Shown here: piece after piece, positions 1 through 24,712 of the stretch
Numbering within the stretch: position 1 is the first letter of the stretch
Layout: each line of letters begins with the position of its first letter
DNA from: a virus
Lineage: Duplodnaviria; Heunggongvirae; Uroviricota; Caudoviricetes
Strand: one strand, 5' to 3'
Virus record (IMG/VR): IMGVR_UViG_2541047887_000002
Length of the DNA: 24,712 nucleotides
Notes under the pieces: model-generated
Databases searched by the model: none
What the model was told of the DNA's origin: nothing
What the model saw: only the letters and a program-made list of their open reading frames with translations
Translations under genes and position numbers: made by a program

Positions 1-224
1 GATAATTCGGTTTCACCTGCATCACGCCCGGCAATGCGCACCTGATACCAGCCGTCATTCAGTTTCTGACGAAACGCCGGGAGCTGTGTGGACAACGCCC
101 GGATGGCTTCAGCCCCCGTTTTTACACGAAGGTCGATGCGGCGGCCAAATCGTTGTAAATCCCCGTAAAGGCAGATGCGTGCCATGCCCGGTGACGCCAG
201 AGGGAGTGTGTGCGTCGCTGCCAT
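1..224 (-). CDS. I: Tail tip assembly protein I (lambda gpI-like), N-terminal part; gene continues beyond the window start
   Basis: Minus-strand ATG at 222-224 translates to MAATHTLPLASPGMARICLYGDLQRFGRRIDLRVKTGAEAIRAL..., matching the lambda gpI N-terminus as I recall it. It overlaps the 3' end of K by about 100 nt. Shorter than 60 aa in the window, so absent from the ORF track. Confidence 0.65.
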   Translation of the reverse strand, partial: MAATHTLPLASPGMARICLYGDLQRFGRRIDLRVKTGAEAIRALSTQLPAFRQKLNDGWYQVRIAGRDAGETEL

Positions 225-865
225 TTGTCGGTATACCTCTCTCGTTTGCTCAGTTGTTCAGGAATATGGTGCAACAGCTCACCGTCGCCGCAGTAAATGG
301 CGGCATGATTCGGCACCGATGAACCAAAACAGCACAGCAGCACATCGCCCGGCTGCGCCGCTGACAACGGCACCTGATACAGCCCTGTGGCCTCCAGATT
401 ATCCAGATAGAGATTCTGGCCGTTACACCACCAGTCATCCTCACGATGAAAGTCCGGCATCTCAATCCCCGCCAGATGATAAGCATCCCGGAACAGCGTG
501 TAACAGTCCGTCGCCCCGTGCTCAAAGCGCCGCCCGGTAAGATGCGGCACACAGCGGAATTTATGAATCTCACCCCGGCAGACCAGCCACCAAGGCAAAT
601 CGCTCTGCACCTGCAGCCGCCTGTCAGCCTCACTCAGCCAGGGCAGGCCACCGGGGTGGCTGTGGACCAGCGCCACAATCTCACCCTGCATCTCTGCCCG
701 CAGCCAGTCCTCCGGCGACATCCGGAAATACGCCTCCGGCTCACCGGAGATATTCACGCAGGGAAAATATCTTTCCCCTTCCGGCGTTCTCACCACGAAG
801 CCGCACGACTCCGCTGGCGCACATCGCCGGGCGTGCGCCAGAATCGCTGATTCTGTCTGTGTCAT
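122..865 (-). CDS. K: Tail tip assembly protein K (NlpC/P60 plus JAB/MPN-like), long form of 247 aa
   Basis: ORF 122..907 with the first ATG at 863-865 (MTQTESAILAHARR...). Contains the HSHPGG motif and a C-terminal Cys/His region typical of lambda gpK. Lambda's annotated 199-aa K would start at the internal MSPEDW. Confidence 0.85.
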   Translation of the reverse strand: MTQTESAILAHARRCAPAESCGFVVRTPEGERYFPCVNISGEPEAYFRMSPEDWLRAEMQGEIVALVHSHPGGLPWLSEADRRLQVQSDLPWWLVCRGEIHKFRCVPHLTGRRFEHGATDCYTLFRDAYHLAGIEMPDFHREDDWWCNGQNLYLDNLEATGLYQVPLSAAQPGDVLLCCFGSSVPNHAAIYCGDGELLHHIPEQLSKRERYTDKWQRRTHSLWRHRAWHASAFTGIYNDLAAASTFV

Positions 866-869
866 GGGA

Positions 870-1568
870 TTACTGCGAAAGTTTGTTAATGGAAAGGAAG
901 CCGCCAAAGTTGCCGACGTTATTGCGAAACTTACAGCCGCTCAGGCATTTGCTGCATTTATCCTTCGTGATATCGGACGTCGGCTGGTCATATTCATCCG
1001 CAACCGCCGGACCGTGATAACCGCACTCATCACCGCGATAGGTCCAGGTGCAGGTGTTGGCCAGCATGGTACGTCCCGGAAAAACAGCACCATCCGTTTC
1101 CGTCGGCGTGGACAGTACAAAAGAGGCACTCACCGCGCTCAGTTCGCTGCACTGCTCGATGCGCCAGCGGCTGATCACCTCCTGCTCTGGATCGGCTTCG
1201 CTGTTTCCGTTGACGAAGTTCACCACATCCAGAAAACGGGCGTAAACCTTACGCCTGACCACCGTTCCGCCGACCAGACTCTGCAGGTCTTCCGCCATCC
1301 CGGTGACCATGCCGTGCAGATTAGAGACTTTCAGCGTTGGCCTTGCACTGGCTCCTTTGCCGTTCATCTCAAATCCACTTCCCTGAATGGGATAGGCCTG
1401 ATACTGCCGCCCCTGCCAGGTGACTGGTTCACCTTTTTCGTTCTGCTCATTACAGAAGAAATAACGATCTCCGCCGACCTCTGTCAGATCAATTTCCCAG
1501 AGCACGACCAGCGCGGATTGCTCCGTTTTAGTGCACTCATTGAGTGTTTCCTGCTGTATATCCTGCAT
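870..1568 (-). CDS. L: Minor tail protein L (lambda gpL-like)
   Basis: 232-aa ORF MQDIQQETLNEC...FGGFLSINKLSQ, with the Cys-rich C-terminus characteristic of gpL. Its start overlaps the M stop (TGATG). Confidence 0.9.
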   Translation of the reverse strand: MQDIQQETLNECTKTEQSALVVLWEIDLTEVGGDRYFFCNEQNEKGEPVTWQGRQYQAYPIQGSGFEMNGKGASARPTLKVSNLHGMVTGMAEDLQSLVGGTVVRRKVYARFLDVVNFVNGNSEADPEQEVISRWRIEQCSELSAVSASFVLSTPTETDGAVFPGRTMLANTCTWTYRGDECGYHGPAVADEYDQPTSDITKDKCSKCLSGCKFRNNVGNFGGFLSINKLSQ

Positions 1569-1867
1569 CAGTGAGTGACCTCTTCAAAGGTACAGTTAAA
1601 ATCGGTATACATGGCATTATCCGAAATGCTCCACTCCCTGCAGACAACCCGGACAGTCCTGTTGTGTTTTGGCGGACGCCACAAAAAAGCACGAACCCCG
1701 GCATGACGGGATAAAAAACTGTCCAGCGCGGCACGGGAATATTCATCCGTGACACGAAATACCGGTTTAAACGTTTTCAGATCTGCATTCAGACCACCAG
1801 CCCGTCGCTGTTCATATCCGTCACCGAACTTTACCGTAATAACAGATGGCTTTCGTGTCGTCTCCAT
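1568..1867 (-). CDS. M: Minor tail protein M (lambda gpM-like)
   Basis: ATG at 1865-1867 (METTRKPSVITVKFGDGYEQR...), preceded by a GAGGGG Shine-Dalgarno. The upstream extension in the track would overlap the tape measure stop, so the internal start was chosen. Confidence 0.8.
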   Translation of the reverse strand: METTRKPSVITVKFGDGYEQRRAGGLNADLKTFKPVFRVTDEYSRAALDSFLSRHAGVRAFLWRPPKHNRTVRVVCREWSISDNAMYTDFNCTFEEVTH

Positions 1868-1901
1868 CCCCTCGCGGGGGATCCAGTTAAAAACTTCAGA
1901 C

Positions 1902-4900
1902 TCAGGCACTGCATAATCCTCCGTCCCGACGTGATGACTGCATAATTGACACAACCCTGCTGTCGATCAGATCCACCAGTCCCCTGGCTGAGCGCGCATC
2001 TATCTCGCCATTGCTCCCTTGATTCTGAATGCTGATGTGATACACGGGAGAATAAACAAATCCACCGCCACCATTCACATTTCCAATGGCCCTGACCCCA
2101 AGAGAGCCGTCCGCTGCCCGTGTCAGTGGCATGATTGCTTCAGGCCCGGCCTCGCCCATCAGCCCGGCACCTTTCGCAAAAGCAAAATACGTCGGGGTAT
2201 CCACAATGGTGTTACTGTAAGCACTCAGATTTGCCGATGTATAAACACCACCTTTTGCGTTTGCCACTGCACCGGAAAGCCAGTCGCCGACTGTACCAAG
2301 CCATCCTCCGGCACCGGACATGCTTTTGGAAAGTGACTTCAGCCCGTTAACGATGGCAGCGTTCATCAGAATTTTTGAAACTTCCTGGAGAATTGAACTC
2401 CCCCAGTTTCTCCAGTCCACAACATTTCCGGCCAGTGCATCGGAAATATTTGATACCAGCCCGTCCATAGTGGAAACGACAGCATCTGCCGCCTGCGAAG
2501 CATAATCGGTGGCACTGTCTGCCCAGTTCGTCAGTCCCTCCTGGAGTCCGGCATTCCAGTTACTGCGTAAAGCATCAGCCTTTGCATAATAATCCTGCTG
2601 ATCGCTGAGACGCTCTTCCAGATATTTTTCATTCAGAGATTTTTCCTGTTTCCACAGGGCTTCTTCAATTTCTCCGGCCTGATACTGTCTCAGTAGCTCG
2701 TTATTTTTCTGCTCAAACTCCTGCCGGATGCTCCACATTTCCTGAAGTCGTTCACGCATCCGTGAGCCTTCACCATATCCCAGTAACTGAGCCTCATTTG
2801 ATGCTCTGACACTGGCATTACTGTCCGCCAGACTGCTCTCATACGCAGCAAGCTGCTCACGAATCTTTTTCTGGTCGATGAGTGCTGCATTCTGCAAAAG
2901 CGTTTTTTTCTGCGCTTCTGACAGGGTTGATAATTCGCCCTGGCTGACCTGATATTTCATCTTAGCCAGTTCAGTATTCTGCCCTGCCAGTGCTATTTGC
3001 TCTTTTTGCTGTTTAATCAGTTGCTTATAAGTATCTTCTATTTTTTCCGCTTCGGTCTTTTTATGCGCTTTGGGTTTATTTGCCTGGTTATTTCGCCATG
3101 CATCCAGTGAGTTATTTATATAATTCAGTCTTGCTGTCTGATACGCCTCTCCCACAAAGCCGAGATCATCCGCAGCATAACCCAGGCGGGCACGCTCACG
3201 AGCTTCCCCCTTCAGGCGGGACAGAGCCAGTTCGCGCTCGCTGTTATTCAGTGCGGTCTGCTGTTTATCATCCAGGGTTGCCTGTGGTAGCCGTAACGGT
3301 ACATTCACCAGCCCCTGTCGCTGCTGAAGTAATTCATTACCGAGCCCGAGAAGGCGATTAAACTCGGTATGCTGCCCATTCATGATCAACAGGGACTGAT
3401 ACGCTTTGTTTTGTTCCGCTGCCTGTTGACGGATCAACGCCACCCGTCGCTCCTCCAGCCCGGCAAGCACATCCTGAATGGATTGCGCTTTGCCCTGCAT
3501 TTGAGTGAGGCGAGACTGTTCAACTGCCAGTTGATTTGTTGCTTCTGCAAGCCCTTCTGTGACAGTTTTTACCGACGTCATGTGGTTAATCATAAAACCG
3601 TTATCGGTTGTCCAGCCCGGGTTTGCCAGCACATACTGATAGCCAGCAATTTTTTCCTGTAAGGATTTAATCTTACTTTTCTGCTCGTCAATTAACCTGT
3701 TTTGCTCCTTCAGTGCCTGTCGCGTCTTTTCCTCATTATCTGACGCTTCAGGAAGCGACATTGCCGACGTTTTCTGGCGAATTTCGTCGATTGTTGCGGC
3801 ATACTGTCGTGCAGATTCTCTGGCCTGCTCCTGATTCTGATACATCGTGTACCAGGCCGCAGCCCCCAGCATGACGAGTCCCGGCACACCACCAACCAGC
3901 CCCAGCGCGCCACTTAATAAACGACTCCCCACTGACGTAACATTATTCAGCGTTGTCTGTGCCGCTGTTCTGGCCGCAATATTACGGGTAAGTGACACCT
4001 GGGCAGCTGTCAGCTTCGCTTCTGCTGCGGCCTGCCTTTCGGTACCGCGAGCAGCAACAACCGCCTGTTGCGCACGATAAACCGCCGCACGCGCCCTGGC
4101 GGTTGCTATCTGTGTCCCCCGAAGTTGCACTTCAGCAAGAGCCACTTCGTTTCTGGCTGCAGTAATTAATCCGGCAGTTGCAGATCCAGCAGACGACGCC
4201 ATATTGCCAAAATATCGGGCTACCCCGACGGCAACCAGAGCACCAGCAGCGGTTGCCACGGTGTCAATATTGCCTGCAATACCATTCAGCACACCGGAGA
4301 GCGTCTTCGTCACTCCGCTTGCCTCGTTCGCACCACCAACCCAGGCCATAAAGGCGTTTTCAACTTTGGTTGCAGAGGATGAAACCGTATCAGGCATTGC
4401 TGCATATTCATCACGCAACGCCCCAAGCTGACTAATCAGTGCAGGAACAACCTTATCGGCGGTCAGTTTTCCGTTATCCGCCATGGCCTTCAGATCCTTA
4501 CGGGCAACCCCCATTCCCGCAGCCAGCGCACGAATAACACGATCGCCGTTCTCATTCACCGAGTTAAACTCTTCACCGCGCAGCACTCCCTGCGCCAGTG
4601 CCTGACTGAACTGCGTGATCACCGAACTGGCTTCTGCTGTACTGGCACCGGATAATTTCAGGCCCGTGGAGATCGCCTCGGTGACTTTCAGTACCTCCTC
4701 AGAACTGTAACCATACTCCCGCATGGAAGCTGCAGAACGGGCAAAAAGGCTGGCGTTATCAGAAAACGCCGTCCCCGTTCTCTGGCTGATCGCCATTAAT
4801 TCACGCTGTGATGACTGAAAATCATCACTGGACTGTGAGGCCTGCTTCAGACGGGCATTTACTGAATTCCACTCATCGGCGAGAGAAATAAGATGACCGG

Positions 4901-5147
4901 TAGCAAAAGCCCCGGCAAATGCCCCCGCCATGTTCAGTGCCGAAGATTTAGCTGTATTTATCTGATCCGTCACTTCTGCCAGTGCACGCCGCATTTCACG
5001 GGATGCAGCAGCGGACTGTCGGCCTCCGTTCTGCATGGTACGGTAGTAATCCTGCCCCATACGCGAAGCCCGGGAGATCTCTGACTGGAATGACCGGGAA
5101 TTTGCCGAGATTTTAATAATCAGTTCACGTAATGTCGCCACACTCAT
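1902..5147 (-). CDS. H: Tail tape measure protein (1081 aa)
   Basis: Very long ORF with a coiled-coil, Ala/Gln-rich middle and a Gly-rich C-terminal part. It sits between GT and M as in lambda and HK97. GGAGA Shine-Dalgarno upstream of ATG 5145-5147. Confidence 0.9.
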   Translation of the reverse strand: MSVATLRELIIKISANSRSFQSEISRASRMGQDYYRTMQNGGRQSAAASREMRRALAEVTDQINTAKSSALNMAGAFAGAFATGHLISLADEWNSVNARLKQASQSSDDFQSSQRELMAISQRTGTAFSDNASLFARSAASMREYGYSSEEVLKVTEAISTGLKLSGASTAEASSVITQFSQALAQGVLRGEEFNSVNENGDRVIRALAAGMGVARKDLKAMADNGKLTADKVVPALISQLGALRDEYAAMPDTVSSSATKVENAFMAWVGGANEASGVTKTLSGVLNGIAGNIDTVATAAGALVAVGVARYFGNMASSAGSATAGLITAARNEVALAEVQLRGTQIATARARAAVYRAQQAVVAARGTERQAAAEAKLTAAQVSLTRNIAARTAAQTTLNNVTSVGSRLLSGALGLVGGVPGLVMLGAAAWYTMYQNQEQARESARQYAATIDEIRQKTSAMSLPEASDNEEKTRQALKEQNRLIDEQKSKIKSLQEKIAGYQYVLANPGWTTDNGFMINHMTSVKTVTEGLAEATNQLAVEQSRLTQMQGKAQSIQDVLAGLEERRVALIRQQAAEQNKAYQSLLIMNGQHTEFNRLLGLGNELLQQRQGLVNVPLRLPQATLDDKQQTALNNSERELALSRLKGEARERARLGYAADDLGFVGEAYQTARLNYINNSLDAWRNNQANKPKAHKKTEAEKIEDTYKQLIKQQKEQIALAGQNTELAKMKYQVSQGELSTLSEAQKKTLLQNAALIDQKKIREQLAAYESSLADSNASVRASNEAQLLGYGEGSRMRERLQEMWSIRQEFEQKNNELLRQYQAGEIEEALWKQEKSLNEKYLEERLSDQQDYYAKADALRSNWNAGLQEGLTNWADSATDYASQAADAVVSTMDGLVSNISDALAGNVVDWRNWGSSILQEVSKILMNAAIVNGLKSLSKSMSGAGGWLGTVGDWLSGAVANAKGGVYTSANLSAYSNTIVDTPTYFAFAKGAGLMGEAGPEAIMPLTRAADGSLGVRAIGNVNGGGGFVYSPVYHISIQNQGSNGEIDARSARGLVDLIDSRVVSIMQSSRRDGGLCSA

Positions 5148-5157
5148 TCTCCGGACG

Positions 5158-5179
5158 AAAAAAAACCGCCGAAGCGGTT
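5158..5179 (-). terminator. Intrinsic terminator-like hairpin between GT and the tape measure gene
   Basis: Minus strand reads AACCGC-UUCG-GCGGUU followed by a U-tract, immediately upstream of the tape measure Shine-Dalgarno. Confidence 0.4.
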
Positions 5180-5187
5180 ATGTTGAC

Positions 5188-5876
5188 TCACTGAGACACT
5201 ATTAAAAGCGCGTTTTCCAGTCCAGCAAATGGATCTGATACGCCTTCTGTCTGCTCCTTCTCCCACTGAAGAAGCGCATCATTCAGTGGCACTTTGACCC
5301 CCTGCGCACCGTAAACAGCTGAAACAATCTGGGCAGCCCGGATATCAGCCCGTTCGTCCCCCAGCGGGCTGAACCTGTCAAATTCTGCCCACATCATGAT
5401 TTCTGATGCGGACATTTCCCGGCGTAACTCTGACAATGTGCGCCCCATCCTGAGCGCCAGCATCATCAGAAAACGCATCCCCGGAAGCGCTACTTTTTTT
5501 TAACCTCGCCGGCATCACTGATTAGTTCCAGAGACTGCCGAAGAAGCCGCGCATGCACCGGGCCATACACGGCAATCACCTGTTCACGATCATCCTCTGA
5601 AAATACAGGTTGCAGTCCGGTATCACACAGAACATCGATGAACAGTTCAACATCCGCTTCCAGATTTCGGCGGGCGCGCTCCGCAACGGATAACGGTGTC
5701 TCATCATCTTTTGCTTTAACGATCTCCTGCCAGCGCAACCAGGCTTCTGCAGAAGGTTCCCGTAATACAACCGTTGCCCCTTCCCATTCAGGCACATCAA
5801 CAGTTTTATGGCGAAACCCCGACATCGTTGCCAGTGCCAGATTACGGATATTTTTAGTCATCACATCTATCCTCAT
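5188..5876 (-). CDS. GT: Tail assembly chaperone GT, made by a programmed -1 ribosomal frameshift
   Basis: Minus-strand heptamer A AAA AAG (plus 5493-5499) sits just before the G stop TAG. The -1 frame is open from the slip site to the stop at 5188 and encodes ...KKVALPGMRFLMMLALR.... Confidence 0.75.
5490..5876 (-). CDS. G: Tail assembly chaperone G
   Basis: 128-aa acidic protein ending GEVKKK-stop. Its start overlaps the V stop (TAATG). Its 3' end carries the slippery heptamer. Confidence 0.85.
   Translation of the reverse strand: MRIDVMTKNIRNLALATMSGFRHKTVDVPEWEGATVVLREPSAEAWLRWQEIVKAKDDETPLSVAERARRNLEADVELFIDVLCDTGLQPVFSEDDREQVIAVYGPVHARLLRQSLELISDAGEVKKK
5493..5499 (-). promoter_or_regulatory. 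-1 frameshift slippery heptamer A AAA AAG for G to GT
   Basis: Read directly from the sequence. The conserved G/GT frameshift of long-tailed phages is established knowledge. Confidence 0.7.
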
Positions 5877-6580
5877 TAACTGACGGTAACAGTGCAGGAA
5901 GTAGAGGTCACTTTGTTAACCGGGCTTGCTGAATCAGAAATCTCGCAGGTATATGCACCCGCATCACCGGATACTGCCGATGCCTTACTGAACGTTGCCG
6001 CCGTCTGTCCGGAAACAGGAGAACCACCTTTCTTCCAGACATAAGAATAAGGCGGCACACCACCCGCAGCCTCAACCGCCATTTCAAGTTTCGATCCGGA
6101 AGCAACCCGCAGCGTGCTTTTTAAATCGACCTTCACTTTCAGCGGCTCTGTCGTCAGCACAGGTTTACCTTTCAGGCGCAGAGAAAACGTTGCAGCCACA
6201 ACACCATTGGTTCCTGCAGACCAGGTATGCTGACGCACCTCTGCCATAAAGGTAAATCCGTTGCCTGACGGAAAAATAACTTTAAAGCCATACGTGGTGT
6301 CATTGTCATAGGCACTGCGCAACGCGTTCTGGGCAGCATTGAGGTAAAAGTTGCCTGACATGGAAATCTCTGAAGCAGCACCAAGGCCGTTAATATTTTC
6401 CTGCTCAACAGAACACAGCGTGGTGACATCAATATCCTGCTTTTGTCCTGCAGTAAACTGCACCTCTTTGATTGTACAGCTCAGGCCAAGATAGCTGGCA
6501 GAATCCAGGGTTTCTGCTGTTACCGGTGCAGACGAAATCATAATTTTCGTCAGTTGCGAACGCTCAAAATTAGAGGACAT
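5876..6580 (-). CDS. V: Major tail protein with C-terminal Ig-like domain
   Basis: ATG at 6578-6580 (MSSNFERSQ...) with an AGGAGA Shine-Dalgarno. The C-terminal segment GGVPPYSYVWKKGGSPVSG...AGAYTCEISD resembles a Big_2/Ig-like domain. Confidence 0.85.
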   Translation of the reverse strand: MSSNFERSQLTKIMISSAPVTAETLDSASYLGLSCTIKEVQFTAGQKQDIDVTTLCSVEQENINGLGAASEISMSGNFYLNAAQNALRSAYDNDTTYGFKVIFPSGNGFTFMAEVRQHTWSAGTNGVVAATFSLRLKGKPVLTTEPLKVKVDLKSTLRVASGSKLEMAVEAAGGVPPYSYVWKKGGSPVSGQTAATFSKASAVSGDAGAYTCEISDSASPVNKVTSTSCTVTVS

Positions 6581-6596
6581 ACTCGTCTCCTGAAAA

Positions 6597-6618
6597 TAAA
6601 AAACCCGCCAGCGGCGGG
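6597..6618 (-). terminator. Intrinsic terminator-like hairpin upstream of the major tail gene
   Basis: Minus strand reads CCCGCCGCUGGCGGG followed by UUUUUAUUUU, in the gap between the tail completion gene and V. Confidence 0.45.
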
Positions 6619-6639
6619 TGGGTAAAATCATTAACGACC

Positions 6640-6984
6640 TCAGGCTATTACCTGAAATTCAAGCGTGGCTCTGCTCAGACGGGAGTCAGGATCATACCCC
6701 TGCGTTTTAGAAATAACGGAGGGTGCCAGTTTCCTTACTGCATCAAGCGCCTGCTCACGAATATCATCTGCGTCATCAGGTACTGTCGCCCAGACATCGA
6801 TCTGCACGGTAATTCTGGATTCAGCCTGCCCATCAAGCACATCAGATGCCGTGTCAGACACCACAGAAAACACCAGCCACGGCGGAGATACCGCAGGCTT
6901 TCCCTCCGTCAGCGGGACCACATAAGGATAAACCTGTCCTCCGGCCAGCTGAGACAACAGGGAATACAGTGTGCCCTCCCTCAT
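6640..6984 (-). CDS. Tail completion/terminator protein (DUF3168-like); family assignment tentative
   Basis: 114-aa ORF in the conserved position just upstream of the major tail gene. Overlaps the next gene by 4 nt. Confidence 0.7.
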   Translation of the reverse strand: MREGTLYSLLSQLAGGQVYPYVVPLTEGKPAVSPPWLVFSVVSDTASDVLDGQAESRITVQIDVWATVPDDADDIREQALDAVRKLAPSVISKTQGYDPDSRLSRATLEFQVIA

Positions 6985-7430
6985 TTACTTAAGACCTCAT
7001 CAATAGCCTGATTCATTCGCTGTATGGCAACCTGCGCCGCCAGCTCCTCTGTCGTATCGAAAGCCGGGCGAATGAATGGATGCGCGGGCATGTTTATCGT
7101 TCCCAGCTCCACAAAGCGCCAGTAAAATGCATTTCGGGGATCGCTGGCTTTCATGCTGTTATCACTGTTTCCGGTTCGCAGGTTCCGTCCGCGAATGTGG
7201 ACACCCGAGATAATTTCCCCCCGACGCTTTGAACGCTGAGTGAGAACAACCACATTTTTCTTCAGTTTCCCGGTTCGCTCCGGCGCACGTTCAACAACTG
7301 CATCCCGCATAACTTCAGCACCGGCACGGGTGGCATCGCGCAGAACCTTATTGTTTTCTGCCCTGCTGAGCGTCTCCAGATCCCGTGCAATATCCGCCAG
7401 GCCGGAAAAATCAAGACTGAAATCCATCAC
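6981..7430 (-). CDS. HK97 gp10-family head-tail joining protein
   Basis: 149-aa ORF MMDFSLDFSGLADIARDLE..., translationally coupled to its neighbours. The position and start motif fit the HK97 gp10 family. Confidence 0.75.
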   Translation of the reverse strand: MMDFSLDFSGLADIARDLETLSRAENNKVLRDATRAGAEVMRDAVVERAPERTGKLKKNVVVLTQRSKRRGEIISGVHIRGRNLRTGNSDNSMKASDPRNAFYWRFVELGTINMPAHPFIRPAFDTTEELAAQVAIQRMNQAIDEVLSK

Positions 7431-7765
7431 ACATTCCCCTTCAGGCTGCAGAGTATTTCAAGCCGGGTAGCGCGTGCATCCGGTATTGGTGGACCTTCTA
7501 TACCCAGAATGGCCCCTTTAAATGCACCGGTCAGCACTTTCAGACGTGAAGTCGCTGTCACATCGCGCCGGAATCTCATCCAGACTCTGACCGTAGCCTG
7601 AGCGGTTTCTGCTCCGCCTGAGATTATCTCCCTCCCGCTGATACCCTTAACTTCTGCCCATACGGTAGCTCCCTCCGTCACCGTCTCCACCGGATGCCCT
7701 GACGGAGAGCGGGCGGTGGTGACATTCAGAATAATTACGCGATCACGTAATCTGCCCGCCTGCAT
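7427..7765 (-). CDS. Head-tail adaptor / head closure protein
   Basis: 112-aa ORF with synteny between the connector and gp10-like genes. Overlaps the next gene by 4 nt. Confidence 0.75.
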   Translation of the reverse strand: MQAGRLRDRVIILNVTTARSPSGHPVETVTEGATVWAEVKGISGREIISGGAETAQATVRVWMRFRRDVTATSRLKVLTGAFKGAILGIEGPPIPDARATRLEILCSLKGNV

Positions 7766-7773
7766 GTCTCCTC

Positions 7774-8091
7774 CTACAAAGGAATAAAACGATAAGGCTC
7801 CAGCAGAGAAGAAAAACCAAACGGGACTGGTGCCTTGCTGACATCTGAGGAATTTTCCCGGTTTTCGTACCAGTGCCCGACCAGCAACATGAGCGCCAGC
7901 AAAACATCATCAGCTATAAGCACCCCTTCAGGATCACCTTCCGGCACCGTCTCCTCATAAAGCTTACGGTTGATAAAATTTTCTGCCTTGCGGCAGGCAG
8001 CCCGGAAATACAGCATCAGTAACTCATCATCAGTTGCATCATCTGTATCAATACGGCACTGCGCCCTGAGTTTTTCCACTATTGCTGCCAT
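7774..8091 (-). CDS. gp6-like head-tail connector protein
   Basis: ATG at 8089-8091 (MAAIVEKLRAQCRIDTDDATDDELL...) with an AGGAG Shine-Dalgarno. The longer track ORF would overlap the capsid gene, so this internal start was chosen. Confidence 0.75.
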   Translation of the reverse strand: MAAIVEKLRAQCRIDTDDATDDELLMLYFRAACRKAENFINRKLYEETVPEGDPEGVLIADDVLLALMLLVGHWYENRENSSDVSKAPVPFGFSSLLEPYRFIPL

Positions 8092-8124
8092 CAGAAACTC
8101 CTGCCCGCAACACTGTGCGGGCAT

Positions 8125-8146
8125 AAAAAAACCGCGTCGGCGCGGT
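8125..8146 (-). terminator. Intrinsic terminator downstream of the major capsid gene
   Basis: Minus strand reads ACCGCGCCGACGCGGU followed by UUUUUU. A second hairpin (GCCCGCA...UGCGGGC) lies at 8102-8121. Confidence 0.5.
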
Positions 8147-8167
8147 CTGTAACTGAACAACGAGTGG

Positions 8168-9385
8168 TTATTTGCCAGTGAGCGCCTTGATGGCTGCCAC
8201 ATCTTCCAGCACACAGTCAAAACGATGGAAAGCCAGAAATGCCACCTGATCAAACTCAGCATAACGCTCAACCAGACGTTTCAGTTCCATATAAGTAACG
8301 CGGCGAATGATAAAGCGGTTGAAATCCCCCAGGAAAATGAATTTTTTTCCGGTACCAATCCCGTCAATAGCCTGATCAATAACATAAGGGATCCCCAGCA
8401 CAGTAGCCGGCGTACCGCCTGCAATATCCGGCAGCCATAACGGGCGTTTCTGCCCATCCTCCATCTCTTCAATAGTCTGCAATGTGGCATCATTGAATGC
8501 CCAGCGGTATTTCGGCCCACCACGATATGCCGGATCAATGGCATGTTTCAGGGCATTCATTTCTTTCCAGGTGAAAGCGGCAGAGGCTGCAGTCTGGATG
8601 GTTCCCGTCACCGACGCTGCCAGCCCTTTTGGCTGTAACGGTGATCCCGTTCCGGTCCCCTGAACCAGATATTTTGCCTCTCCACGACCAATACGCTGGG
8701 CAATACGGTTTGCCAGATAAGATTCAATATCCACCCCACTGTCCTGGAGCAGCTCATTGGACACACGAATTATTTTTGATGACAGCTTTTTAGCCCCCAG
8801 AATAGCGGTCCCGAACGTCACATCCTGTTCCGTTGCGGCTGTATTTTCCGCCAGCAGTTCGCCCTCTTCAGTCGTGCCATCAGACGTTGACCAGGTGATA
8901 TCCTGCCCGGTTGATGTGGTCAGAAGTTGCGCCACACTGGCAATCCCGCCATAAGCCTTCATGGTGTCAATGATTTTGTTACGCATCTGCGTGGGCACCG
9001 TATATCCGCCCTGAGAATCCGTTGTTACACTCTGAGCCCGCAGTTCACGCATCAGATTACGCTCTTCAGCATTCAGTTCTGCAAATCCGGCACGCAGAAA
9101 ACGGTTAAATGCCGCAGCGCGCTTCTCTTCCACCGCCTTTTTCCCGTTCTCCGCCTCATTATTCTGGCGCTCTTCCGGCCCGGACTCATCCACATATGCC
9201 TGATCCTGACGGCGCAACTCTTCTTCACGGGCGATTTGCTCATCCAGCGCATCCAGCTCAGCTTTCGCCCTGTTCCACTCTGCCCGTTGCTCATCAGTCC
9301 ATGCGTTATCACCAATTTTTTCATGCAGTGCACGCATATCCTTTGCAATGGTGTTTCGTTTTTGCTTCATCTCATGAAGTTTCAT
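8168..9385 (-). CDS. Major capsid protein, HK97 family, with N-terminal delta/scaffold domain
   Basis: 405-aa ORF with a coiled-coil N-terminal about 100 aa and a C-terminal HK97-fold region. Follows the prohead protease as in HK97. Confidence 0.9.
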   Translation of the reverse strand: MKLHEMKQKRNTIAKDMRALHEKIGDNAWTDEQRAEWNRAKAELDALDEQIAREEELRRQDQAYVDESGPEERQNNEAENGKKAVEEKRAAAFNRFLRAGFAELNAEERNLMRELRAQSVTTDSQGGYTVPTQMRNKIIDTMKAYGGIASVAQLLTTSTGQDITWSTSDGTTEEGELLAENTAATEQDVTFGTAILGAKKLSSKIIRVSNELLQDSGVDIESYLANRIAQRIGRGEAKYLVQGTGTGSPLQPKGLAASVTGTIQTAASAAFTWKEMNALKHAIDPAYRGGPKYRWAFNDATLQTIEEMEDGQKRPLWLPDIAGGTPATVLGIPYVIDQAIDGIGTGKKFIFLGDFNRFIIRRVTYMELKRLVERYAEFDQVAFLAFHRFDCVLEDVAAIKALTGK

Positions 9386-9399
9386 CGTCAGTAGTATCC

Positions 9400-9999
9400 T
9401 TATGCATTAAGAAGGGTCAAAAGACGCTCACGCGCCATTCGTTCGTTAACAGCTTTCTTCAGCGCACCACTCGCCCGCGCTTCCTGCCAGGCTTTCATTG
9501 AGCGGACACCAGAGTCTGCGTCCTGATAGGCCGGATATGTCACCGGGCTGACGTCATACAGACGAGAAATGCGCGTGATTTCCCGGATAACAATCCCCTC
9601 GTCGTCTTCATACCAGCTCTCTCCGTCACGGGCGACACGAAACGCGAACGAGGACTGATTAATGTCACCACGCAACATTGGAGACAGCACCAGGTCACAA
9701 ATAGTCGGAGTATCCGGTGCAACAATGTCATAACGTAAACCGCGTTCATCCACCGACAATGACAACGTGCCGGCAGAACTTCGTCCGAGAATGAAATTAG
9801 GATCATGATTAAACAAGCCACGTACATCATCATTCAGTACATCATCAAAAGCCCCCGGCTTGATGATTTCACGAAATCCCCACAGAGGTTCTGAACGACT
9901 GTTAAATACCGAGCCATACCCCAGAATGTGGGTCGGGGCATTATCATATTGTTCCGCCCGCACCTCCCCGCTGTAACAGCGCGTTTCACGGTCATTCAT
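9400..9999 (-). CDS. Prohead maturation protease, HK97 family
   Basis: 199-aa ORF between portal and capsid genes. Its start overlaps the portal stop (ATGAATGA). Confidence 0.85.
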   Translation of the reverse strand: MNDRETRCYSGEVRAEQYDNAPTHILGYGSVFNSRSEPLWGFREIIKPGAFDDVLNDDVRGLFNHDPNFILGRSSAGTLSLSVDERGLRYDIVAPDTPTICDLVLSPMLRGDINQSSFAFRVARDGESWYEDDEGIVIREITRISRLYDVSPVTYPAYQDADSGVRSMKAWQEARASGALKKAVNERMARERLLTLLNA

Positions 10000-11218
10000 C
10001 GTTCTTTTCCTCTTTGCCTTTCGTATCTTTAAAGTTATTCAACGGATTTGCTGCATTTACGCTGACCAGCATTTCATCCAGACCGTCAACCGGGTTCATA
10101 TCCTCAAATGCCCTGGCTTCATTCCGACTCATCCAGCCATCTGTAATGGCAAAGTGATAGAACTGCGCACGCTCCTGTGGGGTCCCACGGAGCAACCCCG
10201 TGAGGTTGAAACGAACGTAATACCCGGCAGCCCGTTCTGTACGGGTAAACAGGCGACGGTTAAGCTCCTGCTCCCAGTTCGCAACCCAGGGCATCATCGT
10301 GTAGCGAACAAACTGAATCGCCTGCTGCGTAATATTCGAAAATGTGGCTTTTTCCAGGTCATTAATCATGTGCGCCGGGACATTAAAAATCCCGGCAATC
10401 ATCGACCGGTTCAGCTTGGTCATATCAATGATCTGAGCATCCACCGGAGAAACTGTCAGAGCGCGGTAATCCAGTTGCGCAGGCAGCAACATGGTTTTAT
10501 TTTCCTGGCTGCGAAGCGCTGTCACCGCCCGCTGCCACATATTTTTAAGCCTGCCCCAGCTTTGTTCGTTCAGTTCATTTTTCACAGAAATAATACCGGC
10601 AGGACGGGCATTACCGTTAAAAAAGGCGCTGGTATACTGCTGGCCACTCATTCCCATACCAATGGTTTCAGCATGCTGCATGATCGGGCTCAGTCCCATT
10701 TTCTGATTGTTTCCCAGCGCCCTGATATGGATCATGTCGTCCGGACTTACCGCAAATGCACCCTCTTCGTTATACACCCCGTAAGTATGACGCCCACCGG
10801 TGTTAAGTAACGTGGTTTCCCATGGCATACAGCATTCAAGGCTGGTAACCTCTCCACGACGATTACGTTTTACCCACGTATAACCATTGCCCCACCCCAG
10901 CACATGACGCTGCTTCAGTTCCCGCCACTTATAGCTGGTCTGCCAGGCATTAGGTTCATCATGAACGAGCCAGAACAACGGATGATCGCGTGCCGGCTGA
11001 ACATGCTCATTCGTTTTTCGCATCACATGCAGGGGCATCTGAGCCACACTGGATGAAATAACATAAATACAGGCATAGACAGCAGCCAGCTTCATGGATG
11101 TTTCCGGACTGACATACACATCCCGGGCAAAAATATTATCCGTCTCAGCGGCCTCTCCGGTTACCGGAACCGAGGGATTTTCCAGAGGCTCACTGCGAAA
11201 CAGAGCATCAAGAAGCAT
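9992..11218 (-). CDS. Portal protein, HK97 family
   Basis: 408-aa ORF downstream of the large terminase, with typical portal size and an acidic C-terminal tail. Confidence 0.9.
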   Translation of the reverse strand: MLLDALFRSEPLENPSVPVTGEAAETDNIFARDVYVSPETSMKLAAVYACIYVISSSVAQMPLHVMRKTNEHVQPARDHPLFWLVHDEPNAWQTSYKWRELKQRHVLGWGNGYTWVKRNRRGEVTSLECCMPWETTLLNTGGRHTYGVYNEEGAFAVSPDDMIHIRALGNNQKMGLSPIMQHAETIGMGMSGQQYTSAFFNGNARPAGIISVKNELNEQSWGRLKNMWQRAVTALRSQENKTMLLPAQLDYRALTVSPVDAQIIDMTKLNRSMIAGIFNVPAHMINDLEKATFSNITQQAIQFVRYTMMPWVANWEQELNRRLFTRTERAAGYYVRFNLTGLLRGTPQERAQFYHFAITDGWMSRNEARAFEDMNPVDGLDEMLVSVNAANPLNNFKDTKGKEEKNDE

Positions 11219-11348
11219 GTTTTCTCCTCATGGACACCACCAGTGCATAAAGCAGCAACAAACAGCCCGACAGCATCAGAGACGCTGGCAGACCTGCATA
11301 CAGATAAACGCCAGCAGTGAGCAAACCGAAACCGATCAGCCCGGTCAT
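11208..11348 (-). CDS. Hypothetical small hydrophobic protein (46 aa), possible membrane peptide
   Basis: Hand-translated minus-strand ORF MTGLIGFGLLTAGVYLYAGLPASLMLSGCLLLLYALVVSMRRKHAS, between the large terminase and portal genes and overlapping the portal ATG. No clear Shine-Dalgarno. Confidence 0.25.
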   Translation of the reverse strand: MTGLIGFGLLTAGVYLYAGLPASLMLSGCLLLLYALVVSMRRKHAS

Positions 11349-11365
11349 ATCAGTAATAAGCTGTT

Positions 11366-13123
11366 TCACAGAATTAACAGGTCCTCATCAGGATCAAGCG
11401 TGGACAGAAAGTCATTCACGCCCCCTCCATTTACCAGAAAGCGGCTCATGGCTGTAAAAAGCGCAACAGGGCCGTCGATTTTGGCTTCCGGCGTGGATTT
11501 ATTCGGGAAGATGTTGTCGTTTTTGTCCGGTTTTACAGTAACGTTAGACATCATCCAGTTCATGACCGGATGATTGCTGTGATGGAAACGCCCGGCATAA
11601 ACCAGTGATTCCGTTTCCTTCATGGCCTCTGACAGATTGCGGACCGTCTGCGGAACCTCCACCAGCGGTATCCCTTCTTCAGCCAGTGCCAGGCTGAACT
11701 GCATTGCGCTCCACGGGTCAAATCCCAGTTCCCTGAGGTTTTCACCGCCAATCCATTCCAGTAAGTCACTTTTTATCTGAGCATGATCGATAACATCACC
11801 ATCCGTCAGGATGAGCTTATCCATCTCCGCCCACTTCCGGTAAAGTTCTGCCTGCTGCCGCGAGCATCGTTCCAGCCGTCCTTCCGGAAGCCAGAATTTA
11901 AAATCAGCATGAACATGTCCGTTATCGGTTCGCCAGAGTTTTGCCGCCGCACAGATATCAATCTTATGAGCAAGGTCGACGCCGACCCACATGGGATATG
12001 TTTTCAGCTCATGTTGTGGAGCAATGTATTCGCACTTCTCCCACTTAATCATATCCATCCAGGCAGATTCGGCAGTGACCCACACATTCATGTGTTTGGT
12101 AAAAAAATTCACCCGCGCAGAGACCTGCTCCTTCGCTTTTTTCGCCAGACGACGCAGATCATCCCAGCGTTTACAGATGCCCAGGCCAGGATTCGCTTTC
12201 TGCCAGACCGTTTCATCAAACGGATCATCTCCCTCATCAAGCGTGTAAATGATCGCAAAGTAAGAGTCGTCTTTTACAGCGCCCTCCACGTCGCTGTTAT
12301 AGCCTCGCAATACCTTGATGGCGTAATCACGCTGCTCGTAACAAATCCCTTCCTTGTTAAAGCCAGCCGTGGTGATACCAAATAACAGGGACTGCAGACG
12401 GGCACCGGTTGCCGTTTCCAGAACGTCCCACACGTCGCGGGTTTTATGTGCATGCAGCTCATCAATAATGGCGCAGTGGATGTTCAGACCGTCCAGGTTG
12501 TTTGCATCCGAGGAAAGCGGTTCAAATTTTGATGCGCTCTGCTCCTGGTAAATCGCCAGCTTGTTGAAATCAAACAACCGCCCGAGTGTCGACCGGGCTT
12601 TTCTGACCATATTTTTGGCGTCTTCAAACACGATTCTGGCCTGGTCACGCGTGGTTGCGGCTGAATACACCTCAGCTCCGCCTTCACTATCTGCCCCCGT
12701 CATATACAGGCCGATACCCGATGACAGTGTTGATTTTGCGTTTTTACGGGCGACTTCGTTGTACGCCGTCCGGAACCGGCGCACCATCACCGGACGTCCG
12801 CTGCCATCGCTGCGCATGACAACTTCCCCGGTTTCTTCATTGACCAGCGGAATGACAAAACCAAAAATATTAATGAGGATAAATACATGCCAGTCCATCA
12901 ACTCAATGGGCTGGCCTGCCAGTACCCCTTTTACATGAGGCACAAATTTGTAGAAATTCAGGATGTGCTGCGCACGGGGTTCACTGAAATAAATCCCCCG
13001 CTTTTCGCCGTACTTCAGATCATCAAGAAAACGCTGGCAGGCCAGGCGGACAAATTCGCCAGCAACAATTTCTCCTGCAACAACACGTTCGGCGTAGCGG
13101 ATCCCGTCAGCCACTTTTGCCAT
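11366..13123 (-). CDS. Terminase large subunit
   Basis: 585-aa ORF with an ATPase-like N-terminal region and nuclease-like C-terminal region. Its start overlaps the small terminase stop (ATGA). Confidence 0.9.
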   Translation of the reverse strand: MAKVADGIRYAERVVAGEIVAGEFVRLACQRFLDDLKYGEKRGIYFSEPRAQHILNFYKFVPHVKGVLAGQPIELMDWHVFILINIFGFVIPLVNEETGEVVMRSDGSGRPVMVRRFRTAYNEVARKNAKSTLSSGIGLYMTGADSEGGAEVYSAATTRDQARIVFEDAKNMVRKARSTLGRLFDFNKLAIYQEQSASKFEPLSSDANNLDGLNIHCAIIDELHAHKTRDVWDVLETATGARLQSLLFGITTAGFNKEGICYEQRDYAIKVLRGYNSDVEGAVKDDSYFAIIYTLDEGDDPFDETVWQKANPGLGICKRWDDLRRLAKKAKEQVSARVNFFTKHMNVWVTAESAWMDMIKWEKCEYIAPQHELKTYPMWVGVDLAHKIDICAAAKLWRTDNGHVHADFKFWLPEGRLERCSRQQAELYRKWAEMDKLILTDGDVIDHAQIKSDLLEWIGGENLRELGFDPWSAMQFSLALAEEGIPLVEVPQTVRNLSEAMKETESLVYAGRFHHSNHPVMNWMMSNVTVKPDKNDNIFPNKSTPEAKIDGPVALFTAMSRFLVNGGGVNDFLSTLDPDEDLLIL

Positions 13124-13605
13124 CAGTCTCTCGCTTTTAAAAGCTCTGCCAGCGGATCAACATTATCCGGTCCGGCGGTATTTACTTTTGCCCGGCTTGC
13201 CGGTGACATACCAAATTCTGCAAGCATCGCCCGGATCCGCTTCCAGGCATCCGCTTTCATCGCAGCAGCCGGGTGTGCCTTAATCAGCACATCACCGTTC
13301 TGCGTTTCCGAGCGGTAGGTGTACCCCTCAACATCGAGTGTTTCGCAGTGATGCCGGTATTCGGTATAGGCTTCCACCAGTAGCTCAAGCGCACGCGCAT
13401 CAAGCTGAGAAATGATCCCTTCCGCATTCAGCTCTTCCGCCATTCGCCTGAACCAGTACTTCCCCTGCGCCCCTAAATGTTGCGGAATTTTAGGGAGACC
13501 TTTTTCATCCTTTTTAGCGGTTTTTTTGAGGTCTTTAACTGGCCGCTTTGAGGGGTTGCCTCGTATCAAATGCAGGCGTGGCGGGATTTTCGGGGGTCCA
13601 GACAT
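13123..13605 (-). CDS. Terminase small subunit (P27-family like)
   Basis: 160-aa basic ORF immediately upstream of the large terminase and translationally coupled to it. Confidence 0.8.
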   Translation of the reverse strand: MSGPPKIPPRLHLIRGNPSKRPVKDLKKTAKKDEKGLPKIPQHLGAQGKYWFRRMAEELNAEGIISQLDARALELLVEAYTEYRHHCETLDVEGYTYRSETQNGDVLIKAHPAAAMKADAWKRIRAMLAEFGMSPASRAKVNTAGPDNVDPLAELLKARD

Positions 13606-13752
13606 AATCGGTTTTACCTATCAATCATTTGATCACATTCCAAAAAAAAGTTTTCGAACCTGCGGCGATGCGAGGAAAGGTCAGGCGGCGGTACTGAGCA
13701 GCCAGGGTTGCTGAGATTTGACCCGCCCCTCCCCTACAGATGGGAACTGTTA

Positions 13753-14103
13753 TCAATTGATGCGTTCGCGCGCTGTTTTTGCTTTATGACAGGGCCAGCA
13801 CAGACTCTGCAGGTTACTGTCTGCATCTGTGCCACCATGAGCTTTCGGAATGATGTGGTCCACAGTTCTGGCTTCAACGGCTCTCCCATTGCGCAGGCAG
13901 TTCTGACACAGATGATTATCACGCTTCAGTATGCGCGCACGTATGGCATCCCATTTCGAGCCATAGCCACGCTGGTGGCGGCTCAGTCCGCGTTGATGCT
14001 TTACCCATCCTTCGCCACGATGTTTATCGCAGTAACCAGAACTGTCTGTGGTTGTACCTGCACATCCACGCTTACGGCAGGCGCGTGGGATTAGTGCTGG
14101 CAT
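13753..14103 (-). CDS. HNH homing-type endonuclease, terminase-associated
   Basis: 116-aa ORF with CxxC...HxxxxH...CxxCH HNH motifs (CQNCLRNG...DHIIPKAHGG...CWPCH). Sits next to the terminase as in HK97-like phages. Confidence 0.85.
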   Translation of the reverse strand: MPALIPRACRKRGCAGTTTDSSGYCDKHRGEGWVKHQRGLSRHQRGYGSKWDAIRARILKRDNHLCQNCLRNGRAVEARTVDHIIPKAHGGTDADSNLQSLCWPCHKAKTARERIN

Positions 14104-14241
14104 GTTTCGCCCTTATATAAATCAAAGGTGACCTGCATTGAGTATCTCCATGGAATAGATTTGCTGCTGATATGAGACAGATCAATAGACTTCATGAGCC
14201 AACGGGTGTAGATATTACTTTTTACTTCAGAGGGTTAACTC

Positions 14242-14781
14242 ATGGATATTAAAGATAAAATCAATACCATTTTGTTATGTGACATTGCCATCCACCTAGG
14301 TATCGAAACTGATATTGATCCACAGCTTGTTAAATATGCTGTGTCATCTGGTAATGATTGGGTTATCAAGGCCGAATATTCACATTTGGATGTTGACGAA
14401 CCAAGTAAAGAAGATCGTGATTTTGTTACTGCTGTCTTGAATATGTATCGCGGACTTTCCAATGCTTTCAGGAAACTTAGTGATGACGAGCAAAAAGAAT
14501 TAGTCCGTGACCATCATCTAAAAATACATGATGGGGCAATTCAGCTCCCAGGTTTCGACGGTAATAATGAATGCGATTACTTCAGTATCATTGAGGCATA
14601 TCAGAAAATTGATCGCTTCCCCGAACAGAAACAGCCCATTGCCAATACTCATTCACGTACAGAACATCTCTATAACGCAATGCTTGATGAGTTTAAGAAA
14701 ATTGACGCTGTAAATCGAAGCTGGGATTTATCGAAGGAAGAACTGGCATCCATTCTTTCCACAGCTCCACGCAGTTTCTAA
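14242..14781 (+). CDS. YfbU-family (UPF0304) protein, moron gene on the opposite strand to the late operon
   Basis: 179-aa ORF with ATG at 14242 and an AGGG Shine-Dalgarno. AT-rich by eye. Sequence reminiscent of E. coli YfbU. Followed by its own plus-strand terminator. Confidence 0.7.
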   Translation: MDIKDKINTILLCDIAIHLGIETDIDPQLVKYAVSSGNDWVIKAEYSHLDVDEPSKEDRDFVTAVLNMYRGLSNAFRKLSDDEQKELVRDHHLKIHDGAIQLPGFDGNNECDYFSIIEAYQKIDRFPEQKQPIANTHSRTEHLYNAMLDEFKKIDAVNRSWDLSKEELASILSTAPRSF

Positions 14782-14786
14782 GTGCT

Positions 14787-15053
14787 TTAGGCGGGTTTCC
14801 AACCCGCCTTATTATGCTCGTATATAGAGAAGGAAGCACCCAAATTAACCAGCGCGGATTTCTTTTCCTCAATACGGCTGTTAAGTTCAGCAACTGCATG
14901 CGGGCGTATGGCCTCAAGAAAAGCACTATATTGATAGGCAGACTGGATTGTCACACCAAGCCCTGCACCACTTTCCAGTATACCTTTCTGTCGCTGTAGC
15001 TCTTTCATCTCGTTATAGATGTAATGTGCGTTACTTAGGTTTTCTACGTTCAC
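14787..15053 (-). CDS. Hypothetical protein (88 aa, GTG start); may be spurious
   Basis: Six-frame ORF convergent with the YfbU-like gene. Its last codons run through the terminator hairpin. GGAAG lies about 10 nt upstream of the GTG. No recognisable motif. Confidence 0.3.
   Translation of the reverse strand: MNVENLSNAHYIYNEMKELQRQKGILESGAGLGVTIQSAYQYSAFLEAIRPHAVAELNSRIEEKKSALVNLGASFSIYEHNKAGWKPA
14789..14815 (+). terminator. Intrinsic terminator of the YfbU-like gene
   Basis: 9-bp stem AGGCGGGUU / AACCCGCCU with a 3-nt loop, followed by UUAUUAU, starting 8 nt after the stop codon. Confidence 0.6.
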
Positions 15054-15208
15054 GCCCTAAGTTCTTCCTGCAGTTAGCCTGCACTGATTTGTTATGCGCC
15101 AATATGTCCCGCTTCGTCTGTTGCATTATCATAAGTAATAGCGTAGGTTGACACCTTGGCTCTCTTTCGCCACCGGCGAATCTTTAGCGGATTATCCTTG
15201 GCCGGTTT

Positions 15209-15676
15209 TTATCTGAGACATTGCTCACGAATGTATAGCTGTGCCCCTTCCAGTTGCTTCTGCATCGTCATCAACCGTTCTCTGAGGGTGAAATAATCCC
15301 GTTCAGCGGTGTCTGCCAGTCTGGGGCTGGTTGCATTATCCACGCTGGTGGGTCCGGTGGCTTCACGCACGGCTGCGGAGCAACTGGCATTGACCCGCAG
15401 GCGCTTACGACCAGCGGCAACATCAGCGCGCAGAGTTTCATTTTCAGCTTTCGCATTGGCTAATTCTCTCGAGTACTTTGCATCGAGCGCAGCAACATCA
15501 CGCTGACGCTGTTGCATGTCAGCGATGGTGGCAGTCGCCTGCTTCAGCTCACTGACTTTTTTATCACGCTGTTCTTTGTAGGCGATGGCGTTATCACGGT
15601 AATGATTGACCGCCCACGACAGGCAGACGATGGTGCAGATAACCAGAGTATAAATAATCGCTGCGACTCTGCTCAC
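15209..15676 (-). CDS. Rz: Rz i-spanin
   Basis: GTG start overlapping the endolysin stop (GTGA), with a GGGGGA Shine-Dalgarno. N-terminal transmembrane segment and coiled-coil periplasmic domain; collinear with lambda Rz. Confidence 0.85.
15271..15456 (-). CDS. Rz1: Rz1 o-spanin lipoprotein, embedded in the +1 frame of Rz
   Basis: 61-aa [25 protein letters not shown]... with lipobox LVVSAC and a Pro-rich mature part ([24 protein letters not shown]). Confidence 0.85.
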
Positions 15677-16206
15677 TGATCTATCCCCCAACAGGCTAAT
15701 GCGCTTTCCTGGTCACGACGAATAACCTGTCCATAGCAGTTATTTGAACGTATGCGGCAATCGCGCCCACCATCTTTTATCCACCAGCGAATCGCCTCGC
15801 ATGCGCCCTTACGATCACCGGCATTCAGCCGCTTATAAAACGTCGACGGGAAACACTTACCGGGGCCAATGTTATAGGGACAGAATGACGCTATACCCGC
15901 TTTCTGTGGTTCGGTCAGTGGTACTTTAATATTGCGCTCTACCCATGCCAGCGCCTTATCACGTTCAATAGCGTTAACCTGGTCGCATTTTTCCTTCGAC
16001 AGCTTCATTCCCGGTATGACGGGCTTACCATCCACCATTGTGGCACCCCGACAGATGGTCCAGATGCCGGCCCCATCGCGGTATGCCGTTGTGTGGTTAC
16101 CTTCTTTTTCATCCAGAAACTGGTCGAGAATATCAGGCGCGGGCGCACCGACGGCAATCAGTGCCAGAACGGCAGCCGACAGGCCGTATCTGATTTTTGC
16201 GTTCAT
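15673..16206 (-). CDS. R: SAR endolysin (T4-lysozyme-like / GH24, phage 21 R type)
   Basis: 177-aa ORF with an N-terminal hydrophobic signal-anchor-release segment ([18 protein letters not shown]) and catalytic spacing E-8aa-D-5aa-T ([16 protein letters not shown]). Confidence 0.9.
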
Positions 16207-16269
16207 GGATATTTATCAGGATTTATCGGTTTCTGCCCACGGACAGGTTTATCTGTTCCGGTCAGTGAC

Positions 16270-16620
16270 TTAAGGTTGTGATTCCGGAGGAGTCTTCAGA
16301 GAACCAGTAATTCTTCCTGGTAGCTTTCCTTTGTAGGTTATCCACACATTCTGCGCCTCTAAAATTACGGGGCGCTTTTCCGGCGACTGCTCATCCCCTT
16401 CACATAACCCGGCAGCAACATCCAGGAAGACCTGTCTGATGCTCCTTCTGGCTGCTGCCTCATAAAACCCCAGCGCGGCACCTTCAACACGGTCCAGCGA
16501 GATGTCCAGGTCAAAAATTTCACCGTCAAAGCGTTTTTTGTCCCGTAACGCTAAAGTTACCGTAACTTTATTCTCAAAATTGCGGATCCCTTTCACAATC
16601 AGTTCATAGTTTTGAGTCAT
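16270..16620 (-). CDS. YdfR-like (DUF1327) phage protein between holin and endolysin
   Basis: 116-aa ORF in the position that ydfR occupies in the E. coli Qin prophage (essQ-ydfR-rrrQ). Its Shine-Dalgarno region now abuts the IS911 left end. Confidence 0.65.
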   Translation of the reverse strand: MTQNYELIVKGIRNFENKVTVTLALRDKKRFDGEIFDLDISLDRVEGAALGFYEAAARRSIRQVFLDVAAGLCEGDEQSPEKRPVILEAQNVWITYKGKLPGRITGSLKTPPESQP

Positions 16621-16629
16621 TGAATTACT

Positions 16630-16632
16630 CTC
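16630..16632. repeat. Target-site duplication CTC, left copy
   Basis: Identical 3-bp CTC flanks both IS ends (16630-16632 and 17883-17885). Confidence 0.7.
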
Positions 16633-16704
16633 TGAAGTGGTTTACTGAATTTGGCCACCTGAACAGAGGTGATATGCTCACCTCAGAACAACACAGGTGC
16701 CATA

Positions 16705-18093
<1,389 letters not shown>

Positions 18094-18230
18094 AGCCTCA
18101 CCTCCGCAGCGAACGGATGGCGTAGTTATAAGGGGAGCGAAAAAGAAAGAATGCGCGATTGCGCAATATGGTAACGTCAGGGTATTATCCACTGGCTGAA
18201 TAGATCACTTCACGTTTTTTGTTCCTTGCC

Positions 18231-18258
18231 GCCCGTATCCATATGCGGGCTTTTTTTT
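18231..18258 (+). terminator. Plus-strand intrinsic terminator-like hairpin upstream of the holin
   Basis: 8-bp stem GCCCGUAU / AUAUGCGGGC followed by eight U on the plus strand. Confidence 0.4.
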
Positions 18259-18264
18259 GCATGT

Positions 18265-18294
18265 AAAAAGGCCCCAACACATGTGCGTGGGGCC
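18265..18294 (-). terminator. Minus-strand intrinsic terminator-like hairpin
   Basis: Minus strand reads GGCCCCACGCACAUGUGUUGGGGCC followed by UUUUU. Confidence 0.45.
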
Positions 18295-18494
18295 TGAGAG
18301 TATACATGGTTTCAGTCAACTGCATGGTGCCGGGTGCCTCCCGGTGAATTCAGTACCAGCACCTGAATCCGCGATTATCCCATATACCTACTCGCTGATT
18401 GCCCCTCCGCACAGGGGGATTCACCATGCCAGTTTCTTTTAACAAACTCCCCGCAAAACAGACAACTGTCAACCGTCTGAATTGTGAGACATTT

Positions 18495-18520
18495 AAAAAA
18501 AAGGCCCGCAAAAGCGAGCC
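18495..18520 (-). terminator. Intrinsic terminator after the tRNA cluster
   Basis: Minus strand reads GGCUCGC-UUUU-GCGGGCC followed by eight U, about 15 nt after the 3' end of the last tRNA. Confidence 0.55.
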
Positions 18521-18534
18521 GGGAAAAATAAGTC

Positions 18535-18611
18535 TGGCGCGTTGTACTGGATTCGAACCAGTGACCGATTGCTTAGAAGGCAATTGCTCTGTCCGGTTGA
18601 GCTAACAACGC
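18535..18611 (-). tRNA. tRNA-Arg (anticodon UCU)
   Basis: Hand-folded cloverleaf: acceptor GCGUUGU/ACAACGC, D-stem GCUC/GAGC, anticodon stem AUUGC/GCAAU with loop CUUCUAA, T-loop UUCGAAU, encoded 3' CCA. Confidence 0.75.
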
Positions 18612-18624
18612 AGGGTACAGATAA

Positions 18625-18701
18625 TGGACCGCCATCGAGGACTCGAACCCCGCGCAACCAGCTTCGAAGGCTGGTGCTCTATCCTGATGAGCTAATGGCG
18701 G
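18625..18701 (-). tRNA. tRNA-Arg (anticodon UCG)
   Basis: Hand-folded cloverleaf: acceptor CCGCCAU/AUGGCGG, D-stem GCUC/GAGC, anticodon stem CCAGC/GCUGG with loop CUUCGAA, T-loop UUCGAGU, encoded CCA. The 5' end is uncertain by 1 nt. Confidence 0.65.
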
Positions 18702-18708
18702 TATGTGA

Positions 18709-18784
18709 TGGTGGCCCTTGCTGGATTTGAACCAGCGACCTGGCGATTATGAGTCGCTCGCTCTCACCTCTGAGCTAAAGGGCC
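18709..18784 (-). tRNA. tRNA with anticodon CAU, most likely tRNA-Ile2 (ileX/ileZ-like); elongator Met not excluded
   Basis: Sequence GGCCCUUUAGCUCAG...GACUCAUAAUCGC...GGUUCAAAUCCAGCAAGGGCCACCA closely resembles E. coli ileX as I recall it. Anticodon loop CUCAUAA. Confidence 0.7.
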
Positions 18785-18904
18785 GGGCGCAGGATAATAA
18801 CGTTACGAAATCAATGTTGCAAGCATTCAAAAATCACCTGGTTAAAAATCACCCTTAGCTCCTCCACCAGCGCATTCACCATGTCTATCCGAGATAAGTG
18901 GCAC

Positions 18905-18934
18905 AAAAAAACCCGCTTGTGGGCGGGTTTTGTT
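18905..18934 (-). terminator. Bidirectional intrinsic terminator, candidate tR' of the late promoter
   Basis: Stem AAACCCGC / GCGGGUUU flanked by an A-tract and a U-rich tract, about 60-90 nt downstream of the Q-like stop codon. Confidence 0.55.
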
Positions 18935-18994
18935 TGCTTTTGCCATCACGTACAAAATCGGCAAAATATCAGATTTGCATGAAATATATGCCTT
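18935..18994 (-). promoter_or_regulatory. Candidate late promoter pR' and qut region (position-based only)
   Basis: AT-rich gap between the Q-like stop and the terminator. I could not place convincing -35/-10 hexamers by eye. Confidence 0.3.
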
Positions 18995-19684
18995 TCAATC
19001 TACTTTTGCAACACTTTGCTTTGAAAATGCCGCCTTTTGTTTTGAACGTGTTCTCATTACAAACAATAAAGCCTCACTATCCAGTCGTTGAAAAATGTGT
19101 TTCATTGCAACCCAGTGACGAGTAAATGTTTTGGACCAGTTTTTAGTTGTCACTCCCGCCAGTAATGCCAGCTCCTGGTATTCATAACCTTCCCCACCAA
19201 AAAGTTCTGCTTTTACTGCCTGCGCCGCCAGCCAGATTAATTTTTTCAGGCGTTCCTGCGTTTTCCCTGCAATTTTTCTGGTACCGGATTGAGTATTAAA
19301 TTCATTCCACGCCCACTGTGTTATCGCGATCTGATATTCCCAACAAATACTCCCGCCGTAACACCACAACAACCAGGCTTTATGATGCTCTTCAAGAGAC
19401 AGCAAAGCCCGCCGCCATGATGATGTCGAAAACTCAACCGGGCTGACCAGGGCAATTGATGAGCCATTCGCCAGTGATTGTTTTCCCGGGATTGGTGGAT
19501 TATCCCGCGTTATCATTTTTCCAGTCACTTCATCGCGGTACCGGATTTTTTTTCGCCTGTAACGCCCTGTATCGAACATGGCATTCTCCTGCCAGGCTTC
19601 AAGCTGACCTTTTGTTGCCCCACTCAAATCAGCGGTGGCGATAATGAGCTGCTCACGCACAAACTGTAAATACTGGTTATTCAT
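18995..19684 (-). CDS. Putative late-gene antiterminator (Q-like), assigned by position
   Basis: 229-aa ORF with ATG at 19682-19684 overlapping the RusA stop (ATGA). It lies directly upstream of the terminator, tRNAs and lysis genes. No clear zinc-finger motif, so the identity is tentative. Confidence 0.5.
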   Translation of the reverse strand: MNNQYLQFVREQLIIATADLSGATKGQLEAWQENAMFDTGRYRRKKIRYRDEVTGKMITRDNPPIPGKQSLANGSSIALVSPVEFSTSSWRRALLSLEEHHKAWLLWCYGGSICWEYQIAITQWAWNEFNTQSGTRKIAGKTQERLKKLIWLAAQAVKAELFGGEGYEYQELALLAGVTTKNWSKTFTRHWVAMKHIFQRLDSEALLFVMRTRSKQKAAFSKQSVAKVD

Positions 19685-20046
19685 GCGCACTCCAGTTCTG
19701 TGATTTTTATCCCCAGCCGCCCACCAGGAACGAGCTGACCGCGCACAATATTGATTTCATCAAACTGCTCGTCGTCTATAAGTAGTCCGGCATGCGTCAG
19801 CGCATCCAGTGGTGCCTTCAGGATATTGTCCAGGTCACGACGGCGCTTATCCGGTGGCTCTGCAATAATCTTTATCGCCAGCCTTCCGGACAGGTTTAAT
19901 TTCAGCCGCTGCTGGCGAACAATTAGCGCCACATCACGGCGATAACGCTTTCCGGCTTCCGAGATGAAATACGTATTGCCATGACGTCGCCAGTAGGTAT
20001 TCACCGTCGGCGGGTAAGGCAAAACAAATTCTATGCGTTCAGTCAT
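19681..20046 (-). CDS. rusA: RusA Holliday junction resolvase
   Basis: 121-aa ORF with PYPPTVNTYWRR and DKRRRDLDNILKAPLDALTHAGLLIDD motifs, matching RusA (compare DRRRRDLDNLQKAAFDAL in E. coli RusA). Confidence 0.9.
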   Translation of the reverse strand: MTERIEFVLPYPPTVNTYWRRHGNTYFISEAGKRYRRDVALIVRQQRLKLNLSGRLAIKIIAEPPDKRRRDLDNILKAPLDALTHAGLLIDDEQFDEINIVRGQLVPGGRLGIKITELECA

Positions 20047-21102
20047 TCATGCTTTCCACTTCAGGACACCCGAATTTCTCGCGTGCATTAAAAAACGAAT
20101 CAGCAACAACAGCTGGCTGCCGTGTTTTTCTTCAAAATCTTTTACCCCGGCGTGCAGTTCGTTATGACATTTACGGCACAGCGGAATAACAAACAAATCA
20201 TCAGCCTTTGTTCCCATCCCTCCCAGTCCATGACCAATGATGTGATGCGGATCATCTGCCTGATTACCGCACGTCATGCATTTCTGCGTTTTTACCCAAC
20301 GCGTGTATACAGGCATCTCTTCCCGTTGTGGTTTCTGGCGCTGGAGATACTGAGCCGGTGACTCCGGATCAACGGCAATGCTGACCACCGTCTTTTCCTG
20401 TGGCGGGTTTTGCTGGTGGGCATGAGGCAACGGCGCAAGATTTTTTGTGCGCTGCTTCAGTATGCTGGTGGCGGTCTGCTCTCCCGGTACGATGTCGCTT
20501 TCGCGGTACAAGGAGCGGATTTTTTCCGCACGTAACCCCAGAGAACGACGTAATACTGCCTCCGGAAGCGCGTCCGCCACCTGATTGCAGACCGCCCACC
20601 AGGATAATTCAGCCAGCGACAATTCCCGCTCCTGCGTGCCATTCATTGCATGGCGTATGACGTCAATCATCCATGCTGACAGGTTTTGATGAGCAAGTTG
20701 CCCGAGTGATTCGGATGTCTGGTCACGCAACTGGTTGTCGCAGTGCCAGCACAACACCATCGCGCCGGTACCGTAACGATGTATGACGATTTCACTGTGA
20801 TGATAGTCACCATGAGGCCACTGGCAGGATTTGACATGACGCAACAGCCAGTCAGACAGTGCCCCAGCGCCGCCAGCAGCACGAATCACCCGCTCATCGC
20901 TGAAAAATGGCAGTAATGATTTATCCTCCGCCAGCGGCTGGCGAACGGCAGGGACGACTCCGGACGGCAGACCGCGCATGCTTTTCGGTTCAGGCTCCAC
21001 CAGCACTCGAGGGTTATGAAATACTTGCATGGATTCACAGCCCGGCCTAAGGACCACCAGCCCGAGTTCCGGTACCAGAACAGGTCGAAGTAATACCCGC
21101 AC
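20047..21102 (-). CDS. YdfU-like (DUF968) protein with C-terminal HNH-like Cys/His motif
   Basis: C-terminus reads CMTCG...HHIIGHG...CRKCHNELH. GTG start at 21100-21102 is coupled to the upstream stop with a GGAGG Shine-Dalgarno; an alternative ATG lies at 21030. Same neighbourhood as ydfU in Qin. Confidence 0.7.
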   Translation of the reverse strand: MRVLLRPVLVPELGLVVLRPGCESMQVFHNPRVLVEPEPKSMRGLPSGVVPAVRQPLAEDKSLLPFFSDERVIRAAGGAGALSDWLLRHVKSCQWPHGDYHHSEIVIHRYGTGAMVLCWHCDNQLRDQTSESLGQLAHQNLSAWMIDVIRHAMNGTQERELSLAELSWWAVCNQVADALPEAVLRRSLGLRAEKIRSLYRESDIVPGEQTATSILKQRTKNLAPLPHAHQQNPPQEKTVVSIAVDPESPAQYLQRQKPQREEMPVYTRWVKTQKCMTCGNQADDPHHIIGHGLGGMGTKADDLFVIPLCRKCHNELHAGVKDFEEKHGSQLLLLIRFLMHARNSGVLKWKA

Positions 21103-21103
21103 G

Positions 21104-21376
21104 TTACCTCCAGATGCGTTGCTGGAATGTGCGGGACGGACGCGGTGGGCGTTCAGAGTAAGGAAGCCTGACGGAGATTATCCAGTGACGATAATCGAGG
21201 CTGAGGGCTTTCTTAATCTCGTATCCGCGTCTGCGGTAGTTATGAATTAGCCATTCGGCCTGTTCTTCAGTACATGGTGGGTGTTGGTACCAGTCGGTTT
21301 TAAATGCGTGTGAACGCCGCTCATGCCGGATGGCAAGGTCGGTATCAGAATTGTGAAATTTGGTTTTGTGCGCCAT
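21104..21376 (-). CDS. Hypothetical protein (90 aa)
   Basis: ORF with ATG at 21374-21376, tightly packed upstream of the DUF968 gene. No motif recognised. Confidence 0.5.
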   Translation of the reverse strand: MAHKTKFHNSDTDLAIRHERRSHAFKTDWYQHPPCTEEQAEWLIHNYRRRGYEIKKALSLDYRHWIISVRLPYSERPPRPSRTFQQRIWR

Positions 21377-21448
21377 CTGTTTTCTCTGCTGGCGCAGCAG
21401 GTGTCAGGTGTTCAGGCTGACGTGCGAATTGTAAACCAGAATGCCAGG

Positions 21449-21475
21449 AAAAAACAAAACCCGCCGAAGCGGGTT
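21449..21475 (-). terminator. Intrinsic terminator downstream of hok
   Basis: Minus strand reads AACCCGC-UUCG-GCGGGUU followed by UUGUUUUUU. Confidence 0.6.
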
Positions 21476-21543
21476 AAGTGCGGGTGCGTTGAGGATGCCT
21501 GACACATCAGAGGCGGCGAGGGATTTCTCCCTCGCCAAGTCTC

Positions 21544-21699
21544 TTACTCCTCAGGTTCGTAGACTGTGAAGACAGCGACCTCCGTCTGGCCGGTTCGGAT
21601 TCGTACCTCGCAGAGGTCTTTCCTCGTTACCAGTGCCGTCACTATGACGGTTAAACAGATGACGATCAGGGCGATTAACATCGCCTTTTGCTGCTTCAT
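21544..21699 (-). CDS. hok: Hok-family type I toxin (HokD/RelF-like, 51 aa)
   Basis: MKQQKAMLIALIVICLTVIVTALVTRKDLCEVRIRTGQTEVAVFTVYEPEE is near-identical to E. coli HokD as I recall it. AAGGAG Shine-Dalgarno upstream. Confidence 0.85.
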   Translation of the reverse strand: MKQQKAMLIALIVICLTVIVTALVTRKDLCEVRIRTGQTEVAVFTVYEPEE

Positions 21700-21756
21700 A
21701 GCCTGCTTCTCCTTGCCTTTCGGCACGTAAGAGGCTAACCTAGATTTGCCGTTCAT
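21544..21756 (-). CDS. mok: Mok-like overlapping reading frame (translational coupler for hok)
   Basis: In-frame upstream extension of 70 aa from ATG 21754-21756, as in hok/mok/sok loci. Confidence 0.4.
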   Translation of the reverse strand: MNGKSRLASYVPKGKEKQAMKQQKAMLIALIVICLTVIVTALVTRKDLCEVRIRTGQTEVAVFTVYEPEE

Positions 21757-21952
21757 AGATTGAGCCTCAGATTAATGTTAAGCGTCTTGCAGGACGCGTA
21801 ATGTTAACTGGGGCTTTTCTCTATCTGCCTTTGGTGTTCATGCCTGAGGCAGATAGCCTCAAGCACCCGCAGCAATTCTACTTAAGTTAGATAAGCTTTT
21901 CTATGGTATTCTCTCAGCGTCCCGTAAATACAGTCTCGGCTCATCATTTTTA

Positions 21953-22210
21953 TCACAGGTGCGAGGAAAATATATAGCGCCCTCCATCAAGCATAACGAA
22001 ATACATTTTCCATTCATCGCCATTCCTCAATTTAATACGAAGACTTTCCCCGCAAGTGTATTTATTAAACAACTGTTCCGATGTGCTAGTAAGAGGTATT
22101 TTTACCGTTATTACAACTACTGCCCCACCATTTAACTCTCGAAGTTCAGCATCCGCATCCACAAAAGATGAATAAATGTTATGATCTGGGTAATCAACAA
22201 TTAACTGCAT
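21953..22210 (-). CDS. Hypothetical protein (85 aa) in an AT-rich island
   Basis: ATG at 22208-22210 with an AAGGAG Shine-Dalgarno 5 nt upstream. AT-rich flanks by eye. No motif recognised. Confidence 0.55.
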   Translation of the reverse strand: MQLIVDYPDHNIYSSFVDADAELRELNGGAVVVITVKIPLTSTSEQLFNKYTCGESLRIKLRNGDEWKMYFVMLDGGRYIFSSHL

Positions 22211-22349
22211 ATTCACTCCTTAAATATAGCAACTAAAACAAACAACGATTTAACAGTAGGAATTGTTTTTATAACATATGAACGGTGCAAGATCTATCCA
22301 GATGAAGCCTCCCCTCACACCCCCCGTCTCATTACATGCATTTACTATC

Positions 22350-22865
22350 TCACCGTAAAACATCCTCCACGCTTATCAGTCCGTTTCGCTTCAGGTAGTC
22401 CATCGCCTTCTCCGGTAATTTGCAGTCCGGCTTGGCTTTTTTCAGTTGGCTGACCAGTCGTTTAACCCACATTGTTAATTCGCTAACCTGATTGCCGGAA
22501 GCTGGTGGGTTGTCGGCTTTACCCAGAATGACAGCACTGCAGGCCTCTTTGAGTACCCAATCAACAGCATCTTTCCATGCTCCTGTTTCGACTGGTGGAT
22601 TCTCACGCTTTACCTGTTCATAAAAGCGCACGGCTTTAACCAGTCCTTCTGATGTCAGTGGCACAGGCGGGGCAGTGAATAACGCCTGAATTTCATAGCT
22701 CGGCCTGTCGTTGCAATCCTCTTTTGTCGGTACATATTTCCAGTCACCAACCCACGGCTCCCCCTGTGAGTCCGTAATGCCTTTTTTCACGTAGCGATAT
22801 CGCCATGCAACTGGTTTTGCCTGCCCTGCCGTTTCATGTCCTTCCTGATAATTAATCTCGCTCAT
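22350..22865 (-). CDS. Hypothetical phage protein (171 aa)
   Basis: ORF whose start overlaps the stop of the upstream small ORF (ATGA). Confidence 0.6.
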   Translation of the reverse strand: MSEINYQEGHETAGQAKPVAWRYRYVKKGITDSQGEPWVGDWKYVPTKEDCNDRPSYEIQALFTAPPVPLTSEGLVKAVRFYEQVKRENPPVETGAWKDAVDWVLKEACSAVILGKADNPPASGNQVSELTMWVKRLVSQLKKAKPDCKLPEKAMDYLKRNGLISVEDVLR

Positions 22866-23038
22866 TCATCGCCCCACTCATCACAATATGCTTCGACCGG
22901 AGTTTTTCCTGCTTCGTAGTCATAACGCCATGCTTCAGCATCAGCGGCACTTCCACCGCGTAACTCTGCATAATCCATTAACAGTTCATGCCATTCTTCA
23001 AAACTGGCGTTATATTTAGTTGAACCAAAATCAGCCAT
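22862..23038 (-). CDS. Hypothetical small acidic protein (58 aa)
   Basis: Hand-translated MADFGSTKYNASFEEWHELLMDYAELRGGSAADAEAWRYDYEAGKTPVEAYCDEWGDE. Start overlaps the upstream stop (ATGGCTGA); stop overlaps the downstream start. Confidence 0.5.
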   Translation of the reverse strand: MADFGSTKYNASFEEWHELLMDYAELRGGSAADAEAWRYDYEAGKTPVEAYCDEWGDE

Positions 23039-23213
23039 TTTGTTCTTCCTCTTCGTCTTTTATTTCGTGGTATGAGTAATTGCAGTAGTTAAAGAAAATA
23101 TCTTTAGCTTCATCCTGTATTTCATCTGGTGTTGCATCATCATCCACTTCGAATTCATCCTCGAAATCTCCACCGGCTATTCCCGTTTCAATAATTATTT
23201 TGAATTTTCGCAT
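23031..23213 (-). CDS. Hypothetical small, very acidic protein (60 aa)
   Basis: MRKFKIIIETGIAGGDFEDEFEVDDDATPDEIQDEAKDIFFNYCNYSYHEIKDEEEEQNG, about 40 percent Asp/Glu. A hairpin at 23222-23240 lies just upstream. Confidence 0.55.
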   Translation of the reverse strand: MRKFKIIIETGIAGGDFEDEFEVDDDATPDEIQDEAKDIFFNYCNYSYHEIKDEEEEQNG

Positions 23214-23308
23214 TTCACTACCGCCCTTTAGGGCGGCCTCCTGATGTTCTGAGGGTGCAGAAATCCCTCCGGTTAAGGATTAAATTGTATTTACAGCGCT
23301 AAATTTAT

Positions 23309-23665
23309 TTATTCAGTTCTGGATTTTGTCGCCCTGCGTATCCGCGCTTTCGCGTTACGCTCAATCTGAATTAACTTTTCTATATTTTTCCGCCTTTCCT
23401 GTTCCTCCTGGCGCAATAGCCTTACATCATCTGCCAGTCTGGTTTCTCTTTTCGCCACTGAGAGCATCCAGTCAAACGGCTCCACAACTGCACCGCAGAT
23501 TTTACAGCGGACCTGACGCTCTTTTTCGTCAACCCGGACAGAAGCGTGATGGCAGTATGGTCTTTCCGATGGCTCATAAAGAAAATTAACCTGATTACGA
23601 GGGTCATCCTCTTTTACCGGAAATAAAACGATATTGCTTAACTCATCCTCTGGTTTTATTTCCAT
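23309..23665 (-). CDS. Hypothetical zinc-ribbon-like protein (118 aa)
   Basis: Strong Shine-Dalgarno AAGGAGAGGAG. Cys/His cluster CHH...CKIC, then a basic coiled-coil C-terminus. Confidence 0.6.
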   Translation of the reverse strand: MEIKPEDELSNIVLFPVKEDDPRNQVNFLYEPSERPYCHHASVRVDEKERQVRCKICGAVVEPFDWMLSVAKRETRLADDVRLLRQEEQERRKNIEKLIQIERNAKARIRRATKSRTE

Positions 23666-24104
23666 GCTCCTCTCCTTTGATGCGAATGCCAGCGACGCGT
23701 AATGCGTGTTCTAGGTCAATCAGGTAAAGCCAACTGCCATTTTCTTTAGGTATCATGACATGTCGCTCATCTGCATTTATCGGGTGTCCATATCGAAGGT
23801 CGTAGCGAGTCGGTAATTGAACTTCCCGCGCTTCCAGTTCAGCAATACGCTTGCTCCCATCAGAGATAACGCCTTCGTAATACTCACGCTGCTCGTTGAG
23901 TTGTGATTTTGCTTCTTCCAGTCCATCCAGCAAATCAGCGATAATATCCGCTTCCCGATGACGGATGTGACGCTTAAACGCAGCAAGAGCCGCATCACAA
24001 TCCCGTTCAGCATTTGGGCTGTCCGGGATAGCCTGATACCACGCCAGCGTCGACTGATAGTTTTGTGCTGCCTCACGAAGCGCCTCATAGTTAACCTCTC
24101 TCAT
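23643..24104 (-). CDS. Hypothetical nin-region protein (153 aa)
   Basis: ORF overlapping its upstream neighbour by 4 nt. Confidence 0.6.
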   Translation of the reverse strand: MREVNYEALREAAQNYQSTLAWYQAIPDSPNAERDCDAALAAFKRHIRHREADIIADLLDGLEEAKSQLNEQREYYEGVISDGSKRIAELEAREVQLPTRYDLRYGHPINADERHVMIPKENGSWLYLIDLEHALRVAGIRIKGEEHGNKTRG

Positions 24105-24397
24105 TGAGCCACCTCCTGATAAATCACCGCATGCCCCAGTTTCTCCGCCAGTGCCAGCTCTGCCTTAGCGCCCGCTGACCGCTGCCAGCCATTCAGCATG
24201 TAAATCGCATCCACACAACGAATCATTGCCATGCAAATATCCATGTAGTGCGGCTGTGTCAGCCCGTCCGGAAGTACTGCCGGGTTTAAGACGGTATGCC
24301 CTTCCCGTTTCAGTTCCTCTTCCACCTTGTGAAATGCCTCACGGTTGAAATTTTCATATCCCGTCATTGGACCGGCAATATAAACTCTCACCCTCAC
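24101..24397 (-). CDS. DUF4406-like protein (nucleoside 2-deoxyribosyltransferase-like fold)
   Basis: N-terminal VYIAGPMTG motif typical of this small phage family. Overlaps its upstream neighbour by 4 nt. Confidence 0.6.
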   Translation of the reverse strand: MRVRVYIAGPMTGYENFNREAFHKVEEELKREGHTVLNPAVLPDGLTQPHYMDICMAMIRCVDAIYMLNGWQRSAGAKAELALAEKLGHAVIYQEVAQ

Positions 24398-24690
24398 TCC
24401 ATCACCTCCTGAAAGTTTCCCCGATAGAACGCCAGCACACGCTGCATAACTTCGCTCCTCCTGCTCTCACGACAAATTATGTTCTGGTGCCTGTCGTAGC
24501 GGCGCATTTCGCCGTCTGGTAACGACCAGATAAGGTCCGGATCAACCACTGCAGGTTTCTTCACCTTTGCCCTTGAGAGTTTTTTGCGAGCATTTTGCCA
24601 GTCCTTACGCGCCTGTTCAGACGGGAATAACCCGTAACCAGAGTCGTATACATCGCCACTGGCAACCAGCTCTCTGGCGAGAACACTCAT
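24394..24690 (-). CDS. Hypothetical nin-region protein (98 aa)
   Basis: ORF with ATG at 24688-24690, 22 nt from the window end. Confidence 0.5.
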   Translation of the reverse strand: MSVLARELVASGDVYDSGYGLFPSEQARKDWQNARKKLSRAKVKKPAVVDPDLIWSLPDGEMRRYDRHQNIICRESRRSEVMQRVLAFYRGNFQEVME

Positions 24691-24712
24691 CAGATATCTT
24701 GTCGCACCTGTC

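What the first reader, a model, noticed from the sequence alone, without database searches (positions are those of the whole stretch)
21953..22349. Orphan 85-aa gene with strong ribosome-binding site in an AT-rich island next to hok
The ORF has a near-ideal AAGGAG Shine-Dalgarno 5 nt from its ATG and AT-rich flanks unlike the surrounding phage DNA. No motif is recognisable. Its position between early recombination genes and the hok toxin, in a compositionally foreign patch, is where lambdoid phages often carry superinfection-exclusion, kil-like or anti-defence genes.
Basis: inference. Interest (0 to 1): 0.5.

Follow-up and report, generated by a model that had tools for sequence, protein, structure and literature searches.

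The report
Small prophage accessory gene, YebV-like fold
The 85-codon ORF is a real, selected gene in a swappable AT-rich cassette just upstream of hok in an E. coli lambdoid prophage; it belongs to an undescribed family of small prophage proteins predicted to share the fold of the uncharacterised protein YebV, and nothing yet shows what it does.

Summary
An 85-aa ORF (21953-22210, minus strand) has AAGGAG 5 nt before its ATG. It lies in a 464-bp patch of about 38% GC (21886-22349), directly upstream of a complete hok/mok/sok locus.

The gene is not a true orphan. An exhaustive profile search found 85-aa homologues (31-45% identity) in lambdoid prophages of E. coli, E. albertii, Klebsiella and Raoultella. 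dN/dS across the family is 0.06-0.55, and 0.27 on the window's branch. The ribosome-binding site is kept throughout. Several copies are frameshifted or truncated.

Relatives sit in the region between the replication genes and Q. They often lie just after a C5 DNA methyltransferase, or its remnant, and before HolE-like theta and DinI genes. In sibling prophages with the same flanks the cassette is replaced by small membrane-peptide ORFs.

The likeliest reading is a dispensable, early-operon, partner-binding accessory protein. Exclusion, kil-like or anti-defence roles are untested and have no specific support. Interest is modest.

The parts
21953..22210 (-). 85-aa CDS (stop codon included) encoding a small soluble protein predicted to form a six-stranded split beta-barrel with one helix.
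22216..22221 (-). Shine-Dalgarno AAGGAG, 5 nt (TGAAT) upstream of the ATG.
   Evidence: Read directly from the sequence. A purine-rich ribosome-binding site is kept in all subfamilies: AAGGAG, AAGGAA, AAGGGG or AGGAG.
21886..22349 (-). AT-rich 464-bp cassette carrying the ORF with its 5' and 3' untranslated flanks. It is bounded by the stop codon of the upstream gene and by the start of hok-locus homology.
   Evidence: Alignment with three E. coli prophages that share the flanks shows homology breaking at about 21886 and resuming at 22350. Phage-database homology to the hok locus also ends at 21885. GC profile.
22268..22276 (-). Candidate extended -10 element (TGTTATAAA), 66 nt upstream of the ATG. 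A weak, unproven possible promoter of its own.
   Evidence: It is kept in the window, 442/2 and SRR19159541 alleles while the neighbouring bases diverge. It is not conserved in the distant subfamilies, where the matching bases are the 3' end of a methyltransferase gene. The consensus scan did not call it.
22350..22865 (-). Upstream co-directional gene (171 aa, phrog_660, Ea22-like C-terminal region). Its stop codon is the cassette boundary.
   Evidence: PHROGs 1.9e-74. PGAP names the frameshifted homologue in strain 442/2 'ead/Ea22-like family protein'.
21544..21756 (-). The mok reading frame (70 aa), containing hok (21544-21699, 51 aa). This is a type I toxin gene immediately downstream and is not part of the cassette.
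   Evidence: Pfam HOK_GEF 6.4e-22. PHROG MokW-like 7.9e-32. PGAP annotates hokD.
21694..21868 (-). The hok mRNA leader and sok antisense region. A hok promoter-like site lies at 21903-21875, and its -35 hexamer falls inside the cassette.
   Evidence: Rfam RF01794 scores 111.7 bits against a gathering score of 59. Promoter-like hit TAGAAA-17-TAGAAT.
21458..21475 (-). The first intrinsic-terminator-like hairpin downstream on the gene strand, after hok. None is found between 24712 and this point.
   Evidence: Terminator scans. The ORF's 3' untranslated region has no unusual structure (z -0.6).

Best explanation
Shown: the ORF is a real, translated, dispensable accessory gene of a lambdoid (Rac/Qin-like) E. 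coli prophage. It belongs to a previously undescribed family of 85-aa proteins confined to prophages of Enterobacteriaceae. These proteins are predicted to fold as a six-stranded split beta-barrel capped by one short helix. This is the same topology as the uncharacterised chromosomal protein YebV (DUF1480). The gene sits in a self-contained AT-rich cassette that recombination swaps in and out just upstream of hok.

Inferred: it is transcribed with the rightward early (pR) operon, because it is co-directional with it and no terminator lies upstream. It is translated efficiently from its strong ribosome-binding site. It has no catalytic motif, membrane segment or nucleotide-binding motif. It most likely works by stoichiometric binding to a host or phage partner. 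The binding surface would be formed by the conserved I-P-x-T-S-T helix cap and the N-G-D hairpin. The partner is unknown. The ancestral neighbours (C5 DNA methyltransferase upstream, HolE-like theta and DinI downstream) make a factor in DNA replication, repair or modification the best guess.
For: Coding and selection:
- dN/dS is 0.27 for the window against a 74%-identical allele.
- dN/dS is 0.06-0.31 among several pairs in the distant subfamilies, with dS up to 0.9.
- Length is constant at 85 aa and the ribosome-binding site is conserved.

Family:
- 15 close clusters, all from E. coli.
- An exhaustive hmmsearch of 1.8 billion representatives adds a distant branch.
- That branch contains members from Raoultella, Klebsiella, E. 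coli and E. albertii.

Fold:
- AlphaFold2 gives pLDDT 82 and pTM 0.72, with topology b1-b2-b3-helix-b4-b5-b6.
- The YebV crystal-structure paper describes the same topology (PMC11809132).

Context:
- The gene always lies between the replication genes and Q, on the same strand.
- An intact C5 methyltransferase ends 48 nt upstream in L039-41, L043 and L044. In L043 and L044 the next genes downstream are theta and DinI; L040 and L041 carry a TonB_C-like ORF there instead.
- Methyltransferase 3' remnants lie upstream in L019, L024, L022 and L016.

Cassette and transcription:
- The cassette nature is shown by alignment A5.
- No terminator-like site lies on the gene strand from 24712 to 21475.
Against: - No experiment or homologue of known function exists, so the mechanism is inference only.
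- The YebV link rests on one method. Foldseek against PDB finds nothing with E <= 0.001. hhalign gives P 0.076. My own profile alignment gives z 0.79. Pfam DUF1480 does not hit.
- The function of YebV itself is unknown, so the link says little about mechanism.
- Frameshifted or truncated copies are frequent: P0010, P0011, P0013, P0015, P0017 and P0028, L042, and 3'-half remnants in 409 genomes. Selection is therefore easily relaxed.
- dN/dS between the two closest alleles is about 1, but this rests on only 9 changes.
- The methyltransferase, theta and DinI neighbours are absent from the window itself.
Confidence: 0.5

Rival explanations
1. It is a classical moron. The cassette has its own promoter, is expressed from the repressed prophage, and benefits the lysogen, for example by excluding superinfecting phage or by defence or anti-defence.
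For: - It is a discrete AT-rich module, present or absent between conserved flanks.
- Alternative cargo occupies the same slot.
- A candidate extended -10 element, TGTTATAAA, lies 66 nt upstream and is kept in three alleles.
- In E. coli relatives the gene borders a patch with GmrSD_N-, HNH_2- and GIY-YIG-domain genes.
Against: - No terminator follows the gene.
- No recognisable -35 element is present, and the scan did not call a promoter.
- The -10-like motif is not conserved in distant subfamilies. There it is methyltransferase coding sequence.
- There is no PADLOC match.
- The predicted fold is compact and mainly beta, with no long hydrophobic helix.
- In the likely ancestral arrangement the gene sits inside a tight methyltransferase-X-theta-DinI string, not in a stand-alone unit.
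Confidence: 0.2
2. It is a functional partner of the phage C5 DNA methyltransferase and/or of the theta and DinI genes, for example a modulator of methylation, mismatch handling or Pol III proofreading. In the window it survives as a stranded remnant of that module.
For: - An intact 640-740-aa C5 methyltransferase (PF00145, 1.6e-19) ends 48 nt upstream in five IMG/VR loci. HolE-like theta (7.5e-35) and DinI (1.8e-26) follow directly downstream in L043 and L044.
- Methyltransferase 3' remnants persist upstream in two other subfamilies.
- There is an echo in E. coli K-12: yebV lies directly after the m5C methyltransferase gene rsmF and 3.1 kb before holE.
Against: - The gene stays intact and under selection where the methyltransferase is lost: the window, L019 and L024. 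Its function therefore does not need the methyltransferase.
- The phage methyltransferase and RsmF share no sequence similarity.
- Adjacency in mosaic phage genomes is weak evidence of shared function.
Confidence: 0.15
3. In this lineage the ORF is an evolutionary leftover with no current function. It is kept only because the prophage is young.
For: - Frameshifted alleles occur in close relatives: P0010, P0011, P0013 and P0015.
- dN/dS is about 1 between the window and the 442/2 allele.
- The gene is rare, found in 42 of 5426 complete E. coli genomes.
- Truncated remnants of the sister type occur in 409 genomes.
Against: - dN/dS of 0.27 to the next allele and 0.06-0.55 family-wide show selection on the protein.
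- 33 genomes carry it at >=99% identity, and every one of those examined has it intact.
- The ribosome-binding site and length are conserved across 31-45% identity.
Confidence: 0.1
4. It is part of the hok/sok system, for example an extra regulator or a co-transcribed partner, as relBE is for hokD in K-12 Qin.
For: - It lies immediately upstream of hok, and the -35 of the hok promoter-like site lies in the cassette.
- In K-12 the homology to the window covers only the hok coding part (query 1-214). This agrees with my recollection that relB-relE precede hokD there.
Against: - The hok locus is complete on its own, with mok, hok and sok (111.7 bits).
- hok occurs in 4749 genomes, against 42 for the ORF.
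- Most family members are not next to hok.
Confidence: 0.03

Closest known systems
YebV / DUF1480 (PF07351; crystal structure 8VVA of K. pneumoniae KPN_02352)
   Same: - Similar size (78-80 aa against 85 aa).
- Six-stranded split beta-barrel with a single helix between strands 3 and 4.
- By eye, I-P before the helix and N-G-[DE]-x4-[YF]-x4-D in the b4-b5 hairpin line up with one 1-residue gap.
- Both are restricted to Enterobacterales.
   Different: - No detectable sequence homology.
- Foldseek does not recover the match.
- It lacks the conserved Cys pair of YebV.
- YebV is a highly conserved chromosomal gene reported as RpoS-controlled (PMC11809132). This one is a rare, mobile, AT-rich prophage cassette.
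- YebV has no known function, so the comparison gives fold, not mechanism.
Lambdoid nin-region accessory genes and morons
   Same: - It lies between the replication genes and Q and is co-directional with them.
- It is small and dispensable, with mosaic presence or absence and deviating GC.
   Different: - No sequence relation to any described nin gene or PHROG.
- No terminator of its own, and only a doubtful promoter.
PilZ domains and other small split barrels (FMN-binding split barrels, phage head-tail stopper proteins)
   Different: - No RxxxR or [D/N]xSxxG c-di-GMP motifs in the sequence (read directly).
- Too small for the FMN-binding dimers.
- It is encoded in the early region, not in the head-tail module.
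relBE in the Qin prophage of E. coli K-12 and other cargo in the slot upstream of hokD
   Same: It occupies the variable slot just upstream of the hok locus. In sibling prophages that slot holds other small genes.
   Different: It is a single gene, with no toxin-antitoxin pair architecture and no similarity to RelB or RelE.

Membership tests
DUF1480 / YebV (PF07351) | A match to the Pfam profile at or above the gathering score. | tested here: not met
   No PF07351 hit for any of 14 family members, even at E <= 10. hhalign of the family against a YebV alignment gives P 0.076. My own profile alignment gives z 0.79 against 1000 shuffles.
DUF1480 / YebV (PF07351) | A six-stranded split beta-barrel with one capping helix between b3 and b4. 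| tested here: met
DUF1480 / YebV (PF07351) | A conserved Cys32/Cys39 pair anchoring the helix, and an acidic patch (E12, D14, D15, S34, D35, D37). | tested here: not met
   The window protein has a single Cys (C53). It reads IPLTSTSEQLF where YebV reads IPCKSDPDLCMQ.
DUF1480 / YebV (PF07351) | A conserved chromosomal locus (rsmF-yebV-yebW) and RpoS control. | tested here: not met
   The gene is in a prophage cassette. The K-12 locus was inspected. Regulation cannot be tested here.
Moron (autonomous prophage cargo unit) | Base composition distinct from the flanks, and presence or absence between conserved flanks. | tested here: met
   GC is 0.34-0.40 against about 0.50. Cassette boundaries are at 21886 and 22349, with alternative cargo in siblings.
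Moron (autonomous prophage cargo unit) | Its own promoter. | tested here: inconclusive
   TGTTATAAA, 66 nt upstream, is conserved in the close alleles only. No -35 element is present. It is not called by the scan and is not conserved family-wide.
Moron (autonomous prophage cargo unit) | Its own terminator. | tested here: not met
   No terminator-like hairpin lies between the stop codon and the hok promoter.
Superinfection-exclusion / Kil-like proteins of lambdoid phages | Membrane association (Sie proteins), or location in the leftward early operon with division-inhibiting toxicity (Kil, KilR, DicB). | tested here: not met
   The predicted fold is compact and mainly beta with one 7-residue helix. 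The gene is in the rightward operon after the replication genes, while dicB lies on the other side of the immunity region. Toxicity cannot be tested here.
Known anti-phage defence systems (PADLOC) | A match to any PADLOC profile. | tested here: not met
   0 of 14 family members match at E <= 1.
PilZ c-di-GMP receptors | RxxxR and [D/N]xSxxG binding motifs. | tested here: not met
hok/sok type I toxin-antitoxin locus | Being one of the locus components (hok, mok, sok, the fbi/tac elements). | tested here: not met
   All components map to 21544-21868. Locus homology in thousands of genomes ends at about 21885, outside the ORF.

The most novel reading that the evidence does not exclude
The 85-aa prophage family and chromosomal YebV are true, very distant homologues. 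In this reading yebV, like holE 3.1 kb away and the lambda-NinI-like pphA and prophage-type yebW between them, descends from an ancient lambdoid nin region in which a YebV-like gene sat between a cytosine methyltransferase and a theta gene. The phage proteins would then be the mobile ancestors or paralogues of a core stress protein. They would act on the same, still unknown, host partner in DNA or nucleoid transactions.
Probability: 0.12. Interest if true: 0.55.

Novelty: new variant of a known kind. Interest (0 to 1): 0.3.

Why it matters
If the reading is right, the main gain is bookkeeping. A recurrent hypothetical protein of E. coli and Klebsiella prophages gets a family, a predicted fold and defined cassette boundaries. 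The slot upstream of hok is shown to be a cargo-exchange point.

The YebV-like fold, and the recurring methyltransferase / X / theta / DinI neighbourhood, give two concrete and testable leads. The first is that YebV, a conserved enterobacterial protein of unknown function, may have phage-borne relatives. The second is that both may act on DNA-transaction factors. Neither lead is established here. Nothing suggests a new kind of system.

Tried and rejected
- **Library searches.** Pfam, PHROGs, NCBIfam and PADLOC gave no hit for the window protein or for any of the 14 aligned family members.
- **PDB sequence-profile search.** Only chance-level hits, E >= 0.2.
- **Structure with a shallow alignment.** The first AlphaFold2 run had 6 near-identical sequences and gave pLDDT 57, which is unusable. 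It was replaced by a 14-sequence run.
- **Foldseek.** Searches against BFVD and PDB gave nothing with E <= 0.001. The afdb50 library was unavailable.
- **Sequence link to YebV.** hhalign in local mode gave P 0.076. Global mode gave a degenerate alignment no better than shuffles. My own semi-global profile alignment gave z 0.79. Sequence homology is therefore not claimed.
- **A conserved extended -10 promoter across subfamilies.** Rejected. In distant relatives the similar bases are the 3' end of a methyltransferase gene, and they read TGCTACAAG where that gene is intact.
- **GTDB species representatives.** No relative found.
- **Plasmids.** No relative found.
- **Phage records.** The only match is the 8-kb 'Rac' fragment MN652886.
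- **Literature.** Searches for the protein and record accessions found nothing.
- **Phage methyltransferase versus RsmF.** No similarity.
- **3' untranslated region as a terminator.** No unusual structure.

Full report
**1. The observation**

The window is a lambdoid (Rac/Qin-like) E. coli prophage, with almost all genes on the minus strand. The region is 100% identical to the chromosomes of E. coli 2009C-3133, M1/5 and others.

- The flagged ORF runs from the ATG at 22208-22210 to the stop at 21953-21955, giving 85 aa.
- AAGGAG lies at 22216-22221, 5 nt from the ATG.
- The mechanical ORF list gives an 87-aa GTG start. That start overlaps the ribosome-binding site, and every homologue begins MQ or MK at the ATG. 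NCBI's PGAP also calls the 85-aa form, WP_001176099.1.
- GC falls to 0.34-0.40 over 21900-22400, against about 0.50 on both sides.
- The downstream neighbour is a complete hok/mok/sok locus. Pfam HOK_GEF scores 6.4e-22, and Rfam sok scores 111.7 bits at 21694-21868.

The map description is not. The neighbours upstream are small Ea22-like, DUF4406, DUF7167 and phrog_660 genes that follow the replication genes. Downstream come hok, DUF968, RusA and Q. This is the nin-like part of the rightward operon, not the recombination region.

**2. Is it a gene?**

Yes.

- A 5.8-billion-protein search finds 15 close clusters, all from E. coli.
- An intact allele at 74% identity (L004/L015) gives dN/dS of 0.27, with changes concentrated at third codon positions: 15, 9 and 23 by position.
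- An exhaustive HMMER search of 1.84 billion cluster representatives adds a distant 85-aa protein, P0016.
- Searching with P0016 reveals a wider family in Raoultella, Klebsiella, E. coli and E. albertii. These are 31-42% identical to the window protein and almost all exactly 85 aa.
- Pairwise dN/dS inside that branch is 0.06-0.55, with dS up to 0.9.
- The ribosome-binding site is kept everywhere.
- Every member has 36-39% GC, whatever the host.

Against this, decay is common.

- Frameshifted alleles: P0010, P0011, P0013, P0015, P0017 and P0028.
- An internal stop in L042.
- An unannotated 3'-half remnant of the sister type in 409 complete E. coli genomes, including ST131.

The gene is rare. 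It occurs in 42 of 5426 complete E. coli genomes. It is absent from plasmids and from GTDB species representatives. Among 50,697 phage records it appears only in an 8-kb 'Rac' prophage fragment.

**3. The cassette**

I aligned the window with three E. coli prophages that share both flanks at 92-94% identity.

- Homology breaks at about 21886, which is the upstream end of the hok locus. Phage-database homology ends at the same point.
- Homology resumes exactly at 22350, the stop codon of the phrog_660 gene.
- The 464 bp in between are the ORF with its untranslated flanks.
- In strain O22:H8 154 the slot holds a 27-aa hydrophobic ORF. In strains 315 and AR_0137 it holds a 59-72-aa membrane-type ORF.
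- The hok locus is in 4749 of 5426 genomes, and the ORF in 42.

The ORF is therefore discrete, exchangeable cargo. It is not part of hok/sok.

**4. Transcription signals**

- No terminator-like hairpin lies on the gene strand between 24712 and the one after hok at 21475-21458.
- The ORF's 3' untranslated region is not unusually structured.
- A possible extended -10 element (TGTTATAAA, 22268-22276) is conserved in the three close alleles. It has no -35 partner.
- I first thought this element was conserved across subfamilies. It is not. In the distant relatives the similar bases are the last codons (..CYKKEAA*) of a C5 methyltransferase gene, and they read TGCTACAAG where that gene is intact.

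Read-through from the early rightward operon is therefore the simplest expression model. A promoter of its own remains possible, but only for the window subfamily.

**5. Family context**

Every relative lies between the replication genes and Q, on the same strand.

- In five IMG/VR loci (L039-41, L043, L044) an intact 640-740-aa C5 DNA methyltransferase (PF00145, 1.6e-19) ends 48 nt upstream.
- In L043 and L044 the next genes downstream are a HolE-like theta subunit and a DinI homologue. The theta scores PF06440 7.5e-35 and is 62% identical to E. coli HolE. The DinI scores PF06183 1.8e-26. In L040 and L041 a TonB_C-like ORF follows instead.
- In the E. coli P0026 type and the Klebsiella/Raoultella type, only the 3' remnant of the methyltransferase survives upstream. 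Downstream lie theta fragments or variable cargo, including genes with GmrSD_N, HNH_2 and GIY-YIG domains.

The small gene stays intact and under selection without the methyltransferase, so it does not depend on it.

**6. Structure**

- With only near-identical sequences AlphaFold2 was poor, at pLDDT 57.
- With the 14-member alignment it gave pLDDT 82 and pTM 0.72. The elements are b2-7, b12-26, b29-39, helix 45-51, b56-61, b66-75 and b78-82.
- The YebV paper describes exactly this topology. It is a six-stranded split barrel with one helix between b3 and b4, monomeric, with function unknown (PMC11809132).

The link is not corroborated by other methods.

- Foldseek against PDB and BFVD finds nothing with E <= 0.001.
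- Pfam DUF1480 does not hit.
- hhalign gives P 0.076.
- My own profile alignment is no better than shuffles, at z 0.79.

By eye, the family's invariant I38-P39, N63-G64-D65, Y70 and D75 line up with YebV I29-P30, N55-G56-E57, Y62 and D67, with a single one-residue gap. This is suggestive only. The protein works from the same kind of fold as YebV. Membership of DUF1480 is not established.

**7. Mechanism**

Shown: the gene is real and selected, belongs to a family, has a predicted fold, is a cassette, and has a consistent position.

Inferred: the protein is small and lacks catalytic, nucleotide-binding or membrane features. It has a conserved helix-cap and hairpin surface. It most likely acts by binding a partner when the early operon is on.

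The ancestral methyltransferase / theta / DinI company makes a DNA-transaction factor the best guess. I give the whole package 0.5.

Rivals:
- A lysogen-expressed moron conferring exclusion or defence: 0.2.
- A stranded member of a methyltransferase/theta/DinI functional module: 0.15.
- A functionless leftover: 0.1.
- A hok/sok accessory: 0.03.

**8. Novelty and verdict**

The family is absent from all four profile libraries and from the literature searched. However, it is one more small accessory gene of a lambdoid nin region. Its only distinctive feature is a predicted fold shared with a protein that is itself uncharacterised. It is best described as a new variant of a known kind, and interest is modest at 0.3.

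The most novel reading not excluded is true homology with YebV, with yebV and nearby holE, pphA and yebW descending from an ancient prophage nin region. I put this at about 0.12.

Noticed in passing
L051 1911-1994 (-); L052 1959-2177 (-): In sibling prophages the slot upstream of hok holds unannotated small hydrophobic ORFs. One is 27 aa (MTWPEAFITVGIAMAVALVVYSICRWG), and its start overlaps the stop of the upstream gene. The other is a 59-72-aa membrane-type ORF. PGAP annotates neither.
   Followed up: partly
L027 4001-4183 (E. coli ST131 strain 751) and 408 other complete genomes: An unannotated remnant, 88% identical to the 3' half of the sister-type (P0026) 85-aa gene plus about 40 nt downstream. 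It sits in the variable cargo patch of a prophage, between a 232-aa hypothetical gene and an ImmA/IrrE-type pair.
   Followed up: partly
L026 (E. coli K-12) 6224-11339: The chromosomal yebV lies directly after the m5C methyltransferase gene rsmF. It is followed by yebW (DUF1482, a family also found in the prophage next to dicB in L002), by pphA (which I recall as resembling the lambda NinI phosphatase) and, 3.1 kb on, by holE. This echoes the phage order methyltransferase / 85-aa gene / theta. It may be coincidence or an ancient prophage remnant.
   Followed up: partly
L044 about 1862-3952; also L040, L043: A large (640-740 aa) phage C5 DNA methyltransferase with several repeated T[VI]TAGG / HHAVVA[AS]HL segments between the catalytic motifs. 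This may indicate multiple target-recognition domains.
   Followed up: no
window 21454-21541 (-): There is a weak Rfam match to the Hfq-binding sRNA IsrK (28.2 bits against a gathering score of 50, E 0.0014). It ends in the intrinsic terminator at 21475-21458, just downstream of hok. A near-identical terminator hairpin (CCCGCTTCGGCGGG followed by a T run) occurs in Klebsiella locus L024 at about 6728-6750.
   Followed up: no
window 21875-21903 (-): The -35 hexamer of the hok promoter-like site (TAGAAA) lies inside the exchangeable cassette, while the -10 (TAGAAT) lies in the conserved hok locus. Cassette swaps therefore change the -35 context of hok.
   Followed up: no
L003 6448-6865; L050 2310-2626: The phrog_660 / Ea22-like gene just upstream of the cassette is frameshifted in strains 442/2 and AR_0137, which indicates ongoing decay of this prophage region.
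   Followed up: no

Follow-up and report, generated by a model that had tools for sequence, protein, structure and literature searches.

Two overlapping genes in the P-to-Q operon of a lambdoid prophage

The window, meaning the whole stretch of 24,712 nucleotides of viral DNA that was analysed, carries on its minus strand two small overlapping genes whose products of 60 and 58 residues are referred to here as p60 and p58 (Table 1). Both reading frames were present as the original prediction had described them, and the start/stop overlaps it had reported, ATGGCTGA between p60 and p58 and ATGA from p58 into the gene for a 171-residue protein, were seen in the sequence. A lambdoid prophage with 100% identity to the window is found in E. 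coli M1/5. The host element is a Rac/Qin-type lambdoid prophage, and the pair lies inside a long operon of overlapping genes that runs from the replication gene P to the antiterminator gene Q. On the minus strand, P is followed by genes for DUF1627, Ren-like/DUF977, DUF4406, Ea22-like and 118-residue zinc-ribbon-like proteins, p60 and p58, and then by genes for the 171-residue protein, an 87-residue protein, hokD, a 90-residue protein, DUF968, RusA and Q, the tRNAs and the lysis genes. Judging from the annotation of the identical M1/5 prophage, the earlier placement of the pair in the nin operon was right, as this is the P-to-Q ("nin-equivalent") rightward early operon.

Overlaps also join DUF977 and DUF4406 (4 nt), DUF4406 and the Ea22-like gene (4 nt), the Ea22-like gene and the gene for the 118-residue protein (23 nt), and p58 and the 171-residue protein gene (4 nt). 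Overlapping starts and stops are the norm along this operon (4 to 23 nt), and there is nothing special to p60 and p58 in this respect.

Table 1. Features of the p60/p58 locus, in positions of the window
Feature	Position	Strand	Remarks
p60, 60-aa acidic protein	23031..23213	minus	DUF7167 / phrog_1997, WP_001224665.1
p58, 58-aa acidic, aromatic-rich protein	22862..23038	minus	phrog_519, no Pfam family, WP_016245378.1
8-nt overlap ATGGCTGA, p60 stop TGA and p58 start ATG	23031..23038	minus	read from sequence
4-nt overlap ATGA, p58 stop and start of 171-aa gene	22862..22865	minus	read from sequence
GAGG Shine-Dalgarno-like core for p58	23048..23051	minus	9 nt before ATG; putative function
p60 leader: AGGAGG (23242-23237), hairpin CCGCCC-TAAA-GGGCGG (23236-23221), 7 nt to ATG	23214..23242	minus	sequence and RNA fold
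171-aa gene, phrog_660, downstream of and coupled to p58	22350..22865	minus	ORF list and PHROGs match
118-aa zinc-ribbon-like protein, phrog_1621, upstream of p60 with a 95-nt gap	23309..23665	minus	ORF list, Pfam, PHROGs

Concerning the neighbours, the gene for the 171-residue protein follows p58 in 76 of 80 IMG/VR loci with near-identical p60, and is replaced by other genes in phages ArgO145 and vB_EcoS-689R5. The 118-residue protein is often, though not always, encoded upstream of the pair in the IMG/VR loci; it combines a zinc-ribbon-like CxxC/CHH segment with a strongly basic, coiled-coil-like C-terminus, and the start of its gene is the part that overlaps the Ea22-like gene (23643-24104, minus strand). 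In ArgO145, an additional gene for 70 residues sits between the 118-residue protein gene and p60. Further along the minus strand we noted a hok/sok type I toxin-antitoxin locus, with a Hok-like ORF at 21544-21756, where PGAP places hokD, and an Rfam sok match at 21694-21868 (111.7 bits). Between Q and the lysis genes, also on the minus strand, lie a match to the STnc100 sRNA (18259-18458, 140 bits) and three tRNA genes (18538-18784; Arg, Arg and Ile according to PGAP).

Promoter-like and terminator-like sites were found nowhere on the minus strand between 21800 and 24712, and both genes are thus probably expressed from the delayed-early rightward transcript during lytic growth. The Shine-Dalgarno-like core assigned to p58 is located within Glu codons (GAAGAGGAAGAA) of the acidic tail of p60, and p58 would probably be translated both by coupling and from this GAGG. 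In the leader of p60, a strong AGGAGG precedes the ATG by 23 nt, and a G+C hairpin of 6 bp lies between the two. Every E. coli-type locus examined retains this hairpin, usually with GAAA as its loop, and it persists with three different upstream flanks; in 42 loci a C-to-T change still allows a G-U pair. The z-score of the overall fold was only -1.4. Split Shine-Dalgarno arrangements have been described for T4 genes 25 and 38, and the p60 leader could be one, or the hairpin could mark a cassette boundary or act in RNA stability.

In terms of composition, p60 contains 20 Asp and Glu residues out of 60 (33%); its net charge is -15 and its pI 4.05. The protein is acidic as had been claimed, and the accompanying figure of roughly 40 percent Asp/Glu was overstated. 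The description of p58 as acidic and aromatic-rich agreed with our measurements (Asp and Glu 26%, Phe, Trp and Tyr 17%, net charge -11). Acidity is a conserved trait of both families to which these proteins belong, with mean net charges of -12.7 for DUF7167 and -9.2 for the p58 family, and the DUF7167 alignment displays a near-invariant FEV[ED]DDAT motif and an acidic tail. The G+C content of the p60 gene is 36%, while the other five ORFs measured, all from 22350 to 24397, have 45-53%; this difference fits a mosaic or foreign origin of the cassette.

Families, selection and distribution

PGAP annotates p60 as a "DUF7167 family protein" and p58 as a "hypothetical protein". Against Pfam DUF7167 (PF23768), a model of 60 positions with a curated gathering cut-off of 24.4 bits, p60 scored 54.5 bits (E=1.2e-14), with residues 2-53 aligned to model positions 1-60, and on this profile match we judge p60 to be a full-length member of the family. 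It also matched phrog_1997 (E=2.7e-30) and cannot be distinguished from other members, which are stand-alone acidic proteins of about 55-60 residues (51-64 in the full range). At E <= 0.1 Pfam returned nothing else for p60 beyond a weak AnkX_ins match, and nothing at all for p58. On the other hand, p58 matched phrog_519 (E=2.4e-21), as did all 42 diverse homologues aligned with it, but it spans only positions 76-137 of the 143-position profile. NCBIfam and PADLOC gave no matches for either protein, and scans of p60, p58 and their neighbours with Pfam, PHROGs, NCBIfam and PADLOC identified only families of unknown function. The exact sequences of both proteins are present in public collections, that of p60 on at least 1000 contigs. 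As a consequence of these exact matches to entries and families catalogued in RefSeq, Pfam and PHROGs, p60 and p58 are already known as objects.

We then considered the reading that the two frames are non-functional, either chance ORFs or remnants of a larger gene. The partial coverage of the phrog_519 profile, the occurrence of the p58 domain as the C-terminus of a 218-residue NADAR protein in two phages, and the many decayed copies in cryptic prophages would be in line with it. However, the reading frames were free of indels across homologues down to 45% (p60) and 30% (p58) identity, with conservative substitutions, and pairwise comparison of intact full-length copies gave dN/dS values of 0.03 for p60 and 0.13 for p58, indicating strong purifying selection. 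The sequences are also conserved across genera. The alternative frames of the region contain many stops. An exhaustive HMMER search with a p58 profile yielded 74 representatives at 50% identity, nearly all of them stand-alone proteins of 48-70 residues rather than pieces of a known larger gene, and the predicted folds of both proteins were confident. The conserved frames, the dN/dS values and the PGAP annotation of both indicate that these are genuine genes. The reading as chance ORFs or fragments, extremely unlikely in our estimate, is effectively refuted by the stand-alone family members and the purifying selection.

In Escherichia and Shigella lambdoid phages, the pair travels as a small mobile cassette, located in nin-like regions or in the Ea22/exo-xis region. 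A 352-bp cassette was present at >=80% coverage in 1750 of 5426 complete E. coli genomes (~32%), and also in Stx2a-converting phages. Among the IMG/VR loci with near-identical p60, which are close relatives, p58 followed p60 in 80/80 and the 8-nt overlap spacing was kept in 78. The pair with this 8-nt spacing was also found in ArgO145 and vB_EcoS-689R5. In the Stx phage ArgO145 it lies near int, between Ea22-like genes; elsewhere it occupies nin-like regions. Two annotations encountered in ArgO145, "sugar acetyl transferase inhibitor" and "released from the phage upon host infection", were set aside, since they refer to another gene nearby and not to the pair. Cassette copies of about 89% identity occur in degraded Rac-like remnants beside IS elements, with internal stops or frameshifts, which speaks against their having been selected as beneficial to the lysogen. 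Two such decayed copies, in E. coli N96 and ISHS7 (L100 and L101), lie beside an ISEsa1 transposase fragment, and here internal stops or frameshifts interrupt the DUF7167 gene, the downstream gene and a gene for a methyltransferase.

A different picture was obtained at the level of families. In a tblastn survey of 50,697 phage records, DUF7167 was found in 35, comprising 13 E. coli-type, 4 Klebsiella and 18 Enterococcus Herelleviridae-type records (one deposited as "phage ENP2309"), and the p58 family in 197, with Ackermannviridae of Salmonella and Klebsiella in the majority and T5-like, Morganella, Serratia and other phages making up the rest. Both families occurred together only in the ~13 E. 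coli-type records. Taking phages and prophages together, DUF7167 extends over Escherichia, Klebsiella, Citrobacter, Serratia, Yersinia, Pseudomonas and Enterococcus, and phrog_519 over Kuttervirus and Taipeivirus (Ackermannviridae), P2-like, lambdoid and T5-like phages. A profile search of genome contigs with the DUF7167 alignment gave three loci only.

When flanking regions were searched with HMMs, a p58-like ORF was found near DUF7167 in none of the Klebsiella, Serratia, Yersinia, Pseudomonas, Enterococcus and Bacilli MAG loci, and DUF7167 was found near p58 homologues in none of the Enterobacter, Salmonella P2-like, metagenomic phage, Ackermannviridae and T5-like loci. In Enterobacter prophages, a p58 homologue (78% identical) lies directly after an Ea22-like gene without DUF7167; in a metagenomic phage it follows an Rv2179c-like exonuclease gene, and in Ackermannviridae it comes just after the major capsid gene. 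In Salmonella P2-like prophages the p58 homologue overlaps the end of gpA, beside a variable region before the portal gene. At these loci (L107-L109, 3501-3689) the homologue has 62 residues and the overlap is with the 3' end of the gpA replication gene; in one of them (L108) the variable region before the portal gene encodes an nSTAND1/AAA_16 protein (4368-5585) that resembles a defence gene. The host labels of two records, PP818812.1 and OR844942.1, look doubtful: the E. coli lambdoid cassette, with 95% identity, is present in "Actinobacillus phage vB_Apl-pPE4", and a p58-family gene like that of Salmonella Kuttervirus (Ackermannviridae) in "Enterococcus phage Efm 3-10" (UNVERIFIED_ORG).

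These distributions bear on the question of whether p60 and p58 are obligate partners, such as the two subunits of a heterodimeric factor or a toxin-antidote-like pair, which would explain why the genes overlap. Their invariable adjacency with a conserved overlap in the IMG/VR loci, their presence as a unit in the 1750 E. coli genomes and their movement between genomic regions as a unit are all consistent with such a partnership. The supporting loci, however, are close relatives and not independent samples, overlap is the rule along the operon, and in every more distant lineage examined each family was found without the other, the Enterobacter homologue being one example. Nor did Pfam, NCBIfam or PADLOC give a match to any toxin, antitoxin or defence model, while outside Escherichia and Shigella the families are separate, in contrast to what is expected of a toxin-antitoxin module. 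As each family occurs without the other across lineages, the two are not an obligate pair but, from the sequence searches, appear to be distributed independently at the family level, and we regard obligate partnership as unlikely.

Predicted folds and comparison with known small phage proteins

Structures were predicted with AlphaFold2 using input alignments of 46 sequences for p60 and 42 for p58. The p60 model (pLDDT 87.8) consists of a beta-hairpin (strands 2-8 and 17-23) and a helix (29-43), followed towards the C-terminus by an ordered segment and then a disordered acidic tail. The p58 model (pLDDT 87.6) is an acidic three-helix bundle with an aromatic core and helices at 13-27, 34-42 and 47-55. 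Both proteins are thus predicted with confidence to adopt small, compact folds. Neither fold gave a significant match to a solved structure, to Ocr or ArdA, or to a named viral protein. In the Foldseek search against BFVD, p60 matched only uncharacterised phage proteins of about 57 residues (from phAPEC8, Lactococcus phage 949 and a Streptomyces phage), and PDB sequence-profile searches with shallow and deep alignments of p60 and p58 returned nothing significant. Locally, p60 did align with ribosomal protein uL23 at borderline significance (E=0.02-0.08), which we took for a common beta-strand/helix motif and not for homology.

The original prediction had noted that small poly-acidic early phage proteins are typical of DNA-mimic anti-restriction or anti-defence factors and of host-enzyme inhibitors. 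On the reading as DNA mimics, p60, p58 or both would act against restriction in the manner of Ocr, ArdA or Gp5.9 by filling the groove in which type I restriction enzymes, BREX or RecBCD bind DNA. T7 Ocr, ArdA and T7 Gp5.9 are, like p60 and p58, small, strongly acidic, early phage proteins. When set against values for known mimics, the charge densities of our proteins (-15 over 60 residues and -11 over 58) fall within the range, that of p60 being comparable. The acidity is maintained throughout the families, including the DUF7167 motif and acidic tail, and both genes are within an early operon. Ocr and ArdA, however, are elongated, mostly helical dimers whose acidic side chains trace the backbone of B-DNA, whereas the predicted folds of p60 and p58 are compact. 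No homology was detected, neither protein matched the Pfam Ocr family at E <= 0.1, and the confident models gave no significant hit in the search for Ocr/ArdA-like folds that had been proposed. An Ocr/ArdA-type mimic is not supported and in our view quite improbable; the earlier interpretation as a whole is partly supported.

We also compared p60 and p58 with the small proteins of the lambda exo-xis region. Orf60a, Orf61, Orf63, Orf73 and Ea8.5 are early, non-essential proteins of about 60-70 residues, encoded in the same mosaic neighbourhood as Ea22-like genes. They are similarly poorly understood and have been proposed to work through binding to host factors (PMC8614690, PMC10869804); the NMR structure of Orf63 has been reported (PMC10869804). 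This raised the possibility that p60 and p58 are modulators of the lysis-lysogeny decision like these proteins and Ea22. In ArgO145 and in Serratia, Yersinia and Enterobacter prophages, homologues do occupy an exo-xis-type position beside Ea22-like genes and near xis/int, the position in this window being P-to-Q. No relation in sequence or fold to Orf60a, Orf61, Orf63, Orf73 or Ea8.5 was detected, Pfam linking p60 and p58 to no family of these proteins and the copy of the PDB that was searched giving no match to a solved structure. Moreover, both families are also carried by obligately virulent phages, which make no lysogeny decision, among them Ackermannviridae, T5-like phages, Guernseyvirinae and Herelleviridae. 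We therefore consider a role in the lysogeny decision improbable.

Anti-CRISPR proteins are likewise small, acidic and stand-alone products of mobile accessory genes. Among the neighbours of the pair, which are zinc-ribbon-like, Ea22-like and phrog_660 genes, there was no helix-turn-helix (Aca) gene, and the PDB sequence searches gave no match. In kind, p60 and p58 come closest to the small accessory proteins made early from lambdoid exo-xis and nin regions, and to acidic phage inhibitors of small size; they are homologous to none of those tested.

Functional leads and the favoured explanation

The p58 family provided one lead through a fusion. Two T5-like phages, EP_H11 of Escherichia (locus L094, 1506-2162) and IME392 (MH719082.1, 109896-110549), encode a 218-residue protein with a NADAR domain at residues 16-160 (Pfam 7e-27) and a p58-like domain at the C-terminus (~166-218). 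From its sequence, the junction ...MEQMTKKTGSFEEW... appears to have arisen recently, two adjacent genes having been fused by loss of a stop codon. Genes for an Rv2179c-like exonuclease and a DUF4326 protein are neighbours in this cluster. NADAR enzymes remove DarT-type ADP-ribosylation from DNA, and the fusion is by association a hint that p58 may take part in counter-defence. The lead is a weak one, since the fusion is confined to these two phages, which are 95% identical. In a Serratia prophage, the gene adjoining DUF7167 gave a match to Lar (restriction alleviation) below the Pfam cut-off. An apparent linkage of DUF7167 with an "exonuclease" proved inconsistent and was rejected, as the Enterococcus gene is DUF3850/ASCH and only the Guernseyvirinae neighbour is a nuclease, of the PD-(D/E)XK type.

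In the literature searched, DUF7167 was not mentioned, and the sole published statement found on phrog_519 is a machine-learning prediction: proteins of this family from Kuttervirus phages are listed as predicted anti-CRISPRs, flagged by PaCRISPR and AcRanker, with a marginal PaCRISPR score of 0.54 against a threshold of 0.5 and no experiment (PMC9409062). The main text of a functional-screen paper contained nothing relevant to p60 or p58 (PMC12373910). Taken together, the NADAR fusion, the Lar-like neighbour and the anti-CRISPR score point weakly towards counter-defence.

Our analyses showed that p60 and p58 are separate, stand-alone, independently folding acidic mini-proteins. The explanation that we favour, tentatively and as a possibility not quite amounting to a probable one, is that each acts alone during lytic growth as a small protein that binds a host or defence component and inhibits or modulates it. 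Each would probably be a stoichiometric binder or inhibitor, presenting its conserved acidic-aromatic surface to a basic surface of a host or defence protein. A lytic rather than a lysogenic function is suggested because the families occur in virulent phages and because the remnant copies carry stops and frameshifts. The two proteins would then be accessory factors in host takeover or counter-defence, and not enzymes, DNA binders, regulators of lysogeny or genes of benefit to the lysogen. Counting against an early binder, the p58 homologue of Ackermannviridae, located after the major capsid gene, is not obviously in an early position. Pfam, PDB-profile and fold searches found no similarity in sequence or structure to any characterised inhibitor.

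A more far-reaching and rather doubtful proposal is that DUF7167 is the founder of an acidic phage-inhibitor family that crosses phyla and is directed against a conserved bacterial or immune target, that phrog_519 is a second, Enterobacteria-centred counter-defence module capable of fusion with NADAR, and that the cassette is a two-gene anti-defence mini-island. If this were true, such an island would be carried by about one third of sequenced E. coli. As the case stands, p60 and p58 are ordinary conserved phage genes, and nothing marks them as DNA mimics or as a functional pair. The cassette is carried by ~32% of the complete E. coli genomes and occurs in Stx2a-converting phages, and DUF7167 reaches phages of Gram-positive hosts, so that a functional assignment would extend to thousands of genes in one step and might bring new phage inhibitors to light.

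Follow-up and report, generated by a model that had tools for sequence, protein, structure and literature searches.

Gene content and layout of the locus

The locus studied here lies at the end of a 24,712-nt stretch of viral DNA (IMG/VR record IMGVR_UViG_2541047887_000002), which is referred to in its full length as the window, and consists of four minus-strand open reading frames (ORFs) in series, at positions 24394..24690, 24101..24397, 23643..24104 and 23309..23665. Successive ORFs overlap by 4 nt (GTGA), 4 nt (ATGA) and 23 nt, respectively, and a Shine-Dalgarno sequence of the GGAGG type can be read ahead of each downstream start. Since all four ORFs match protein families in Pfam or PHROG, we regard them as real genes rather than chance ORFs.

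The first gene (24394..24712, minus strand) codes for a DUF977 / Ren-like winged-helix protein (PF06163, phrog_142). The sequence-only reading of this DNA had let it start at position 24690, which proved to be wrong: there is no start at this position, the frame stays open to the end of the window, and the gene codes for 140 aa in a genome 99.5% identical to this one, with a start that would fall at window-equivalent position 24816. Thus, no more than about 106 codons at its 3′ end lie within the window. It is followed on the same strand by a DUF4406 gene of 98 aa (24101..24397; PF14359, AlphaFold2 (AF2) and Foldseek), whose GTG start overlaps the upstream stop, by an Ead/Ea22-like gene of 153 aa (23643..24104; PF13935, phrog_250 and BLASTP against λ Ea22), and by a gene for a 118-aa protein with a zinc ribbon and a long heptad-repeat helix (23309..23665; PHROG 1621, AF2 model). 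The 23-nt overlap between the last two genes (23643..23665, minus strand) comprises the 3′ end of the Ea22-type gene (…AGIRIKGEEHGNKTRG followed by the stop) and the start of the zinc-ribbon gene.

Downstream of the zinc-ribbon gene lies a 95-nt spacer with a GC-rich hairpin (23214..23308, minus strand) and no terminator or promoter signature. The hairpin was rejected as a terminator, as it has no U-tract and its fold z-score of -1.2 is not significant, and no promoter-like or terminator-like site was found on the minus strand between positions 22200 and 24712. Beyond the spacer, the cassette continues on the minus strand (22350..23213) with a DUF7167 gene (23031..23213), a 58-aa ORF (22862..23038) and a second Ea22-type gene with an 'MSEINYQ' head (22350..22865), with matches to PF23768 (E 1.2e-14), phrog_519 and phrog_660. 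The same trio lies 3′ of the zinc-ribbon gene in phage ArgO145, where its last member is annotated as ead/Ea22-like. No match was obtained in an NCBIfam search of the local proteins, nor in a search of the seven local proteins against the defence-system components of PADLOC-DB (E ≤ 0.01).

An annotated E. coli prophage matches the region at 99.5% identity and has its genes in the order Cro - YdaT - replication initiator - DUF977 - DUF4406 - Ea22-like - Zn-ribbon - … - hokD - DUF968 - RusA - Q. The block belongs to an E. coli lambdoid (lambda-like) prophage, with the replication genes on one side and RusA/Q on the other, and its earlier placement at the position of the λ nin genes was correct. 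Hundreds of E. coli genome sequences contain the block at ≥95% identity, annotated with the same family names.

In λ itself, the genes from P through ren and the nin region to Q overlap by 4, 4, 4, 34, 4, 11, 4, 23 and 4 nt. As these overlaps range from 4 to 34 nt and include one of 23 nt, tight overlaps are normal in this part of the genome. Of the proposed co-translation of the four genes, the overlaps are thus real and coupling is probable, but the overlaps are not the mark of a special operon. As in the λ nin region, the genes would be read through on one transcript and would probably be coupled translationally via their overlapping stop and start codons.

Ren- and Ea22-type genes and the zinc-ribbon protein

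The protein encoded by a full-length copy of the DUF977 gene (L001) matched PF06163 (E 7.4e-29, 101 bits) and phrog_142, the family named 'Ren-like exclusion protein' (E 7.5e-45), which is matched by λ Ren as well (E 1.6e-41). In addition, the C-terminal 20 aa of the DUF977 protein are 50% identical to residues 73-92 of Ren. Judged by these similarities, the DUF977 gene is a homologue of λ Ren at Ren's position, and by analogy with Ren its product may help the phage to escape exclusion by other prophages. The DUF977 fold has been reported to be a winged helix (PMC2686095); otherwise, a literature search on DUF977, DUF4406 and LygF yielded nothing beyond passing mentions.

The Ea22-like protein matched PF13935 (E 6.3e-12, 46.7 bits at a cutoff of 27) and phrog_250 (E 5.4e-42), which also contains λ Ea22. 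BLASTP aligned its residues 1-108 to λ Ea22 at 39% identity (E 1e-17), the alignment stopping near residue 108, and a coiled-coil segment (LExAKSxLNEQREYYEGVISDGSKRIAxLE) is ~90% identical between the two proteins. The solved (NMR) C-terminal domain of λ Ea22 was not matched in a PDB sequence search with the Ea22-like protein at E ≤ 1. A match to MucB/RseB (23.5 bits) was treated as a coiled-coil artefact. The sequence comparison thus indicates that the 153-aa protein is truly homologous to λ Ea22 but differs from it in the C-terminal domain. λ Ea22 is encoded in the exo-xis region, is pro-lysogenic and forms a tetrameric coiled coil (PMC10834534, PMC7093339), and by analogy the homologue probably acts in the same way, i.e. 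by favouring lysogeny.

None of the four genes had appeared to resemble the λ nin genes by eye, and they had been put forward as candidates for nucleotide modification or regulation. When the seven local proteins were compared to λ O, P, Ren, NinB-I and Q by BLASTP, only chance-level similarities were obtained, with the exception of DUF977 versus Ren. The assumed lack of resemblance thus holds with regard to NinB to NinI, but not with regard to λ as a whole, since two of the four genes have λ homologues, the DUF977 gene in Ren (PHROG 142) and the third gene in Ea22. Homology to characterised housekeeping nin proteins, which would argue against the proposed roles, was found by half: homologues of Ren and Ea22 are present, and neither of the two is a mechanistically understood housekeeping protein.

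The 118-aa protein contains the expected metal-binding cluster (C38-H39-H40 … C54-K-I-C57) and a basic C-terminus. The four putative ligands C38, H40, C54 and C57 do not vary among 30 homologues, which supports its assignment as a zinc ribbon. The protein matched phrog_1621 at E 1.5e-56, and its AF2 model shows the ribbon at residues 43-61, followed by a helix at residues 63-117 in which the hydrophobicity of the heptad a/d positions is 0.62, compared to 0.16 elsewhere. Among 1.84 billion representatives, 1672 clusters match this protein. No Pfam family scored above its cutoff, the HMM of the TFIIB zinc ribbon (PF08271) reaching 21.5 bits at a cutoff of 29 and DksA/TraR giving no match, and Pfam scans of ten longer relatives revealed no informative extra domain. 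In Foldseek searches of the model against PDB and BFVD, nothing was found with an E-value below 0.2, the best match being 1pft at E 0.2. The protein gp05 of phage φ24B was rejected as an equivalent, as it is a different wHTH/PVQ-repeat protein. We propose that the zinc-ribbon protein would bind one zinc ion through C38, H40, C54 and C57 in the small predicted ribbon and that it probably oligomerises via a heptad-repeat helix of 46 residues with a conserved basic patch (ERNAKARIRR) at its end. With low confidence, it might be a small regulator whose binding partner is nucleic acid or a host protein that is itself conserved.

The junction between the Ea22-type gene and the zinc-ribbon gene is constant. 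The same Ea22 tail and 23-nt overlap are present in phage ArgO145 and in all of the 80 IMG/VR loci, regardless of the rest of the upstream ORF, which has 27 to 230 aa; in 34 of the 80 loci, the upstream Ea22 gene is cut to 27 codons. The 23-nt junction thus moves together with the zinc-ribbon gene. Two rare in-frame fusions of the Ea22 coiled coil and the zinc-ribbon protein hint at a link between the two genes. Since these fusions are deletions that keep the reading frame, rather than frameshifts, the idea of a programmed frameshift within the 23-nt overlap was rejected.

Predicted fold and active site of the DUF4406 protein

The N-terminus of the 98-aa protein (MRVRVYIAGPMTG) contains the motif YIAGPMTG, on which the earlier assignment of a nucleoside-deoxyribosyltransferase-like fold had been based. 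Residues 4-93 of the protein match positions 2-91 of the 91 positions of the Pfam DUF4406 profile (PF14359; E 1.9e-37, 128 bits at a cutoff of 22), and the protein also matches phrog_355, a family named nucleoside 2-deoxyribosyltransferase. The AF2 model of the protein had a pLDDT of 91.2, and its top matches among the PDB entries in Foldseek were nucleoside 2-deoxyribosyltransferases (NDTs), MilB/BcmB and DNPH1, with a probability of 1.00, E-values of 4.4e-5 to 1e-2 and TM(query) scores of 0.67-0.79 for 2a0k, 8pqr, 4ohr, 8qhr and 9da6. The flavodoxin-like β-α-β core of the model can be superposed by Foldseek on the solved NDT, DNPH1 and MilB members. The assigned fold was thus borne out, with E-values down to 4e-5.

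Our comparison with DNPH1 is based on Foldseek plus a MAFFT alignment that included diverse phage members. In this alignment of sequences, Y6, S74 and E80 of DUF4406 correspond to Y24, S98 and E104 of DNPH1. E80, the predicted nucleophile, and Y6, the predicted active-site tyrosine after β1, do not vary among 30 close and 6 distant homologues, and all three residues are kept in proteins as far apart as those of E. coli prophages and actinophages. In human DNPH1, S98 and S128 are the two serine residues that bind the 5′-phosphate; S74, aligned to S98, is invariant in DUF4406, whereas the region with S128 lies beyond the end of the protein. S74 precedes the conserved glycine by three residues, a position occupied by aspartate in NDTs and by a 5′-phosphate-binding serine in DNPH1/Rcl and MilB-type enzymes. 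D53 is invariant in the enterobacterial members, is replaced by A, E or R in distant DUF4406 proteins, and aligns two residues off D80 of DNPH1, the general-acid aspartate expected at the start of helix α2/α3.

The HMM for nucleoside 2-deoxyribosyltransferases (PF05014) scored the DUF4406 protein at 15.2 bits, below the cutoff of 28.8, and its homologue gp57 of phage N15 at 25.5 bits; the extents of DUF4406 on this profile are compatible. Searches of the PDB sequences with the single sequence and with a profile returned chance matches only, e.g. 3ndn with E 0.004 over a low-complexity stretch, and when the DUF4406 alignment was compared to the DNPH1 sequence alone by hhalign, the probability was 0.6%. 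The number of deposited phage genomes with DUF4406 is at least 545, and in other phages the gene is located among replication, recombination and nucleotide genes. A literature search for deoxyribosyltransferases in anti-defence revealed nothing relevant.

According to the model, DUF4406 is a cut-down, 98-aa version of the NDT/DNPH1/MilB fold. We infer that it most likely releases the base of a (deoxy)nucleoside 5′-monophosphate via a covalent sugar-Glu80 intermediate and would thereby adjust nucleotide pools. Since the protein lacks the C-terminal ~50 residues, does not keep D53 throughout the family and scores below the cutoff of PF05014, it could also be a binding protein rather than an enzyme.

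Co-occurrence of the genes, rival readings and comparison with known systems

In order to describe how the four genes travel, we used 75 IMG/VR loci with a ≥98% identical zinc-ribbon gene and ≥1.5 kb of upstream sequence, i.e. near-identical E. coli loci, and, for the distant zinc-ribbon and DUF4406 relatives, the neighbourhoods in a handful of phages. Upstream of the zinc-ribbon gene, a DUF977 homologue was found in 67 of the 75 loci, a DUF4406 gene in 24, an Ea22 gene of the window type in 10, and all three in 10. The DUF977 gene directly precedes DUF4406 in 22 of the 24 loci. Since DUF977 is so frequent and so regularly adjoins DUF4406, some functional linkage may exist among the co-occurring genes; the 75 loci, however, are closely related to each other and do not represent independent samples. 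In the Stx2 phage ArgO145, the Ea22-like plus zinc-ribbon cassette is located in the early-left (pL-side, exo-int) region, and distant homologues of the zinc-ribbon gene come after NinG, NinH, RusA or NinX, often just before Q. The λ-like overlaps, the small share of loci with all four genes and the early-left cassette of ArgO145 argue for mosaic delayed-early cargo rather than a functional operon, and the tightly coupled operon that the sequence-only reading had seen does not hold as a unit. We thus consider it likely that the region is an ordinary rightward delayed-early stretch of an E. coli lambdoid prophage, that its accessory genes can be exchanged independently of each other, and that they do not make up a dedicated four-gene system.

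The opposite reading, that the four genes form a dedicated co-translated module, e.g. for nucleotide modification or anti-defence, in which a DUF4406 enzyme works with DNA-binding and zinc-ribbon proteins, seems very improbable to us. The tight overlaps, the adjacency of DUF977 and DUF4406 together with the frequency of DUF977, the constant 23-nt junction and the rare fusions would all fit such a module, but unrelated λ nin genes overlap alike, the four genes occur together in 10 of the 75 loci only, each of them is found without the others in other phages, no component matched PADLOC, and the Ea22 gene ahead of the zinc-ribbon gene is so often truncated. A specific role of the zinc-ribbon/coiled-coil protein as a transcription factor that targets RNA polymerase or the Q-dependent late switch, instead of a general nucleic-acid binder, is unlikely. 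Homologues are encoded immediately upstream of the Q antiterminator gene, or one gene off, in prophages of Serratia, Yersinia and Klebsiella, but the gene is far from Q both in this window and in ArgO145, and closeness to Q simply reflects the end of the nin region. Its sole similarities are to TFIIB-type ribbons that bind RNA polymerase, but all of them are below significance and DksA/TraR was not matched in Pfam. In favour of such a role, a zinc-finger binder of RNA polymerase, Orf73/TraR, is reported to be encoded already in the λ exo-xis region (PMC9239242).

In many phage annotations, DUF4406 is named as a nucleoside 2-deoxyribosyltransferase; it would then be a true salvage enzyme by which deoxynucleosides exchange their bases, rather than a nucleotide N-glycosidase. 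We regard this as unlikely: the best Foldseek matches are indeed NDTs (2a0k with E 4.4e-5, 8pqr and 6qai), phrog_355 bears their name, and the tyrosine and the nucleophilic glutamate are kept, but MilB, BcmB and DNPH1 score nearly as well, the invariant S74 takes the place of the aspartate of NDTs, the PF05014 score is below the cutoff, and the protein has no counterpart of the C-terminal tail by which the active site of NDTs is completed. We give little credence to a more far-reaching idea, namely that the zinc-ribbon/coiled-coil family (~1,700 clusters, without Pfam entry or structural relative) is a new class of small phage regulators working with a modular Ea22 scaffold, and/or that DUF4406 is a minimal self-sufficient N-glycosidase by which temperate phages destroy a specific modified or signalling nucleotide (pool-sanitising or counter-defence).

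As a discovery, the block carries small weight; it is a reminder that common prophage cargo stays without assigned roles. The zinc-ribbon/coiled-coil family has no domain entry, and for Ren and Ea22 there are phenotypes but no mechanism. As Shiga-toxin phages carry these genes as well, it would be of some medical relevance if they influenced the choice between lysis and lysogeny.

Compared to the λ nin region, the block is likewise located between the replication genes and Q, consists of small genes overlapping in a like style, and its zinc-ribbon protein has distant homologues among NinE, NinF, NinG, NinH and RusA, whereas its proteins have no sequence similarity to any λ Nin protein. The DUF977 protein shares PHROG 142, the place directly downstream of a replication gene and a C-terminal motif with λ Ren, but has 140 aa compared to 96 aa, and the Pfam DUF977 model gives no score for Ren. 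With λ Ea22, the Ea22-like protein has the N-terminal head and the coiled coil in common; its C-terminal domain is unrelated to that of λ Ea22, and its gene lies in the rightward nin-equivalent region instead of between exo and xis. The zinc-ribbon protein resembles TFIIB-type ribbons (PF08271) in size and in having a four-ligand ribbon, and these gave its best, though insignificant, HMM and Foldseek matches; their ligands are four cysteines, in contrast to the C-x-H…C-x2-C arrangement found here, and they lack the heptad helix of 55 residues that follows the ribbon. Finally, DUF4406 has the β-α-β core, the tyrosine, the S-x-G-x3-E motif and the nucleophilic glutamate in common with the NDT/DNPH1/MilB enzymes (PF05014 clan), but it is one third shorter (98 aa compared to 130-160 aa), ends after β4 and thus lacks the C-terminal ~50 residues of NDTs and DNPH1 including the second phosphate-binding serine, and does not keep the putative general-acid aspartate family-wide.

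The gene block and its position in the prophage

The sequence-only reading had described four overlapping minus-strand genes at one end of the window, and this was borne out. The ORFs of DUF977 (24394..24690 as first proposed), DUF4406 (24101..24397), the Ea22-like protein (23643..24104) and the zinc-ribbon protein (23309..23665), all on the minus strand, overlap successively by 4 nt (GTGA), 4 nt (ATGA) and 23 nt, and a GGAGG-type ribosome-binding sequence lies 5' of every downstream start. Since all four match protein families, they are genes and not chance ORFs. The start proposed for the first gene, 24690, had to be revised: as the DUF977 reading frame is open up to the window end and an E. 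coli chromosome with 99.5% identity has a 140-aa gene here, 24690 is an internal methionine. By that chromosome, the start lies about 100 nt outside the window.

The window is an E. coli lambdoid prophage with an HK97-type head and extends from tail genes to the early region. Read along the direction of transcription, the genes of the matching genome are Cro, YdaT, replication initiator (phrog_3729), DUF977, DUF4406, Ea22-like, zinc-ribbon, DUF7167, two small ORFs, hokD, DUF968, RusA and Q. By position, the block thus occupies the nin-equivalent region, as had been proposed. Between 22200 and 24712, the coding strand showed no promoter-like or terminator-like sites, which is compatible with read-through from the early rightward promoter. 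The 95-nt spacer 3' of the zinc-ribbon gene (23214-23308) contains, just upstream of the DUF7167 start, a GC-rich hairpin (GCCGCCC-UAAA-GGGCGGU) with no U-tract and a fold z-score of only -1.2. By correspondence with the annotated E. coli prophage locus L001, the type I toxin gene hokD lies downstream of the cassette (~21544-21699, minus strand), and three tRNA genes (Arg, Arg, Ile) lie between Q and the lysis genes (~18535-18784). Of 5426 complete E. coli genomes, 535 contain the region over at least 80% of its length. The block is real but ordinary, and already annotated in E. coli genomes under the same family names. What retains interest is the predicted chemistry of DUF4406 and the unclassified zinc-ribbon/coiled-coil family.

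Neighbours of the zinc-ribbon gene and mosaic junctions

The close packing of the four genes had been taken as the sign of a special co-translated operon. From P/ren to ninI/Q in λ, the overlaps between consecutive genes are 4, 4, 4, 34, 4, 11, 4, 23 and 4 nt, and overlapping starts and stops are how lambdoid early genes are normally packed; the overlaps argue for translational coupling, not for common function. The genomic co-occurrence check that had been suggested was done on 80 IMG/VR loci carrying a zinc-ribbon gene at least 98% identical, in which homologues of the neighbours were located by tblastn, with upstream counts restricted to the 75 loci having at least 1.5 kb upstream of this gene. 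A DUF977 homologue (51-99% identical) was present upstream in 67 of the 75 loci, DUF4406 in 24, the window-type Ea22 gene in 10 and all three in 10, and no four-gene unit emerged. In the most frequent layout (35/75), no more than about 500 nt separate the DUF977 gene from the zinc-ribbon gene downstream. In Stx2 phage ArgO145, a cassette of Ea22-like gene, zinc-ribbon gene (100% identical), small ORFs and second Ea22-like gene is located on the leftward early side, flanked by the recombination genes and int. DUF4406, in turn, stands alone in 545 deposited phage genomes, including N15, Vibrio phages and many actinophages, in the last of which it lies among replication, recombination and nucleotide-metabolism genes. 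Since the neighbours vary among loci and DUF4406 occurs on its own, the block is mosaic cargo rather than an operon in the functional sense; the sequence-only reading was largely right as a description, but its inference of a special operon is not supported.

The junctions around the zinc-ribbon gene are in line with a mosaic. In all 80 loci (L010-L089), the upstream ORF ends in …AGIRIKGEEHGNKTR(G/R)*, exactly 23 nt inside the zinc-ribbon gene (junction at 23643-23720 of the window, minus strand; just upstream of the zinc-ribbon start in the IMG/VR loci), and the body of this ORF ranges from 27 to 230 aa. The 27-codon form (VSEISYQASITAGIRIKGEEHGNKTRG) is a vestige in which the Ea22 head is fused directly to the Ea22 tail, and it is the only Ea22-type remnant upstream in 34 of the 80 loci. 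The identical 17-residue tail ends the 344-aa Ea22-like protein of ArgO145. The ribosome-binding site of the zinc-ribbon gene sits in the 3' end of an Ea22-type gene and moves along with the zinc-ribbon gene. The conserved head and tail of Ea22 look like recombination linkers for the exchange or deletion of Ea22 bodies. As another gene (22350..22865, minus strand; 171 aa, phrog_660, no Pfam family) carries the Ea22-type head 'MSEINYQ', two Ea22-headed genes flank the zinc-ribbon, DUF7167 and 58-aa genes, an arrangement also present in ArgO145. In two rare in-frame fusions, P0002 (on 4 E. marmotae contigs) and P0006, the Ea22 head and coiled coil (…RIAELEARE) are joined to the zinc-ribbon protein (IKPEDELSN…), which stands in place of the Ea22 C-terminal domain; this is a weak hint at functional compatibility of the two proteins.

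The zinc-ribbon/coiled-coil protein

The zinc-ribbon protein matches phrog_1621 and no Pfam family; its score on the TFIIB ribbon model, 21.5 bits, is under the cutoff of 29. The metal-binding cluster and basic tail noticed by eye were confirmed: C38, H40, C54 and C57 are invariant in 30 Enterobacterales homologues, and the same holds for an N-terminal F-P motif and for much of the C-terminal helix (LRxEE..RRxNIEKLIQIERNAKARIR). In the AF2 model (pLDDT 78.8), the N-terminus is disordered and is followed by a small ribbon and a single helix (63-117). Across 27 diverse members, a heptad pattern is clear at residues 67-112 of this helix, with a hydrophobic occupancy of 0.62 at a/d positions versus 0.16 at the others, and a conserved basic face (N104, K106, R108, R110) closes the helix. 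Foldseek searches of the model against PDB and BFVD gave nothing significant. We tentatively predict that the protein would form a zinc-stabilised coiled-coil oligomer binding nucleic acid or a conserved host factor.

When 1.84 billion representative proteins were searched with a profile, 1672 clusters matched with E ≤ 1e-3, of which 269 had E ≤ 1e-10; some members are longer and GC-rich-looking, with no recognisable extra domain. Among more distant homologues, the gene upstream encodes an Ea22-like protein in Enterobacter phage Tyrion, NinG in a Klebsiella phage (L005 5001-5384), NinX in Serratia phage Parlo, RusA in a Serratia prophage (L098 4001-4384) and NinH in a Yersinia prophage (L099/L100 4001-4387). 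In the Klebsiella, Serratia-prophage and Yersinia cases, the homologue lies at the far end of the nin region, just before the Q antiterminator gene, either adjoining it or one gene away. The commonest database form, P0009 (132 aa, 3282 member sequences), has 14 additional residues in its annotation, with the N-terminus MCHAPLAFASKESDV-EIKPEDE… and Val replacing Met1; in such prophages, translation may actually begin there, at a GTG, and the longer annotation may be an over-extension.

Comparison with known proteins

Defence-system and NCBIfam models gave no match to the local proteins. The DUF4406 protein belongs to PF14359 (E 1.9e-37), a DUF of the NDT clan with many members. Its AF2 model, built from 30 homologues (pLDDT 91.2), has the topology β1-α1-β2-α2-β3-α3-β4, and the nucleoside-deoxyribosyltransferase-like fold suspected from its signature was recovered by Foldseek against PDB: the top matches are nucleoside 2-deoxyribosyltransferases (2a0k, E 4.4e-5, TM 0.75); MilB and BcmB, which are CMP/hmCMP N-glycosidases, come next, then human DNPH1 and, at a greater distance, TIR domains. 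By sequence, it fails PF05014 membership (15.2 bits versus a cutoff of 28.8), and unlike the solved enzymes of the clan it ends after β4, without some 50 C-terminal residues. In a MAFFT alignment of DNPH1, whose sequence was checked against PDB beforehand, with six distant phage DUF4406 proteins, Y6, S74 and E80 are conserved throughout and align with Y24, S98 and E104, the nucleophile, of DNPH1; the boundaries of the match to the PF05014 profile fit this alignment. D53 is invariant in enterobacterial members but not conserved across the wider family. Serine at the S74 position marks nucleotide-specific hydrolases (DNPH1/Rcl, MilB), whereas nucleoside transferases carry Asp there. Because of this serine, we favour a putative nucleotide N-glycosidase over a transferase; no solved structure or assay was found for any DUF4406 member. 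In N15 (L091 3001-4309), DUF4406 is encoded by gene 57, which overlaps the start of the DNA cytosine methyltransferase gene 58; this could hint at a link to modified pyrimidine nucleotides.

The Ea22-like protein (PF13935, E 6.3e-12; also phrog_250) is 39% identical to λ Ea22 over its residues 1-108 (BLASTP, E 1e-17), with a nearly identical coiled-coil segment, and nothing in λ Ea22 or PDB corresponds to its last 45 residues. Published work (PMC10834534) describes Ea22 as a coiled-coil tetramer whose C-terminal domain varies and which favours lysogeny. The full-length DUF977 protein matches PF06163 (E 7.4e-29), for which a winged-helix fold was reported (PMC2686095), and phrog_142 'Ren-like exclusion protein' (E 7.5e-45). 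Since λ Ren also matches phrog_142 over its whole length (E 1.6e-41), shares a C-terminal motif with the DUF977 protein (50% identity, 20 residues, E 4e-5) and has the same place directly 3' of the replication gene, ren is the λ counterpart of the DUF977 gene. The absence of resemblance noted from the sequence thus holds for NinB-NinI, to which none of the local proteins is similar, but does not extend to Ren and Ea22: two of the four genes are homologues of λ genes.
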